A DNA stretch of 64,000 nucleotides from a virus, in the IMG/VR virus record IMGVR_UViG_3300044461_000051, positions 737 to 64,736 of that record; one strand, given 5' to 3'. The notes beneath the pieces are model-generated. The model saw only the letters and a program-made list of their open reading frames with translations. It was not told where the DNA came from and made no database searches. Made by a program: the position numbers and the translations under genes. Of the stretch, positions 1-64,000 are shown piece after piece. Position 1 is the stretch's first letter. Each line of letters begins with the position of its first letter.

Positions 1-221
1 TCATGCACATCGAGATCGCGAGTAACGTCGACATGCACTGACCTAAACCCCGAGCACCACCTAGACTCAGCCGAGGAAAGACTGCTCCCTATCGGGGACG
101 GCGCGGTCCAGCCCGGAACGTAGAGACGCAGACATAGGGCCCAGTTCTCAAGTCGAACCACTATGGAACGGTTTTGCATTTCGGTAGCCTCTGCAGCAAG
201 AGCAACGCAGGCAGCCGACAT
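1..221 (-). CDS. Partial ORF running off the left edge; resembles phage antiterminator-Q-like late regulators
   Basis: Not in the ORF track because it is open-ended. ATG at 221 follows AAAGAGGGGGGG; translates MSAACVALAAEATEMQNRSIVVRLENWALCLRLY...SSAESRW...VDVTRDLDVH. The RLENWA / S-x-E-x-R / D-x-x-D pattern recalls the N-terminus of proteobacterial phage Q-like proteins. Confidence 0.45.
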   Translation of the reverse strand, partial: MSAACVALAAEATEMQNRSIVVRLENWALCLRLYVPGWTAPSPIGSSLSSAESRWCSGFRSVHVDVTRDLDVH

Positions 222-384
222 ATGCCCCCCCCTCTTTTCCAGCCACCGAGTTAAGTCCCATCCACTTATACAGTCGACACATTGCCAACTCAATAGCAGC
301 CGCCCACGGGTCACCGCTCGATCGTTCGACGCTCGACTTCAAATCCCCCGACGGTCCCCCGACCCCGACGGGCCTTGCGCTCAT

Positions 385-640
385 GTGTATATATAGAGAA
401 TTTTTTGTTTTTTTTTTACCGGTACCCATTTTGGTGCACATAATTATCATAATCCTCATAATTAGCCATGAGATGTATGAGCAAGAAATGAGTACGTTCT
501 CAATATACGGTAAACAGAAAAAAAGTCTTTGAACCACAACGCAAAAATTCCCCGCTAGCTAGAAACTCTGTCATAGACAATGAGCAACGAGCCACGAATT
601 AACGGGTACCAAAAAAAAAAAAAGGTTTTTTTTCTACTTA
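385..640. other. AT-rich divergent intergenic region; candidate replication origin or packaging/control region
   Basis: T-tract 401-417, A13 at 611-623 then GG-T8, three CATAAT at 9-bp spacing (439, 448, 457), GGTACC in both tract-flanking arms; lies between divergent genes. Confidence 0.4.
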
Positions 641-789
641 TACGCATCCTCGCATTGTCGTCTGAACGCGGACCTCACAGCGCACATCGCCAACCCTCTG
701 AACGCGACTCCCGTTAAAACAGAACTCCAACACGCTTGCGCGTTCGCATGCCGTTTGCGAAACTGCGCGCAGTTCAGAAAGGACAACGC

Positions 790-2304
790 ATGCAGCAGTT
801 CAAGACGGTGCCCTACGCGCACCAGCTTGCTGCCCTAGAGTGCTCCGCCGATCAGGTCTTCTACGCACTGACGATGGAACAGGGCACCGGCAAGACGAAG
901 GTCATACTCGACACGACGGCGCATCTCTACAACCGAGGGCGCGTCAATGCGCTGCTCGTGCTGGCGCCGAACGGCGTGCACCGCAACTGGGCGACGAAAG
1001 AGATACCGAAGCACCTGCCCGACTATGTGCCGCGTGCCTGTAGCGTTTGGCACAGCACGTCAACGAAAGCCGAGCGAGCAGCACACGACGCGATGTTAAT
1101 CGCGCCTGCCAACCATTTGCGCGTGTTCACGATGAACATCGAGGCTATGGCCGTAGAGCGTGCGGTCGTCGCGGTGCGCCAATTCCTTGACAGCCATGAT
1201 GCGCTCGTCGTCGTCGATGAGTCGACGCGTATCAAGAACCCCAAGAGCATCCGCACCAAGAACGTCCTCGCGCTGTCGCCGATCGCCAAGTATCGACGCA
1301 TTCTGACGGGGACGCCGGTGCCTAACAGCCCGCTCGACGTGTTCGCGCAGTACTCTTTCCTCGACCCCGACCTGTTCCACACGCGCAGCTTCACGGTCTT
1401 TCGCGCACGCTACGCCGACATGCTGCCGACGAATCACCCCTTGATTCAGGCCATCATTCGACGCACGGGCATTCACCGCATCCCGCAGTTGATCGCGACG
1501 GATGCAGCGGGGCGCCCGATGTATAAGAACCTCGACGAGCTGCGCGGCATTACGCAGCGCTACACGTATCGTGTGCTGAAGCGTGACTGCCTCGACCTGC
1601 CGCCCAAGGTCTATGTGCGCATCCCTATCGAGCTGCACCCGCTGCAGCAGCGTGCCTACAAGGACTTGCTGCGACGTTTGCGCGAGGGCTTGCTGGAGGG
1701 CGACAAGATGGGCAGGCCGTTGACGAAGCTCAACGCCATCATGTATTTGCAGCGCATCTTGCTGGGCACGCTGCCGGCGCCGATGACAGCATCGGGCCAG
1801 CACGAGCAGCTTGTCACGCCGGCGCAGAACCCACGGCTGCAGGCGTTGCTCGGCGAACTCGACGAGACGTCAGAGCAGGTCATTGTTTGGTGCCGCTATA
1901 CCGATGACATTCGACTCGTGACGGGGGCACTCGTCGAAGAGTACGGTGCCGCGAGCGTCGTGCAGTATTACGGCGAAGTGGGGGGCGCCGAGCGTGATAG
2001 CGCGATTGCTCGCTTCAACAAGGGGGAGGCACGCTTTTTCGTGGGCAACCCTCAAGCGGGAGGTGTCGGGGTTGATGGGCTGCAGGTCGCGGGGCAGGTG
2101 CACTACTTCAGCAATTCGTTCAAGTACGATGAGCGCGTGCAGAGCGAAGATCGAGCGCATCGCATTGGGCAGCGCTTGAATGTTCGGTATGTCGATTATG
2201 AAACGGAGGGCACAGTAGACACGAAGATCCTGCGGGCTTACGAGGACAAGAAAGACGTTGCCGACGCTATTACGGGCGACGCATTTGAGGAGTGGTTGCG
2301 ATGA
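790..2304 (+). CDS. SNF2-family (SF2) DNA helicase/ATPase
   Basis: MEQGTGKT Walker A, VVDES motif II, LTGTP motif III, QSEDRAHRIGQ motif VI; SD AGAAAGGA before ATG 790. Confidence 0.9.
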   Translation: MQQFKTVPYAHQLAALECSADQVFYALTMEQGTGKTKVILDTTAHLYNRGRVNALLVLAPNGVHRNWATKEIPKHLPDYVPRACSVWHSTSTKAERAAHDAMLIAPANHLRVFTMNIEAMAVERAVVAVRQFLDSHDALVVVDESTRIKNPKSIRTKNVLALSPIAKYRRILTGTPVPNSPLDVFAQYSFLDPDLFHTRSFTVFRARYADMLPTNHPLIQAIIRRTGIHRIPQLIATDAAGRPMYKNLDELRGITQRYTYRVLKRDCLDLPPKVYVRIPIELHPLQQRAYKDLLRRLREGLLEGDKMGRPLTKLNAIMYLQRILLGTLPAPMTASGQHEQLVTPAQNPRLQALLGELDETSEQVIVWCRYTDDIRLVTGALVEEYGAASVVQYYGEVGGAERDSAIARFNKGEARFFVGNPQAGGVGVDGLQVAGQVHYFSNSFKYDERVQSEDRAHRIGQRLNVRYVDYETEGTVDTKILRAYEDKKDVADAITGDAFEEWLR

Positions 2305-2672
2305 CTACAAGCGAGAAAGTGGGCACCGGCATCGTGTACGTGACGCAGGATGTCATGGTGCGCGGCGCCGACGGTGCTATGCAGCGCAAATTCAACACGG
2401 AGCCGGCACAGCAGTATGGCAGCGTGCGCACGTTGCTGGCAGGCAACACGCGCATGTTCAGCAGCGTGCACGTCGTGCGCATGTTGAAGGAGCAACTGCG
2501 CAGCTTCAGCGAGAACGACTACCTGCTGCTGCTCGGTGATCCGAGCGTGATGGCTGCGGCGAGCGCTATCGCTAGCGCACGCAACGGCGGACGCTTCAAG
2601 ATTCTCGTGTGGGATCGCATGATGTTCGGTTACGTCCCCGTGCAGATCGACATCAGCGGCAAGGCGCTTTAA
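2301..2672 (+). CDS. Conserved phage hypothetical protein (alpha/beta; DYLLLLGDP)
   Basis: ATGA overlap with helicase stop; coherent 123-aa ORF. Confidence 0.7.
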   Translation: MTTSEKVGTGIVYVTQDVMVRGADGAMQRKFNTEPAQQYGSVRTLLAGNTRMFSSVHVVRMLKEQLRSFSENDYLLLLGDPSVMAAASAIASARNGGRFKILVWDRMMFGYVPVQIDISGKAL

Positions 2673-2686
2673 CGGAGAAAGGGAAA

Positions 2687-3226
2687 ATGATCAATTACGA
2701 GGAAGCAAGCACGCCTGACGCAACACAACTGGAGCAAATCAGCGTACTCGCCAAGAAGCAGCAGAAGCTTCTGCAGCTCGTGCAGCAGGCGGAGAATGCT
2801 TTAGCCACAGCACAAGCGGCGCTGCGGCAGGTGCAAGAGATCGACCTGCCTGACGCGATGCTCGCTGCGGGCTGCAAGGCGTTTACGCTCGACAGCGGCG
2901 ACTCGATCAAGGTCGTCGAGGGCATCAGCGCGTCACTCAGCGCAGAGAAGCGTGTTGCCGCGTGTGCTTGGCTGCGTGATCACGGTTACGGTGATCTTGT
3001 GAGTGACGACGTGACCTTGAGCTTTGGCAAGGGGCAGGAGGACAAAGCTCGTGCGCTCGCGGTCGAGCTGATCGGGCGCGGGCTGATCCCGCGCGTCGTG
3101 ACGAACGTCAACACCGGCACGCTGAAGGCGCTGATTCGCGAGAAGATGGAGGAGGGTGTCGACATGCCGCTTGACACGTTGGGCGCGTATCTGTGGCGCA
3201 AGGCCGAGATCAAGGGGCGCAGATGA
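2687..3226 (+). CDS. Phage hypothetical protein with N-terminal coiled coil (replication module)
   Basis: SD GAGAAAGGG; heptad-like N-terminus; operonic position. Confidence 0.7.
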   Translation: MINYEEASTPDATQLEQISVLAKKQQKLLQLVQQAENALATAQAALRQVQEIDLPDAMLAAGCKAFTLDSGDSIKVVEGISASLSAEKRVAACAWLRDHGYGDLVSDDVTLSFGKGQEDKARALAVELIGRGLIPRVVTNVNTGTLKALIREKMEEGVDMPLDTLGAYLWRKAEIKGRR

Positions 3227-3618
3227 TCGTCGGCTTTACCGGCACCCGCGAAGGGCTTAGTGCGGGACAGCACAAAGCGCTTGCCACATTTCTGTCGACG
3301 ATCGACATTGTCGAATTTCACCACGGCGACTGTGTGGGTGCTGACGCACAAGCCCACGACCTCGTGCGCAAGCTCAAACCGGCAGCTCGCATCATCACGC
3401 ACCCCGGAAACAGTGTCGGATTCAGTGCGTCGAAAGTCGCCGACGAGTACGATAAAACACGCGACAACATCGAGCGCAATCGCTTGATCGTCGACCTGTG
3501 CCGTGTGCTGATCGCATGCCCATTGGGCCCCGAGGCACTGCGCTCAGGTACCTGGTCCACAGTACGCTACGCGCGCAAAGTAAGGCGCCCGCTTGTCATC
3601 ATCGGACGCCAGGAGTAG
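3223..3618 (+). CDS. SLOG-superfamily (YspA/DprA-like) nucleotide-binding protein
   Basis: VGFTGTR, FHHGDCVGAD, RNRLIVD, SGTWST motifs. Confidence 0.65.
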   Translation: MIVGFTGTREGLSAGQHKALATFLSTIDIVEFHHGDCVGADAQAHDLVRKLKPAARIITHPGNSVGFSASKVADEYDKTRDNIERNRLIVDLCRVLIACPLGPEALRSGTWSTVRYARKVRRPLVIIGRQE

Positions 3619-3682
3619 TACGCCTTGAGATCGTCGGGCGTTAAACGTGACGATCACGCAGCACCTAAACGAGGAAGCAATC

Positions 3683-4471
3683 ATGACCGAGAAAGAAGCC
3701 ACGATGACGAAGCAACTGCCGGCGACGATCGACACGGCGCTGCTCGAGGAAGACGCCGGGGAGGGGTTTGAGAATGCGACGAGCGACAGTTACGCCATTC
3801 CGTTTCTGCTGATCCTGCAGTCGCTATCGCCGCAGTGCAAGAAGACCGACGGCGCCTACATCAAGGGCGCGGAAGAGGGCATGCTCTTCAACACCGTGAC
3901 GCAGGAGCTGTTCGATGGGGACAAGGGTGTTGACGTGATCCCTTGCTACTACCGACGCGTGTTCTTGCAGTGGGCGCCGCGCGAGTCGGGCGGTGGCTTT
4001 CGTGGGGAGCACTTGCCCAGCGACCCCATGATCGAGACGACGAAGACCGACGCGCTAGGGCGCAACGTGCTGCCCAACGGCGATCTGCTCGTCGATACGC
4101 GTGTGCATTACGTGCTGCTGCTGCGTCCCGACGGGTTCAGTCCCGCGGTCGTGTCTCTCAGCTCGACGCAGGTCAAGAAGTCGAAGCAGTGGATGTCCAA
4201 GATGCAAGACGTGAAGATGAAGAACGCAGCGGGCGTGCCCTTCACGCCGCCGATGTTCTCCCACGTGTACCAGTTGACGACGACCCCCGAGTCGAATGAC
4301 AAGGGCAGCTGGTATGGGCTCAAGGTCGTGATGAAAAGTCCGGTCGTCGACCCCGTCGTGTTCGCTGCTGCTAAGGAATTCAAGCGCCAGATCAGCAGCG
4401 GCGAAGTGCGTGAGCAGACCCCGCAAGCTGCGCACGCCACAGACACCGTAGACGAGGACGTTCCCTTCTAG
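3683..4471 (+). CDS. Single-stranded DNA-binding protein-like
   Basis: Acidic C-terminal tail ending DEDVPF; immediately upstream of primase. Confidence 0.65.
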   Translation: MTEKEATMTKQLPATIDTALLEEDAGEGFENATSDSYAIPFLLILQSLSPQCKKTDGAYIKGAEEGMLFNTVTQELFDGDKGVDVIPCYYRRVFLQWAPRESGGGFRGEHLPSDPMIETTKTDALGRNVLPNGDLLVDTRVHYVLLLRPDGFSPAVVSLSSTQVKKSKQWMSKMQDVKMKNAAGVPFTPPMFSHVYQLTTTPESNDKGSWYGLKVVMKSPVVDPVVFAAAKEFKRQISSGEVREQTPQAAHATDTVDEDVPF

Positions 4472-4498
4472 GGCTCACAACGCGCGCTCGCGCTGACA

Positions 4499-4514
4499 GC
4501 CCGGAAAGACGGGC
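4499..4514 (+). promoter_or_regulatory. boxB-like hairpin GCCCG-GAAAGA-CGGGC
   Basis: 5-bp GC stem with purine loop in the SSB-primase intergenic gap. Confidence 0.3.
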
Positions 4515-4538
4515 ACCCACCCTATTCAGGGGGCGTGA

Positions 4539-6053
4539 ATGTCTTTAGCCAGTGACTTTTTCGACCTGTACCGCGGGCTGCCGCGTGCACATGGTGTTTA
4601 TTTTATGAACGACGCAACAGAGAACGAGAAGGGCAAGACGCAGGGTCGCGGCATGACCGTGATGGAGCCGCTGACGCTAGAAAAGTGGAACGAGCATCTA
4701 GCGGGGATCGTGGGCGTGGGTGTTGTGCCCATACGTGATGACGGCACCGTGCGGTGGGGCGCGATCGACATCGACGTGTACCCGCTCGACCTCAATGCAC
4801 TGTTCGACCGTGTCAAAGAACTCGACCTGCCGCTGATCGTGTTGCGCACGAAGAGCGGCGGCGCCCATCTGACCTGCTTCACCAAAGAAGACGTGCCGGC
4901 AAAGCTGATGCGCACGCGCCTGCTAGAAATGGCGACCGCAATGGGCTACCCGGGCGTTGAGATATTCCCCAAGCAAGTGGCATTAGCCAGTGAGAAAGAC
5001 GTCGGCAACTGGCTGAACATGCCTTACTTCAACGTCAGCAAGACGACGCGGCACGCTGTGTTGAAGGGGCGCGTGCTGACGGCCGACGAGTTCATTCAAT
5101 ACGCGCACAAGCTCGCGCTGACGGCGGCGCAGCTGGAGTCCTACGTTGTCAATCTGGGCACCGACTTCGCTGATGGGCCGCCGTGCTTGCAGACGATGGC
5201 GAAGCAGGGACTGGAGCATGGCGGGCGCAATGAGGCGCTGTTCGCATTCGGGGTGTACTGTCGCTTCAAGTACGCGCACGGGTGGGAGGGGGAGCTGCTC
5301 AAGCTCAATGACGAGTTATGCGAACCGCCGCTACCTAAGCGCGAGGTCATCACGCTGGTCAAGAGCCTCAATAGAAAGGACTATTTCTACCCCTGCAAGC
5401 GTGCGCCGTGCGTGAACTTCTGCAACAAAGAGATATGCCGCACACGAGAGTTTGGCATCGGGCAACAGGCTGACGAACTCGACATCACGCTGGGCACCCT
5501 CGTCAAGATCAACTACAAGGACAAGCCCATTTGGATCATCAGCGTGAACGGGGTACGGTTCGAACTCGACACTGAAGAGCTGATGAGCCAGCCTGCGTTT
5601 CATCGCATCTGCATTGACCGATTGAATCTGTGGCCGCACAAAGTGAAGCCAGCGACGTGGCAGATTACCGTGCAAGACAAGCTTGCCAACGTCGAAGTCG
5701 TCACGCCTCCTGACGACAGCAGTGACGAAGGGCGCTTCCTAGCCTACCTAGAACAGTACCTGACGACGACCGCGCTCGCCCGTGCGCAAGACGAACTGCT
5801 GCAGGGCAAGCCGTGGACCGACGACGGGTGGACGTACTTCCGCAGCAACGATCTGATGTCGTATCTCGACCGGCAACACTTCCGCGTGATCAATCAACGA
5901 GCAGCCTGGACCATACTGCGCAAGTCGAATGCTGTGCACAAGCAGTTCCAGATCAAGGGGCGCTGTGTGATGGTGTGGGGTGTGACGACGCCCTCACGAC
6001 AGAGCGAGCCGCACGAAGTGCCCGACGCGCTCGCCAAAGTCGCCGAGTTCTAA
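4539..6053 (+). CDS. Archaeo-eukaryotic primase (AEP)-type primase with PriCT-like domain
   Basis: GAIDID (DxD), KSGGAHL, WLNMPYF, GGRNEALF, Cys-rich YPCKRAPC..FCNKEIC. Confidence 0.8.
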   Translation: MSLASDFFDLYRGLPRAHGVYFMNDATENEKGKTQGRGMTVMEPLTLEKWNEHLAGIVGVGVVPIRDDGTVRWGAIDIDVYPLDLNALFDRVKELDLPLIVLRTKSGGAHLTCFTKEDVPAKLMRTRLLEMATAMGYPGVEIFPKQVALASEKDVGNWLNMPYFNVSKTTRHAVLKGRVLTADEFIQYAHKLALTAAQLESYVVNLGTDFADGPPCLQTMAKQGLEHGGRNEALFAFGVYCRFKYAHGWEGELLKLNDELCEPPLPKREVITLVKSLNRKDYFYPCKRAPCVNFCNKEICRTREFGIGQQADELDITLGTLVKINYKDKPIWIISVNGVRFELDTEELMSQPAFHRICIDRLNLWPHKVKPATWQITVQDKLANVEVVTPPDDSSDEGRFLAYLEQYLTTTALARAQDELLQGKPWTDDGWTYFRSNDLMSYLDRQHFRVINQRAAWTILRKSNAVHKQFQIKGRCVMVWGVTTPSRQSEPHEVPDALAKVAEF

Positions 6054-7579
6054 TGCAACTCTGCGCGCAGCAGCAAGTCATTCTGGGCCCGCCTGGCTGC
6101 GGGAAGACGACCGCGCTGCTCACGCTCGTCGAGCAGCACATCGAGCAGGGCATCGCGTCTGAACGCATAGCCTACTTCAGCTTCACCCGCAAAGCAGTCG
6201 ACGTCGCCAAGACCCGGGCCCGCGAGCGCTTCAGCTTGAGCGATGACGCGCTGCCGTTCTTCCGCACTGTGCACTCCATGGTGTTCGCACTGAACGGGCA
6301 CACACGCAGCGACGTGCTCGGCCCGTCGCAGTATCGCGAGATCGCTGAGGCGCTCGGCATAGCGTTTGGCAGCGGCGGCATCGACGACAGCACCGGGCTT
6401 GTCATGGGCGCGGCGGAAGGGGACCGGCACCTATTCATTGACGGCTTGGCGCGAGCCCGTCGCGTCTCGCTGCAGCAGCAGTGGGAGGAGATGCCGCTCG
6501 ATCTCGACTTCCGCGCGATCGAGCGCACGGTCGCCGCGGTAACACGCTTCAAGCAAGCGCACGCGCTCGTCGACTTCACCGACATGCTGGAGACGTATGG
6601 GCGCGACGGCTTTCCGCTTGACGTGGACGCGGCGTTCATTGACGAGGCCCAGGATCTGTCGACGCTGCAGTGGGACACGCTGCGACGTCTGCTGCAGTCG
6701 TGTCCCGTGCTGTATATCGCCGGCGACGATGACCAAGCCATCTATCGCTGGAGCGGAGCTGATGTGCGGCGCTTCTTGGCGCTGTCGGGCGATCGCCATG
6801 TGCTGGCGCAGAGTTGGCGCTGCCCGCGTCACGTGCACCGTGTCGCTGACGACATCAGCACACGCATCAACACACGCATCAACAAGTCCTGGGCCCCGCG
6901 CGAGACCGAGGGCTACGTCGAGCACTTGCAATCGCTCGACGGGTTCGACTTCGCCGCATTGCAAGGGACCACGCTGCTGCTCGCACGCAATGCCTACCTG
7001 TTAACGCTGTTCACGGAGCAGTTGCGTCAACGGGGGCTGACGTATCGCACGCAGCACGGGGCGCACAGCGTGCGCCCGGCGCATGCCCGTGCCATCTACG
7101 CCTACACGCACCTGATGAAGGGGCTGCCCATTCGCGGGAGTGACGCCAAGTCGATTTACGATCAACTGCGCTCAGGCATCGGGGTGCGGCGGGGCTTCAA
7201 GGCGCTGCATGGTCTTGAGAATGACGTCGAGATCGACCTCAGCGCACTGCGTGCGACGCACGGGCTGCTGGCTGAGGGACCTTGGTATGAAACGCTCGAC
7301 GGCATCGCCGGGCGCGATCTCATGTACTACCGCAGCGTGCTGCGCGGCGGCGGTAACTTGCTTGCGGAGCCGACGATTCATGTCAACACGATCCATGGCG
7401 TCAAGGGGGGCGAGGCTGATAACGTCGTCGTCTGCCCTGACATGGCTTGGCAGACGCAACAGCACTTCGAACGTGACCCCGACGACGAGCATCGTGTGGC
7501 GTACGTTGCAGTGAGCCGGGCCAAGTCCAATCTGTTCCTTTTAGCCCCGGCCACCAAGAATTTCTACCCTTATTTTTGA
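6053..7579 (+). CDS. UvrD/Rep-like SF1 helicase
   Basis: GPPGCGKTT, IDEAQD, AGDDDQAIY, SWRCP, TIHGVKGGEAD, YVAVSRAK; TAATG coupling to primase. Confidence 0.9.
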   Translation: MQLCAQQQVILGPPGCGKTTALLTLVEQHIEQGIASERIAYFSFTRKAVDVAKTRARERFSLSDDALPFFRTVHSMVFALNGHTRSDVLGPSQYREIAEALGIAFGSGGIDDSTGLVMGAAEGDRHLFIDGLARARRVSLQQQWEEMPLDLDFRAIERTVAAVTRFKQAHALVDFTDMLETYGRDGFPLDVDAAFIDEAQDLSTLQWDTLRRLLQSCPVLYIAGDDDQAIYRWSGADVRRFLALSGDRHVLAQSWRCPRHVHRVADDISTRINTRINKSWAPRETEGYVEHLQSLDGFDFAALQGTTLLLARNAYLLTLFTEQLRQRGLTYRTQHGAHSVRPAHARAIYAYTHLMKGLPIRGSDAKSIYDQLRSGIGVRRGFKALHGLENDVEIDLSALRATHGLLAEGPWYETLDGIAGRDLMYYRSVLRGGGNLLAEPTIHVNTIHGVKGGEADNVVVCPDMAWQTQQHFERDPDDEHRVAYVAVSRAKSNLFLLAPATKNFYPYF

Positions 7580-7606
7580 CCTAAAACCAAGGGGTTAAAA
7601 TAGCGC

Positions 7607-7636
7607 TTGCTAGGTAACTTGGCTTTCGCCGATAAT
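7607..7636 (+). promoter_or_regulatory. Sigma70-like early promoter TTGCTA-N18-GATAAT
   Basis: Near-consensus hexamers in an AT-rich gap ahead of the small-ORF cluster; 7-bp hairpin CTCGTGC-TCGC-GCACGAG at 7642-7659. Confidence 0.6.
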
Positions 7637-7695
7637 TGTGTCTCGTGCTCGCGCACGAGCGACCACCCCCCAGAAAGCCAGAAAGGAAACACGAA

Positions 7696-7893
7696 ATGAC
7701 GACGACAAGCAACGCAGCAGCGCCGACGATCGAAGTGTTCCTCGTTCGTGTCCGCGACGTGTACGCCAAGTGCGATGTCGAAGAAGCCGACGTGCTGTCG
7801 AAGCAAGAAGCCGACGCGTGGGTGAAGGAATGGCGCTCGATGTACTCGCGCGAAGACGGGTTCCGCGTGACGTGCAAGATCGTTCTTCGCTAA
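7696..7893 (+). CDS. Early hypothetical protein (65 aa)
   Basis: SD GAAAGGA, ATG 7696. Confidence 0.7.
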   Translation: MTTTSNAAAPTIEVFLVRVRDVYAKCDVEEADVLSKQEADAWVKEWRSMYSREDGFRVTCKIVLR

Positions 7894-7914
7894 CTCAGAA
7901 AGCCAGAAAGGAAC

Positions 7915-8202
7915 ATGATCATGAACCTGACCAACAACGAACTTCTCGCCCTTCGCGCCATTTTCAACAGCGAATATCAAGGCGGCGACTCGCCCGAGTG
8001 CGTCGTCAACAACCAAGTCTGGACCAGCTACTGCAACCCGTTCAATTCGAAGCGCACCTTCTCTGGCGTGATCGCGTCACTCGTCAAGAAGGGACTCGTC
8101 AAGACCGGCGGGAGCAGCGCCGACGCGAACCACGCCGCCGGGTGCGACGGCACCACGCTAGCCCTCACCCTCGACGGCTACAACGCCGCGCGCCACAACT
8201 GA
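7915..8202 (+). CDS. Early hypothetical protein, possible winged helix (ASLVKKGLV)
   Basis: Start-associated motif plus SD. Confidence 0.65.
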   Translation: MIMNLTNNELLALRAIFNSEYQGGDSPECVVNNQVWTSYCNPFNSKRTFSGVIASLVKKGLVKTGGSSADANHAAGCDGTTLALTLDGYNAARHN

Positions 8203-8213
8203 GAAAGAGAGCC

Positions 8214-8486
8214 ATGAACGCACGCTTCCAATTCAACACGGGCCGCCTCTACACGCAAGAGGGGCAAGTCATTGTCGCAACGAACGACGGGGCGACGATC
8301 CTGTTCAATGACACGTCGCGCAGTGTGATGGGCGCGATCCTGTGCAACGAGTTTACCTGCGACCTGACGGGCACGGGACTCGCTGATCACGTCATGCGCT
8401 GCTACGACCGCGGGAACTACCGGGGCATCAGCAGCAGCGAAGCGCCGCAGCTCGACAGAGCCGCTCCCGTTGTGCACGTGTACTGA
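8214..8486 (+). CDS. Early hypothetical protein (90 aa)
   Basis: Start-associated motif before ATG 8214; the track's 7638 start is a read-through artefact. Confidence 0.7.
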   Translation: MNARFQFNTGRLYTQEGQVIVATNDGATILFNDTSRSVMGAILCNEFTCDLTGTGLADHVMRCYDRGNYRGISSSEAPQLDRAAPVVHVY

Positions 8487-8510
8487 GCCAACTGAGAAAG
8501 AGAGACAGCC

Positions 8511-8975
8511 ATGACCAAACGAGTCCCGATCGCGATCGACACGACCGTCGCCGGCGCGATCAACACAGCATTCGGCGTGCTTGAAGAACTCGCCGAAGAG
8601 ATGCGCGAAGCGTACGAAAACACGCCCGAATCGCTGCAGAGCAGCGCAGTCGGCGAGGCGCGCAGCGAAGCTGCTGATGCGCTTGAGTCGATCAGCGAGC
8701 CCGACATGCCCGAGTGGGCCGCCGACGTTGCAGTCAAGTTCACGCTGCTGCCGTTGAAGCGCAACGCGTCACGCAGCGCGCGTCGCGATGAAGCTGTCGA
8801 GTACGCCCGCCAAGCCTTTGAGGCGCTTGAGGCGCATCGTGAGCAGCAAGCTGCCATCGAGACGACCGACGACGAAAACACTGACCTTATCGACGCACTC
8901 GACGCACTGCTCGACGAGACGCAGACCATGATCGACGAAGCCGAAGCCGTCGAGTTCCCCGGGATGTACGCATGA
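8511..8975 (+). CDS. Acidic helical hypothetical protein
   Basis: Start-associated motif; very D/E-rich. Confidence 0.75.
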   Translation: MTKRVPIAIDTTVAGAINTAFGVLEELAEEMREAYENTPESLQSSAVGEARSEAADALESISEPDMPEWAADVAVKFTLLPLKRNASRSARRDEAVEYARQAFEALEAHREQQAAIETTDDENTDLIDALDALLDETQTMIDEAEAVEFPGMYA

Positions 8976-9352
8976 ACGACTTCCGCGAACTCGTCAACGT
9001 GCTAGCCCCCGCGCTCGGCATGACCCCCGATCAACTGCTGGGCCAGATCGCCGCACGCAAAGCACGCGCAGAGCGTCAAGCGCAGCGCGCGTCAGCACGC
9101 TACACCGACGCGCTGCACCACATCACTGTCGAGCAAGCTGCGCAGATCGAGCTGCTGCGCAGCGAGCACAGCGCACGCATGCAGAGCGGGATCCGACAAC
9201 ATCGCGTGTCGGAGAACGTCGTCGTGTTCATGCAAGCGCAGAAGTGGAACGCTGCTGTCGGGCGCATGGGCACGAAGCTGTATGCCGTGTATCCCGACGG
9301 GAGCCGCAGCGAGACGTTTGAACGCAGCATTTCTGTGCGTCGCGATTTCTGA
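8972..9352 (+). CDS. Hypothetical protein
   Basis: ATGA overlap with the previous gene. Confidence 0.7.
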   Translation: MNDFRELVNVLAPALGMTPDQLLGQIAARKARAERQAQRASARYTDALHHITVEQAAQIELLRSEHSARMQSGIRQHRVSENVVVFMQAQKWNAAVGRMGTKLYAVYPDGSRSETFERSISVRRDF

Positions 9353-9354
9353 TC

Positions 9355-9528
9355 ATGCTGAACTACTGCCGCGGCGGATTCGGGGTGCCCTCGCAGGGCG
9401 GGGCACGTTGGGCCAACTACGCTGTGTGTGAAGTCTGCGGTAAGCGTGTGCAAGTCACGCAGTCGGGACGACTGCGCGCGCACGGGACGACACGCACAGC
9501 ACCTACCACTGAGAAAGGGAAGAAATGA
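9355..9528 (+). CDS. Small Zn-ribbon-like protein (57 aa)
   Basis: Below track cutoff; MLNYC...CEVC...AH; fills the gap and couples to the next gene via ATGA. Confidence 0.5.
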   Translation: MLNYCRGGFGVPSQGGARWANYAVCEVCGKRVQVTQSGRLRAHGTTRTAPTTEKGKK

Positions 9529-9728
9529 AGATCAACCTCACCGACAGCCAGTTCAACACGCTGCTGACCGCGCTCGTCGCGGCGCAAGATCAGTTCTACA
9601 CAGACGCGCACGCGAGCGACGCAGCGAACCTGCCGCGACTCGGCGAGCAGTTCCGCCGCCAGGCGGACGAAGCTCGTGCGCTGTTCCGGTACATCGCGAG
9701 TCAAGAGAGCGAGGTCACCCATGTCTAA
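9525..9728 (+). CDS. Hypothetical protein (67 aa)
   Basis: Start-associated motif plus SD. Confidence 0.7.
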   Translation: MKINLTDSQFNTLLTALVAAQDQFYTDAHASDAANLPRLGEQFRRQADEARALFRYIASQESEVTHV

Positions 9729-9960
9729 GCGTCAACCCGTCGTCGAGTTCGACTCCACCCCATTCGAATTCAGCCACGGGCGCTGCCCGAAGGGGCGCGG
9801 CTCGTGGGCGTTCAGCGTCGAGCGCAATCCCGATGTCACGTCGCCGGCCGTGCTGTTCTCCCCGTCGATGACGTACGGCGAGGCGAAGCGCTTCGCCCGC
9901 GAGCACTTCCGCAAGCTCGCGTCCCACGAGTCACACATCACGCTGTACGTTCTCAGCTAG
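9721..9960 (+). CDS. Hypothetical protein (79 aa)
   Basis: SD GAGG before ATG 9721. Confidence 0.65.
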   Translation: MSKRQPVVEFDSTPFEFSHGRCPKGRGSWAFSVERNPDVTSPAVLFSPSMTYGEAKRFAREHFRKLASHESHITLYVLS

Positions 9961-9970
9961 GGGTCCATAG

Positions 9971-10009
9971 GACAGCGCACAGCGCTGTCTCCTGCGTCTC
10001 TAGCGCAGG
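9971..10009. promoter_or_regulatory. Twin palindromes/hairpins
   Basis: GACAGCGC-ACA-GCGCTGTC (9971-9989) and CCTGCG-TCTCTAG-CGCAGG (9991-10009) in an intergenic gap. Confidence 0.45.
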
Positions 10010-10035
10010 CTCACAACTCAGAAAGGAAGGACAGA

Positions 10036-10290
10036 ATGTTCAAACACACTCCCTGGCGCGTCACCGAACGCAGTGGGGCAATCCGCGGCCTCGACATCAT
10101 GTGCGGCAACATTCGCATCGCCGCTGTCAGCATCGCAAACCCAAAGGCTGCCAAGCATGCTGTGTTAATCGCTGCTGCGCCTGACCTGCTGGGCGCGCTG
10201 CGTGAGGCGCGCCACTTCGTCGGCTCTGAGAGTTTCAACCTGCGCCTGATGAACGAAATCGACGCCATTCTTGCCAAGTTGGAGGGATAA
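10036..10290 (+). CDS. Phage KHTP-W / LIAAAPDLL family hypothetical protein
   Basis: Characteristic motifs; start-associated motif. Confidence 0.7.
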   Translation: MFKHTPWRVTERSGAIRGLDIMCGNIRIAAVSIANPKAAKHAVLIAAAPDLLGALREARHFVGSESFNLRLMNEIDAILAKLEG

Positions 10291-10292
10291 TC

Positions 10293-11762
10293 ATGACGTT
10301 CATCCCCTCCCCGCAACAGGCTGCCTTCTTCGAATGGGTGCAGCACGGCGAAGGCTCGTGTGTGCTCGAGGCTGTCGCCGGCTCCGGCAAGACCACGACG
10401 CTGATCGAAGCGCTGAAGCTGATGAAGGGCCAAGTGTTCTTCGGCGCCTACAACAAGAAGATTGCCGAAGAGATCGCCGCCCGCGCGCCCAAGACCCCGG
10501 GTCTGTTCATCAGCACCATGCACGCTGCGGGCTTCCGCGCGTGGCGTCGTGCTGCAGCCGGCGTGCAAGTCAACAGCACGAAGTGCCGCGGCCTGTTCCG
10601 CCAGCTGAACATCGCGCAGGAGCTTGAGGCGCCGACACTCGCGCTCGTCAGCTACGCGAAGCAAGCGGCAGCCGGCGTCACGACGCAGACGATCAGCGAA
10701 GCGTTCTGGCACGACACCATCGAGCACTTCGACGTCGACACGCTCGACCGTGACGCCGAAGTCATCGAGGCTGCGCTCGCTGTGCTGTCGCGCTCGCAAG
10801 AGACCGACCACATCGAAGTCGACTTCGATGACATGATCTATGCGCCCCTGTTCCACCGGGCGCGCATGTTCGAACACGACTGGGTGTTGATTGACGAGGC
10901 GCAAGACACCAACGCAGCCCGTCGTGCGCTGGCGCTGCGGCTTCTGCGTCGCGGCGGCCGGCTTGTAGCGGTCGGCGATCGTCATCAGGCCATCTACGGG
11001 TTCACGGGCGCTGACGCTGACGCGCTCGACCTCATCGCCCAAGCAGTGTCCGCGGCGCCGATGCCCCTGACGGTGACGTATCGCTGCCCGAAGGCTGTCG
11101 TGCGGTGCGCGCACCAGTGGGTGCAGCACATCGAGGCGCACGAGAGCGCCCCGGAAGGGCGCGTGTCGAGCGTCCCCGCAACTCAGCCGCTCGTCGGGCT
11201 CGTGCAGCCCGGTGACGCGATCTTGTCACGCTTCAACGCCCCGCTCCTCGGGCTCGTCTACAAGTTCATTGCAGCCGGCGTCCCCGCGCAGATCGAAGGG
11301 CGCGAGATCGCTGTTGGACTCAAGCAGCTCGCACGTCGCTGGCGCGTCAAGTCATTCGACAAGCTGCTCGACCGTCTTGAGACCTACGTCGAGCGCGAAG
11401 TCGCCAAGTACCGTGCCAAAGAGCAAGAGTCACGTGCTGCAGCGATCGAAGACAAGGCCGAGTGCCTGCGCGTGCTAATCGATCGCGTGCAGCGTATCGA
11501 CCCGAGCCCGCTCGATGTCGTGCAGCGCTTGTGTGATGAGATCGACCAGCTGTTCGGCGACACGAGCAACGGGCAAAGCGCTGCGCTCGTGCTGCTGTCG
11601 ACGATTCACAAGAGCAAGGGTCGCGAGTGGGAACACGTGTTCTGGCTGCAGACGGGCCCGAGCAAGTGGGCACGCAAAGCGTGGGAGCTGGAGCAGGAGT
11701 CCAATCTCTGCTACGTCGCCGCGACGCGCGCCAAGTCTGAACTGTTCTTGGTGGGGCTGTGA
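10293..11762 (+). CDS. Second UvrD/Rep-like SF1 helicase
   Basis: AVAGSGKTT, DFDDMI, IDEAQD, VGDRHQAIYGF, TYRCP, STIHKSKGREW, YVAATRAK. Confidence 0.9.
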   Translation: MTFIPSPQQAAFFEWVQHGEGSCVLEAVAGSGKTTTLIEALKLMKGQVFFGAYNKKIAEEIAARAPKTPGLFISTMHAAGFRAWRRAAAGVQVNSTKCRGLFRQLNIAQELEAPTLALVSYAKQAAAGVTTQTISEAFWHDTIEHFDVDTLDRDAEVIEAALAVLSRSQETDHIEVDFDDMIYAPLFHRARMFEHDWVLIDEAQDTNAARRALALRLLRRGGRLVAVGDRHQAIYGFTGADADALDLIAQAVSAAPMPLTVTYRCPKAVVRCAHQWVQHIEAHESAPEGRVSSVPATQPLVGLVQPGDAILSRFNAPLLGLVYKFIAAGVPAQIEGREIAVGLKQLARRWRVKSFDKLLDRLETYVEREVAKYRAKEQESRAAAIEDKAECLRVLIDRVQRIDPSPLDVVQRLCDEIDQLFGDTSNGQSAALVLLSTIHKSKGREWEHVFWLQTGPSKWARKAWELEQESNLCYVAATRAKSELFLVGL

Positions 11763-11857
11763 TGGTGAGAGCGTTTCTGTGCTGGGTCTGCACGCTCGCA
11801 GTGTGTGCGGTCGTGTGGGTGGGTATCGTGAAGTTTCTGTTGACGTTCAACAACTGA
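11762..11857 (+). CDS. Small single-TM peptide (31 aa)
   Basis: MVRAFLCWVCTLAVCAVVWVGIVKFLLTFNN; TGATG coupling to the helicase stop. Confidence 0.45.
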   Translation: MVRAFLCWVCTLAVCAVVWVGIVKFLLTFNN

Positions 11858-11870
11858 GAAAGGGTGACAG

Positions 11871-12143
11871 ATGAACAAGCACACACCGGGACCGTGGAAG
11901 CAAGACACGTTAGGGCGCACGACTGTCTGGGCGCCCGGCGCCGGCAAGAATGCTGTGGCAGTGTGTCAGGGGCTTGAGCGTGACGAGAACATTGCCAACG
12001 CTCGCTTGATCGCTGCGGCGCCGGAACTGTACGCGGCGCTGCGCGATGCGCTCGACGCACTCAAGACTGGGACGGCTGAATCTGCCGCAGCCGTGCTGAT
12101 AGATGCTGGCCGCGCTGCGCTCGCGAAGGTGGAGGGCGCATGA
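11871..12143 (+). CDS. Phage KHTPGPW / NARLIAAAPEL family hypothetical protein
   Basis: Characteristic motifs; start-associated motif. Confidence 0.75.
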   Translation: MNKHTPGPWKQDTLGRTTVWAPGAGKNAVAVCQGLERDENIANARLIAAAPELYAALRDALDALKTGTAESAAAVLIDAGRAALAKVEGA

Positions 12144-12382
12144 CCACGCGCATTCGCAAGACCGTCAAACGCGTCACGCTGACGCCGCTGGCTAACTACG
12201 GCGCCGACCGCAAGCTCATCGTGGTGTCGATTCAGCCCGGCGACGTGCTGGGCTTTCGTCTGCTGCGCTCGCGTCGCGAGTACCTTCTGTCGATCGGCGA
12301 GGCGATGCGGTACGCGATACGCCTCGAAGTCAACCGCAAGCGAGCTGAGAAGATCGCCGCGCGCAAAACGAAGAAAGGGTAG
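12140..12382 (+). CDS. Basic hypothetical protein
   Basis: ATGA overlap; K/R-rich. Confidence 0.65.
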   Translation: MTTRIRKTVKRVTLTPLANYGADRKLIVVSIQPGDVLGFRLLRSRREYLLSIGEAMRYAIRLEVNRKRAEKIAARKTKKG

Positions 12383-12384
12383 CC

Positions 12385-12639
12385 ATGTCGCAATACGACG
12401 AACTGGTCGATCATGCCCACACGCTTGCCACGGGGCTGCTGCTGGGTTCGAAGTCGTGGCTGGGTGAGCTTAAGGACTTTGACGAACGCGAGGCAATACT
12501 CCTCGGCTTCGATCTGATGCACATCGCTGCGGAGGAGCAGTGCTCGCTGATCAAGGCGGCGAAGATTCTGCTCAAGCGCATCAACCCCGCGTCGCTCGAC
12601 GGCTACGTGCGCACGCTGCGCAAAGAGGGGGTGGGATGA
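12385..12639 (+). CDS. Hypothetical protein
   Basis: SD AAGGG; operonic. Confidence 0.65.
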   Translation: MSQYDELVDHAHTLATGLLLGSKSWLGELKDFDEREAILLGFDLMHIAAEEQCSLIKAAKILLKRINPASLDGYVRTLRKEGVG

Positions 12640-13040
12640 TCACTGCACGCAAGCACGGCGGCGACGATCGCGCGTCGTGGGCAGTGTTCATCGACGGGCG
12701 CGTGTACGTCTCAGGTCTTGAGCGTCACGAGGTCGCCTACTACAAACGCATGGCACAGGAGACAGTCATGAAGCAGAACGACGAGAAAGACGACAGCAGC
12801 TGGAACGTGCCCGAAGAGTTCGTGGGCGTCCGTGCCTGGGGCCGGTACCTGGGGTCCTTCGACTATTACATCGAGCAAGAGCAGCGCCGCGCGGTGCGTA
12901 CGCAGGCGCCGATTGACGCTCTCTACTACGACGACAAGAAGAAAGCGTGGGTGTGCGTCGACTCGCTGTCCCCGACCCACCCGTTCCGTGAAGTGTACCG
13001 ACTCGCTGTCGAGGCGCGTCAGGCTCAACTGCGGGGTTGA
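12636..13040 (+). CDS. Hypothetical protein
   Basis: ATGA overlap at 12636 with SD GAGGGGG. Confidence 0.65.
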   Translation: MITARKHGGDDRASWAVFIDGRVYVSGLERHEVAYYKRMAQETVMKQNDEKDDSSWNVPEEFVGVRAWGRYLGSFDYYIEQEQRRAVRTQAPIDALYYDDKKKAWVCVDSLSPTHPFREVYRLAVEARQAQLRG

Positions 13041-13041
13041 C

Positions 13042-13284
13042 ATGAAAACACCCTACCCGATCAGTGAGTGCAGCGTGCGCCCCTTTCATCTGTGGGACGC
13101 GAACGAGAAACGCGCGCTGCGTTGGCGCTATTACAGTGACCCGAAACGCGCGCACATGGGCGCGCTGATCGAAGCCCGTTGGGCTGCGGTCGGCAAGACC
13201 ATCGAAGTGTTCAGCGCGACGAACGGCAAGCTGCTGGGCCAGTACACGCGACGCCACAACCGCATCGACTTCACCGGAGCATGA
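13042..13284 (+). CDS. Hypothetical protein (80 aa)
   Basis: ATG directly after the previous stop. Confidence 0.65.
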   Translation: MKTPYPISECSVRPFHLWDANEKRALRWRYYSDPKRAHMGALIEARWAAVGKTIEVFSATNGKLLGQYTRRHNRIDFTGA

Positions 13285-13520
13285 TCATGGGACAAAAGTG
13301 GAGCAAGGAACAGACATTGAAGTTCCAGCGCACGATGAGAGCCAAAGCTAAACAACGAGCAGCGGCGGCGCGCGCGACAACAAGCATCCCGCTCGACACG
13401 ATCCCCGACAAGTCGCCCAAGCTGCGCCCCTCACGGGCAAAGGGCAACGAGTCGATTCAAATGGCGCGGCTCAATGTCGCGCTGGAACTTACGCGCATCC
13501 TGCGCACGTTGCTGGTCTAG
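13281..13520 (+). CDS. Basic hypothetical protein
   Basis: ATGA overlap; SD GGAG. Confidence 0.6.
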   Translation: MIMGQKWSKEQTLKFQRTMRAKAKQRAAAARATTSIPLDTIPDKSPKLRPSRAKGNESIQMARLNVALELTRILRTLLV

Positions 13521-13530
13521 GGGAGGGATC

Positions 13531-13788
13531 ATGGCAATCATCAAAGGCTGGGCACTGAAGCCCCATCTCGCGAAACCTCGTACCGTGCGCATCGCATCGA
13601 CGGGCCTGCGCTTCCTCGGCATGATGTCGCCGCCCATGGATGTGCAGATCACGTTCATCGACGAAGCGAGGCGCGAGCTTATCGAAGTCTACCTGACGAA
13701 CGAAGCCGAGGCGCGCAACGTCGTGCAGATCCTTAACGACTTTCTCGCCCGTCGTGCGAGCGTCACTAACGCCACCAGGAGCAACTAG
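13531..13788 (+). CDS. Hypothetical protein
   Basis: SD GGGAGGG before ATG 13531. Confidence 0.65.
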   Translation: MAIIKGWALKPHLAKPRTVRIASTGLRFLGMMSPPMDVQITFIDEARRELIEVYLTNEAEARNVVQILNDFLARRASVTNATRSN

Positions 13789-13789
13789 C

Positions 13790-14782
13790 ATGGCACACGA
13801 GATCGACATGAGCAACGGGCGCGCCAACATGGCCTACGTCGGTGAGGTTCCTTGGCACGGGCTGGGCAGCGAGCTGCAGGAGGGCGCGAGCATCGACGAA
13901 TGGCTCGTCGCTGCGGGGATGAACTTCACGCTGCACATGCACCCCGTGATGTACTACAACCCGAAAATCAACGCCATGCGCGTCGTCGATGACCGCCGTG
14001 TGATCGTGCGCGACGACACGCACGAGGCCCTAAGCGTCACGAGCGCCACCTATGAACTCGTGCAGCCGCGCGACGTTCTGGAGTTCTACCGCGATCTTGT
14101 CAGCGCTGCGGGCTTTCGTCTCAACACGGCCGGCGTGCTGCGCGGAGGGCGCAAGTATTGGGCGCTTGCTGAGTTAGGCGAGGAGGCTATGATCGGTGTG
14201 GGCGTCGACAAGATGAAGGGCTATCTGCTGCTGGCAACGAGCTGCGACATGAGCCTCGCGAGCACGGGGATGTTCACCGGCGTTCGTGTCGTCTGCGCCA
14301 ATACGTTGAGCTTCGCGGTCACGGGTGCTGAAGGCGATGCCAAGCGACACGTGAAAGTGCCGCACAGCAGAGTGTTCAACCCCGCGCAAGTCAAGGCGCA
14401 ATTGGGCATCGCGAGTGCCAGCTGGCACGCGTTCATCGAGCAATCGCGCAAGCTCGCCGAGACGGACGTCGAGAAGGTGCAAGCGGTCGAGTGGCTTGCA
14501 CGCGTGTTCGGCGACGCTGAGAAAACAGCCGCGGAGCAAGACGCCTCGGCAACACGCACGATGCAGCGCGTCCTTGATCTCTTCAACGGAGCCGGGCGGG
14601 GAAGCGACTTGCCAACCGCTGCAGGTACAGCGTGGGGGCTCGTCAACGCAGCGACCGAGTACCTTGATCACCATCGCAACGAGCGCAGCCCCGGCAATCG
14701 TCTCGACCGCGCATGGTTTGGCGACGGGGCAGTGCTGAAGCAGCGTGCATGGGACGAAGCGCTTGCGCTCGTCACCGTTTGA
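13790..14782 (+). CDS. DUF932 / TIGR03299-like phage-plasmid protein
   Basis: PWHGLG N-terminus, RVVCANTL, GTAWGLVNAATEY, WFG; SD AGGAG. Confidence 0.8.
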   Translation: MAHEIDMSNGRANMAYVGEVPWHGLGSELQEGASIDEWLVAAGMNFTLHMHPVMYYNPKINAMRVVDDRRVIVRDDTHEALSVTSATYELVQPRDVLEFYRDLVSAAGFRLNTAGVLRGGRKYWALAELGEEAMIGVGVDKMKGYLLLATSCDMSLASTGMFTGVRVVCANTLSFAVTGAEGDAKRHVKVPHSRVFNPAQVKAQLGIASASWHAFIEQSRKLAETDVEKVQAVEWLARVFGDAEKTAAEQDASATRTMQRVLDLFNGAGRGSDLPTAAGTAWGLVNAATEYLDHHRNERSPGNRLDRAWFGDGAVLKQRAWDEALALVTV

Positions 14783-14806
14783 CGAAGTCTGTGGCCGTGA
14801 TATACA
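14779..14806 (+). promoter_or_regulatory. Sigma70-like promoter TTGACG-N16-TATACA with extended -10 TG
   Basis: Hexamers overlap the DUF932 stop; upstream of the modification/polymerase operon. Confidence 0.5.
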
Positions 14807-14883
14807 GTTGTCTTTCGTCGGCGATTGTCGACGCTACCGCGGGCTTACCCCGCGTCACCAATGTAGGCAGAAAGGAAAACGCC

Positions 14884-15483
14884 ATGACGTACTACCTTAT
14901 CCACGACGTGACCCCGGTCGGTCGTTTCGATAGCAAAGCGGCAGCCGCCGCAGCCCGTGATGCCCTCGGCATCGAGCGCGACGCACTCATCGTGTCTTCG
15001 GTCGAAGACTTGACGGGCCTGAAGATCAGCGACATGCGGCTCATGCGTGCAGCGTTGCGTGTGCCGCGTCCCGTTAGCGACATGCGTGCTGCAGCGACGA
15101 AGCTCGCCGACAACGACCCCGACCTTGCCCGCCGCATCAAGGACAAGCCCGTCGCTGCACGCGCGCTGCTGAAGGCGCTTGAGGCACATGACTTCGTGCC
15201 CGTCTCGACAGCAGTGAAGAACGGCAAGAAGCCCGCCGCGAAGAAGAAGGAAGCCAAGGCGCGTCCCAGCGCCAAGCGTCACTTGCGCACGTTGTTTGCT
15301 CGCAAGGGCAGCGAGCACACGCTCGACGAGATGATGGCAGACGGCAGCGACAAGTTCACGCGCAGCGCTGTCATGACCGCCGTGAGCGATCTGAAGAACC
15401 CCAAGTATTGCGGCCCCGACGGCGAGATCACCATCGAGCGTCTGAAGGATCGCGAGGACAACGTCTACAAGCGTGTGGGGTAG
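14884..15483 (+). CDS. Lys/Ala-rich putative DNA-binding protein (possible C-terminal winged helix)
   Basis: SD AGAAAGGA; KKPAAKKKEAK linker; helical C-terminal domain. Confidence 0.55.
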   Translation: MTYYLIHDVTPVGRFDSKAAAAAARDALGIERDALIVSSVEDLTGLKISDMRLMRAALRVPRPVSDMRAAATKLADNDPDLARRIKDKPVAARALLKALEAHDFVPVSTAVKNGKKPAAKKKEAKARPSAKRHLRTLFARKGSEHTLDEMMADGSDKFTRSAVMTAVSDLKNPKYCGPDGEITIERLKDREDNVYKRVG

Positions 15484-15485
15484 CA

Positions 15486-16217
15486 ATGTTCGGCACGAAT
15501 CCCCTGCGACGCGTTGTCGTGGGGGCCGGTGACGAACTCGACGTCCAAGCCGTGTTCGGCACGATTCAGGGGGAGGGCCCGTTAGCGGGTTCTCCTTCTG
15601 TCTTTGTGCGTCTGTGGGGCTGCAATCTGCGCTGCCACTTCTGTGACACGGACTTCGAAAGCAGCACGTGGCGCCCGTCGCTCGACGAGCTGTTCGCACG
15701 CATCAAAGCTCAAGACGTTTGCGCCGACTTGATCGTGCTGACCGGCGGCGAGCCGCTGCGACAGCCGATTGGCAAGTTCATCGAGCGAGCCCTCGACAGC
15801 AGCTGGCGCGTGCAGATCGAGACGGCCGGCACTGTCTGGCCCGAGAGCATGTATAGCGACAGCGTGCAGCGTCGTCTGCATGAGGGCTCGCTGGTGCTCG
15901 TCTGTTCCCCTAAAACCGGGCGCGTCCACGCGCAGATCGAGCGCTGGTGTCGGCACTTCAAGTACATCACGTGTGCTGCTGACGACGGCCCGATTACCGC
16001 GGTACGTGAGTCAACACAGACGCGGGGGCTACGCGCCAAGCTGTACGTGCCCTTCAACGATGCGACGATCTGGCTGCAGCCGCGCATGGACTACACGCCC
16101 ACGGGTGCCGTTGACACCGTCGCCACCGAAGCGAACACGCAGCAGGCGGTACGCTTGTGCATGCGGTACGGGTATCGCCTGTCGCTTCAAACACACAAAC
16201 TCCTGGGGGTCGAATGA
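15486..16217 (+). CDS. queE: 7-carboxy-7-deazaguanine synthase (radical SAM)
   Basis: TIQGEG, FVRLWGCNLRCHFCDT (CxxxCxxC), TGGEP, IETAG, CSPK, SLQTHK. Confidence 0.93.
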   Translation: MFGTNPLRRVVVGAGDELDVQAVFGTIQGEGPLAGSPSVFVRLWGCNLRCHFCDTDFESSTWRPSLDELFARIKAQDVCADLIVLTGGEPLRQPIGKFIERALDSSWRVQIETAGTVWPESMYSDSVQRRLHEGSLVLVCSPKTGRVHAQIERWCRHFKYITCAADDGPITAVRESTQTRGLRAKLYVPFNDATIWLQPRMDYTPTGAVDTVATEANTQQAVRLCMRYGYRLSLQTHKLLGVE

Positions 16218-16984
16218 CGAGCGGTTCAGCGGTTGTCGTTTTGTCGGGCGGGCAGGACAGCACCACAGCCCTGTTCTGGGCCAAGGGCTTGTTCGATGAA
16301 CTTTACGCCATCACGTTTGACTACGGGCAGCGGCACAGCATTGAAGTCGATGCTGCCATGAAAGTCGCAAAGCTCGCCGGCGTCGCAAAGCACGAAGTGA
16401 TCGACTGCGCAGGCTTGCTGTGCAGCGCCAGCCCGTTGACGAGCAGCGCGCCGCTTGAGAAATATGCCGACTACAAGCAGATGGACAAAGTGATCGGCAA
16501 GCGTGTCGAGGTCACCTTCGTCCCGATGCGCAACACATTTTTCCTCACGCTCGCGATGAATCGTGCGGTCGCGTGGGGCGCTCGCCGTGTCGTCCTTGGC
16601 ATCTGTCAAGAAGATAATGCCAATTACCCTGACTGCACAGAGAGGTTCCGCGGCTCGTTCGAAACGATGACCAACATCTCTCTAGGGCGCCGTCTTCTCG
16701 CTGAACGTATCTGCCTCCTTGCGCCGTTGATGCACATGAGCAAGGCGCAGACGTGCCAACTTGCACACTCGATGCCCGACTGCTGGGAGGCGCTTGCTTA
16801 CACGCATACGTCCTACGACGGGCGGTACCCGCCGACCGACATGAATCACGCCAACGTGTTGCGGGCACACGGTTTTGAGCAAGCGGGCCTGCCCGACCCG
16901 CTCGTGCTGCGCGCCGTGCGTGAAGGGCTGATGGAGTTGCCCAACACAGACAACTATAGCGACTTTGTCGTGGCCCGAGGCTAG
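16214..16984 (+). CDS. queC: 7-cyano-7-deazaguanine (preQ0) synthase
   Basis: SGGQDS PP-loop, FDYGQRH, VPMRN, YPDC; the C-terminal Zn cysteines are absent. Confidence 0.9.
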   Translation: MTSGSAVVVLSGGQDSTTALFWAKGLFDELYAITFDYGQRHSIEVDAAMKVAKLAGVAKHEVIDCAGLLCSASPLTSSAPLEKYADYKQMDKVIGKRVEVTFVPMRNTFFLTLAMNRAVAWGARRVVLGICQEDNANYPDCTERFRGSFETMTNISLGRRLLAERICLLAPLMHMSKAQTCQLAHSMPDCWEALAYTHTSYDGRYPPTDMNHANVLRAHGFEQAGLPDPLVLRAVREGLMELPNTDNYSDFVVARG

Positions 16985-16985
16985 C

Positions 16986-17438
16986 ATGCCCATATACGCA
17001 TCGAGATACCACGACTTCACTAGCGGGCACCGCGTGCACAATCACGAGTCGAAGTGTGCTTACCTGCATGGGCACAACTATCGCGCCCACTTCACAGTGA
17101 CGCCCATCAAGGAGCTTGACGCACTAGGACGTGTCGTCGACTTCAGCGTTCTGCGCGTGACGCTTTGCGCGTGGCTAGAGTCTGCGTGGGACCACAGGTT
17201 TCTCGCGTGGGAACGCGACCCCGTGATGCGCGAGCTGTCACAACTGCAAACGTCCGAGGACGCCCGTCGCGTGCTCAGTGAGAGCATCGTCTGGGTGCCC
17301 TTCAATCCCACTGCAGAAAATATGTCCACATACTTGCTCAACGTCGTCGGCCCGCGTCTGTTGCAGAATACGAATGTGCGCCTGACGCGCGTCGTGCTCG
17401 AGGAGACGCGCAAGTGCAGTGCGGAGGCCTCGCTATGA
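16986..17438 (+). CDS. queD: 6-carboxy-5,6,7,8-tetrahydropterin synthase
   Basis: GHRV..HESKCAYLHGHNY, NPTAEN, ET motifs. Confidence 0.92.
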   Translation: MPIYASRYHDFTSGHRVHNHESKCAYLHGHNYRAHFTVTPIKELDALGRVVDFSVLRVTLCAWLESAWDHRFLAWERDPVMRELSQLQTSEDARRVLSESIVWVPFNPTAENMSTYLLNVVGPRLLQNTNVRLTRVVLEETRKCSAEASL

Positions 17439-17998
17439 TGACCGAGGGGCTTATCGAAAGACTCTTGTCCAATCTCGATCCCCTGCCTGACCGTGAAGGG
17501 TTGCGTGACACCCCGCGACGTGTCGCAGAGGCTTGGGACTTCTGGACAAGCGGGCATCGGGAGAACATCGACGACGTGCTCAAGTCGTTCGCCGACGGCA
17601 GTGATGGTTACGACGAGATGGTCATCGAGACCGACATCCCGGTGTACTCAAAATGCGAGCACCATCTCGCTGACATCTTCGGCGTGGCGCACGTCGGGTA
17701 TATTCCCAACGGGCGCATCGTGGGGCTGTCTAAGATCGTGCGCGTCGTCGAGCACTTCGCGCGACGTCTGCAAGTGCAGGAGCGCCTGACTGTGCAGATC
17801 GCCGACACGCTGCACGCTGCGCTGCACGCGCAGGGAGTGGGCGTCGTGCTGCAGTGCCGACATATGTGCATGGAGTCGCGAGGCGTCAATCGTCCGGGCG
17901 TCGTCACGACGACGACATGCCTGCGCGGGGCCCTTCGTGAAGAGCCCGAGACGCGCGCCGAGTTTCTTGCGATGGTCAACGGGAGGCGCTCGTGCTGA
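17435..17998 (+). CDS. folE: GTP cyclohydrolase I
   Basis: GLRDTPRRVA, CEHHL, GLSK, LQVQERLT, HMCMESRG. Confidence 0.95.
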   Translation: MMTEGLIERLLSNLDPLPDREGLRDTPRRVAEAWDFWTSGHRENIDDVLKSFADGSDGYDEMVIETDIPVYSKCEHHLADIFGVAHVGYIPNGRIVGLSKIVRVVEHFARRLQVQERLTVQIADTLHAALHAQGVGVVLQCRHMCMESRGVNRPGVVTTTTCLRGALREEPETRAEFLAMVNGRRSC

Positions 17999-18624
17999 AC
18001 GATAGCCTCGACAAAGTCATCGGCAGTTATTTCAGCGTGGTCAACGCTGCGCCCTTCACCTACAAGCGCAAGACGTATGACCCGCGTCCGCTGCGTGTCA
18101 GCCCTGCACTTGCCCGTGGGCTCATCTGCCCCCCGCAGTGTGCCGGCTGCTGCCCTCGCTTCTCGCTGGACTATCTGCCCTTTGAAGACGTGCCCTATGC
18201 GTTGCCCTCGCGACAGATCGTCGTCAACGGCAAGGAGTTCGCAGTGCTGTCTGATCTGCAAGAGCCGGGGTGGCACTGCAAGAACGTCGACATGATAACG
18301 GGGCGCTGCGTCGTGCACGGCAAGCAGCCCTTCAGTTGTGACTTTGAGATCGTGCGCACCAAGCACTTCACGAGCGCCAACATAAGCAATCAACTGCTCA
18401 CTGCGCCCTTCGGGCGTGCCTGGGCATTGAAACGTGTTGACGACGAGCGCGGGGCGCTGTGCGAAATTACGCCGGTGTCATACCAGAACGCGCAAGAGGC
18501 TGCGCGCAAGCTGCGACGACTCGCACGTTGGATGGAATACTTTGAAGTGCCCCACCGGATCGATCCCATCACGCTCTGGCTTGAGCGTGGCGACTACCAG
18601 TCAGGAAAGCCCCTCCTCATATGA
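17992..18624 (+). CDS. YkgJ/FliB-like Cys-cluster (Fe-S or Zn) protein; candidate preQ1 methyltransferase (DpdM-like)
   Basis: CPPQCAGCC and C-x8-C..H..QPFSC motifs; overlaps folE and queF. Confidence 0.55.
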
Positions 18625-19040
18625 GCAAACTCAAAGCACTTGGCAGCGGCACAGGCTACGTGTACGACAGGCCCAACCGCGAGATGCTTGAGCGCTTCGC
18701 TGCGCCCTCAAGCATCTCAGCAGCGAACCCGCGGGGCACGCATCAGTCGATCACCATACGGGCGCCCGAGTTCACGAGCTTGTGCCCCATCACCGGACAA
18801 CCCGACTTCGCCACGATCGTCATCGACTACGTGCCCGACCAATGGTGCGTCGAGTCGAAGTCATTGAAGCTGTATCTGGGCGCGTATCGCATGGAGGGCG
18901 AGTTTCACGAGGCGTGCGTGAATAAAATTTGCAACGATCTCGTGGCCGTGCTCGACCCTAGCGCGCTGACTGTGCGCGGCGAGTTCACTCCGCGCGGCGG
19001 CATCCCGTTCTGGCCCACGAGCAGGTACCTGAAGAAATGA
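18621..19040 (+). CDS. queF: NADPH-dependent preQ0 reductase (unimodular QueF)
   Basis: [14 protein letters not shown] catalytic Cys/Asp, QueF motif [14 protein letters not shown]. Confidence 0.92.
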
Positions 19041-19978
19041 GATTGTTCTTCTCTGGGTGGGGGCACAAGAACGTCGAATTCGACGAGCGCGTCAGCACGC
19101 TTGGCACGCGCTATCGCTTGCTGTCGTGCCACGGCGACTACCTGCGCCCCGCCCATCACTTCAGCCGCGCCCTGCACACGCTACAACAGCCGTTCGAAAT
19201 CATGTATGACAGCGGCGCCTTCACAGCGTGGAGCAAGGGCAAGGAGATCACGCTCGACGAGCTGATCGCGGTGTATGACGAGATGATCGCCAAGTATGAG
19301 AGCGGGGCGCAAGCCATTTGGCTCATCTCGCTCGACAAGATTCCGGGCAGCCCCGGGCGCACCGCGACACCCGACGAGATCGACGAGGCGTGCCGCATCA
19401 GCGACGAGAACTTCGCCGTGCTGCAAAAGCGCTACGGCAAGCGTGTGCTGCCCGTGTTTCATCAGAACGAATCAGCGCAGCGCTTGCGCGACGTCGCAGC
19501 CATGGCGGATTACATCTGCGTGTCGCCGCGCAATGACTTGCCCGAGCGCTCGCGTCGTCGCTGGGCGATGGAGGCGCATGCCGACATCCCCGGCAAGAAC
19601 ACGCACGGGCTCGCCACCACAGGCTTCTCGATGATGTCCCAAGTCCCGTGGGGCAGCGTTGACAGCGCGACGTGGATCTGGCTCGCGATGAACGGCGCTG
19701 TGTTTTACAGCAAGACGCTGCGCGGGCTGCAACTGTCGAGCAAGTCGGTTACGCTGAAAGACACGGGCAAGCACTACCGCACGCTGTCAACAGTCGAGCA
19801 GCAAGCGTTTACCGAATCGGTCGAGCGTCGCGGGTTCACGATTCACGAGCTGGAAGACAACTTCTACCACCGCATCATCTTCAACCGCGTGATCATGACC
19901 GAGACCTACACGACACTGCCCACCCCTGCGCAAATCGCACACAACGTACCCGTCGAACAATCATTGTTTGGACTATGA
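19037..19978 (+). CDS. dpdA: DNA 7-deazaguanine transglycosylase (TGT-like)
   Basis: [29 protein letters not shown]; adjacent to the que genes. Confidence 0.85.
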
Positions 19979-20928
19979 TCGAGATCCTTGAACTCGTGGC
20001 CGGCGCCGTCAGCACGAAGGACCTCGTGCCGGTGCTGTCGCACTTCTGCATCTACAATGGGCGCATCCAAGGCGCCAACGGCAGAGTCGCGATCGACGCT
20101 GCCTGCCCAGGGCTCGATGATCTCACTGCGGCAGTGCCTGCCGATCGATTCCTGCGCGCTGTTACAGCATGCGGCGGCGAGCCTCGCCTGCGTGTCAACG
20201 AAGACGGGACGCGCCTCACGATCAGTCGCGGACGCTTTCGCGCGACGCTGTCACTGCTGCCCGCGTCGTATCAACTAGAAGAACCGCCGACGGGCGAGCG
20301 TATCAAGTTGCCGCAGCCCTTGCTGCCGGTGCTGCGTCGTCTTGCGCCGTTCGTCTCGACGGACGCATCACGTCCCTGGGCGTGCTCGGTACTCGTGCGC
20401 AACGGCTACGCCTACGCGACGAACAACGTGGCGATCGCCCGCGTGCCGCTCGCCGGGATCGACTGCGTGTTCCCCGCCGCCGGCATCGACGAGATCCTGC
20501 GCATCGACGAAGAGCCGACCGCGCTGCGAGTGTCGTCGACTGCGTGCTGGGTCGAGTTTTCGCGCTGCTGGCTGAAGATGCAATTGTTGCAGCAGCCGTG
20601 GCCCGACTCGCTTGCGCGCCTGATTGAACTCATGAACACAGACGCGCTGCCCGAGCTGCCGGCATCGTTGCGCGACGACGTGCTGCTGCTCAAGCCGTTC
20701 TTTCCCGACACGAGTCTGCCCGTGATACTGATGGGCCCCGAGGGCATCAGCACACAAGACGGCAAGCACAGCGCTGCGATCGAGGGCATGACGCTGCCCA
20801 AGGCCGCGTTTCGACTTGAGTCTCTGGCGCCGGTGCTCGAGGTCGCGACCCATGCCGACTTCGCGCTGTCCCCAAGCCCCTGGCGGGGCGACAATATCGT
20901 GGGGCTGTTGTCAGGGGTGCGCGTGTGA
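19975..20928 (+). CDS. DNA polymerase III beta-clamp-like protein
   Basis: N-terminus GAVSTKDLVPVLSHF..NG.I.GANG resembles DnaN; about 317 aa; between dpdA and the polymerase. Confidence 0.6.
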   Translation: MIEILELVAGAVSTKDLVPVLSHFCIYNGRIQGANGRVAIDAACPGLDDLTAAVPADRFLRAVTACGGEPRLRVNEDGTRLTISRGRFRATLSLLPASYQLEEPPTGERIKLPQPLLPVLRRLAPFVSTDASRPWACSVLVRNGYAYATNNVAIARVPLAGIDCVFPAAGIDEILRIDEEPTALRVSSTACWVEFSRCWLKMQLLQQPWPDSLARLIELMNTDALPELPASLRDDVLLLKPFFPDTSLPVILMGPEGISTQDGKHSAAIEGMTLPKAAFRLESLAPVLEVATHADFALSPSPWRGDNIVGLLSGVRV

Positions 20929-22892
20929 GTCGTCACGACAACATCGGATTCTTTTGGGAGGATCAAGAGCGACAGTCGGCGCGCGGTGCGGCCCCTGTTG
21001 CTCGACAGATGCCCCCGATCCCCGACACCGGCTGGCGCCCACCGACAGAGTTCCCGCGACTCGATGCAGCATCACGCATCGCGATTGACTGCGAGACCTA
21101 CGATCCGACACTGCTGTCGAAGGGCCCGGGCGTGCGCACCGGCGGCTACATCGTGGGACTCGCGATCGGGACAGACGACGCGCGTTGGTACTTCCCGATG
21201 CGCCACAGCGTTCAAAGCGAGATGAACCTCGACCCGGACGCCGTCATGCACTGGGCGCGCGATCAACTCCGCGACGCGCGGCAGCCCAAGGTCGGGGCCC
21301 ATCTGCTTTACGACCTCGACTTTCTAGCGGAGGCCGGTGTCACTGTCGCGGGCCCGCTGCTCGACGTACAGATCGCCGAGCCCTTGCTCGATGAGAATGC
21401 GCCCAGCTTCTCGCTCAACGCGCTCGCCCGCAAGCATCTGGGTGAGAGCAAAGTCGAGGAGGCACTGTACTCGTGGGCGGCACTTGCCTACGGCGGCCCT
21501 GTCGATCGTTCGCAGGCTAGCAACATTCACCGCAGCCCACCCTCGCTCGTCGGACCCTACGCTGAGGGCGACGTCGATCTGCCGCTGCGCATTCTCGACA
21601 AGCAGCAGACGCAGCTTGCAGCCGAGAACCTCACCGAGTTATTCGACATCGAAAGCAGGCTGATCCCGCTGCTGCTCGCGATGCGTCGTCGTGGGGTGCG
21701 TGTCGATCTCGACGCTGCACAGCGTGCCTACGACTCGTTCAGCCGCCGCATCGAGCATGTCGAGCGAGGGTTGGGCGGCATCAACGTCTTTGCCGCAGAA
21801 GAGATCGCAGCCTACTGCCGGAAGCACCGCATCGAGTTCCCGCTGACTGAGAAGGGCAACCCGTCATTCACGGCTGACTTTCTCAAGCGACATGACAACG
21901 CACTCATCCGCAGCATCACCGACGTCCGCAAGTGGTACAAGACACGCGACACATTCATCAAGGGCTACATTCTCGACTCCCACGTTAATGGGCGCATCCA
22001 TGCGCAGTTCAATCAACTGCGCAGCGACGATAAAGGCGCCGTCAGCGGGCGTTTCAGCAGCAGCAACCCGAACCTGCAGAACATCCCCGCGCGTGACGAA
22101 GAGATCGGCCCACTCATGCGCTCGATGTTCTTGCCCGATGAGGGCGAGAGCTGGGCACGTTTCGATTGGTCACAGATCGAGTTCCGCTTTCTCACACACT
22201 ACGGGCGCGGGCGCGGCGCATCTCGTGCGCGCGAGATGTACCGCAGCAATCCCAAGACCGACTTTCACCGCATGGTCTCTGATCTCGTGTGGCCGAGTCA
22301 GCCGGAGATGCGCAAGCCCGCCAAGAACATCAACTTCGGGCTCGTGTACGGCATGGGTGAGCCGCACATGGCTGAGACGCTGGGCCGCACGCTTGACGAA
22401 GTGCGTCCGCTGTTCGAAACGTACCACACCCAACTGCCCTTCGTGAAGACGACCTACAACGCAGCGTCGAACGTCGCAGCGTTGCGCGGGTACATCATCA
22501 CGATCCTCGGGCGCCGTCGTCGTTTCGAACGCTGGGAGAGCACGCATTACAAGGAACGCGATCAGACATACACTACACGCGAGGAAGCTCTCGCTGCTCA
22601 CCCTCGTTCGAACGTGCGCCGCGCCTTCGTGCACAAGGCGCTGAACGCGCTGCTGCAGGGCAGCGCCGCTGACCTGATGAAGAAGGCCATGGTCGAGCTT
22701 TGGGAAAGCGGGCTGTGTGCGCTGCTGGGCGCTCCGCTGCTGACCGTGCACGATGAGCTTGACCTCAGTGTTCAGGAGGGCCGCACGCCGCTATTGCTCG
22801 ACGTCAAGCACATCATGGAGAACTGCATGACGTTGCAGGTGCCGATCATCGTCGAGCTTGAGCAGGGCCCGAATTGGGGGTCCTGTGTCTAA
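20925..22892 (+). CDS. polA: Family A DNA polymerase with 3'-5' exonuclease
   Basis: IDCET, YDLDF, YAEGD exo motifs; GRFSSSNPNLQNIP, DWSQIEFR, KNINFGLVYG, TVHDEL. Confidence 0.95.
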   Translation: MSRHDNIGFFWEDQERQSARGAAPVARQMPPIPDTGWRPPTEFPRLDAASRIAIDCETYDPTLLSKGPGVRTGGYIVGLAIGTDDARWYFPMRHSVQSEMNLDPDAVMHWARDQLRDARQPKVGAHLLYDLDFLAEAGVTVAGPLLDVQIAEPLLDENAPSFSLNALARKHLGESKVEEALYSWAALAYGGPVDRSQASNIHRSPPSLVGPYAEGDVDLPLRILDKQQTQLAAENLTELFDIESRLIPLLLAMRRRGVRVDLDAAQRAYDSFSRRIEHVERGLGGINVFAAEEIAAYCRKHRIEFPLTEKGNPSFTADFLKRHDNALIRSITDVRKWYKTRDTFIKGYILDSHVNGRIHAQFNQLRSDDKGAVSGRFSSSNPNLQNIPARDEEIGPLMRSMFLPDEGESWARFDWSQIEFRFLTHYGRGRGASRAREMYRSNPKTDFHRMVSDLVWPSQPEMRKPAKNINFGLVYGMGEPHMAETLGRTLDEVRPLFETYHTQLPFVKTTYNAASNVAALRGYIITILGRRRRFERWESTHYKERDQTYTTREEALAAHPRSNVRRAFVHKALNALLQGSAADLMKKAMVELWESGLCALLGAPLLTVHDELDLSVQEGRTPLLLDVKHIMENCMTLQVPIIVELEQGPNWGSCV

Positions 22893-23361
22893 GGAGGACA
22901 CGCTATGGACTTGGTTCTATGGCGGGCTGCATTCGTTCGGGCATCTGATGCGCGTGGAGAATGTCGTGCAGCCGGGCACCCCGGACGTCAACTACGTCAT
23001 CGGGCGCAGAGAGGGGTGGGTCGAGCTGAAGAGCCGGGCCGATCTTCCGGCCCGAGCGAGCACCCCCTTGTTCACGCGTCACAACGGCCTGCGGCCCGAT
23101 CAGATCGAATGGCTCGTCGAGCGGGCCAAGTTCAGCAGCACCGCGTATATCGGCGCTAGAGCGCTCGACACGTTCTTCCTGGTACCTGCACACCGGACGC
23201 TCTCGTTTAACGGCGCTCCGATGGATCTGATGCGGGAATTGGCGGTATTTCAGCACCGCGGCCGCATGTCTTTGCTCGTCTGGGCCCGTCTGGCCAGCGT
23301 ACTTGCTGGAAAAGCAGTAGAACCGCACATTGTTTTCCCACCTATCGAAAGATCCTCATGA
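22885..23361 (+). CDS. PD-(D/E)xK nuclease (VRR-NUC / Holliday-junction resolvase-like)
   Basis: RVEN, GTPDV, WVELK, LRPDQIEW. Confidence 0.8.
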   Translation: MSKEDTLWTWFYGGLHSFGHLMRVENVVQPGTPDVNYVIGRREGWVELKSRADLPARASTPLFTRHNGLRPDQIEWLVERAKFSSTAYIGARALDTFFLVPAHRTLSFNGAPMDLMRELAVFQHRGRMSLLVWARLASVLAGKAVEPHIVFPPIERSS

Positions 23362-23540
23362 CAACTCAGAAATGGAATTGGGCGCCGAAGCACTACCGCG
23401 AAGACTGGCAGCATGCTCGACGCATCAGCGGGCTGCCGTTTGGCTACTTCGATCGCTCTCGCTTCTCGTCGCGCGGCACGTTGCTCGTGGCGGGCATTGC
23501 TTGGCTCGTGCTAGTGCTGCTTGTGTGGGCGCTCAAATGA
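23358..23540 (+). CDS. Small membrane protein
   Basis: C-terminal TM LLVAGIAWLVLVLLVWAL. Confidence 0.55.
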   Translation: MTTQKWNWAPKHYREDWQHARRISGLPFGYFDRSRFSSRGTLLVAGIAWLVLVLLVWALK

Positions 23541-23803
23541 TGACGATCTGGAAGCTGCCCCTGTCCATTTCGAAACGGAACGTCATCATGGTACCGCGTA
23601 ACGCGCAACCGTTGACCGTGCAGATTCAGAATGGCGTTCCGAGCCTGTGGGTCACGTGCGATGACAGCAATGTCCCCGAGCCGCGTACCCTAACCTGCGT
23701 CGGCACCGGGCACCCCATGCCACTGACGGGAGTGCACGCGTACGTGGGCACAACGCAGACCGGACGGTTCGTGTGGCATTGGTTCTGGGAGGAGCGTGCA
23801 TGA
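23537..23803 (+). CDS. Conserved phage hypothetical protein (TIWKLPL...GTGHP...FVWH)
   Basis: Recurrent phage motif; ATGA overlap. Confidence 0.7.
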   Translation: MMTIWKLPLSISKRNVIMVPRNAQPLTVQIQNGVPSLWVTCDDSNVPEPRTLTCVGTGHPMPLTGVHAYVGTTQTGRFVWHWFWEERA

Positions 23804-24054
23804 TGCCTATCCGCGAATTGGAAGAGCGCCTCGCGATAGCAGAGCTGGCGGTTTGGGAACGGGACGAAGACATCGCGAAGCTGCGCAATGATGCGAACGA
23901 GTCGAACCGCTTGATCGCGGAGCAGTGCGAGAAGATGGAGGCCGAATGCAATCGTCTGCGGGCGCTGCTGCTGTCCATCATCAATGCGCTAGGGCTACCG
24001 GCGCGAGGACGTGCAATTGCCGCAGCGGCGGATGCCCTGAAGGACGCGCCATGA
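23800..24054 (+). CDS. Coiled-coil hypothetical protein
   Basis: SD GGAGGAG; ATGA overlap. Confidence 0.6.
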   Translation: MMPIRELEERLAIAELAVWERDEDIAKLRNDANESNRLIAEQCEKMEAECNRLRALLLSIINALGLPARGRAIAAAADALKDAP

Positions 24055-24254
24055 CAGAGGAGGTAGCCTCGTTTGTCGTCACGCAAGAATCGCGCGTTGA
24101 GCGTGCTGTGCTTACTATCCCAATGGGCGGCGGCTTCTCTTTCGGTATCGAATTAAACGGCATGGTGTTAACCCATCCTGATGGGCGCAAGGCATTGGAG
24201 CGCTGCGCACATCTGATGAATCTCGGACTTGCTGCCGAAAAGGATAAGCCATGA
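24051..24254 (+). CDS. Hypothetical protein
   Basis: ATGA overlap; SD AAGGA. Confidence 0.6.
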   Translation: MTEEVASFVVTQESRVERAVLTIPMGGGFSFGIELNGMVLTHPDGRKALERCAHLMNLGLAAEKDKP

Positions 24255-24418
24255 CCGACCCACGTGATTGGAATGACGACGATCAGATCAGCGCCGTGTG
24301 CATCAAGTGCGGCAACGTTTTCTGGGGTTCGCAGGAGCGGATGCTGTGCGCGGTGTGCACAGAGCCGTTCTGGCAGCGAGTCGTGTCGTGGGTGCGCGGC
24401 TGGTGGGAGAAGTCGTGA
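24251..24418 (+). CDS. Small Zn-finger protein (55 aa)
   Basis: Below track cutoff; CIKC...CAVC; SD AAGGA. Confidence 0.55.
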   Translation: MTDPRDWNDDDQISAVCIKCGNVFWGSQERMLCAVCTEPFWQRVVSWVRGWWEKS

Positions 24419-24523
24419 GTTCAACGGGTAGCGGTCCGAGCGGTAGGCGCGCGCTGCTGGATTCGCGGTCATGAGCACGGCGCAGGCCGGAAGCTGGCCC
24501 TCCCACCTATTAGGGGATCGCGC

Positions 24524-24919
24524 ATGACCGACGACCTGATCGCGCGGCTGGAGCAAATGGCCGCCGCGCTGCGGGAGCAAGACTTGCAGATGCGCGGGCT
24601 GATGCTAGATCGTCAGGTGGAACACGAAATGCGCAAGCGTGCAGAGGCCGAGGCGCAGCTTGGCGGACAGTCCATCGCCTACATGAGCAAGAAGGTCGAG
24701 CGGCTCCAGCTGCGACTCGCGGAGGCGGAAGAGTTATTGCAGGAGGCACATGATCTGCTCCAACATCATCATGTCGGCGGGATGTTTCGCCCCCGTATTG
24801 ACGCCTTCTTCGAAGCCGCCGAATCGCCGCAGGAGCGTTCAAAGCGCATTCAAGGTTCACTCGATGAAAAGCTAGCGCAGCGACTCCGTGACTCCGCGCT
24901 AGGGGATCGCCATGACTGA
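24524..24919 (+). CDS. Coiled-coil hypothetical protein
   Basis: MTDDLIARL start typical of phage accessory ORFs; SD AGGGG. Confidence 0.65.
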   Translation: MTDDLIARLEQMAAALREQDLQMRGLMLDRQVEHEMRKRAEAEAQLGGQSIAYMSKKVERLQLRLAEAEELLQEAHDLLQHHHVGGMFRPRIDAFFEAAESPQERSKRIQGSLDEKLAQRLRDSALGDRHD

Positions 24920-25232
24920 CACAGAGCGGGTGCGGGCGATGATCGAAAAGTTACGCGAGAACGCTCGTTGGTCGCGCGTCGAGGGTAACGGCACAGCAGC
25001 GCCAATTGCTGACCTCGACGCTGCCGCGCTGGAGTCGATCCTCGCGGATGCGCTGCGGTATCGGTGGTTGACGGACGCGCGCCGCTTATACCTAGGCCCG
25101 ATCGTCGGGACGCGCAATGGCAAGGGTGGGCAGCGATACATTATCGGCGACGTACACGCTGGCGTGCCGAGGAACATCGAAACGCTTGACGCCGCCATTG
25201 ACGCCGCCCGCGCGGCGCAGGGGGAGGGATGA
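24912..25232 (+). CDS. Hypothetical protein (DALRYRWL...LDAAIDAA family)
   Basis: Recurrent phage motif. Confidence 0.7.
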   Translation: MTDTERVRAMIEKLRENARWSRVEGNGTAAPIADLDAAALESILADALRYRWLTDARRLYLGPIVGTRNGKGGQRYIIGDVHAGVPRNIETLDAAIDAARAAQGEG

Positions 25233-25435
25233 TGCGCGCACGACGCGAGTACGAAACAGGCGGACGGCCGTACCTGTCCTACAGTTATCCGCTTGGCAAG
25301 TTCACCGTCGAAATAGTGTTGCCGCGCGACCTGACGACGCACGAAGCAGAGCGGCTGTCAGAGTTCCTGCACAGTCTCGCACTGCCGGACGCGCCTACGC
25401 CGACGGGCGAAGCGGAGCAGCAGGGGGAGGGGTGA
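25229..25435 (+). CDS. Hypothetical protein
   Basis: SD GGGAGGG; ATGA overlap. Confidence 0.6.
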   Translation: MMRARREYETGGRPYLSYSYPLGKFTVEIVLPRDLTTHEAERLSEFLHSLALPDAPTPTGEAEQQGEG

Positions 25436-25674
25436 TGAGCCTGTACGACCTGGAGTCGTATGTCGCCGGTCAGTGCGCCGGACTTGGCAAGCATCATGAC
25501 GAGCGCGCCGCCCTCGCCGCCCGTCTCGCTGAAGCGGAGGCGCTGCTGCAGGAGGCGTTGGATGCTGGCATTGAAGAGTGCTGGATGCATACGCCGAACG
25601 GTGACGCTTACGACGAGAGCGCCGCGCTACGCGAGCGCATCGCCGCCTTCCTCGCCGTGGGCGCGGACAAGTAA
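25432..25674 (+). CDS. Hypothetical protein
   Basis: SD GGGAGGG; GTGA overlap. Confidence 0.6.
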   Translation: MMSLYDLESYVAGQCAGLGKHHDERAALAARLAEAEALLQEALDAGIEECWMHTPNGDAYDESAALRERIAAFLAVGADK

Positions 25675-25855
25675 TGCGCATCGCTCGCAACCGGTTCAAG
25701 GGTCGCCAGTGCGGTAAAGGACGACGCGCGCATCACACCGACGGCGTCCCGCGCTACACGCGAGCCGCGTTAGCGAAGGCTGACAAGCTCGCCGAGCATC
25801 TGTACGAGCTGATGCAGGGAATGATGATGGCGCAGATCGCGGACAAGTAATGCGC
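25662..25855 (+). repeat. 18-bp direct repeat CGCGGACAAGTAATGCGC flanking a small ORF
   Basis: Exact copies at 25662-25679 and 25838-25855. Confidence 0.85.
25674..25850 (+). CDS. Small basic hypothetical protein (58 aa)
   Basis: TAATG coupling; bounded by the 18-bp repeats. Confidence 0.5.
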   Translation: MRIARNRFKGRQCGKGRRAHHTDGVPRYTRAALAKADKLAEHLYELMQGMMMAQIADK

Positions 25856-25924
25856 GGGCCTGAATCACTCGCGCATGTTGGGGGGCTAGATTCGGCCCCA
25901 TGCTGTTGTCAAAGGAGGTTCGAC

Positions 25925-26014
25925 ATGCTGACCAAGCTGTTCGTTGCCGCACTGCCAATGATCCCCTTCGTCATCAACGAGTGGGTCTGGTACATCCTCC
26001 AGTGGTGGCGTTAA
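25925..26014 (+). CDS. Hydrophobic Trp-rich peptide (29 aa)
   Basis: Strong SD AAAGGAGGT; MLTKLFVAALPMIPFVINEWVWYILQWWR. Confidence 0.55.
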   Translation: MLTKLFVAALPMIPFVINEWVWYILQWWR

Positions 26015-26166
26015 TGCGTACGCTCCCGTGGTTGCAGGGGTTGCGGCTTGCGGCAGAGTCCTACGGATTCCGCGACTGCGCGCTGACCGAAACGCCAGAC
26101 TCCTACGCGGAGTCGCTGGCCGACTTCATCGCGTGCGCAGAAGTGCGCGAGGCGTGCGGAACGTAG
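26014..26166 (+). CDS. Small hypothetical protein (50 aa)
   Basis: TAATG coupling. Confidence 0.45.
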   Translation: MRTLPWLQGLRLAAESYGFRDCALTETPDSYAESLADFIACAEVREACGT

Positions 26167-26174
26167 CAACAAGG

Positions 26175-26196
26175 CAGAGGGGCTTCGGCCCCTCTG
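26175..26196 (+). terminator. 9-bp stem with C(UUCG)G tetraloop; probable terminator or processing hairpin
   Basis: CAGAGGGGC-TTCG-GCCCCTCTG followed by TTCCTC (weak U-tract). Confidence 0.55.
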
Positions 26197-26218
26197 TTCC
26201 TCAACGAAAGGCATTCCT

Positions 26219-26524
26219 ATGAGGATCGCCAAATACGTTCGACGGTTTCGCCGTCGCCGGGCCTTGCAGCACATACGTCGCGACATGATCGCATTGGGAC
26301 GCGACCCCGGCGATCTCTTGCGCTCGCAAAACTACCGTCGACTCCTCCGCGCAATACAGCGCACGTCGGTGGCAATGCAAGCGTTCGGTACGTCAGCCAA
26401 AACTTGCGCAGTAGCGATAGAAAATTTCGGCAAGGCGTGGCTCGTCTTGCACGACTACAACGGCCACGAAGTCATCTATTCAGGGTATCGCGCCCAGACG
26501 CTAGAAGGTCGAGATCGTCAATAG
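26219..26524 (+). CDS. Basic hypothetical protein; last gene of the + arm
   Basis: SD AAAGG; converges on the late operon. Confidence 0.55.
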   Translation: MRIAKYVRRFRRRRALQHIRRDMIALGRDPGDLLRSQNYRRLLRAIQRTSVAMQAFGTSAKTCAVAIENFGKAWLVLHDYNGHEVIYSGYRAQTLEGRDRQ

Positions 26525-27292
26525 CGCGTTGCACGTCTCGGCGTGGCACGAAGGCGTCCCATCGAATTGCGTGTTGCGGAGATTGAAGTAATACGTGCCG
26601 CCGGGCTTGAGCGTGCCAAGCGACCAGGAGATGTCGCCCGTCTGCCCGCCGCCCCACGCCATCGGGTACTTGGCTCCACTCGGATCGGTCGGAAACGCGG
26701 TCGGCGTCCAGCCCCGGAAGTCGCACGGATACGGCGACAGGGTTCCAAGCCTGAAGGTTGGAGCGCCGTCGTACTCCACCCACGACCACCGCCCCGCCTT
26801 CGTGACAGCGGGCACGATCAAGCGACCGACGATCACGGTGTCCGGGCGCATCACCGCCAGCGCGTTGCCGCCCCACGGCAGGTCGACGTAGGATACGTCC
26901 CCGTACGATGCGCATAGATTCGTCGGCGGCACGACTACGACGGGCGGCGCCGCCTGCCAGTTGACGGTGACGCTGCCCGCCCCGCCCGCGTTGCCGGTCG
27001 CGGTGTAAGTGCAGATGATGGCAGCCGGCTCGACAACGTTAGCAGTGGCCCCTCCGGTTGGCGTCGTGCAGCCCCGCGATGCCTGCCACGTGACTACTGC
27101 AGCAGCAGGCGTGCACGCTGCCGACAGCGTGAGCATGGTGCCCGCGGCAGGATTCGCGGGGCTCGCTTGTGCCGTGCACGTCTGCCCCTGCTGTGCGCAG
27201 TTGATCTGATAGTTAGGACCGCCCGTCATCGTGAGCGCAGCGCAGCCCGGCAGGTCGATCGTCACGGTCGCCGCGTGCGCGTTGAATGTCAT
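26501..27292 (-). CDS. Cys-rich Ig-like, probably exported protein
   Basis: Beta-rich with paired Cys and a PPVVVVPP linker; ATGA-coupled start at 27292, but an in-frame upstream signal-like segment exists. Confidence 0.6.
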   Translation of the reverse strand: MTFNAHAATVTIDLPGCAALTMTGGPNYQINCAQQGQTCTAQASPANPAAGTMLTLSAACTPAAAVVTWQASRGCTTPTGGATANVVEPAAIICTYTATGNAGGAGSVTVNWQAAPPVVVVPPTNLCASYGDVSYVDLPWGGNALAVMRPDTVIVGRLIVPAVTKAGRWSWVEYDGAPTFRLGTLSPYPCDFRGWTPTAFPTDPSGAKYPMAWGGGQTGDISWSLGTLKPGGTYYFNLRNTQFDGTPSCHAETCNALLTISTF

Positions 27293-27402
27293 CGCCGCAA
27301 GGAAGGCGGCGGCCGAGAGGCCACACGCATCAGCGCCATAACGAGCACGCCGCTGAAGACGCCCGCGAGGAAGGCTACGATGAGCCACCACGCCGCTACC
27401 AT
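27289..27402 (-). CDS. Small single-TM protein (37 aa)
   Basis: MVAAWWLIVAFLAGVFSGVLVMALMR; SD GGAGGAG. Confidence 0.55.
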   Translation of the reverse strand: MVAAWWLIVAFLAGVFSGVLVMALMRVASRPPPSLRR

Positions 27403-27900
27403 TCACTTCTTCTCCTCCCCCATCATCGCCTTGATGATTGTCAGTGGCCCGGTGTAGGCAGCAGGGTCGTGCTTGTTCCGCCACGCTTCGCCCCACGAGC
27501 GGAAGGCGTTGATCGCTGCAGTCGTGCCGCCCACCGCTCCCGCCCAACGCAGATCCTGCCCGGTCTTGTCCTTGTACGGCCCCATCATGTTGGCGAAGTA
27601 GGCAGCATCGACCTCCTCCAGATCCACGAGCGACACGTTACCGTTGTGGTTCTGCGACTGATAGGCGGCATCGCCTTCGGTCAGGTTCTTCTCGCGCAAC
27701 TGCGTCGCCTCGTTGTCGGGCATGTGGTGCATGCCGATCATCTTGTCGATGAACGCCCGCTGATCATCGGGCATCGCCCCTTGCGTGCGCGCCTGCGTCG
27801 CCGCTTCAACATCAGCCTTCGTCGCGACGGGACCGGACACGCGAACCAGCAGCTCCGAGAGCATCGCGTGCAGTTGCTTGAATTGCTTGTCGGACATCAT
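27403..27900 (-). CDS. Hypothetical protein
   Basis: SD AGGAG; coherent 165-aa ORF. Confidence 0.7.
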   Translation of the reverse strand: MMSDKQFKQLHAMLSELLVRVSGPVATKADVEAATQARTQGAMPDDQRAFIDKMIGMHHMPDNEATQLREKNLTEGDAAYQSQNHNGNVSLVDLEEVDAAYFANMMGPYKDKTGQDLRWAGAVGGTTAAINAFRSWGEAWRNKHDPAAYTGPLTIIKAMMGEEKK

Positions 27901-27910
27901 GCCTGCTCCT

Positions 27911-28033
27911 TTACTTCACAAGGAAGGCGAAGCCAGCGACGGCCCAGCCGATGGACGTGACGATGAGCGCGATGCCAACTTCGCGCGGATGAGCGGCGAC
28001 CTTCGCCGCAAGCTTGTCGAGAAACTTTTTCAT
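27911..28033 (-). CDS. Small single-TM protein (40 aa)
   Basis: MKKFLDKLAAKVAAHPREVGIALIVTSIGWAVAGFAFLVK; SD GGAG. Confidence 0.6.
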   Translation of the reverse strand: MKKFLDKLAAKVAAHPREVGIALIVTSIGWAVAGFAFLVK

Positions 28034-28035
28034 AG

Positions 28036-28308
28036 TTACTCCACGCACGCCCGGATGAGGGACTCCAGCCGGTCCGCATGGGCGATTAGCAGCAGCCGGT
28101 CGACCAGCAGCGCGCGGGCGCGCTGAAAGGGGTTGGCATCCGTCGCCCATGCCACGTCCGCCATGAGTGTCGGGCGCGCGGGCACATCGGTTGCGCGAAC
28201 GCAAGGCACTGTCACTGGCACGTCGACCGCAGCACCCGTCCACGGCATCGAGTTGCAGCCGGCGAGTATCAGAGCGGCTGCTGCAATAGGCGGCAGGCGC
28301 TTGCGCAT
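28036..28308 (-). CDS. o-spanin (Rz1-like lipoprotein)
   Basis: Lipobox LAGC, Pro-rich, overlaps the i-spanin 3' end. Confidence 0.8.
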   Translation of the reverse strand: MRKRLPPIAAAALILAGCNSMPWTGAAVDVPVTVPCVRATDVPARPTLMADVAWATDANPFQRARALLVDRLLLIAHADRLESLIRACVE

Positions 28309-28619
28309 GCATCCTCCGGTATCGCGGGTTGCGTTGCAAGTAGCGACTGCACCTTCGACGCCAGCACAGCGACACCCTCCTCAGCTTTCTTGCGCGCGGC
28401 CTCAGCGTCAGCGAGACGCTTCTTCGACGCGGCCTTAAGCGCGGCGACGGCAGCGTTCTGAGCAGCAACCTTTTCCTGTGCATCATGCAACTTCGACTCT
28501 AACTCAGCCGCCTGTTCAATCCAGCCTTGCACTTCTGCTGTGCCGATCTTCATCCCGGCGACAAAGCCCCCGCCTGCGGCGGCCACTGCAATGACCCCGG
28601 CGATGATGAGTTGGATCAC
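28269..28619 (-). CDS. i-spanin (Rz-like)
   Basis: N-terminal TM, coiled coil, C-terminal Cys. Confidence 0.8.
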   Translation of the reverse strand: MIQLIIAGVIAVAAAGGGFVAGMKIGTAEVQGWIEQAAELESKLHDAQEKVAAQNAAVAALKAASKKRLADAEAARKKAEEGVAVLASKVQSLLATQPAIPEDACASACRLLQQPL

Positions 28620-29032
28620 CTGGTCGCGCCCTTGACTTCAACCGGCTCCTCGAGTGCAACGTGGAGCGGATTCTCTGGAGTGCCTCGCTCCTCCTCTTGC
28701 GGCGGCGGTGGCGCGGGTTCGCGGATCGCCGCGACCTTGGTCGTCGTCGTGGTCGTGCTGCTCGTGCCAGGCCGGTCCTTGTCGCCCATGCGGAACGCAC
28801 CGACCGCGCCGACGGCAACACCGAAGCCGGTGCACACGCTGCCGACACCGATGCCTAGATCCTGCACTAAGAAGCGGTGCTCAGGATCTAAGAACATCGC
28901 GACCATCGTGAAGATGCACATGAACGGGATCGCGGTAATGACGACCGCCATGATCCAGAACAGCGCAAGGTAGCCGGGGTCCACCGTTTGATCGGTCGGG
29001 TGGATCGCTGCGCGGAATACGCTTGTGGTCAT
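28616..29032 (-). CDS. Holin/antiholin-like membrane protein (2 TM, hydrophilic tail)
   Basis: Two hydrophobic segments; between endolysin and spanins; ATGA coupling. Confidence 0.55.
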   Translation of the reverse strand: MTTSVFRAAIHPTDQTVDPGYLALFWIMAVVITAIPFMCIFTMVAMFLDPEHRFLVQDLGIGVGSVCTGFGVAVGAVGAFRMGDKDRPGTSSTTTTTTKVAAIREPAPPPPQEEERGTPENPLHVALEEPVEVKGATR

Positions 29033-29646
29033 GTCACCCTCAATTCTGCCTTCGCGGCCTTCCAGCGCCGCACGCGATCGGCCTGTCCGTTGAGCCCGCC
29101 ATTGATGCGTCGCGTGATCGTTTCGAAGTCGCCGACATCGGCCAACGCGTTGAGGTCGCGCGAGTTCCAGTACCATCCCGCGACCCACGCGGCAAGGTCG
29201 GGCCGCTCGAGGAGCTGCGGTGCCGTCAGCAGGCGCTCGTCGCTGTATCGCGCGAATGATGCTTGCCGGTAGTTCGACCGCCCGGTGAGCTGGATCAGCC
29301 CGCGCCCAGCGAAGCGCTCCCCGTCGCCGGGCTCCGTGTTGCCGAGGTCCAGCCGTCCCTCGTAGGCTGCGCCGCTAGCGATCTCTCGGACATAGCGAAA
29401 GCCGCCCGACTCGTGCGCGACCTGCGCGAGGAACGCCGCCAGGCGCTGCGGCGTAGAGATGCCGAACTGTCCGCACGTCGCGTTGAGCGGACCGAGGAAG
29501 CGCTCCAGCGTCTCGTCCTCTGCGCTGCTTACGGCACGCAACAGTCCGATATCGACCCAGCCCTCCGTCGCTCCCGCCCCACCGAAGCCGGGCGGTTCCG
29601 GCTTCTTGGCGAACAGCGATTTGAACCAGTCGATCATCGGGATCAT
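29029..29646 (-). CDS. Endolysin, glycoside hydrolase family 19
   Basis: AAFLAQVAHESG, GRGLIQLTGRSNY, ITRRINGG; true start MIPMIDW at 29646. Confidence 0.9.
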   Translation of the reverse strand: MIPMIDWFKSLFAKKPEPPGFGGAGATEGWVDIGLLRAVSSAEDETLERFLGPLNATCGQFGISTPQRLAAFLAQVAHESGGFRYVREIASGAAYEGRLDLGNTEPGDGERFAGRGLIQLTGRSNYRQASFARYSDERLLTAPQLLERPDLAAWVAGWYWNSRDLNALADVGDFETITRRINGGLNGQADRVRRWKAAKAELRVT

Positions 29647-29819
29647 CCGCGCCAGTTGGAGAGCCCAAACAATTTCAGCAAGGCCACGACTAGAACGATT
29701 GTGAAAACGACGCCGAGGATCGCGTGCACGGGCTGCGGCGCCCCCTTCCAAAAGTATGTGATCAGTATCCACACGACAGCCAGCACGCCGAGCAGAATTG
29801 CGAATTCTTGCAGTCCCAT
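29643..29819 (-). CDS. Class II holin-like 2-TM protein (58 aa)
   Basis: Below track cutoff; MGLQEFAILLGVLAVVWILITYFWKGAPQPVHAILGVVFTIVLVVALLKLFGLSNWRG; SD GGAGGT; ATGA-coupled to the endolysin. Confidence 0.65.
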   Translation of the reverse strand: MGLQEFAILLGVLAVVWILITYFWKGAPQPVHAILGVVFTIVLVVALLKLFGLSNWRG

Positions 29820-29833
29820 GCTTACCTCCTATG

Positions 29834-30277
29834 TCAACGACTACCGCTCCCGATACCGACCTGACTCTCCAGCACACGCACGCGAGACGACAGGTCGATC
29901 AGCGTGTCGCGGTAGCCGGAGACGATGGTGCTAGCCAACGCCAAGATAGCGACGACGAGCACGCTCGCGGCCCACCATGCCCCGCGCACGTTGGCGACCG
30001 CTTTCTCGTGCTTCATGGCGGAGATGTTGAACATCTTGACCTCCTCGACGATGTGCTCGTCGAACGCCTTGGTATGGTTGTTAAAGTCGGCCTTATGATG
30101 TTCAAACGCCACGGCAATGCGCTGCGTCGCCTGTGTGTTCGCATCGAGCGCAGCGTCGAAGCTGACGAGCAGCAGCAGCGTTGCCTGCTGCACCGGATCG
30201 GTGGTCTTGGCAATGAGCGATTCAATACGCTCATGGACGCTGCTGCGTCGCGGCGGCGGCATGTCGTCGTATCTCAC
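29834..30277 (-). CDS. Coiled-coil plus single-TM protein (lysis-associated?)
   Basis: TM WWAASVLVVAILALASTIV; first gene of the lysis region. Confidence 0.55.
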   Translation of the reverse strand: MRYDDMPPPRRSSVHERIESLIAKTTDPVQQATLLLLVSFDAALDANTQATQRIAVAFEHHKADFNNHTKAFDEHIVEEVKMFNISAMKHEKAVANVRGAWWAASVLVVAILALASTIVSGYRDTLIDLSSRVRVLESQVGIGSGSR

Positions 30278-30283
30278 GGCACG

Positions 30284-30649
30284 TCACGGCTCGACCATGT
30301 CCGCGTACGGCGCCAGGATGTTGATGCTCGTGTTCGCGTTCGCCTGCACCTTCAGGCTATCGCCCTCGTCCATGTGAAGCGGACCGCCGAGCAGGACGTT
30401 AATCTTCGTCTTCAGCGAAACACGTTCTTCCAGCGTCAACGGGTAATCGACGCCGCCCTTGCGGAACCATATGCTGATCCAGCCGAGCGTTGTGCCGATG
30501 TTGCTGGCATAGATTGCATCGATCTTGCGGGCATGATCCGCGGCGACCGTTGAATCTGTGACGGTGGTCACCGCATTGGTCGCCTCATAAGTCAACGTAT
30601 CAATGAGTACGATCAATCCTTCGATATTGATATTCGGTGATGCCATCAC
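30284..30649 (-). CDS. Tail-associated hypothetical protein
   Basis: Operonic after tail-tip genes. Confidence 0.6.
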   Translation of the reverse strand: MMASPNINIEGLIVLIDTLTYEATNAVTTVTDSTVAADHARKIDAIYASNIGTTLGWISIWFRKGGVDYPLTLEERVSLKTKINVLLGGPLHMDEGDSLKVQANANTSINILAPYADMVEP

Positions 30650-31515
30650 GCCTCCTGAAATTGCAATGACTTCGTCAACAGGTTCCAGCGGGTCACGGAC
30701 CGCCCGATCGCATCGAGCGCGGAGAAGGTGCCGTACATGACGTGGTCGCGTTCCCTGCGCGTCGCTTCACCGTCGTACAGCGTCAACGCTAGGTCGCGAC
30801 CGAGGCCGCACTGCCGGACGATGTCGAGCCATGCGGCGCGCTCGTCTTCGTTGACCGACTCCAGCAAGAGTCGCAGCGTCCGCGCCTGCGCTCCGATGTT
30901 GCTGTAGAGCGAGCCGCCGCGCGAACGATCGACCTCCGTCAGGTCGATGACGCCGAGGTCGAAACTCACCGGCTGGCGGGCTGGAGCAAACGACCGCCCG
31001 AGCATGAACGTGCAGACCTCCCAGTAGGCTGCGCCGAACGTGGCAACGTTGCCGCTGAACGTCACTTTGTACGATAGGCAGGAGACCGGATCGAAGCGCA
31101 GATAGAACGGCGAGTCGATGATGTGCGGATCAAAGGCGCCGACAAAGTACGGATCGATACCGAAGTCAGCGCCATCAGCACCGACAGCGCGTATAACGTC
31201 CACCGGCGTCGAGTCCCAGACCTGACTCGTCCAGCCCGCGTCGGAGTAAAGCTGCAAGCGAACCTGCCCGCCATGGCAGCGGTGACGGAAGAAGGCGAAA
31301 TAGTCCGGCTCGCGCGGGTCGCCGTCGTCGAACGTCCCGGCGATGTACTGATTATCCGATGCGTCGGCCGCCGTGGTCGTATCCGACCGCCACACGCGCG
31401 AGCGTTTGCGGTTCTGAGTATTGACGATCGAGCAACCGTCGGCAGCGGCGAACTCAGTCGAGAGCGTCGCCTCGTGGTGGAAGTTGCGCGGGATGATGCG
31501 AAAGGAGGCGGCCAT
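30646..31515 (-). CDS. Tail tip / distal-tail-like protein
   Basis: FRII..N N-terminus, SRGGSLYS and RTLRL motifs of siphovirus tail-tip proteins. Confidence 0.65.
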   Translation of the reverse strand: MAASFRIIPRNFHHEATLSTEFAAADGCSIVNTQNRKRSRVWRSDTTTAADASDNQYIAGTFDDGDPREPDYFAFFRHRCHGGQVRLQLYSDAGWTSQVWDSTPVDVIRAVGADGADFGIDPYFVGAFDPHIIDSPFYLRFDPVSCLSYKVTFSGNVATFGAAYWEVCTFMLGRSFAPARQPVSFDLGVIDLTEVDRSRGGSLYSNIGAQARTLRLLLESVNEDERAAWLDIVRQCGLGRDLALTLYDGEATRRERDHVMYGTFSALDAIGRSVTRWNLLTKSLQFQEA

Positions 31516-31887
31516 TTAGACGTGCATCCCTATATATCCAACGTCGATTTCGTAAATCTCGATGTCCACGCTCATATTGAAGACGAGATTGATATCTGTG
31601 CTGCTAAATGCGTGGAGGCGCAGACATACCCTTTGATCCTGCTGCCCGGAAAGAACGTAGACGTCTTGGAGTACTGCGCCAATGTACCGCTGTACCAATT
31701 TGACCCCAACTCCTGCAAAACCAAAAAATTTCAACACCATTCGCAGCTCGATAAAATTCATGTCCATCGCAGCGGTGGGCTCAAGCGTGAATTCTGATCC
31801 TGGCCCAGACCACATGCCGCCGCCCCACGTCAGTGTCGGGCTTGTCCAGTAGGTATCACTCAGCCTACTTTGATAACCAGTGGGCAT
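31516..31887 (-). CDS. Low-GC hypothetical protein in the tail-tip region
   Basis: Fills the gap exactly; beta-rich. Confidence 0.55.
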   Translation of the reverse strand: MPTGYQSRLSDTYWTSPTLTWGGGMWSGPGSEFTLEPTAAMDMNFIELRMVLKFFGFAGVGVKLVQRYIGAVLQDVYVLSGQQDQRVCLRLHAFSSTDINLVFNMSVDIEIYEIDVGYIGMHV

Positions 31888-31890
31888 TAA

Positions 31891-34584
31891 TTACTCCGGC
31901 TCAAACTGCAACGACGTGCTCATGTCGTTGAAAAATTTCACCGTGGTCGATGGTGTAGTAACGACACTATCATCGCCCGTTATGACTGGCAGCGTATTTA
32001 CAAACGTTGTGTTCGGATCAGATGCTGGCGTGCCGTAGCCAGTAGGCTCACCAATTTGCGCCACTATCGGGAATACAAACCGCACGGTCTGGCCATCAGT
32101 TATTGATGCATCCTCGACCTTGAAACTAAGCGAGTGACGACTTCCGCTTACGGTAAGAGTGATGCTTCCTGCGTTGTGCACTGCGCATGACGGAGAGCCA
32201 CCCACGAACGAGATGTCTAGCTCACTGTCTTGCACGTCGTCTGGGTCGACGGCGGTCGTTGGTAGCCCGATTGTGATGCTTGTACCGATACCGTCAGCAT
32301 CGATGTCCGTGATCGTGCTGCCGGATTGATTCACAACAGTTATCAACAGGTGCCCATAGGTCACTCCAACAGTACCCGTCGATCCCAACTGTCTGTCGCC
32401 CGTCACAAACGTAGCGGCGAAGTAAGTTAGGTTCGCACCATTGTAAGTGTCGTAGTTGAACCATCCCTGAACGCCTATAGATGAAAGAACAAACTCTGGA
32501 ATAGTGCCCGGCACTGCGACAACGATCCCGGTCACCTCGTAGGGGTTGGCGGTGTAATCAATAGCCGCACCAGAACTAATCACAGGAAGGGCCTGTTGCG
32601 AATTGTCTGAAAAGTAAATCTCCGGCATAACATCGTCCGAACCAAAGGTGACGCTAGCCGGAAAATGCAGGGCACCTATAGAGAAGTTGCCAGTGGTAAA
32701 CGGGATGTAAACGTTAGCCACGAAACCAGCCGCCTCGTCCCCGTAGATGGTGATCGACTGATCCACAACCTCCTCATACCAAAGAGGAGAATTAGTGTCG
32801 GCGTCGTAAAACTCCGGAATCAAAGAAACAGCATTGCCGCCGAACACGCCGCCGTAGTAGTCGAAGAAATATTCTTGAAGAGTCGGCCCGACCGGTGGCG
32901 GCGGCAGAATGACAACTACCGGCGGACCGATTTCAACGCTAGGCGTCCCCGGTCGCCACGCTAGCGGCGTCTGGATGATGTACTGCTCGCCCGACTCCCA
33001 TCCGATCGGCGGCGCTGATACACCACGCTTGCGCACAAGTCGCAGCATCGTCCGCGCCTTCGACAGACCGATGCCCACAGCGATGACCTGGAACAACACG
33101 CCCGCGTCGTAGCCGAACCGTGACACCGTCACGCGCACGACGTCACCTAGCTCCAGTGCATAGAACATCGACGGCGCGTCAGGGTTAGCGCCGAGCGGCA
33201 CCGTCACCGTGACGATCTCAAGCCACGGCAAGAACATCGCTCGCCGCGTCTCCATCCACTGCGTGAGATGGACGATTGATGATCCTTCCTCCCACGACAG
33301 CAGCGTCTCGATCGGCGGCGAGGTCGATAGCGTCTTGTGATACAGCTCCGGCGCGAGCGCGTAAGTCGTCCCGCCGACCAGCGATTGCAGCGCGTACTGT
33401 CCTTTACGGGAATACACCGCCTTCTCGTCTGGATTCAGAACGTCGGACAGCGTGCTCTGCACCGTCCAGTTCTTGTGCGCGTAGGCTTGATATTGGTAGT
33501 ACTCCGGCGTCAGGTGCTGCACGTCGAATGCGGTCTGTGGAACGATGTCGTCCTCGACAATGTCGACCGGCTCCAGCCCAGCACTATCGCCCAGCCCTTC
33601 GATGTCGTACGGACGCAGCCGACCGAAGGTGAATTGACCGTCGCGGCGAATCGCCGTGAAGCAATTGCCGCTATCCGTTAGCTCGTCCAACACGTCGATG
33701 ATGTTGCGCGCGTCCTGAATCGACATGCCAATCGGGTAGTCGTCGTCATCATCCTCGACGAACGTAGCATGCGGACCGTAGTAAAGCCCCGCGGCTGCGA
33801 ACCCTCCGCGCGCCCCAACGAGGCGCGACATCGCGTCGCTGAGTTTGTCCTGATTGACACCCGTCACCGAGTACACGTCGCAGGTGATGAGCCCGGCCGG
33901 CGCTGCGTCAAGCTCAAGCGTCCCGTCCCCACCATCAAGAAACGTGACCGGAACGCCATCGTCGCGGACTTCGACAGCCTCCGCATAGATAGAATCCGAG
34001 TGCACATAGACGAGGTTGATCGAATCGAGAACGAGCGGGGTCAAGTTGTGAATGAAGCCAACATTCAACGGGCGCGCGTTGTTGGCGTACGGCCCCGACC
34101 CACCCACTTGTTGTGTCCCACCGACGCTTTGATTCAGCAGTGAGGTCGAATCCTTGAGGTCGATCGTCAGCCGCGTGAACGGCGCGCGCGATACGCGCAT
34201 CCCGCGGACGGTGAAGATCAGCCGGAAGTCGGAGCGCTCCCACGAAGCATCGCCAAAGTAGAACCGCGCCTCGCTACCGTCGAGCGCAAGGTCGAGCAGG
34301 AAGTCGAGTTCCCCGTCGGTGTTGATAATCTCGACCGCGCCGATCGACGACGAGTAGGTGCTGAGTCTATTGCCGCCCAAGCTGCGTTCGAACTCGGGCA
34401 CCGCCGAGATGCAATCAACGTATGGCTGCGAGCCGACGGGGACGTACGGCTTGTCGGACAGGTACAGCGTACCCTCTGCGGGCTCGCCTGCGGACGACTC
34501 ATAAATGTAATCCTGCTCATACAGGATGACACGATCGGCGTGTTCTTGCGACAGCCACGCGATAAATTGCGCGTCTGTTATCAC
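31891..34584 (-). CDS. Central tail-tip/hub protein with C-terminal putative receptor-binding extension
   Basis: Follows the tape measure; MITDAQFIAWL start; Pro-rich linker then a beta-rich low-GC domain. Confidence 0.7.
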   Translation of the reverse strand: MITDAQFIAWLSQEHADRVILYEQDYIYESSAGEPAEGTLYLSDKPYVPVGSQPYVDCISAVPEFERSLGGNRLSTYSSSIGAVEIINTDGELDFLLDLALDGSEARFYFGDASWERSDFRLIFTVRGMRVSRAPFTRLTIDLKDSTSLLNQSVGGTQQVGGSGPYANNARPLNVGFIHNLTPLVLDSINLVYVHSDSIYAEAVEVRDDGVPVTFLDGGDGTLELDAAPAGLITCDVYSVTGVNQDKLSDAMSRLVGARGGFAAAGLYYGPHATFVEDDDDDYPIGMSIQDARNIIDVLDELTDSGNCFTAIRRDGQFTFGRLRPYDIEGLGDSAGLEPVDIVEDDIVPQTAFDVQHLTPEYYQYQAYAHKNWTVQSTLSDVLNPDEKAVYSRKGQYALQSLVGGTTYALAPELYHKTLSTSPPIETLLSWEEGSSIVHLTQWMETRRAMFLPWLEIVTVTVPLGANPDAPSMFYALELGDVVRVTVSRFGYDAGVLFQVIAVGIGLSKARTMLRLVRKRGVSAPPIGWESGEQYIIQTPLAWRPGTPSVEIGPPVVVILPPPPVGPTLQEYFFDYYGGVFGGNAVSLIPEFYDADTNSPLWYEEVVDQSITIYGDEAAGFVANVYIPFTTGNFSIGALHFPASVTFGSDDVMPEIYFSDNSQQALPVISSGAAIDYTANPYEVTGIVVAVPGTIPEFVLSSIGVQGWFNYDTYNGANLTYFAATFVTGDRQLGSTGTVGVTYGHLLITVVNQSGSTITDIDADGIGTSITIGLPTTAVDPDDVQDSELDISFVGGSPSCAVHNAGSITLTVSGSRHSLSFKVEDASITDGQTVRFVFPIVAQIGEPTGYGTPASDPNTTFVNTLPVITGDDSVVTTPSTTVKFFNDMSTSLQFEPE

Positions 34585-37500
34585 TTGCGAACCTCGCGCC
34601 TGTTGTCAAGCGTGCGCCGTGTCGCCGTCAGTTCTTCGACGACGAGGTCCGAGTCAGCCGTATTCGCGTCCGCGAGCGCGCCGATGGTCGTAGCCATCGT
34701 CTCGCGTATCACTTCAGCAAGCCACTGAATGTCGTCCGTGGATGCGATGGGCCGGCCGTTCGCAGGCATCGCCGCCGCAAGGACACCGCCGGGACTGAGA
34801 TCCGCCGCGGCGGGAACCACGGGCGGCCCGTCGGGCGGATACGGTAGCCCGGTCGGCGACGTCCCGGCGAGTTGCGCGAGCATCGTCGTGATGAGGTTGA
34901 AGATGTCGGTGTACTGGTCCGACGACTTGAACAGGTCGCGTGCAATGCGCAGATATTGCTCCGCGAATTTCGTGATGCTGCCGAGCGCGTCCTTGTCCCC
35001 CGTCTTCGCCTTATCGAACATGCTGAGGAACTGCTTCTCCGCTTCCTTCAGCCGGTCCATCGGCTTCAGCGGCGACAGCTCGCCGACGGTCAGTCCTTTG
35101 AGCCAGTCCGCAATGCCCTGACGCAGGCGCTCCAGTTCGTTGATCGTCCCTGTGACACCGCCCCCGACGCCATTGACGATCTCGACCCACTTGGCGGTCA
35201 TGATCTTCTCAAGCGCGGCTAGCGCCTCGGCGTTCCCAGCATACAGCGCCTGCTGCTCTGCGTACCAGTTGCCCAGATCCACAAGCGCAGCAGCGCGTTC
35301 CGCGTCGTACTGTGCTGTGAGGATCGTGAAGCGTGCGAGTTGCTCCGCCGCAGAGCCGTTCGCATTCCGCAGCTTGTCGATAAGCTCCAGCAGTGCTTGA
35401 TACTCTGCACTGCCGGGCGTCACGTTGCCCAGACCTGCGGTCACGCGTTCGATCTCGACAGCGATCAGGCGCATCTGCTGCGAGAGCTTGTCGCCCATGT
35501 CGCCGCCCATCTGACCGACGAGTGACGTGATGCCGTCCATGATCCGCGAAAACTCGGAACGCACTTGCTTACCGATGCTTCCGAGGTCAACCACGTTCAC
35601 ATTCGCCAGTTCCTTAACCAGATCCTTCACGGCCCCGTTGACATCGACGAACGCGGGCGCCAGCTTGACCAGCGCGGCATACAGCGTACGCCCCGCATCG
35701 GTTGTACGGTCGATGCCGTCGAGCATCTTCAGGAATGCCTCATGCGAGTCGGGCACCGCAAGCCCTATGTCGGCGAACGCTTCCGCTAGATCAGCAGTCG
35801 CACGCGCAGCGCGATCAGCCTGCGTACGGAAATTCTCGTCGATGAAGTCAAGCCCGCCTGCCAATTCAGCGTCTAGCGCCTCCATCGCCTCCTGCGCAGA
35901 CTGCGCCGTACCGTTGATCACAACGAACGCCTGCGACAATCCGAGCACGGACGTATAGAGTTCACGTCCCGCTTCCGTGGTCAAGTCGAAGCTAGTCAAT
36001 AGCCGCATGAATTCTTCATGCGTCTGCGGCAGCCCCGTCAAGCCGGCGTTCGCCAAATCCTCGATGGTTAGGCCAATCGCTTCAAACGATGCATTGAAAC
36101 TTTCGGTCGCAAGGTTGAACCGTTCTGCATCGGTCAGGAAGTTCTGCGCGAGAAACGCGAACGACTGCGCAACGTTCTGCGCACCACCGAGAGCGTCGAC
36201 AAACGCAATGATGGATGCCGGGTCCAACGCCTCGAGCTGCGGCCCAACGCCCTCCAGCACGCCCCCAAAACTTTGCAACGCAGCGGCGAACGCTAGAACC
36301 TTGTCTGCGGTCTCCTGCGTTGCATCTAGCGCGCTGAGGATGTTGTCACGTACCGCTTCAGGAAGCTCGCGCGTGACATCGTAAATACCGAGCAGCGTAT
36401 TGCTGAAGTTCGCAACCTCTTCAGCCGTACCGGAGAAGCCCTCCATGACGGCACCGAGGGCGGGCGCCAGTTCGTTGAATGCTATCTCGACGACTTGCTG
36501 CAATGCTTCGCCGCCGAACTTCTTGAGGAAGTCCTCGGTGGTAAACGTGCCTTCAAATGCCTCGAAAGTCGTTTCCTGCAGGATCTTCGCGAGCCGGTCC
36601 TGTCCCTCTTCGTCCATCCGGTACGCGAATGCATCGAGCGCGCCGGAGAGCATGTCGGTCAGCGCCTGCGCGACCTCGCCGGAAAAGTACATCGTGTCGA
36701 CGTCGAGGAACCCAACGTCGCCGAGCTTCGACTGACTGACTTGATCATCCTCGAAACCGCCTGCGCCCGGCGCGCGAATACCAATGCGGCCCTTCGTCTC
36801 TGATGGGTCGTCCTTACCGAAGATCGAGTAAAGCGCAATGCCCGCGGCAGCAATCCACCCGACCACGGGGACGGCTGCTAGCACAGCCGACGCAGCGCCC
36901 GCCATAAGCCCGCCCGCACCGCCCAGCGCCGACAACGTTGCAGCAGTACCCGCCATGCCGAAGCCCGCTGTCTGAGCCGCTAATGCTGCCGCCTGCGCTG
37001 CCCCCGCACCGCCGAAAGAAGAGAACAGTCCCGCAGCCGCCGACGAGCCCAAGCCGCCTAGTGCGCCGCCTAGAATGTCGCCCAGTCCACCGCCGCCGCC
37101 AGCGAGCTGGGACAAGAGGCCACCGCCTCCACCTCCGCCCGTAAGCTGAGACGCGATACCCGCCAGCCCGCCGCCACCCTGACCCGAAAGAACTCCCGAC
37201 AGGCTGACGACGATCTCTTGCGCTGCGATCTTCGCGAGCGCGGACAGTGCCCACGATTTGAAGTCTTCCCACAGCCGCTTGAATGCGGATGAGCCATTCT
37301 GAGCGAAGTCTTCGATGAACTCCGCGCCTCGGTTCGTGATGCTTTCGAAGAGGCTCGCCCAGCCGGCCGTCTGCTGCGCAAGAAAGTCCTGCTGCGCCTG
37401 CGCACTATTCCTCAGCGCAAGGTTTGCTTCCAGTCGCTTCTTCGCTAGCTCGCCCTCGTTGATAATGCGCTCGCGGTCGCTTTCCAGTGCATCGGTGCTT

Positions 37501-39074
37501 AGATTATTAAGCGTGCGCTGCACGTCCAGATCAATGCGACGGATCGCCGTCAGTCGCTCTTGCTCTGCGGCAGTCTTCCCGATCAGCGTGATCTGGAAAG
37601 CCATCTCGTCGCTTTCCTCCTGCAGCCGCGAGATGGTCGCGTTTATCGACTCGGCGTCTCTGACGCGGCGCTGCTGCTGTGCCTCGTTGACGCGGTCTAT
37701 GATCTGCTGCAGCTCGGCCTGCTCTTTTGCAAGCCGATCTGCGGCGGCATACTGCTCGTCGAAAGCCGCCGCGGCGTTCAACGTGTTGGTAATCTGCTGG
37801 CGTTGCGATGCGTTGAACGTCGCCCACGCCGGCGAGTCCATAATCTTCCGCAGATTGTCGAGGGCCGGGGTTGCACTGTTGGCCTCCCGGCCGAAGTTGG
37901 CAAGCCGATCCTGCGATGTCTCAAGCACGCGTCGAGCACTAGTCAACGCACCTGCAAACTTGTCTACGCCGCTCGCCGACGTTTTGAAATTCAGCGCCAG
38001 AGTATTTGTCGCGCTCGTGCTCGCGTGCTCCATCTTCCGGAACGCGCCAATCGCCCTTTCGATGTCCCCGGTCGTTTGCTTTGCCATCGCCGCCGCGCTC
38101 GCGACCGATGGGTCGATCATCCCAGGGAGCTGCGTAGCCTTCCCAGTGAATGCGACCTTAAAGAACTCCATGGGAGATGAATCAGCCCATATTTTGAAGT
38201 TCTCGACCGCCTGCTTCAGGAATGCCAGCTCCCCGATGGTCTCGCGGTTCGTTTCCTTGATGGACTGCAGGAAGCCTTCCAGCGGCCCCTTGCCCGACGG
38301 CGATAGATTGGTGACTACTTCACCTAGTTCTTCGAACGACCGAATCAGTTCTATGACCTGCGGGATCAGCGGAAGGATCGCCTCGCGCGTCAGCTTGTTA
38401 ATGCGCTCCTGTAGAAGACCAATCTGGATGTTCAGATTGTCTGCCTGCTTCGCCTGTTCTGTCGTCGTCTCGGAAAGCTGATCTGACAATTGGACATAGT
38501 CGTTTAGGAACGGGATCAACTCAGCGCCCGACCGACCGAGCAGTTGCACCATCGCGGCCGACTTGCCGGCGCCGTCGCTAAACCCTTGCTGCTTGCGCGC
38601 CAGTTCCGCCATCACGTCGCCGGAGTTCTTCAGATTCCCCGATGCGTCGCGAATGTTGATGCCGAACGCCCCGAACGCCTGCGCCGCCCTGCTGCCACCG
38701 TCTTGCGCCTCCACGAGCGACTTCGACAGCCTCGACATGGACGTCTCTACCGAGCCCAAATCCTGCCCAGTAACACGAGCAACGCCGGCGAACTTCGACA
38801 GCGACTCGACACTGGCGCCGGTCTTCTCCGCGAGATCGTCAAGGCTTGCAGCGGCCCTAACAACGCCCACCACGAGATCGGCAATAGCGCGAACACTTAC
38901 GGCACCCGCAAGGCCACCTACAAGCCCAACAATAAACTGCTGACCAACATCGTCCAGAGCCTTGAGCTGATCCGTGAGGCTATTGACGACACCGCCCAAC
39001 CGCTTCATGCCGTCAACAGCCTGCGCAATGTTTGCGCTTACGTCGATGGAGAGATCGGCAACAGACGTAGCCAT
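34581..39074 (-). CDS. Tail tape measure protein
   Basis: About 1497 aa, Ala-rich helical, downstream of the tail chaperones. Confidence 0.92.
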   Translation of the reverse strand: MATSVADLSIDVSANIAQAVDGMKRLGGVVNSLTDQLKALDDVGQQFIVGLVGGLAGAVSVRAIADLVVGVVRAAASLDDLAEKTGASVESLSKFAGVARVTGQDLGSVETSMSRLSKSLVEAQDGGSRAAQAFGAFGINIRDASGNLKNSGDVMAELARKQQGFSDGAGKSAAMVQLLGRSGAELIPFLNDYVQLSDQLSETTTEQAKQADNLNIQIGLLQERINKLTREAILPLIPQVIELIRSFEELGEVVTNLSPSGKGPLEGFLQSIKETNRETIGELAFLKQAVENFKIWADSSPMEFFKVAFTGKATQLPGMIDPSVASAAAMAKQTTGDIERAIGAFRKMEHASTSATNTLALNFKTSASGVDKFAGALTSARRVLETSQDRLANFGREANSATPALDNLRKIMDSPAWATFNASQRQQITNTLNAAAAFDEQYAAADRLAKEQAELQQIIDRVNEAQQQRRVRDAESINATISRLQEESDEMAFQITLIGKTAAEQERLTAIRRIDLDVQRTLNNLSTDALESDRERIINEGELAKKRLEANLALRNSAQAQQDFLAQQTAGWASLFESITNRGAEFIEDFAQNGSSAFKRLWEDFKSWALSALAKIAAQEIVVSLSGVLSGQGGGGLAGIASQLTGGGGGGGLLSQLAGGGGGLGDILGGALGGLGSSAAAGLFSSFGGAGAAQAAALAAQTAGFGMAGTAATLSALGGAGGLMAGAASAVLAAVPVVGWIAAAGIALYSIFGKDDPSETKGRIGIRAPGAGGFEDDQVSQSKLGDVGFLDVDTMYFSGEVAQALTDMLSGALDAFAYRMDEEGQDRLAKILQETTFEAFEGTFTTEDFLKKFGGEALQQVVEIAFNELAPALGAVMEGFSGTAEEVANFSNTLLGIYDVTRELPEAVRDNILSALDATQETADKVLAFAAALQSFGGVLEGVGPQLEALDPASIIAFVDALGGAQNVAQSFAFLAQNFLTDAERFNLATESFNASFEAIGLTIEDLANAGLTGLPQTHEEFMRLLTSFDLTTEAGRELYTSVLGLSQAFVVINGTAQSAQEAMEALDAELAGGLDFIDENFRTQADRAARATADLAEAFADIGLAVPDSHEAFLKMLDGIDRTTDAGRTLYAALVKLAPAFVDVNGAVKDLVKELANVNVVDLGSIGKQVRSEFSRIMDGITSLVGQMGGDMGDKLSQQMRLIAVEIERVTAGLGNVTPGSAEYQALLELIDKLRNANGSAAEQLARFTILTAQYDAERAAALVDLGNWYAEQQALYAGNAEALAALEKIMTAKWVEIVNGVGGGVTGTINELERLRQGIADWLKGLTVGELSPLKPMDRLKEAEKQFLSMFDKAKTGDKDALGSITKFAEQYLRIARDLFKSSDQYTDIFNLITTMLAQLAGTSPTGLPYPPDGPPVVPAAADLSPGGVLAAAMPANGRPIASTDDIQWLAEVIRETMATTIGALADANTADSDLVVEELTATRRTLDNRREVRK

Positions 39075-39077
39075 CAA

Positions 39078-39443
39078 CTATTCCTTCACTCGTGCACCAG
39101 ACTTACGGAACAACCAAGCCATCAACGCCGGGTCCATCTTCGCGCCTTTGCCATCAGCCGTGCGCCGCGCCTCTGCTGCCACCTCATCAGCTTTTGCGAA
39201 CAACATGAAGTCCTTAAGCTCAAACGCCTGAGGGTGTTTCTTCACGTCGCGGTTACTGTTTGCCAGGATCGCGGCGATCTGTGCCGACCGAACATCCGCC
39301 CGCCACTCACCCCACGGTTCCGCCTCATAGTAAGAGCCCCAGCCCACCAGCTCACGGTAGGTGATCGAGTCGAGCAGCTCGTCGACCGTACGCCCAAGTG
39401 CAAGGGCTAAACGGAATAGGAACCGCTCGCTCGGCTCTAGGAC
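39078..39443 (-). CDS. Tail assembly chaperone gpT-like segment, expressed by -1 frameshift
   Basis: -1 frame reads VLEPSERFLFRLALALGRTVDELLDSITYREL..W..YY..EPWG; no own ATG. Confidence 0.8.
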   Translation of the reverse strand, partial: VLEPSERFLFRLALALGRTVDELLDSITYRELVGWGSYYEAEPWGEWRADVRSAQIAAILANSNRDVKKHPQAFELKDFMLFAKADEVAAEARRTADGKGAKMDPALMAWLFRKSGARVKE

Positions 39444-39739
39444 TTTTTTTCGGTCAACTCCTTCAGCCCAATCTTCTGCTGCACAAGTTCAGAGACCTTA
39501 TGCATCGCCGTCAATCTCATGTCGAGCAGCTCGTCGACCTCGGCTTCACTGATCGCAGTGCCGTCCTGGTGAACGACATAACGCGAAAACAACTCCTTGG
39601 CATTGTCGACTGCGGAGGCGTCCTTCTTCTGCCTCGCCGCAGACTGCAGGATCTCGCGACCCGAGGGCTCGCGAACATAAAACGCGAACTTCTCGTCTCC
39701 CTCTTCGATTTCGCAGGGATGAATTTTTGGCTTGAACAT
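39437..39739 (-). CDS. Tail assembly chaperone gpG-like
   Basis: After the major tail gene; ends in slippery A AAA AAG (39443-39449). Confidence 0.85.
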   Translation of the reverse strand: MFKPKIHPCEIEEGDEKFAFYVREPSGREILQSAARQKKDASAVDNAKELFSRYVVHQDGTAISEAEVDELLDMRLTAMHKVSELVQQKIGLKELTEKKS

Positions 39740-39796
39740 TTTGAAACTCCTCGGACGAATGGGCGAGCTTATCCCGCTCGCCCGAGGAACTCAGGC

Positions 39797-40243
39797 TTAC
39801 AGGACTCCTACGTACGCCACGCCGCCGCTCGTTTGCAGCGTGATGTTCAGCGACACCTTCGCGTCGACCGCGTCGGCCAGTGACCAACGGGTCACGATGC
39901 CGTCGAAGTCGAACGTGTGAAACGTCGTGCGCGCCGAACTCGTTGGAATCTGAATCCGGAACGGCTGCGGATCTGCCGACGCATTGAACAGATCGAACAT
40001 CTCCATCTGCACGGTCTCCGCTGTGAAGTTGCACGCCAGCGTGATCGTGCCATTGTCCGCGAGGCCCGGCAGGTACTCTTTCCGAGTCGAGCCGAGATGC
40101 GAAACATCGATGAGGTTCAGGGTGCCGTCCGGTCCGCCGATCGACGTTACTTCCTCGATCTCGGCGTACACGAGCGGCGACGGGTTGGGCGATGCAGAAA
40201 CATCTGCCCACAGAATCTTGCTGCCCTGCGAGTTGATGGCCAT
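39797..40243 (-). CDS. Major tail (tube) protein
   Basis: IDVSHLGS..KEYLPGLADNG motif; position. Confidence 0.88.
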   Translation of the reverse strand: MAINSQGSKILWADVSASPNPSPLVYAEIEEVTSIGGPDGTLNLIDVSHLGSTRKEYLPGLADNGTITLACNFTAETVQMEMFDLFNASADPQPFRIQIPTSSARTTFHTFDFDGIVTRWSLADAVDAKVSLNITLQTSGGVAYVGVL

Positions 40244-40351
40244 GTCGGCTCCTCAGAAATGACTGGGGAAGCGGCGACCATCTGCGGGGCATTGACTGCG
40301 CGGCAGATAAGCGTGCCCAGATTCGGTACTGCGGTGCGACGAACGCGCAGC

Positions 40352-40477
40352 CTATGCGGCGGGACGTTCGTCGCTATCAGTTTTCTTGCGGTCCTCCAGG
40401 TAGCGTTTCCATGCGTTGAGAACCATCTGCAACGCGCGGATGATGACTTCGTGCAACAGCGCCTCGTGCGGCCTCAT
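40352..40477 (-). CDS. Small hypothetical protein (41 aa)
   Basis: ATGA-coupled; MRPHEALLHEVIIRALQMVLNAWKRYLE. Confidence 0.5.
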   Translation of the reverse strand: MRPHEALLHEVIIRALQMVLNAWKRYLEDRKKTDSDERPAA

Positions 40478-40665
40478 TGGTGAATAGGCACCCACAGCAC
40501 CTGTGGAGTCGCGTCTGCGAACGTTGTCACATCGATTGGCGCCGACTTGCAATGTGGTGCGCCGCACCCGTTGCACCGTCCATCAGTGGGCTGATCGCAT
40601 CGCCCGCAATGCGCGCACGCCATACCGGCAGCAGGCTTCCCATCATTATCGCGTTTCATGATCAT
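40474..40665 (-). CDS. Small Zn-finger protein
   Basis: CAHC...CNGC; ATGA-coupled. Confidence 0.55.
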   Translation of the reverse strand: MIMKRDNDGKPAAGMACAHCGRCDQPTDGRCNGCGAPHCKSAPIDVTTFADATPQVLWVPIHQ

Positions 40666-41024
40666 GTTTCGAAGTGCACCGAATACTCAAACGACGTCCG
40701 ATACATCTCAGTGTCCGGCTCATAAGTTGGCGCACCAGAGACGTCAACGCGAGCGACAGTAAAATCAGGAGCGGCAAGCATCATCTGCTTTGCGGTCTCC
40801 ATTGTCTGCGCCGCACCAAGTCGTGTGCGCGCCCACGCATCGATCTGAACAAGCCGACGCGCAGTTCCTGCGTCGCCCGTCAAGTGAATGTCATCCTCGC
40901 CTCCCACGATGATGTAGGTCACCAGCGGCAAGGTCGGATACTGCGGCATCAGGTCTGGGTACGCGCGCAGTGGCGCCGGACTTCCTGCCGTCAGTGCAGC
41001 AAACACTTTTTCCTCGATCGTCAT
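40662..41024 (-). CDS. Tail terminator (DUF3168-like)
   Basis: YPDLMP..P..P..TY, VQIDAWA; position. Confidence 0.8.
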   Translation of the reverse strand: MTIEEKVFAALTAGSPAPLRAYPDLMPQYPTLPLVTYIIVGGEDDIHLTGDAGTARRLVQIDAWARTRLGAAQTMETAKQMMLAAPDFTVARVDVSGAPTYEPDTEMYRTSFEYSVHFET

Positions 41025-41506
41025 CGCCGCTTCGCCGCGTTTTCAATGCCCTTGGCCATCCGCGCCTTGAAAACGTCAAGAGCCTTATTCACGTTGGGAC
41101 CAAACGACGGGCGCATAAACGGATGGGCATTCATCTTCGACGTCCCAAACTCAAGGAAACGACCATAGAACGCGGGACCCTCAACCTCGAAACGCTTCCC
41201 GACTCTACGCTTGCGACGATTCGCCCGTGTGTTGCCATACTGCTGCTTCTTCGCTGACTTGACCCTGACGCCATACCGTACCATGAACTGCCCATCAGTG
41301 CGGCGCTTGTTCACCACCATGTTCGTCTCTAGCGTGTGCGTCCTGCTTATCGGTTTCGGCCCAGCGTTCAAACGCTGCTTGACTGCGTCACGGAACACCG
41401 CAGCCGCCGCCCGCGTCGCGTTGCGCTGCTCGTTCGCGGCAAGCTTAGGACCAAACTCGAGGAGCTGCTTCTGAAGTTCCGCAAAGCCCGCCAGTTTGAT
41501 ATGCAT
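41021..41506 (-). CDS. HK97 gp10-like tail completion protein
   Basis: YGRFLEFGTSKMNAHPFMRP. Confidence 0.9.
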   Translation of the reverse strand: MHIKLAGFAELQKQLLEFGPKLAANEQRNATRAAAAVFRDAVKQRLNAGPKPISRTHTLETNMVVNKRRTDGQFMVRYGVRVKSAKKQQYGNTRANRRKRRVGKRFEVEGPAFYGRFLEFGTSKMNAHPFMRPSFGPNVNKALDVFKARMAKGIENAAKRR

Positions 41507-42072
41507 CAGAGAGCCTCCTCCAAAGGCATCATCGGGAACGCCTTCAGCGCGCTCCTCGGCGTGCAGTTGATGATCTCGATGCCACGCTCACGAGCAGCGC
41601 TACCCAGCACCGGGAACCGAGCAATCCAGTCCCGACGCGTGCCACCGACATTGTCGCCATGCCAGTGTCCGCCGCTCATGTCGAACCCCGTCAACAGAAT
41701 GCGCGCAGCCCCGGTATGAATCGCGCTGTGCACCGCTTGGTAGCCACTGTTATTTCCTGTCCTGATACACGTCGGGTCCGGATCGAAGCCGTCGATGCCC
41801 GTGTTCCGCAGTCGCTTGACCTCGGGCGCATTCGCTTCGATCGTCACCTTCATCCCCGCGAACCGTATCGCGTCCGGATGCGACATCCACCAGCGCCAGT
41901 CTGCAGCATGAAGCATCCACGCCCACGGCGCGAGACGGAACGTCGTATTCACGACGATCGCCGGGTGCCCAGACTCATGAACCTTTGCCGCGACATCCCG
42001 GCTCATGCTCGGACCCGATGCCATCACGACAACTGTCCCGCCAGAAAAGGCACGAGGAACTGCCCACGTCAT
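41506..42072 (-). CDS. Maf/DUF115 (CstII-like) glycosyltransferase-fold protein 2
   Basis: VMASGPSM, IVVNTTF, NSGYQAV, GAARILLTGFDM. Confidence 0.65.
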   Translation of the reverse strand: MTWAVPRAFSGGTVVVMASGPSMSRDVAAKVHESGHPAIVVNTTFRLAPWAWMLHAADWRWWMSHPDAIRFAGMKVTIEANAPEVKRLRNTGIDGFDPDPTCIRTGNNSGYQAVHSAIHTGAARILLTGFDMSGGHWHGDNVGGTRRDWIARFPVLGSAARERGIEIINCTPRSALKAFPMMPLEEAL

Positions 42073-42422
42073 GGCACCGCCGGATACTCGATGCATAGAA
42101 ATTCAAATTCACGATTGCGTTCGCGAACGTTGTTAGGCATCCCCGCAAGCTGAAATATGCGAATCCCAAAAACTATCCGCCACGTCTCATCCATACTATT
42201 GAGCAGCGTGGTGTAAAGCATCCGAATGCGATGCGACGACGTTGCCTGCACCTGCGCACTCACGAAGCGCTCCACGGATCGCTCTCGGGCTGTTAGTTGC
42301 TCGATCGACGCCTTGACCGTCACAACATCAACCCAATCGATTATCGGCTGACCCGCTGAATCCTGCCCGGTTGTGTCGGGCCGCTGGATGATAATGGTGT
42401 GTTTAAGCGGTCCGTGCTTCAT
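42069..42422 (-). CDS. Head closure / head-tail adaptor (SPP1 gp16-like)
   Basis: GPLKHTIIIQ, D.AGQP, WRIVF..RIF; position. Confidence 0.85.
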   Translation of the reverse strand: MKHGPLKHTIIIQRPDTTGQDSAGQPIIDWVDVVTVKASIEQLTARERSVERFVSAQVQATSSHRIRMLYTTLLNSMDETWRIVFGIRIFQLAGMPNNVRERNREFEFLCIEYPAVP

Positions 42423-43245
42423 CGCTTATCCCTAATGGAAGGGCATCGATCACTTTTGCTGCATCACAGTCGAAGGTCATAGCGTGAAAGATCGTCCGCA
42501 CGCTCATCGGCTTGCACCAAGTATAGAGCATCGACCGCAGCTTTGGAAAGTACACCATGAGCTGCGGCACGTTGTAATTTTCGGCCAGCACATTCAACCC
42601 AGATTGATAGCCGAAAAAGTACCGCGAGCGACGAATGATGTCCAGTGTCTGCTCCAGAGGGGAGCCCACATAGACCACAACTTCATGGCGCAATGCAAGT
42701 ATGCGGTGGACTTCGCTTTGTACGGCTCGATCCCATTCAGCACCGATCAACGCAATCCTAGCCACCCCTAACCGCCGCGCCAGATACATCGCATGCTTTG
42801 CCCACACGTCGGGCTTCCACACGTTGATGGACTTTGCGCCCGCTACAAAAAGGCAAAGGTAGTCCTCCCTTTCAACGCTCGCGGGTAGTCCTAGGTCAAC
42901 GAACTCATCTAGTTTTGAATGTGCATCTATGTCGCGAAGATTGACACCCGCCTCGAGCGGCGCATTGACCGTATAGTCCACCGGATTTCTTGCACCGATA
43001 ACACTCTGAACACTGAACCGACTGCGCGCCAGTCGTTGATACTCTGACCTTGGCACCTTGCGAAACATCACTTGCCGCACCTTCGGCAGCATCCTGCAAA
43101 ACGCCTCCGACCGACGCTGCACTGTGTTGTTCGGATCAACACAATAAATGTTCAGCGACAACGTGTCGCAATAGGGTGCGAGTTTCTGATAGACCCAGAA
43201 GATGTCCCCGATCCCCTGCACCGTGTTGACGACGAATTGGCTCAT
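42403..43245 (-). CDS. GT9-like (GT-B) glycosyltransferase 2
   Basis: QGIGD; LEQT..II..S.YFFGYQSGLNVLA....VP. Confidence 0.7.
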   Translation of the reverse strand: MSQFVVNTVQGIGDIFWVYQKLAPYCDTLSLNIYCVDPNNTVQRRSEAFCRMLPKVRQVMFRKVPRSEYQRLARSRFSVQSVIGARNPVDYTVNAPLEAGVNLRDIDAHSKLDEFVDLGLPASVEREDYLCLFVAGAKSINVWKPDVWAKHAMYLARRLGVARIALIGAEWDRAVQSEVHRILALRHEVVVYVGSPLEQTLDIIRRSRYFFGYQSGLNVLAENYNVPQLMVYFPKLRSMLYTWCKPMSVRTIFHAMTFDCDAAKVIDALPLGISDEARTA

Positions 43246-43886
43246 GTCCGCACAAAGGCATAACTGCGAATGTCCTCGCGACCTATTCTGCGCTCGTCGC
43301 CGTTAGACTCCAAGCACTGCCATCCGCACCTAGCCATGAACCAAATGAGGCCACGCTCGGTCCAATACCAACAATGCTCGGCCTTCTTGTAATGCTTGCT
43401 GCGAATGACATGATCAGGACCACTGAAGATTGGCAGCGAAGTCACCACGAGTTTGCGCACGTTGTTAAGCAACGGTATCGGATCGTGAATGTGCTCCAAA
43501 CAGTCCCAGATCGTAGCAACGTCGATTGGTTGCTTATAGGGATCGACAAAAAGCCCGCGTTCCTTGAGCCACGACACACTGTCAGGAGTTACATCGTAAC
43601 CTAAGCAGCCCGGCAAAGACTCAATGAACGTCCCGGCACCTACACCAATATCAACCACTCCCGTACCGTTCGGCCAATGACGCTTCAGCATCGTGATGCG
43701 GCACGCATTGAGCTTCCGTCCGATCGAAGTATCGGCCAGCTTTGAATAGTGGGCGAAGTACCCAGCATCCGCAGGCGATGCAGTGACATTGAAGAAGCCA
43801 AAGCCGAATTCAGGAAGCCATTGCAACTGACCGTCTCGCAGCGAGTCCCATCGCCCAGTCGTCGATCTGCCTGTCAATTGTTCCAA
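43242..43886 (-). CDS. Class I SAM-dependent methyltransferase
   Basis: VDIGVGAG motif I, WDCLEHI; start uncertain (TTG 43886 chosen). Confidence 0.8.
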   Translation of the reverse strand: MEQLTGRSTTGRWDSLRDGQLQWLPEFGFGFFNVTASPADAGYFAHYSKLADTSIGRKLNACRITMLKRHWPNGTGVVDIGVGAGTFIESLPGCLGYDVTPDSVSWLKERGLFVDPYKQPIDVATIWDCLEHIHDPIPLLNNVRKLVVTSLPIFSGPDHVIRSKHYKKAEHCWYWTERGLIWFMARCGWQCLESNGDERRIGREDIRSYAFVRT

Positions 43887-44700
43887 TGCGCTTGTCGCAA
43901 CCGTGATTTCTGTTTCCGCACTCGCAGAAGTGGTCGGGAATAGCATGATGAACGAGGTCAGTTGGCATTCTAGGGTCAAAGATTCGGCGCGGTCCGTCGT
44001 ACGTTCCGCAGCCACCGTAAATCAAGAACAATGGAACACGATACGCAACAGCGACAGGAACAGCCCACCCCACCCCCGCTACAACACCCGCGGCACCGGC
44101 AATGAGCGCCATCAATTGTTCTGCACGTAGCTCGCCCGCATGGAACGTTTCGTCCGCATACGGCAACGGTAACAAGGGCCACTCTACATTCAAGGCTAGC
44201 GACGCAACACTGACAATCCGAAAGTGATCCCGAAGTTTCTCCGCTGCAAGTGCTAAGTAATCCGGCATCGGGTTACGTGCCGGCATCGGTGACTCTCGAC
44301 GTATCGTGGCGGGACGTACCACGATGTATGAAGATTTACCCATCGGTGAGAAGTCTGGAAGATCAAACGTAATTGTTTTTGAAACAACGCGAACCGATTC
44401 CATCATCGCGGACAGGATTGAATCTGTCGCGCCACGATAACTGACCTTCCTCTCTTGAGCACGTTTAGGTGCCGCGTGCCATTTCAAGTCAGGACGAGCC
44501 AGGTTCCTATTTTGCATGTGCAGCCGTGTGCCCGCAGCACGAATGCACCTGATTGGCAAATCAGTAACAAGTTGAGGCCACGGAGTTTCTAGATAAAGAT
44601 CAAAGTGCCCTACCAATTCGCGAATCACTGCCCTTTGGTATACGCAATCTCCAAGTCCCCGCATGCCTCGGATAAGGAGCGCGGTTGCACTGCGGCCCAT
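43810..44700 (-). CDS. GT9-like (heptosyltransferase-fold) glycosyltransferase 1
   Basis: RGLGD; LMALIAGAAGVVAG..WAVPVAVAYRVPLFLIYG. Confidence 0.7.
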   Translation of the reverse strand: MGRSATALLIRGMRGLGDCVYQRAVIRELVGHFDLYLETPWPQLVTDLPIRCIRAAGTRLHMQNRNLARPDLKWHAAPKRAQERKVSYRGATDSILSAMMESVRVVSKTITFDLPDFSPMGKSSYIVVRPATIRRESPMPARNPMPDYLALAAEKLRDHFRIVSVASLALNVEWPLLPLPYADETFHAGELRAEQLMALIAGAAGVVAGVGWAVPVAVAYRVPLFLIYGGCGTYDGPRRIFDPRMPTDLVHHAIPDHFCECGNRNHGCDKRIGTIDRQIDDWAMGLAARRSVAMAS

Positions 44701-45470
44701 GCCACCCCCGCCTTGATCTCAGCCATCGTCCATTGACACCACGCCAATCTTGCAGCCCACGCAAACCGATCCGGCTTGAACACGTCGCCGATCTGACGCG
44801 ATGTCACCGGCGCAGCCATCGAACCAATATCGGTCGCAACCGTCGGCACGCCCGCGAGTACAGACTCGACCGCCGTGTTCGAATTGAAGGTCACGACGAC
44901 CGCCGCGCGTGCAAGCGCCTCCTGCAGCGTCCCCTTGATTTGCTCGACACGTACCACCGCCGATCTATCTCGTCGAGCCAACGGATGAGGTCTGAATCGC
45001 ACCGGTAGTCCGTAAGCCTTTGCCGCCTTCTTGGCGGACTCGTCATACCAGCGCGTCATGTCCATCCCGCCCAGACTCGCGTCACCCGGCACCTGTCCGA
45101 TCAGCAGCACGTAATCGCCGCCTTCTTTCCAAGGCTTCAGCAGTTCTGAAAAGTGATTGTTGAACCGCACGGGATCATCCAACGGATTGAACTTCGCCCG
45201 GCCGTTCAACCCGTTCCATCCTAGCGAGGTCCACGCGAAACGGTCTCCGATGTAACCGCGTTCCATCACCAGAACTTCATGTCCCGCCCTGCGCAACAGT
45301 CTTCCCACGCGCCAGCCCCAGCACGCGACGTGCTTGGTTGCGGCTACTTGGTCACGCCGAATGGTCGCGGCTATACCATGCGCCTTGAGCCCTTCAGCGA
45401 GAGCGATCGCGTGCGACTCCTGATGCGCGGCACGCGCGGTATAAATTGTCAATCCGCGAATGGGTAGCAC
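44625..45470 (-). CDS. KpsS/KpsC-like (capsule-synthesis, beta-Kdo-transferase-like) glycosyltransferase
   Basis: MERGY, LIGQVPGDASL, FRPHP, VTFNSNTAVESVLAGVP. Confidence 0.75.
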   Translation of the reverse strand: MLPIRGLTIYTARAAHQESHAIALAEGLKAHGIAATIRRDQVAATKHVACWGWRVGRLLRRAGHEVLVMERGYIGDRFAWTSLGWNGLNGRAKFNPLDDPVRFNNHFSELLKPWKEGGDYVLLIGQVPGDASLGGMDMTRWYDESAKKAAKAYGLPVRFRPHPLARRDRSAVVRVEQIKGTLQEALARAAVVVTFNSNTAVESVLAGVPTVATDIGSMAAPVTSRQIGDVFKPDRFAWAARLAWCQWTMAEIKAGVAWAAVQPRSLSEACGDLEIAYTKGQ

Positions 45471-45955
45471 AGCAGACCCGATCCTTTTGTGCAGTTGACG
45501 ATCTCAACACCTTCAGGCGTGCCGTATCGCGCGAACTGCGTCCTGAATATTTCGAACCGCTCAGGCTTAGTGTTCGCCAACCCAACGTGCGGACCGAAAT
45601 AATGCGTCCCTCTCAGGTCCACACCGTAAAGCTCAACGCGCGTTGCGCCGAACACAGTGATCGCAACGTGCACTGCCAGCAAGGCTGAGTTCGATGTGGT
45701 ACTGATCGTCCCATTAACCGCAGCAATACGCTCCACGCCCGACCGTGTGAGTGGGTTCGTGCTGAACTTACGCCCCGCAAATTTCCGCGCATCTTCGTGC
45801 ACACGCCACCACGCTTGATCATTAGCCGCCAACGCGTCGGCATCAGGCGCAAGCCGAAAGGCATCGTTCACAGCAATGCGCCTGCGGCCCTTCAAACTAT
45901 CCGCAAGCGCCTGGCTCATGGACGGCCCCGTCGCGAGTATTGCAAACGTAGTCAC
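45449..45955 (-). CDS. Maf/DUF115 (CstII-like) glycosyltransferase-fold protein 1
   Basis: ILATGPSM, IAVNDAF, NSALLAV, GATRVELYGVDL. Confidence 0.65.
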   Translation of the reverse strand: MTTFAILATGPSMSQALADSLKGRRRIAVNDAFRLAPDADALAANDQAWWRVHEDARKFAGRKFSTNPLTRSGVERIAAVNGTISTTSNSALLAVHVAITVFGATRVELYGVDLRGTHYFGPHVGLANTKPERFEIFRTQFARYGTPEGVEIVNCTKGSGLLCYPFAD

Positions 45956-46389
45956 GCCACGGGTGGATCGCGAAACCTTGCCAAAAGGCTTTCAACTCCT
46001 GGCGACAGAGCATTCCGAGTGCCCTCGCGATCATCATCGAGGTTTGCAATAGCCAGCAGCGTTGCGTTGCGCACAGGACCGGGCACGGACGAGACCCCTT
46101 CGTCGATCGGATCACCGTTGCTATCAAGCGTCAATGTGAAATTGCCCGCCGAATCGAGCGTACCTACCGCCCCGATGCGCGACGGATTACCGTTTGCATC
46201 GACAAGCGGCGCACCACTGGTATCCGTCCACCCGTTCAACGCAGCCGAAGAACCTCCGATATAGTCCATGATGATCTGCGAAACATCGAGCACCAGCCGA
46301 TCAATCCGAACGTCGTCATCGTTTACTAGGACGCCCAGATGTTCCTTCGCCTCAGCGAGCGTGACAAGACGGTATAGGGTCGGGGTCAT
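45952..46389 (-). CDS. Head-tail connector (HK97 gp6-like)
   Basis: LVTLAEAKEHL..DD..I, VRNATLL, VESLL..FR. Confidence 0.85.
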   Translation of the reverse strand: MTPTLYRLVTLAEAKEHLGVLVNDDDVRIDRLVLDVSQIIMDYIGGSSAALNGWTDTSGAPLVDANGNPSRIGAVGTLDSAGNFTLTLDSNGDPIDEGVSSVPGPVRNATLLAIANLDDDREGTRNALSPGVESLLARFRDPPVA

Positions 46390-46392
46390 TGT

Positions 46393-48687
46393 TTACTCGA
46401 CATTGATCGGTGTATGGCCACCATCAGTAGCGTGCAACCACGCCATAATTATTGCAAGGATCATCTCGTCTTCCTCAATTATCCGCCGCATTCTCGACGG
46501 CGGAATGCGGCCGATTCCGCCCGGCAACGTAACTTCGTCACCGGGCAACCGCGCAACAGCATCACCGCGCCCGACCGCAATGCCAAGGACCGCGGACGTA
46601 GCGACCCAAGGCGCAACTGCAGAACCAACGCCAACAGACGCGCCGTCCGCTGACGCAAGGCTCTGCTGCTGCCCGACTACAGCGGCCCCGCTATGTGAGA
46701 CCCCCGTCGCCTCAGCAATAAGGGTGGAGGAATACTGTGCGGCCGCCTCAGCACGAGCAACCGCAGCGCCGGCGGCCGCCGCCAGGCTACTTAAACCCGC
46801 TACAGCCTCGCTACGACTCGCGACGACGCCTGTCCGGCTAGACAGTACCTGCCCGGCCCCAGCCGCGTCAGCGCGTGCCTGTGCGACGGCAGCAGCGGTC
46901 GCCAGACTTGCTCGCGCCCCTGACGCTTCGCCGCGGCCCACCGCGACGGCCGTGCGGTCAATTAGACGTGCCGGCGCCCCGGCCGCCTCAGCACGAGCAA
47001 TCGCCACAGCGGTGCGATCGACGAGCGAACCCGCGGTGCCAAGAACATCGGCACGCCCAATCGACACTGCTGGCGCGTCAGCGGTGCTGCGCTGTTGCGC
47101 AATCGCTTCACCACGCGCCTGCGCGACCGAGCCGGCTGCTGCAAGACTCGCGCCCGACGCGACAGCCTCACCGACACCGCGCGCCACACCGGCCGCCTCG
47201 GCGACGATCGACGCGCTGTAAACCGCAACGGCTTCGCCACGAGCCTGCGCGACGGCAGCACTGGCCGCCGTGCTTTGCTGCGTTGCTAGCGCATCGGCGC
47301 GAGCTTGCGACGCTGCTGATGCTGCTGCGTTGCTTTGTTGAACGGCAACGGCGTCGCCACGGGCTTGCGACGCTGCCGATGCTGCTGCGTTGCTTTGTTG
47401 AACGGCAACGGCGTCGCCCCGTCCGGCTGCGGTGGCTGCTGACGCTGCGAGGCTCGTGCTTGCTGCGACAGCTTCACCACGTCCGGCCGCGATGGCTGCT
47501 GACGCTGCGTTGCTTTGCTGCGTTGCAAGTGCTTCGGCGCGAGCTTGCGACGCTGCCGATGCTGCTGCGTTGCTTTGTTGAACGGCAACGGCCCAAGCTG
47601 CACCAAACGCAACGCCCGTAACCTCTGCGACGATGCTCGCAGCATAGACCGCCGTCGCTTCACCACGTCCGCCCGCGACAGCCGATTGCGCTGCGAGACT
47701 CGTGCTTGCCGCAACACCTTCACCACGCCCCGCTGCGGTGGCTGCTGATTCTGCAAGGCTCGTGCTTGCCGCAACACCTTCACCACGCCCCGCTGCGACA
47801 GCCGATTGCGCTGCTGCACTCTCGCGAGCTGCGGTAGCCTCGCCCCGCGCTGACGCAACACCTGCCTGATCAGCAAGTGACTGCCGAGCTGCGGTAGCCT
47901 CACCACGTCCGGCTGCAACAGCCGACGACGCTGCGAGACTCGTGCTTGCCGCAACACCTTCACCGCGTCCAACCGCGATGGCGGACTGCGCTGCTGCACT
48001 CTGCTGCGTTGCGGCTGCTTCGCCCCGCGCTGACGCAACACCCGCCTGATTGGCAAGCGACTGCTGCGGAGCAACCGACTCACCACGTCCTACTGCAACT
48101 GCGGCGACACTGATCGCACTTTGGCTTGTAGCAACAGCTTCGCCACGAGCCGCCGACACCGCAGCGCTCGCAGCCAACGGCGCACCGACCGCTTGCGCTA
48201 TGCCGCGCCCAATGGCGACGGCGACCTGTGCCGCCGTGCTTTGCTGCGTCGCGACTGCTTCGCCACGACCTAGCGATCGACCGGCCGCGGAAACGAACGT
48301 CTCGCCCGTCGCCTCCGGGATTTCAAACTCGACCCACGAGACTTCGATGCGGTAAGGTTGCTTGACCGCGACGGCAATACCGACGCCCCAAGCGACACCG
48401 ATCTGCGCCGCTAGACTTTCACGTGCCGCGCTGGCTTCACCGCGCGCAACGGAAACGCCTGCTTGATCTGCTGCGGACTGGCTCGCCGCTACCGCGACGC
48501 CGGAAGCAACCGCGACGCCTGCCTGCGCGACATTGCTCGCGCTAGCAGCAGCGCCTTCACCGCGACCATGAGCGACACCGGCAGCGGTGACAAACGTCTC
48601 GGCGCTAGCCGGAACCTGGAGTTCTATCCACGAGACTTCGGCTAGATACGCTTCAGCCCCGCCGCCGAATAGCAGGAGCAGCGACAT
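46393..48687 (-). CDS. Ala/Ser/Gly-rich protein of about 30 tandem 20-aa repeats
   Basis: RG(E/D)A every 20 aa; 60-bp DNA period visible at 47701 and 47761. Confidence 0.8.
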   Translation of the reverse strand: MSLLLLFGGGAEAYLAEVSWIELQVPASAETFVTAAGVAHGRGEGAAASASNVAQAGVAVASGVAVAASQSAADQAGVSVARGEASAARESLAAQIGVAWGVGIAVAVKQPYRIEVSWVEFEIPEATGETFVSAAGRSLGRGEAVATQQSTAAQVAVAIGRGIAQAVGAPLAASAAVSAARGEAVATSQSAISVAAVAVGRGESVAPQQSLANQAGVASARGEAAATQQSAAAQSAIAVGRGEGVAASTSLAASSAVAAGRGEATAARQSLADQAGVASARGEATAARESAAAQSAVAAGRGEGVAASTSLAESAATAAGRGEGVAASTSLAAQSAVAGGRGEATAVYAASIVAEVTGVAFGAAWAVAVQQSNAAASAASQARAEALATQQSNAASAAIAAGRGEAVAASTSLAASAATAAGRGDAVAVQQSNAAASAASQARGDAVAVQQSNAAASAASQARADALATQQSTAASAAVAQARGEAVAVYSASIVAEAAGVARGVGEAVASGASLAAAGSVAQARGEAIAQQRSTADAPAVSIGRADVLGTAGSLVDRTAVAIARAEAAGAPARLIDRTAVAVGRGEASGARASLATAAAVAQARADAAGAGQVLSSRTGVVASRSEAVAGLSSLAAAAGAAVARAEAAAQYSSTLIAEATGVSHSGAAVVGQQQSLASADGASVGVGSAVAPWVATSAVLGIAVGRGDAVARLPGDEVTLPGGIGRIPPSRMRRIIEEDEMILAIIMAWLHATDGGHTPINVE

Positions 48688-48690
48688 GGT

Positions 48691-49401
48691 CTAGATCCCT
48701 ACGCCGAGCAGAATCCCCGTATTCGGTGGCAGGTAGTCGATACGCGCATATCCCGCAGCACCATTGCTGCCGTTACGGTTCGCAGTCGTGCGCCACGAAC
48801 CTCCGCCGCCACCGCCATAGGTCACACCATTATTGCCGACGCCCGTATTCGTGCGCCCCGCACCGCCCGTCCCGGTGTTCGGATTGATCGCCGCGCCAGT
48901 GCCGCCCGTGACTGCGCTGTCCGATCCTTGCGTACCAACGCCCGAACTGCCACCACACCCACCGCCCGGTCCGGTGTTGCTCGTGCCGTTGACGTGTCCA
49001 CCACGCCCGCCCGCGTTGCGCGTCGTCGCAGAACCCGATCCACCTGTACCGCCCGCTGCGCCGCCTGCACCCGCTGCCGCGTTGAGCGCGCCGCCCGTGC
49101 CACCATTCGCGCCGAGCGTGGTCGAGTTGAACGTCGTGGGATTGCCGTTGACGACCGTCGCCGCGCCTGTCGCGGTCTGGCCAACTGCTACCGTGTAGGA
49201 AGTCCCCGGCGCAACCGACAGGCTGTTGTGCTCTGCGTACTCGCCTCCGCCTCCGCCTCCGCCCTTGTTCCCGCTCGTCGTTTGCGCTGGCCCGCCGGTG
49301 CCGCCTCCGCCCCATAGCCTCACACGACAGCGCGTTGTCTTGGCGACGAATGCTGTACTCGCTGCTGTGTAATTGATGACCGGCACGGCATCAGCTTTCA
49401 A
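48691..49401 (-). CDS. Glycine-rich virion fibre-type protein
   Basis: RLWGGGG, GGGGGEY, YGGGGGG, GAAGYARIDY. Confidence 0.75.
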   Translation of the reverse strand: MKADAVPVINYTAASTAFVAKTTRCRVRLWGGGGTGGPAQTTSGNKGGGGGGGEYAEHNSLSVAPGTSYTVAVGQTATGAATVVNGNPTTFNSTTLGANGGTGGALNAAAGAGGAAGGTGGSGSATTRNAGGRGGHVNGTSNTGPGGGCGGSSGVGTQGSDSAVTGGTGAAINPNTGTGGAGRTNTGVGNNGVTYGGGGGGSWRTTANRNGSNGAAGYARIDYLPPNTGILLGVGI

Positions 49402-50233
49402 TCGTGTAGTAAGTCACAACGAGTTGCAGACCGTTGCCCGTCGCGTTGCCGACCGTCGTGATGCGCAGATCCTCACCATCTGCGCCAATGCCGATGATGC
49501 CAGAGCCGTCGCCGCGACCGAAGCCGCCGCCTGCCGGTACACCGCCATGTGAACCGATCACGCCCGTCGTCGTCGGCGTGTTCGCCGTGCCGAAGCCGAG
49601 CAGCACCGAGGGGAATACCGTGCTCGCGTTGTCGAGCGTGATCTGGAAACTCGTCACGACGATCTTGAGCCCGCCGCCGATCGTGATAACTGCGGCATCC
49701 GTGACTGCTGTGGTGATCGTCGTGTGCTTGACCGTAACGATGTTCGGGTGCCCGCCCATGACGAACGGAATGCCCGCACGATTCGCGTAGATGTCAGTGC
49801 GGTCCGCCGCCGCTACCGCCGTCGGGTTCGTGCCGTGCGCGATGGCCTTGGCGCCGATCTTGAACGACTTCGACGTGCTGTCCGGCGAGTCGTGCGCAAT
49901 GTCACCGGACACAGTCAGCGAACCGTCGCTTACGTAAACAAGAAGCGCATCCGCCGGGCCTATCTGCAACGGAACAACATTGTCGGCGCCGTTGATGCCC
50001 GCGACCACGACCGGATTTCCCGAGTACGGATCGCCCTCGGCCACCGTGCCAGCGACAGTTACATCGTTGTTCGTGCCGAGGTTGACGAGCAGCCCACTAG
50101 CATCGGCAGGTATGTGCGTGCGGTCGCCGTTCGCGCTGTAGGCGAGTTTGACTAACTGCGCATGCCCCGACGTGCAATCGTCGGTTGCAATGCTGGTTCC
50201 TGCGCCTGCCGTGATCGCGACGTCGTCGGCCAT
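49391..50233 (-). CDS. Virion appendage-type hypothetical protein
   Basis: MADDVAITAGAG..IATDD start seen in phage fibre proteins; beta-rich. Confidence 0.6.
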   Translation of the reverse strand: MADDVAITAGAGTSIATDDCTSGHAQLVKLAYSANGDRTHIPADASGLLVNLGTNNDVTVAGTVAEGDPYSGNPVVVAGINGADNVVPLQIGPADALLVYVSDGSLTVSGDIAHDSPDSTSKSFKIGAKAIAHGTNPTAVAAADRTDIYANRAGIPFVMGGHPNIVTVKHTTITTAVTDAAVITIGGGLKIVVTSFQITLDNASTVFPSVLLGFGTANTPTTTGVIGSHGGVPAGGGFGRGDGSGIIGIGADGEDLRITTVGNATGNGLQLVVTYYTIES

Positions 50234-50245
50234 TTCGTTTTTTCC

Positions 50246-52594
50246 TTACACTGAAAGCACGCCAACGCGAACCGCGCTTCGGTCGGTAATGTCGGCGACG
50301 TCCGCGGGGTCGACGTCCCACTCATACGTGCCGACGGCGAAGCGTTGCGCGGGATCGGCCGACCGCAATACTTCCGCCTTAAAGGTAGCGATTGCGGTTA
50401 GCGTTTCTGTAAAGCCCGTGATAGTGAACGTCGCGGCGATAGGCCCGGCCGCCGCTTGGATACGGTCCTCCGTCGCCTGCATGTCAAGCGACGGCCCGGC
50501 GTTTTCGCGGATCGTGTAGCCAGTGCCGGCGGCCTTCGCCACCTGATAATTCGGGTCGCCTGTCACACCGAATATATATTGCCCGCTTGTTGCCGTCGTA
50601 ACGTTCCCGCTAGTTACTGCGTCCGTGCCGCCGCCCGGATTTGTTTGCACCTGTGCCGCGTATTGATCACGCTCGCCCGCCCCGCTTACCTCGTGCACGA
50701 TCATGCTTTTACGACCCGCGTTACCGCTTAACGTAACCGTCACTGTGCACGAACCAGACGTGCCGGCGATGGCGTGGAATACCACCAAATTCCCGAACTC
50801 ACCAGATAAAACATCTTCAGTCGTGTAGGTGCTACTGCGGTCGTCGACCACGCTCGACAGCGTGTAGGACGCAGCGCCGTCCCATATGACAGCACCAACG
50901 ATTAGGTTCCCGCTTACCACGTTGCCCGGGAGCGTTACCGCGATATTAGGATCGCCGGTAAAGGCTTCTTCGGATATTTCCGATTGCACGAATTCCGGTT
51001 GCGTGGCCTCATACATCCTCGCCTCAACGCCCGCGCCTCCGGTCAGTTGCTTGACGCGATAGCGGACGATGAAGCCTTCATCGGTGCCCGGGTCGTCGTA
51101 CGTCGGCACGTCGTAGGTGTCGAGCAGACCCGCTGCCGAAGCAGAGACGTAATCGCTATCACTGGCGATTTCCTCGTCTACGCATTCAAAATTAGGCCCC
51201 GGTACAGTCGGCCCGCTCGCGCCTTGCGACGGCGATGCAATCAACGTCAGGTCGAACGTCCCCGCAACATCTGGCTCCGGAGAATCGTTGCCACCTAGCG
51301 GAACGTACATGGTGGGGATGCTGATGCTATAAGGGCTCGCCCCCTCCGCTAGAGCCTCCACGTTGGCCTGCGACAGAGCGACGCCGTCCCACACTGCGAA
51401 GCGCGCTGCCATCCCGTTGAGTGAGATGTAGTCATTCGCATTAAACCGCAATGCCCCGATGGTAAGCAGGTCCAGCCCCGTCGGTCGGGTGTATGGCGCC
51501 TCAGTGCTGTTCGCCCAATCACCATCCAGCACGACGCGGTGCCGGTAGGTGCCCGCGTCATTACGACAGATGTGCGCGACGTGAAACCATGTGTCCACGG
51601 GTGCAGTATTCGTCGTTATAGATGAATCAAAATTTGGCGTCTGTGTTGCCCGGATCGCGTCGGTCGTATGCCGACGAATCTCCCAATACTGATCTGCATC
51701 TGCGTCGCCTAATGACCACAGACACATCGCCCCGCCGGACGCCGATCCACTATTGAACCACCCGGCAACGGTGAACGTCTCAGGGCTAGCGCTCGACAGC
51801 GGGTAAGTTGCCCTCGCCTCCTGCGTCGAACCGTTGAAGTCCCGCGACAACAGCGCCGGGTAGCGCGTCCACGCCACGCTGCCGTCCGCCTCCGGGCGCA
51901 TGAATTGCGGTGGTGCATCGACGTCGGGGTCGCTCGCGCCTTGCGGTGCACCTTCATAGATCGTGAAATCGTAATCGTTTTTCTCGTCTGGTTCCGGCGA
52001 TGCCGTGCCAACGAGCGGCAGATAGGCGAGCAGTTTGTGATTCGCTATCGCCAACGGATTCGCACCGCTGCCAGTTTGCGCGCCGCCCGAAAATGGTCCG
52101 GCAAGCGCTTCGACTTGCGCTTGCGATAACGCGATGTCTCCCCACAACGCCCAATGCGCAATCTGTCCGTCGATCCTAGCGAGTAAGTTCGTCGTCAACA
52201 TCCCAATCAAAACTTCGATAGGCTGATTGAGTGCCTGCGCCGCACCCGAGTACGTGCCCGAGTTCGCCCAATCCCCGTTGATGACGCAACGCCATGTCGT
52301 GCTGTTGGTCAGGATAGCTGCGACGTGCGACCACTCATCGAAACTGAACGTATTGCCTTGGTCGTTTGAATAGAACCACGCGTCGTTGAAGTGCGCAATG
52401 CGCACGTGCTCATCGACTTGGAGTTCTATGCCCCATTGTTCTGTGTTGTCGATCCGCCACCCGCACGCCGAGTTTTGATCGTTTGAATGCGGGATATTCA
52501 TCCAAAAGCAAATAGAAATCGGATACGCGAACGCCGGGAGGCCGCCGCTGTCGCGCAGCAAGTATCCAGAAGCCTCGGTGAATTCGCGGCTCAT
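50246..52594 (-). CDS. Multi-domain protein with two LamG/ConA-like domains and nested insertions
   Basis: WSHVA / WFHVA and IAHWALW / FAVWD LamG motifs; split copy of the C-terminal module of 52969-54123. Confidence 0.7.
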   Translation of the reverse strand: MSREFTEASGYLLRDSGGLPAFAYPISICFWMNIPHSNDQNSACGWRIDNTEQWGIELQVDEHVRIAHFNDAWFYSNDQGNTFSFDEWSHVAAILTNSTTWRCVINGDWANSGTYSGAAQALNQPIEVLIGMLTTNLLARIDGQIAHWALWGDIALSQAQVEALAGPFSGGAQTGSGANPLAIANHKLLAYLPLVGTASPEPDEKNDYDFTIYEGAPQGASDPDVDAPPQFMRPEADGSVAWTRYPALLSRDFNGSTQEARATYPLSSASPETFTVAGWFNSGSASGGAMCLWSLGDADADQYWEIRRHTTDAIRATQTPNFDSSITTNTAPVDTWFHVAHICRNDAGTYRHRVVLDGDWANSTEAPYTRPTGLDLLTIGALRFNANDYISLNGMAARFAVWDGVALSQANVEALAEGASPYSISIPTMYVPLGGNDSPEPDVAGTFDLTLIASPSQGASGPTVPGPNFECVDEEIASDSDYVSASAAGLLDTYDVPTYDDPGTDEGFIVRYRVKQLTGGAGVEARMYEATQPEFVQSEISEEAFTGDPNIAVTLPGNVVSGNLIVGAVIWDGAASYTLSSVVDDRSSTYTTEDVLSGEFGNLVVFHAIAGTSGSCTVTVTLSGNAGRKSMIVHEVSGAGERDQYAAQVQTNPGGGTDAVTSGNVTTATSGQYIFGVTGDPNYQVAKAAGTGYTIRENAGPSLDMQATEDRIQAAAGPIAATFTITGFTETLTAIATFKAEVLRSADPAQRFAVGTYEWDVDPADVADITDRSAVRVGVLSV

Positions 52595-52631
52595 AGTTCT
52601 TGGCAGTTATTCGAATTGCCCTTACACACGA

Positions 52632-52958
52632 TCACGGTGTCAGGGTCAGTCCAGACGGTGCGCCCGGGCTGCCGGGCCTGCTGAAAGCTAAAGGGACGGC
52701 ATCAACGGACTCCAGCCGCCCCCATACAGGATCGACCTTCACAGCGCGCGCGGTGACGTTGTGCGCGCCGACAGTAACGGTGTCGACGCTCCACTCACAG
52801 CGCTTTGGCGTACCGACCACAGGCAGGTCGGCAGTCCACGCGCCGCCGTCGAGACGGAACGTGCAATGCGTCGTGGTCTGATCGACGAGGTCACCGACAA
52901 CTTCGACCGCGTAGGCGGGCAGCGAGAACAGCGCGAGAGCAAGCACGAGGATGCGCAT
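52632..52958 (-). CDS. Small exported beta-sandwich (Fn3-like) protein
   Basis: Sec signal MRILVLALALFSLPAYA; two Cys; PGAPSGL. Confidence 0.6.
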   Translation of the reverse strand: MRILVLALALFSLPAYAVEVVGDLVDQTTTHCTFRLDGGAWTADLPVVGTPKRCEWSVDTVTVGAHNVTARAVKVDPVWGRLESVDAVPLAFSRPGSPGAPSGLTLTP

Positions 52959-52968
52959 GGCGATTCCT

Positions 52969-54123
52969 TCACACGGAGAAAAGAGCGGGCCGCAGATTGT
53001 CCTGGTCGACAACCGTAGCCATATCGTCAGGGTCGACTTCCCATTCGTAGTTACCCGCTGCGAAGCGTTGCACGGGATCAGCCGAGATAAGCGTCGTTCC
53101 TTCGTACAGCCGCGCCTCGACGCCCGCGCTACCTTCAGCGAGCTTCACGCGGTAGCGCATGATGTAGCCGGTGTTCGTGCCAGGATCAGTGAACGACGGC
53201 ACGTCGTAGGAGTCGAGCAGGCCCGCCTCGAGCGCGTAGACGTAGTCGGCGTCACTCGCGACCGCTTCGTCCACGCATTGATAGTTGGTCCCGGCGCTGG
53301 GCGTCCATTCGGCGCTCCCGTTCGCTTCCGGGCGTACGATCGTCGGGCCGCCCACTTCCGGCATCGCCGGCAGGCGCAAGTATCGCTGCGTCAGTTCGCG
53401 TAACGGATCGCGAGAAAGTGCCTTACCCTCTGCATCTGTGAGCGTGTCATAAATGACCGCATACAACGCAATCACTACGCTCGCAGTCGCCGGCGACGCC
53501 GTCCCACCGCGTACGATGCCACCGTTAGCGATCCATTGATACGTAGTCGTGCCGCTTATCGTGCCACGCGTTCCCGTACCATCCGCGACGCCGTCAATCC
53601 ACAGCGCGCCCGCGCCACCCGTCGCAAGGTCGAACGAACCTACCGCGCCATGCGGAAAACCGTTATTGACGTTGACAGCACCGCCCGAAGTGATGTCAAA
53701 CGGCAGATTCCCCGACCCGTCCTGCAGATACATGCGCAGCTTCGCCGCATCCGTCGTCCCGTACACAACCGGCAGGAGCGTGTTGCCGCTGCTACCGCTG
53801 TCAGAACCCAGCCCACTAATGGAGTTGGTAGTCGTGTGTCCAATAGAACGCCACAGCAAAACAATAGAAAATTTTTCGTTTGCCGCCAGCAAGACATGGC
53901 GGTTAAGCCGCGCCGACAGATGACGAGCGGTCCCGCCAACATAGTGACCGGCTACACCCTGACGCACTCCCCACGACCCAATCAGTGCCGTGTTTCGTGT
54001 GAAAACACGCCCTTCGTTCGTCGTGTTATCAGTGCCGACGAAGCCCGCGACACGCTTGCCACGCCACTGCGTAAGCAACCGCAGCGGTTCGACCGGCGAT
54101 AGCGAAATGGCGCCGAGTGCCAT
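52969..54123 (-). CDS. LamG/ConA-like domain protein with C-terminal module
   Basis: FSIVLLWR, LWIDGV, LTDAEGKAL; C-terminal RPEANG...CVDE module. Confidence 0.7.
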   Translation of the reverse strand: MALGAISLSPVEPLRLLTQWRGKRVAGFVGTDNTTNEGRVFTRNTALIGSWGVRQGVAGHYVGGTARHLSARLNRHVLLAANEKFSIVLLWRSIGHTTTNSISGLGSDSGSSGNTLLPVVYGTTDAAKLRMYLQDGSGNLPFDITSGGAVNVNNGFPHGAVGSFDLATGGAGALWIDGVADGTGTRGTISGTTTYQWIANGGIVRGGTASPATASVVIALYAVIYDTLTDAEGKALSRDPLRELTQRYLRLPAMPEVGGPTIVRPEANGSAEWTPSAGTNYQCVDEAVASDADYVYALEAGLLDSYDVPSFTDPGTNTGYIMRYRVKLAEGSAGVEARLYEGTTLISADPVQRFAAGNYEWEVDPDDMATVVDQDNLRPALFSV

Positions 54124-54130
54124 TGCAGTG

Positions 54131-54592
54131 TTACGCCGCCGGCATCAGCGTGTAGGGTGTAATCTTGACGTAGATGTGCGAAGCAGAACCAGTAATCGTC
54201 ACGCCGCTCTTATTCTCGATATAGAAATGCGCTTTCAGCGCGCCACGCAAATCGACATCAATAGTGACACGCTGTTCTTCGTCGGTGTCGTACAACGGAA
54301 ACGCTCCAACCCACTCAGACGACTCAACGTCAGAGCCAGTCGGTGTACTGGTATCGTCGGACGTACTGTCTACATCCTGCCTTACCATGAACAGGTTAAC
54401 GACCGACAAATTCGTTGGAGCCGCACCGAACGTACCGGGATTATTAAAAGTGGCCAGCGCACGAGGATACTTATCCGTGCTGTTATCCAACATGGCCGTA
54501 CCTCCGGCCACGCTGTTGGATGTAAGGTCTGACGTCAGATCGATGACGGTCGTCGACGCCGCCGCGAATTTTAGTTGCGCTTCGCCGGCCAT
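54131..54592 (-). CDS. Virion-associated hypothetical protein
   Basis: Beta-rich; operonic. Confidence 0.6.
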   Translation of the reverse strand: MAGEAQLKFAAASTTVIDLTSDLTSNSVAGGTAMLDNSTDKYPRALATFNNPGTFGAAPTNLSVVNLFMVRQDVDSTSDDTSTPTGSDVESSEWVGAFPLYDTDEEQRVTIDVDLRGALKAHFYIENKSGVTITGSASHIYVKITPYTLMPAA

Positions 54593-54601
54593 GTTCGATC
54601 C

Positions 54602-55087
54602 TTACAGATTCAGCGCGTTGGATACATCATCGACCGACACAGTGCCGACATACGCTCTATCGAGCGCCGATACCGTACCTTCTACTCGCACCGTGCCTCC
54701 AAGATACTCCTCGCCGCGCAACGCCGTTTCGATCCCGGCTTTAAGCACGCCCTCCGATGCGCTGTTCGCCGTCACGGCGCCCCAAACATCTGTCACCCAT
54801 CCGCGAACCTTGTTGCGCGTGAAATCACGCGGGCGCGATAGGAACATCGCCCACGAATCACGCTTGCCGTCCGACAGCGTGTCGAACGTCGACCACTTGC
54901 TCGCCTCGTCGATGTCAGCGACGAGCGCTTGCGTGCGCCATGCGTCCGTTGTGCCGGCAACATTCAACCACGCCGCGAGTTGATTGTCGGCGCGCGTCGC
55001 TGGCGTGCGCCACTGCACGACGTTCGGATCGGTTTCCGCGTCGATCGCCGCGCGCAGTGTTACCAGTTGTTCGGGTGACAGTGCCAT
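54602..55087 (-). CDS. Conserved phage hypothetical protein (MALSPEQLVTLRAAI)
   Basis: Recurrent phage N-terminus; operonic. Confidence 0.65.
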   Translation of the reverse strand: MALSPEQLVTLRAAIDAETDPNVVQWRTPATRADNQLAAWLNVAGTTDAWRTQALVADIDEASKWSTFDTLSDGKRDSWAMFLSRPRDFTRNKVRGWVTDVWGAVTANSASEGVLKAGIETALRGEEYLGGTVRVEGTVSALDRAYVGTVSVDDVSNALNL

Positions 55088-55090
55088 CTT

Positions 55091-55396
55091 TTACGGCGTC
55101 GGCGTGTTGGCGGCGACGGCGGCCGCGAGTTCGTTCGCCTTCGCATCGAGCGAGTTCGCGAGCGCGGCAAGTGCGACAGGATCGTTCTGCAGGTCGCGGA
55201 TCTGCTGCGCCAGCCCGGTGATCAGCGTCACAGCGGAATCGACGGTCGTGCCGATTTCGGTCACTTCTCGCGTGAGGTTGTCGAGTTCGATAGACATGGC
55301 ATCCACCTTTCGTTCAATGCGAGCGAGCGTTTCAATTACCGCACCGAGCGCGCTCACATCGCCCAAGTGGTGATAGACATCGAGGCGGAACGGCAC
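55091..55396 (-). CDS. Coiled-coil hypothetical protein
   Basis: Heptad pattern; coupled GTG start. Confidence 0.65.
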   Translation of the reverse strand: MPFRLDVYHHLGDVSALGAVIETLARIERKVDAMSIELDNLTREVTEIGTTVDSAVTLITGLAQQIRDLQNDPVALAALANSLDAKANELAAAVAANTPTP

Positions 55397-57876
55397 TACG
55401 GCCTCACGTGTCCGTTACCTTCTAGGAAGGCGTCGATCGGATTACTGATGCCCCACGCCTGCGGACAGCCGTGCAGACCGAAGCCCCTGTGCCCATGCGT
55501 CAACTGCAAGCCTCGGTCGTACCACTCACGCTGTCCTTGGAAGTACATGGCGCTCATGGGCGTGTCGGTCGGCAGCGCCTTGCTGATCTGGATCGCGCCC
55601 TCCTGTGCGGTGCCGTACACAAGACGCCCGAAGCCGATGCCCACCGACGCCGGATAGCCCGGCGCAGGATCGCCCGCCCCGACCCACTGCCGACCGGGAC
55701 GCGCAGTACCCGCCCACAGCCAGCCGTCGATCTCGGTTCCGTTCGCCCTATAGAGCGCGGGATAGCCATACCTGTTATTGCTCCACGTCGCTACCGCGAG
55801 CATGCCGCGCGGACCGAACGTGCCGTCGCTCACTGCGAACTTGACGAAGCGCGCGTTGTCGTCGATGGCGCGCGTCAGGTCCGCCGCGAGCAGATCCTCG
55901 CCCGTCGTCATGTGCCGCTTGCGGATCGCCTTCGTCGTGCGGCTGCCGTAGTAGAGCCAACCGTCGAACCGTGTCGTAGAAGAGGGCAGGTAATACAGCC
56001 CCTCCGGATTGGGCGTGGTGAACTGCGAAACGATCGCGCCGTTCATGTCGACGACGACGACGCGATTCTCCTGCCGCACGGAAATCGCAAGGTGCAGCGA
56101 TTCGAAGCCGAGTTCCACAACGTCCCACGTTTCTTTCCCTAAGAAGAACTCGGTCACGATCGCCGGCACAAGGTGCGAGTCCTTGTCAAACTTCAGCTTG
56201 ATGATGCGGTCGTTCAACGAATCACTGAGGAACGCTTCGACGCCGGTCAGGTGCGGCTTCAGGCCCATTTCGGCCGGATTCGGCGGCGCACTCTCGTCGG
56301 TGCGGAACGTGAACGAATTCCACGCCAGCCCCCAGAGCTTGCGGAAGTAGCGCGGACGCCCGGCGGGGATCTGTGACCAGTCGCCGATGAGATCGACGTT
56401 CTGCACCGTGTCGTCCCAGTGCGTCGTCGGCTTCTTGTGCCGATAGCCCGCGAGCGTGATGACCGTGCCGTCTTGCTTGATCTTACCGAACCGCTGCGGC
56501 TCGCAGAAGTAGACATTGCCGACGAAGCCCATGCCCGGCGGTGTTGCGGTGCCGACTTCAAAATGCGTCGGGCAGATCACCGTGCCGAGCCCGCGCGCCC
56601 CGTCGAGCATCTGGAAGCGCGGGCGGATCTCGGACATGTCCGAATAGAAGTAGTCCTGCTGATTGCAGGTGTTGAGGATGCGCCCCTGCTCAAGCACCGC
56701 GCGATACTTGTCGTCCTGCCGACAGATGGCAAGCTGCACCTGCGCCAGTTGATCACGACGCGGATCGGTGCTGAACGATGGGCACTCACGCAGACTGATC
56801 GGCTGCGTCACCGCCTCGAACTTGGACGGCACCATCGCGCTGACGTGGATCGGCGTCGGGTTCTCGCTGCTCGATCCCTTGTACGGATGCACCAGACCGT
56901 AGGAGCCAATGACGACCGGCATCGTTGTCGGCACGGCACCGCTGCCATCGTCGAAGAATGCCGCATAATCGTACACGGACCAGCTTGCGGGCGCCCCGGT
57001 AATCGACGTGCGATACCAGCCGCGCCTCCCCGTGACCGGCACGTCGAAGACTACCGTATTCGCCGTCGCCACCGTCGTCGTCGTGGCGACTGGTACGCCG
57101 TCGAAGGTGAGTGTGAGGGGTAAGGCGAACCCCCAAGGCGGGCGCGTCCCGCCAGCGTTGATGTTGCGCGTCGATGCCGTCATGCGCGCAAGAAGTCCCG
57201 CAGCATTGACGACAATGTACGGGATCTGGAAGCGGTCATAACGGTCGCCGGAGTAGAAGCCCGGCGCGATGATGACCTGCGTCGTGCCAACCGGCTTGAT
57301 CGTGATGACCGGCTGCGTCGGCGCAGGCGCGTCCTGTACATCAACTTCAAAGTCCACACTCGCAGTGCCGCCCGGACCTTCCGCTAGCAGCGTCCAGCGT
57401 TTGTCGAACTCGACGACCTCCTGATACGGCAGCGTGACCGGCGCATTGTTAAGCTTGATGTCAGTCGCATTCTCGACCTGCGCGTCGATCGTAACCGTGC
57501 CGCCTCCGAACGGCAGCACGTTCGGCGTGATTGTGGCATTGCTGATGCTGGGCGCGGGCGGCGCATCAGCCACAGTCGCCGCGAGGTCGGCGCTCACCGA
57601 CCCGCCCGGTCCCGAGGCGACTAGCGTCCACTGCATGCTGTCGACGATCGAACGTTGCACCGGTAGCACTACAATTTCGGTCCCGGTGAAGTCCGTTAGC
57701 GTTATGGTGTCGGCGTTGGTAACGTCCGCGCTAATCGTCACCACGCCGCCGCCGTGCGGCAGCACATCGGGCGTGACCTTGGCGTTATCAATGGTCGGCG
57801 CAGGCCATCCCGGTAAGCCTTGCGCCTCGCGCAGCGACGCCTCGATCGCTGCGATAACGCTTGCTTTCGTGCTCAT
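55396..57876 (-). CDS. Large protein with two Ig-like repeats and an NHL/beta-propeller-like C-terminus
   Basis: Two ~80-aa repeats (TP.VLP.GGG.VTI...WTL.A.GPGG); GNVYFCE, FLSDSLNDRI, PEGLYY blades. Confidence 0.65.
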   Translation of the reverse strand: MSTKASVIAAIEASLREAQGLPGWPAPTIDNAKVTPDVLPHGGGVVTISADVTNADTITLTDFTGTEIVVLPVQRSIVDSMQWTLVASGPGGSVSADLAATVADAPPAPSISNATITPNVLPFGGGTVTIDAQVENATDIKLNNAPVTLPYQEVVEFDKRWTLLAEGPGGTASVDFEVDVQDAPAPTQPVITIKPVGTTQVIIAPGFYSGDRYDRFQIPYIVVNAAGLLARMTASTRNINAGGTRPPWGFALPLTLTFDGVPVATTTTVATANTVVFDVPVTGRRGWYRTSITGAPASWSVYDYAAFFDDGSGAVPTTMPVVIGSYGLVHPYKGSSSENPTPIHVSAMVPSKFEAVTQPISLRECPSFSTDPRRDQLAQVQLAICRQDDKYRAVLEQGRILNTCNQQDYFYSDMSEIRPRFQMLDGARGLGTVICPTHFEVGTATPPGMGFVGNVYFCEPQRFGKIKQDGTVITLAGYRHKKPTTHWDDTVQNVDLIGDWSQIPAGRPRYFRKLWGLAWNSFTFRTDESAPPNPAEMGLKPHLTGVEAFLSDSLNDRIIKLKFDKDSHLVPAIVTEFFLGKETWDVVELGFESLHLAISVRQENRVVVVDMNGAIVSQFTTPNPEGLYYLPSSTTRFDGWLYYGSRTTKAIRKRHMTTGEDLLAADLTRAIDDNARFVKFAVSDGTFGPRGMLAVATWSNNRYGYPALYRANGTEIDGWLWAGTARPGRQWVGAGDPAPGYPASVGIGFGRLVYGTAQEGAIQISKALPTDTPMSAMYFQGQREWYDRGLQLTHGHRGFGLHGCPQAWGISNPIDAFLEGNGHVRP

Positions 57877-58001
57877 GCGAACCTTCTCCACAATTCAACG
57901 GCGAACAACGCGAGCGCCAAACCCACGACTCCCCATACGACGATCCCGCCGCAGTCGAATTGCTCGCGGTGTAAATCGTCGTAGAAGGGATCGTCGGCCA
58001 C
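57873..58001 (-). CDS. Small single-TM protein (42 aa)
   Basis: SD GAGGAG then GTG; GIVVWGVVGLALALFAV. Confidence 0.5.
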   Translation of the reverse strand: MADDPFYDDLHREQFDCGGIVVWGVVGLALALFAVELWRRFA

Positions 58002-58005
58002 CCGT

Positions 58006-58680
58006 CTACTCCTCGTAGATCGTCGTGCTCGTCGTGAGCTGCGGCGTGACGCCCGGCGAGATCGCCAGCGGCGTGACGCGGTACGCAACGCCGTCACCCG
58101 TCGTCGTGAGGTTGACCGCGCCACCGCCCTGCGTCGTCGAGACGGTGATGTCGTCGGTCGAAACGGTGATGACCCAATAGACCGTGCCTTCGGTGATGCC
58201 GGTCGGCAACGACGAGCCCGACGTGGCGAAAAATGTGATGCGATCATCGACCGCGACGCCGGTCAGTCCGGGAATCGTGATGGTGTCGTCGGCCTTCGCC
58301 GTGAACGGACCGAGGCGCGAACCGAGGACACCCTTGTGGAAAAGCTTAGTTGCGCCGCTGATTACCTGACCGGTCGAAAAGAAATACGCCGTCGTACTGC
58401 CGACCGTGCACTGCCCGAACGTGACCGTCGCTGCGGGCGACACTTGGTCATTGGTGACAGTGTGTCCAGCGCCCGAGCGCGCAACCGCGACACGCCCATA
58501 CCCCGTATAGGTAATCTCGTTCGCGTCCTGCGTATCCGTCTCGCCGGGGATCGCAGAGTGAAGCGCCCAATGGACACTTGTGAAGGGCGACGCGGCAGCG
58601 TTGTCCGCGATGTTCGCGATGGCTGTGGCGTTGTAGATGAGCTTGAGGAGGTCGTTTGCAAACGTGCGGCCCTTGGACAT
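58006..58680 (-). CDS. Phage fibre/baseplate-type structural protein
   Basis: NDLLKLIYN, ALHSA.PG, YGRVAVAR motifs; internal LPTGITEGTVYWV insert domain. Confidence 0.7.
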   Translation of the reverse strand: MSKGRTFANDLLKLIYNATAIANIADNAAASPFTSVHWALHSAIPGETDTQDANEITYTGYGRVAVARSGAGHTVTNDQVSPAATVTFGQCTVGSTTAYFFSTGQVISGATKLFHKGVLGSRLGPFTAKADDTITIPGLTGVAVDDRITFFATSGSSLPTGITEGTVYWVITVSTDDITVSTTQGGGAVNLTTTGDGVAYRVTPLAISPGVTPQLTTSTTIYEE

Positions 58681-58701
58681 TGGTCTTCCTTCTATGTCGG
58701 G

Positions 58702-59076
58702 TTACAAGTCAATCGGTCTGGCAATAACGGCAGACATGAATCCATCGAAGTTGCGCTGGATTTCGAAACTCCACGCCACGCTTCCGATCTGCGCGTCGCG
58801 TCCATCTCGACCGGGATCACCTTGTGGACCCGTAGCACCACGCGGTCCGGGCGGGCCCGTGTCACCTTGTGGGCCAGGCGGTCCGGGCGGTCCTTGGGAC
58901 CCAGACACGAGCAAGAGGTCCGGACCTTTAGAGATAGCGAACCCTTCACGTAGCAGAGCAGCGACACGCGTCTCGGCAACGGAAACCTCGCGACCGTCCA
59001 GAAGGTACGTTTCGCCCGTTACCGGATCACGAAGCACGCCACCGTCGCGTGGCGTTATGAGCTTGACGAAGATCAT
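58702..59076 (-). CDS. Short collagen-like protein
   Basis: About 11 Gly-X-Y triplets; ATGA-coupled. Confidence 0.7.
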   Translation of the reverse strand: MIFVKLITPRDGGVLRDPVTGETYLLDGREVSVAETRVAALLREGFAISKGPDLLLVSGSQGPPGPPGPQGDTGPPGPRGATGPQGDPGRDGRDAQIGSVAWSFEIQRNFDGFMSAVIARPIDL

Positions 59077-60536
59077 CCGTCCTTCCCGTCCTTCCCGGCT
59101 TTCACGGCGAGCCGCCAATCATCAGACGCCCCCGGCAACCCCTTCGGATTATCTGCACGCGCGATGAAGTAAGACCCGCTGCGCGTGACGCCATCACCGC
59201 GCGCGTAAGTCTTCGACGCGACAAAGACGCCACGGTCAAGAACAACGGGGGACGTGTATCGCTTCGTCACGGTCAACCCCGTTGATGTCGTGCGCGTTAC
59301 GACAATCACCCGACCCTCGTCTTCGAACGTTATGTCGAGTTTCTGCTCGCCCACTGCAATGGGCGTCCACCCAGCGTCAATTGGGTTGCGCCCCTTCAAC
59401 GGCTCAGTGTCTTTCTCAGAGTACCAAGACCCTCCTGCATGCAGCGCCCAAACCCCCGCCGAGTAAGACTTGCTGTCCTCGATCAACGGCAGCAGACGAA
59501 TTGCGATGGCATCGCGACCTTGCTCACCGGCCCGACCGTCAACGCCATTGCGCCCATCCTTGCCCCGCACGACACCCGCCTTGCGCGTAGCGCCGTCGCT
59601 CATCGTCAATACAAGATCGCCCTCGCCATCGACAACAGCAGAAAGAATCGATACCCCGTCATCTCCATCGATGCCTTTCTCGCCTCGCTCACCCTGCAAA
59701 CCTTTTTCTCCGCGCTCGCCCATCGCGCCCACGTCGCCCTTCTCACCGCGCTCGCCAACACCCATCGGGCCCACGTCGCCCTTCTCTCCGCGCTCGCCTC
59801 GCAACCCGAGTTCACCCTTCTCACCGCGCTCGCCCATCGGACCCACGTCGCCCTTCTCACCGCGCACACCTATCAGCCCTTGTTCGCCCATCGGACCCAC
59901 GTCGCCCTTCTCTCCGCGCAACCCTTGTTCCCCACGTTCGCCGCCCACTCCCTGCGCGCCCACGTCGCCCTTCTCTCCGCGCAGACCCTCGGGACCTTGC
60001 TCACCGCGCTCGCCAACACCCATCGGGCCCACGTCACCCTTCTCTCCGCGCTCACCCTTCTCGCCAACCCCTTGCGCGCCCACGTCGCCCTGCAGACCCA
60101 CGTCGCCCTTCTCACCCTTCTCGCCGCGCTCGCCAACCCCTTGCGCGCCCACGTCGCCCTTCTCTCCGCGCTCGCCCCGCTCCCCTGACACACCCTGCAG
60201 ACCCACGTCGCCCTTCTCGCCGCGCTCGCCCTTCTCGCCGCGCTCCCCACGTTCACCAACACCCTGCAGACCCACGTCGCCCTTCTCGCCGCGCTCTCCG
60301 CGCTCGCCCTTCTCGCCGCGCTCACCCGGGGCACCGTCTTTTCCCTGCGGGCCTACGGGTCCGCTAGCGCCGTCCTTGCCGTCCTTGCCATCAATCCCAC
60401 GAACGATGACAGGCGGACGGGCTTCAAGGTTAGCGATGCGCGTCGCCTGCGCCTCGATAATCTTCTCCAGCGGTGCGATCGAACGACGAACGAACCCATC
60501 CATCGCCGCGTAAATATTTTCGCTGTTATCAGGCAC
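59073..60536 (-). CDS. Long collagen-like portal-adjacent protein
   Basis: About 79 Gly-X-Y triplets; C-terminal YARGDGVT..GS domain. Confidence 0.85.
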   Translation of the reverse strand: MPDNSENIYAAMDGFVRRSIAPLEKIIEAQATRIANLEARPPVIVRGIDGKDGKDGASGPVGPQGKDGAPGERGEKGERGERGEKGDVGLQGVGERGERGEKGERGEKGDVGLQGVSGERGERGEKGDVGAQGVGERGEKGEKGDVGLQGDVGAQGVGEKGERGEKGDVGPMGVGERGEQGPEGLRGEKGDVGAQGVGGERGEQGLRGEKGDVGPMGEQGLIGVRGEKGDVGPMGERGEKGELGLRGERGEKGDVGPMGVGERGEKGDVGAMGERGEKGLQGERGEKGIDGDDGVSILSAVVDGEGDLVLTMSDGATRKAGVVRGKDGRNGVDGRAGEQGRDAIAIRLLPLIEDSKSYSAGVWALHAGGSWYSEKDTEPLKGRNPIDAGWTPIAVGEQKLDITFEDEGRVIVVTRTTSTGLTVTKRYTSPVVLDRGVFVASKTYARGDGVTRSGSYFIARADNPKGLPGASDDWRLAVKAGKDGKDG

Positions 60537-61920
60537 CGGCTGCGCTCCTATTCAAGCGGTCGATCAGCGCACGCGATTCGTCATCCGCAAGTTGCTTTGA
60601 CTTTTCCTCGTCCTGCTCCTCGTCCTGCTCTTGCTCCTCGTCCTGCTCTGCCGGCGGCGGCCCTGCGGGAGGAAAGACAGGGGCGTCGGCAGGCGGTGTG
60701 CGTTCCGCAAGCTGACCCAACTGCCACATCTGCTGCTGCATGAACGGCGCATCACCTCCGTCAACCGGCGGCAAGTTGCGACGTGCCCGTGCCTCGTTCG
60801 GCGCCATTACACCCGACCCAAGATCCTTCTGGTCGATTTCAGCTTGCGCACCCGGGTCCATTCGCAGCAGTCCGTCGAGATCAAACTCTGTGCGCAGGCT
60901 GGAGCCAAGCTCCAGCCCCTCGTCGAGCAGCGCCTCGAAGTCTTCGATGAGCGACTGCAGGCACTGCGAGTAGTAGTCCTGGTTGAGCTGGCTCGCATTG
61001 GAGAAGGTAACGTTCGTCTGCAGCCCGAGCTTGTAGGGCGGGACGTGGAAGCACCGCGCAACGTCGCTCACCGTCCAGCTAAGTTGTTCGATTAGTTGCG
61101 CATCAATCGCGGTGATCGTCATCGGCGTCCACTTCACGTCACCGGAAACAATGGCGAACTTGCCTATATTCGATCCGCTGTACCCAGTGTCGAACTTTGC
61201 CTTGATAGCAGTCGCCTGCTCTTGACTGATCGCCTGCGGAAAGATCAACAGCCCAGAGGGCATCGAGCGATTCTCAAAAAAAGCTTCAGCATTCGCTTGA
61301 ATCGCTGCACCCTGCGCAGCCGATGTGCCGCAAGCGAAGATCGGCGACACGCCGATCAACGGATGCCAAAAAGCCAGCATCCGGTCATGAATGATTTCGG
61401 ACGCCGGAACAATACGATCGTCCTCGCGCACCGCGGCAAGCCTGTCGCGACCGATGCGGTAGAACACATCCCCGTTTTCAGCGACGAGCGGCGTGGTCGT
61501 CGTCGAGTCGAGCATGTAAAGACCCGTCACCATGCCGCGCAAATCTTGCCGACGCTTCAGTGAATATGAATTGCCGTGGACAAGCTTTTGGACAATCCAG
61601 TTGCGCACGAACTGCGCCCGCGTTTCGAAATGATTCGGCTTGCGCAGCACTGAAAGGTACTGGGAGTGTTTAACCTCCTCCCATGTCTCATCGTCTTGCC
61701 GGCGCGAAAGCTTCAACCGCAGCTTGGCAATGTCATTGCTGATCAGCGAAATGCACGAATAGACGGCAGAGAATGCCAGCACCGAGTCCGTCATCGGCGG
61801 CACTAGATTGCGCTGCCAGCCGCCCGTTATGAACTCTGCATTCACGCCGTAGTTCGGCGGACGCGGACCTACCGGGCGCAACTCTTTGACGCGCTCGATA
61901 TTGAAGCCGAACAGTTTCAT
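60529..61920 (-). CDS. HK97-family portal protein
   Basis: AVYSCISLISNDIAKL, KPNHFET, HGNSY, IIHDR, GVSPI, VARCFHVPP, PNEAR. Confidence 0.93.
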   Translation of the reverse strand: MKLFGFNIERVKELRPVGPRPPNYGVNAEFITGGWQRNLVPPMTDSVLAFSAVYSCISLISNDIAKLRLKLSRRQDDETWEEVKHSQYLSVLRKPNHFETRAQFVRNWIVQKLVHGNSYSLKRRQDLRGMVTGLYMLDSTTTTPLVAENGDVFYRIGRDRLAAVREDDRIVPASEIIHDRMLAFWHPLIGVSPIFACGTSAAQGAAIQANAEAFFENRSMPSGLLIFPQAISQEQATAIKAKFDTGYSGSNIGKFAIVSGDVKWTPMTITAIDAQLIEQLSWTVSDVARCFHVPPYKLGLQTNVTFSNASQLNQDYYSQCLQSLIEDFEALLDEGLELGSSLRTEFDLDGLLRMDPGAQAEIDQKDLGSGVMAPNEARARRNLPPVDGGDAPFMQQQMWQLGQLAERTPPADAPVFPPAGPPPAEQDEEQEQDEEQDEEKSKQLADDESRALIDRLNRSAAGA

Positions 61921-62195
61921 TCTGCTTCCATGTCGCGGCGATTGTAAAAGCGCCCAGCCTCCATCTCGTCAGGAGGCGGGAAGTCATCAGCAGCGACCTT
62001 CGGCGGCTCCGGCGTCTCTACCTTCGTGACCTTCGGCGGACGACCCCGGCGCGGCTTGGGCAAGTCCACATTCGCCGCACTTCCCACAGCGACCAACAGC
62101 ACACCGTCGCGTTCCGACTTCGTGTCGAACTCTTCGTCGACCTCAAGTCGACGGCCCGCATACCTGAACGAGCGCCTTGCCTTCAATCGCATCAT
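61917..62195 (-). CDS. Small capsid-adjacent hypothetical protein
   Basis: SD AAGGAG; RRGRPPK basic patch. Confidence 0.65.
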   Translation of the reverse strand: MMRLKARRSFRYAGRRLEVDEEFDTKSERDGVLLVAVGSAANVDLPKPRRGRPPKVTKVETPEPPKVAADDFPPPDEMEAGRFYNRRDMEAE

Positions 62196-62287
62196 CGACT
62201 CCTTCACGAAAAAAACACCGGGGCGGCGTGGACAGGGAGAAGCCAGCCCCGGTGAATCACATCACGGCACCACCACCCAAAAAGAAC

Positions 62288-64000
62288 CTACGCCTCGCCC
62301 CAGTTGGCGCCCGACAGCACCTGGACGCCGGAGTCACGACGGCGCTTCCAGTTCAGGCGTTGTTCAGCAAGAAACGCGACGCTGTTGGTCTGGAACATCG
62401 ACACCGACGTCGTTTCCGTCGGCGTCACACTGTCGCTCGTCGGCGCGTCGTCCATCTCCAACGAAGCGTGCTCCGAGGTCGCCACTGTGACACCGCCATC
62501 GTCCGCGTAGAAGACGTCCTGCGCGTTGATCAACACGACAATGTGCCCGCTCGTGTCCGCCGGGACGTAGTCCGACACGATGATGGGAAGCCCTTGCAGG
62601 CTGCCGCCGTTCATCGTGATGCCGCCGAACTCCGGCTGACCCAGCGCGTTCGTCATCAGCCCGAGCGCGATGGCCGTGTTCGAATTCATGATCCACACAC
62701 CGGAGCGCGGCGGGTTGTTCGCTGCACGAAACGCTGCGAGCAGTGCACGAATGTCGGTCCGCACGTCTGCAGCGTCGCCGGTTCCCGTTGCCCCGATCGG
62801 CGTGATGCCGTAGGTCACCGCGGGCGGCTCAACGGATGCGGTGCCCGCGTTGGTCGGATCGATGAACGACACGTCCTTGACCTGAATCAGCGACGCGCCC
62901 AGCTCGTTGCGCAACATCACGTCGGCCTTGGGCGAGCTGTCCATCAGCAGTTCTTTGGTCACCGCCGTCAGCGCCGCACACTTCAGCGGCTCCAACGTCG
63001 TGCGTGCGAAGGCACCCTTCGACATCGGCTTGGCCTTGCCCTCACCTACCCAGTGCCCGGTCAGGCCTGCGGTCATCGAGAGCAACGGCGTGCGGAAGGG
63101 CACTTCGTTTAGTGACGGAATGCCGCCCGTGCCGAATCGGCCAAGAATCGTTTGCGGGCGCAGGTACTCAGCGAAGTCCGCAACCGCGCCGGTCTCGTCA
63201 CCGACGAGTTCCATGCCCCAATTGCCGCCTGTGGAACTACCGCCGACCGACCCCGCCTCAACCGCTGTCTTGATGATCAACGGAACACGCGGATCGAGAC
63301 CAAAGCGGAACTTGCTCTTCTCCGCGAGCTGCATGGCAATGAACGGCATGCCCTTGGCGTGATACATCAGTCGCACGAACTGTGCGAACGCAACACCCTT
63401 GCGCGCCGGGTCCTCCTTGTGCTTCGGCTCAGCCGGCAACCCAGCACGAGCACGCGAACCCGCGGCCTGGCTCGTGATCGTGCGCGCGGGAACTTCGACA
63501 GCACCCAACGTCGCGCGCGCAATCGAGCGCTCGTCGTCGATCGAGGCATCCAGCTCACCGAGTTCCTTCTTCAGCGAGTCGAATTCCTTGACCTCCTCAG
63601 CCTGCAATTGCGAACGGTCCGAACCGCAGCCCGACCACAACTCTTTCATGCGCTCGGCGACCTCGTCGCGGCGCATCTGCAACTCTTGCAGCGTCCTCAT
63701 AATCGTCCCTTTCGGACGTTGTGCCGTAGCGCCGGCGGGGTTTGAGCCGTCTTGCGAGGTTCTAGCGTCATGGCCTAGCGCGGCCCGCCTTTGCCTTGCG
63801 TCAAACGACTTGTAAACAGCCTTCACGCTGTCGATCGTTGCCGCCGCGTTCATCGGGATGGGCACAAGCGACAGTTCCAAAACTTCAGCCTCGAGAAAAC
63901 GCAGACCGCCGCCCTTCAATTGTTCGACCTTGCCCGAGACTTCCTTGAAGCCAATGGATACGGCGGCAATCAATTTGTATTTGACGCGCTGCCAAGCCTC
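62288..64000 (-). CDS. Prohead protease / HK97-fold major capsid protein fusion (5' truncated)
   Basis: Frame open to the window edge; EAW..K..L..VSIGF and ELSLVPIP protease motifs, then coiled coil and capsid domain (GEGKAKP, D..F, L.GLP, FQTN...AE). Confidence 0.9.
   Translation of the reverse strand, partial: EAWQRVKYKLIAAVSIGFKEVSGKVEQLKGGGLRFLEAEVLELSLVPIPMNAAATIDSVKAVYKSFDARQRRAALGHDARTSQDGSNPAGATAQRPKGTIMRTLQELQMRRDEVAERMKELWSGCGSDRSQLQAEEVKEFDSLKKELGELDASIDDERSIARATLGAVEVPARTITSQAAGSRARAGLPAEPKHKEDPARKGVAFAQFVRLMYHAKGMPFIAMQLAEKSKFRFGLDPRVPLIIKTAVEAGSVGGSSTGGNWGMELVGDETGAVADFAEYLRPQTILGRFGTGGIPSLNEVPFRTPLLSMTAGLTGHWVGEGKAKPMSKGAFARTTLEPLKCAALTAVTKELLMDSSPKADVMLRNELGASLIQVKDVSFIDPTNAGTASVEPPAVTYGITPIGATGTGDAADVRTDIRALLAAFRAANNPPRSGVWIMNSNTAIALGLMTNALGQPEFGGITMNGGSLQGLPIIVSDYVPADTSGHIVVLINAQDVFYADDGGVTVATSEHASLEMDDAPTSDSVTPTETTSVSMFQTNSVAFLAEQRLNWKRRRDSGVQVLSGANWGEA

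Follow-up and report, generated by a model that had tools for sequence, protein, structure and literature searches.

Modification of DNA with preQ-type bases disguises it against host restriction enzymes. The locus described here belongs to an uncultivated phage and raises the question of what a small cysteine-rich gene, wedged between folE and queF, adds to such a base. The preliminary description of this DNA proposed a Cys-cluster enzyme that methylates the aminomethyl group of preQ1, and left it undecided whether the gene is an orthologue of the phage enzyme DpdM. By sequence comparison it is; this supports the proposed methylation and removes the premise of the fallback offered at the time, an undescribed base made by an enzyme other than DpdM.

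The gene and its cluster

The window is the whole stretch of DNA that was analysed (64,000 nucleotides). Its source is a record of a 67,180-bp linear virus with a completeness estimate of 85%, which turns up chiefly in metagenomes from sediment. No plasmid match was found and no RNA holder is listed; a scan for promoters and terminators stayed at chance level. [quoted passage not shown] They include queE (15489-16217), encoding a radical-SAM CDG synthase (phrog_2076, E 3e-43; PF04055), queC (16214-16984) for preQ0 synthase (PF06508, E 6e-48), queD (16986-17438) for CPH4 synthase (PF01242, phrog_2389) and folE (17435-17998) for GTP cyclohydrolase I (PF01227, E 2e-65). Beyond dpdM lie queF (18621-19040), encoding a unimodular NADPH-dependent preQ0 reductase (TIGR03139 and alignment), dpdA (19037-19978), encoding a DpdA1-type DNA guanine transglycosylase that matches DpdA of phage iggy and of the phiSM-group phages (phrog_887, E 3e-43), and the gene for a sliding-clamp-like processivity factor (19975-20928; phrog_947, E 7e-40). 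The profiles thus confirm the two neighbours as FolE and QueF, as first described. An early region with many short genes (7892-14868) includes a UvrD-like helicase (10293-11762) and a DUF932-like protein (13754-14782), identifications made by eye on the ORF list alone.

The gene itself (17992-18624) starts with GTG and encodes 210 amino acids, a predicted dPreQ1/preQ1 N-methyltransferase with eight cysteines. A Shine-Dalgarno-like GGAGG (17982-17986) lies within the 3' end of folE, 5 nt ahead of the start. The overlap with both neighbours that had been reported amounts to 7 nt with folE and 4 nt (ATGA) with queF. The CxxxCxxCC cluster also stands and is formed by C46, C50, C53 and C54. A second motif was correctly recognised but misspaced: it reads C96-x9-C106-x2-H109-x3-P113-x2-C116, with nine residues rather than eight between its first two cysteines. 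The eighth conserved cysteine, C157, had been overlooked.

This is a real gene. A shuffled genome read in six frames is expected to contain CxxxCxxCC 0.09 times, and two matches are observed; the second, at 20309, is in a frame that differs from that of the clamp gene. GC3 is 0.74, against 0.75-0.82 in neighbouring genes. The protein has 74 homologous matches at E<=1e-3, its own record counted. The ORF is present in contigs of four metagenome runs with no differences listed, and three of them cover it entirely. It is single-copy in the virus genome.

The supply of substrate depends on QueF and QueC. QueF scores 144 bits on TIGR03139 (cut-off 86.9) and keeps C55, D62, ESKSLKLY and E97; it should therefore make preQ1 and so supply the primary amine that DpdM needs. 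QueC lacks the four zinc-binding cysteines (HTSYDGRYPPT...), which raised a doubt that it yields preQ0. This doubt was largely dropped because QueC of phage iggy, 56% identical by alignment, is of the same zinc-less subtype and iggy DNA carries strictly dPreQ0 (PMC10484667), and because the subtype co-occurs with QueF. It should be noted that the host could supply the preQ0 of iggy instead of the phage QueC. The subtype is common in phages, Pan1 included, and is found with and without QueF; QueF accompanies it in 47 of 63 loci, which were not deduplicated. DpdN, a dPreQ1 formyltransferase (PF00551), decorates the same amine as DpdM but has an unrelated fold; a search of the 85%-complete virus genome found neither a DpdN-type formyltransferase nor ArcS.

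Identity as DpdM and relation to FliB

A tblastn search of 50,697 phage records with the window protein gave 27 matching records: Pseudanabaena phage Pan1 (49% identity), Mycobacterium phage Knocker (44%), 18 Vibrio phage records (including VH7D, phi-ST2 and phi-Grn1) and seven Cellulophaga records (including phiSM). Among them are phiSM, phi38:2, phi47:1, VH7D, phi-Grn1 and phi-ST2, all tied to mdPreQ1 or DpdM in PMC10516641. The phiSM match (E 4e-21) is CEPG_00054 (AGH07802.1) itself, the gene which Cui et al. 2023 named DpdM (PMC10516641). The VH7D homologue (AGB06868.1, E 7e-28) is the DpdM that was validated in E. coli (PMC10516641). Both matches extend over most of the length of these two proteins, with 83-96% cover. 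BLASTP identity is 30% with the phiSM protein (over 204 aa) and 31% with that of VH7D (over 271 columns); the two share 25% with each other (E 1e-10), and each is closer to the window protein than to the other.

The three proteins align end to end, with all eight cysteines matched one to one and the motifs DSLDK, SLDY, GRC-H and PFSC-FE in common. These cysteines are the proposed ligands of two metal sites (PMC10516641, which writes C33 and C50 where the GenBank translations give C34 and C49). Among 252 family rows they are conserved at about 100%, and the window protein agrees with the consensus at 53 of the 56 columns conserved at 75% or more; its three departures are G>A, I>V and G>D. The gene set of phiSM (folE-queDEC-queF-dpdA1) equals that of the window virus. 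There are also differences: VH7D has insertions that the window protein lacks, phiSM lacks the N-terminal segment of the window protein, and, unlike in these phages, the window dpdM sits between folE and queF, and the window QueC is of the subtype without zinc cysteines. The closer relatives, Pan1_55 and Knocker gp4, are uncharacterised. Both keep all eight cysteines and their genes adjoin queF/dpdA; unlike the window virus, Pan1 and Knocker are cultured phages. The available main text of PMC10516641 mentions neither of the two.

Comparisons of profile and structure with DpdM, which the preliminary description had proposed, agree with this identity. In hhalign, the window protein meets the two DpdM profiles with a probability of 100 (E 1e-46 and 2e-47). 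Its AF2 model has a pLDDT of 95, and the only significant viral matches in Foldseek BFVD are proteins of 214, 304 and 217 aa (TM 0.94, 0.83 and 0.76); judged by their lengths these would be the Knocker, VH7D-type and phiSM proteins, and the agreement is between predicted models on both sides. Pfam and NCBIfam give the window protein no name, and the PHROG families that it matches (21666 and 16018) carry no annotation. Searches by sequence, Foldseek and VIA-align (best Z 2.6) turned up no solved relative, from which a new fold does not follow. A tree of the family, built without an outgroup and without YkgJ or FliB sequences, is mostly unresolved; orthology therefore rests on similarity, residues and context.

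Placement in the FliB family, as originally suggested, holds at the level of the superfamily only. The window protein has no PF03692 match at E<=1; 66 of the 74 aligned members do match at E<=0.1 (best 5.5e-08), and Atlas clusters that look like DpdM are 57-71% PF03692. The link to PF03692/YkgJ thus appears real but remote. The family named in PMC10516641 is DUF3109/Rv0495c; no DpdM family member matches the corresponding PF11307, and the structural match reaches a TM of only 0.42. FliB, as described in PMC8598068, methylates the lysines of flagellin in a SAM- and [4Fe-4S]-dependent reaction. It shares with DpdM a PF03692-like Cys cluster, eight conserved cysteines and methylation of a primary amine; it differs in its spacing (CX4CX3CC, against CX3CX2CC in DpdM), its protein substrate and its state as a membrane-associated oligomer. 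Its chemistry makes it a model for DpdM, and by this analogy a SAM donor, a [4Fe-4S] cluster and a second metal site are, on balance, slightly favoured. A canonical [4Fe-4S] site in DpdM is doubted in PMC10516641.

Linkage to QueF and fusion to DpdA

The genomic company of DpdM was followed in 50 non-redundant DpdM loci and, separately, in clusters picked by DpdA or QueC alone. Within the examined flanks, 40 of the 50 loci have que or dpd genes. Where queC, queD and folE are all present, queF is nearby in 25 of 26 loci; in the remaining one it lies at a distance of about 17 kb. Several dpdM copies which seem isolated share their contig with a more distant QueF or DpdA gene, as is the case for DpdA2 in VH7D. 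Neither QueF nor DpdA was detected on the contig or genome of L051 and L056, nor QueF on that of L053; all three are incomplete. In the clusters selected by DpdA or QueC, DpdM is present in 8 of the 28 that contain QueF and in none of the 51 that lack it (Fisher p 1.2e-4, a value inflated by relatedness; independent pairs never contradict the link, but they are too few, with a median p of 0.5). The link spans DpdA1 and DpdA2 and both short and long QueF, and the window dpdM is itself encoded together with DpdA and an NADPH-type QueF. Homologues are thus tied to queF and dpdA, where an absence of linkage had been named as evidence against the proposed role. DpdM is accordingly an optional add-on to QueF pathways, which fits an enzyme that needs an amine.

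This distribution also bears on whether the protein might be a generic Fe-S protein of the YkgJ/FliB type, acting on protein lysines or servicing QueE independently of the base. The weak PF03692 matches of most family members, the lysine methylation by FliB (PMC8598068) and a few homologues outside que clusters are in keeping with such a role. It is nevertheless highly improbable: most of the 51 clusters that lack both QueF and DpdM do contain QueE, DpdM is found fused to DpdA, and the VH7D orthologue needs both DpdA2 and QueF in order to change the nucleosides of DNA (PMC10516641).

Several loci have features of their own. A complete 93-kb phage (L043) has queF, queC, queD, dpdM, queE and folE but no phrog_887 DpdA; a ParB-fused ORF of 482 aa ahead of its queF (L043:7104-8552) may contain a divergent transglycosylase. 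On the contig of L011, QueF and QueE match in unusually long frames of 551 and 522 aa (L218:13404 onward and 11808 onward), the QueE match being in two pieces; these are possibly inteins or other insertions. In L052:10001-10637 dpdM is split over two frames while the rest of the cluster is complete, through either a frameshift or an assembly error. An unnamed gene of about 200-230 aa, with no NCBIfam match, recurs between queD and queC (Pan1_50 at L003:3091-3684, and L007, L008, L014 and L029). A C-terminal domain of about 60 aa found in some DpdM proteins recurs in an unnamed 270-aa protein whose gene lies between queE and queC in a number of clusters, and matches only DUFs in the Atlas; entries with this domain are P0134, P0146, P0166, L057:964-1896, L009:7554-8357, L017:5800-6627, L020 and L052.

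Four long homologues fuse DpdM with DpdA, in two domain orders: DpdM-linker-DpdA in P0092 and P0155, and clamp-DpdA-DpdM in P0122 and P0222. Three of the four were confirmed on contig DNA with 8/8 cysteines; P0155 has one Cys-to-Ser change. P0122 (L219:294-3488) and P0222 (L224:2744-6037) are on short contigs on which no que genes were detected. P0092 (L220:7001-9340), with DUF3102 between its DpdM and DpdA parts, lies beside a resolvase, an AAA ATPase and a beta-lactamase-family gene, apparently in a non-viral mobile island without que genes that is present in two samples. Among about 220 proteins no fusion of DpdM to QueF, FolE or QueC was seen; as QueF is an oligomer, its absence is weak evidence. 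No mention of the DpdM-DpdA and clamp fusions was found in the available text of PMC10516641. A predicted complex of DpdA and DpdM scored 0.00 and carries no weight here in either direction.

The fusions support, although they do not prove, action on newly modified DNA, and DNA is the likely substrate of DpdM. Methylation of free preQ1, followed by poor insertion of methyl-preQ1 by DpdA, would lead to the same product and so overlaps with the main reading. It is consistent with the frequent abutment of dpdM and queF, with 'preQ1 or dPreQ1' as substrate in Figure 1 of PMC10516641 and with the lack of a basic groove in the VH7D model (PMC10516641). However, among the pathway enzymes only DpdA was seen joined to DpdM, in two cases along with a sliding clamp, and a phage that drains the substrate of its own DpdA would make little sense; this order of events is rather unlikely.

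The predicted base and its significance

The proposed pathway would lead from GTP to preQ0 through FolE, QueD, QueE and QueC, and from preQ0 to preQ1, with its CH2-NH2 arm, through QueF. DpdA would then exchange some guanines of the replicated phage DNA for preQ1, and DpdM would N-methylate the amine of the arm, most likely on DNA beside DpdA, to give mdPreQ1 (+14 Da), probably at a minority of dPreQ1 sites. From the sequence evidence, insertion by DpdA followed by methylation at a minority of sites is very probably what this virus does. The product would be a known base, as expression of DpdM yields mdPreQ1 (PMC10516641). In phiSM DNA mdPreQ1 amounts to 212 and dPreQ1 to 3790 per million nucleotides (PMC10516641).

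The co-expression assay in E. coli is a thin validation and leaves a gap. With VH7D DpdM, dPreQ1 dropped (2765 to 0 and 3666 to 97 per million nucleotides), while mdPreQ1 reached only 9 and 40; DpdM thus takes away 97-100% of dPreQ1 and mdPreQ1 makes up about 1% of the loss (PMC10516641 Table 2). This gap is not taken up in the passages of PMC10516641 that were consulted. In a queF mutant the insertion of dPreQ0 was unaffected by DpdM (630 against 696, and 616 against 672; PMC10516641 Table 2), so DpdA still works. Depletion of the preQ1 pool by methylation of the free base would also account for the loss.

Another way to account for the missing 99% or so would be repeated methylation, carried out on DNA in the company of DpdA and the sliding clamp by DpdM enzymes including that of the window. 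The main product would then be an undescribed N,N-dimethyl or trimethyl-ammonium dPreQ1, or another adduct, with mdPreQ1 as a minor intermediate. Quantification in E. coli was by targeted MRM without the 324.17 and 338.18 transitions (di- and trimethyl), which would miss such a product, and phiSM resists many restriction enzymes though only about 1.2% of its G is reported as modified (PMC10516641). Against this, untargeted LC-UV/QTOF of phiSM DNA gave an extra peak at 310 Da only (+14 Da), which argues against repeated methylation in vivo, and dPreQ1 still makes up about 95% of the detected modification in three phages (PMC10516641). The loss in E. coli may stem from overexpression, and no residue of the window protein departs from the family toward a new product. 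A multiply methylated base is therefore quite unlikely, and mdPreQ1 is the preferred product.

Taken by itself, the window protein is, on its sequence, a further copy of the recently described DpdM, a routine annotation that predicts a known base; the modification may serve against restriction. The family as a whole reaches far beyond the few phages of the first description, with 394 clusters (50% identity) at E<=1e-10. The tie to QueF and the fusions to DpdA and the clamp bear on whether base or DNA is the substrate. A literature search found no later paper on mdPreQ1 or DpdM after Cui et al. 2023. Knocker has dpdM and Funsized does not (L004 and L226); these Mycobacterium phages, cultured on M. 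smegmatis, have collinear clusters and DpdA proteins that are 79% identical. They form a natural, nearly matched pair that opens a methyltransferase fold without a solved structure to direct tests of what it makes and how.
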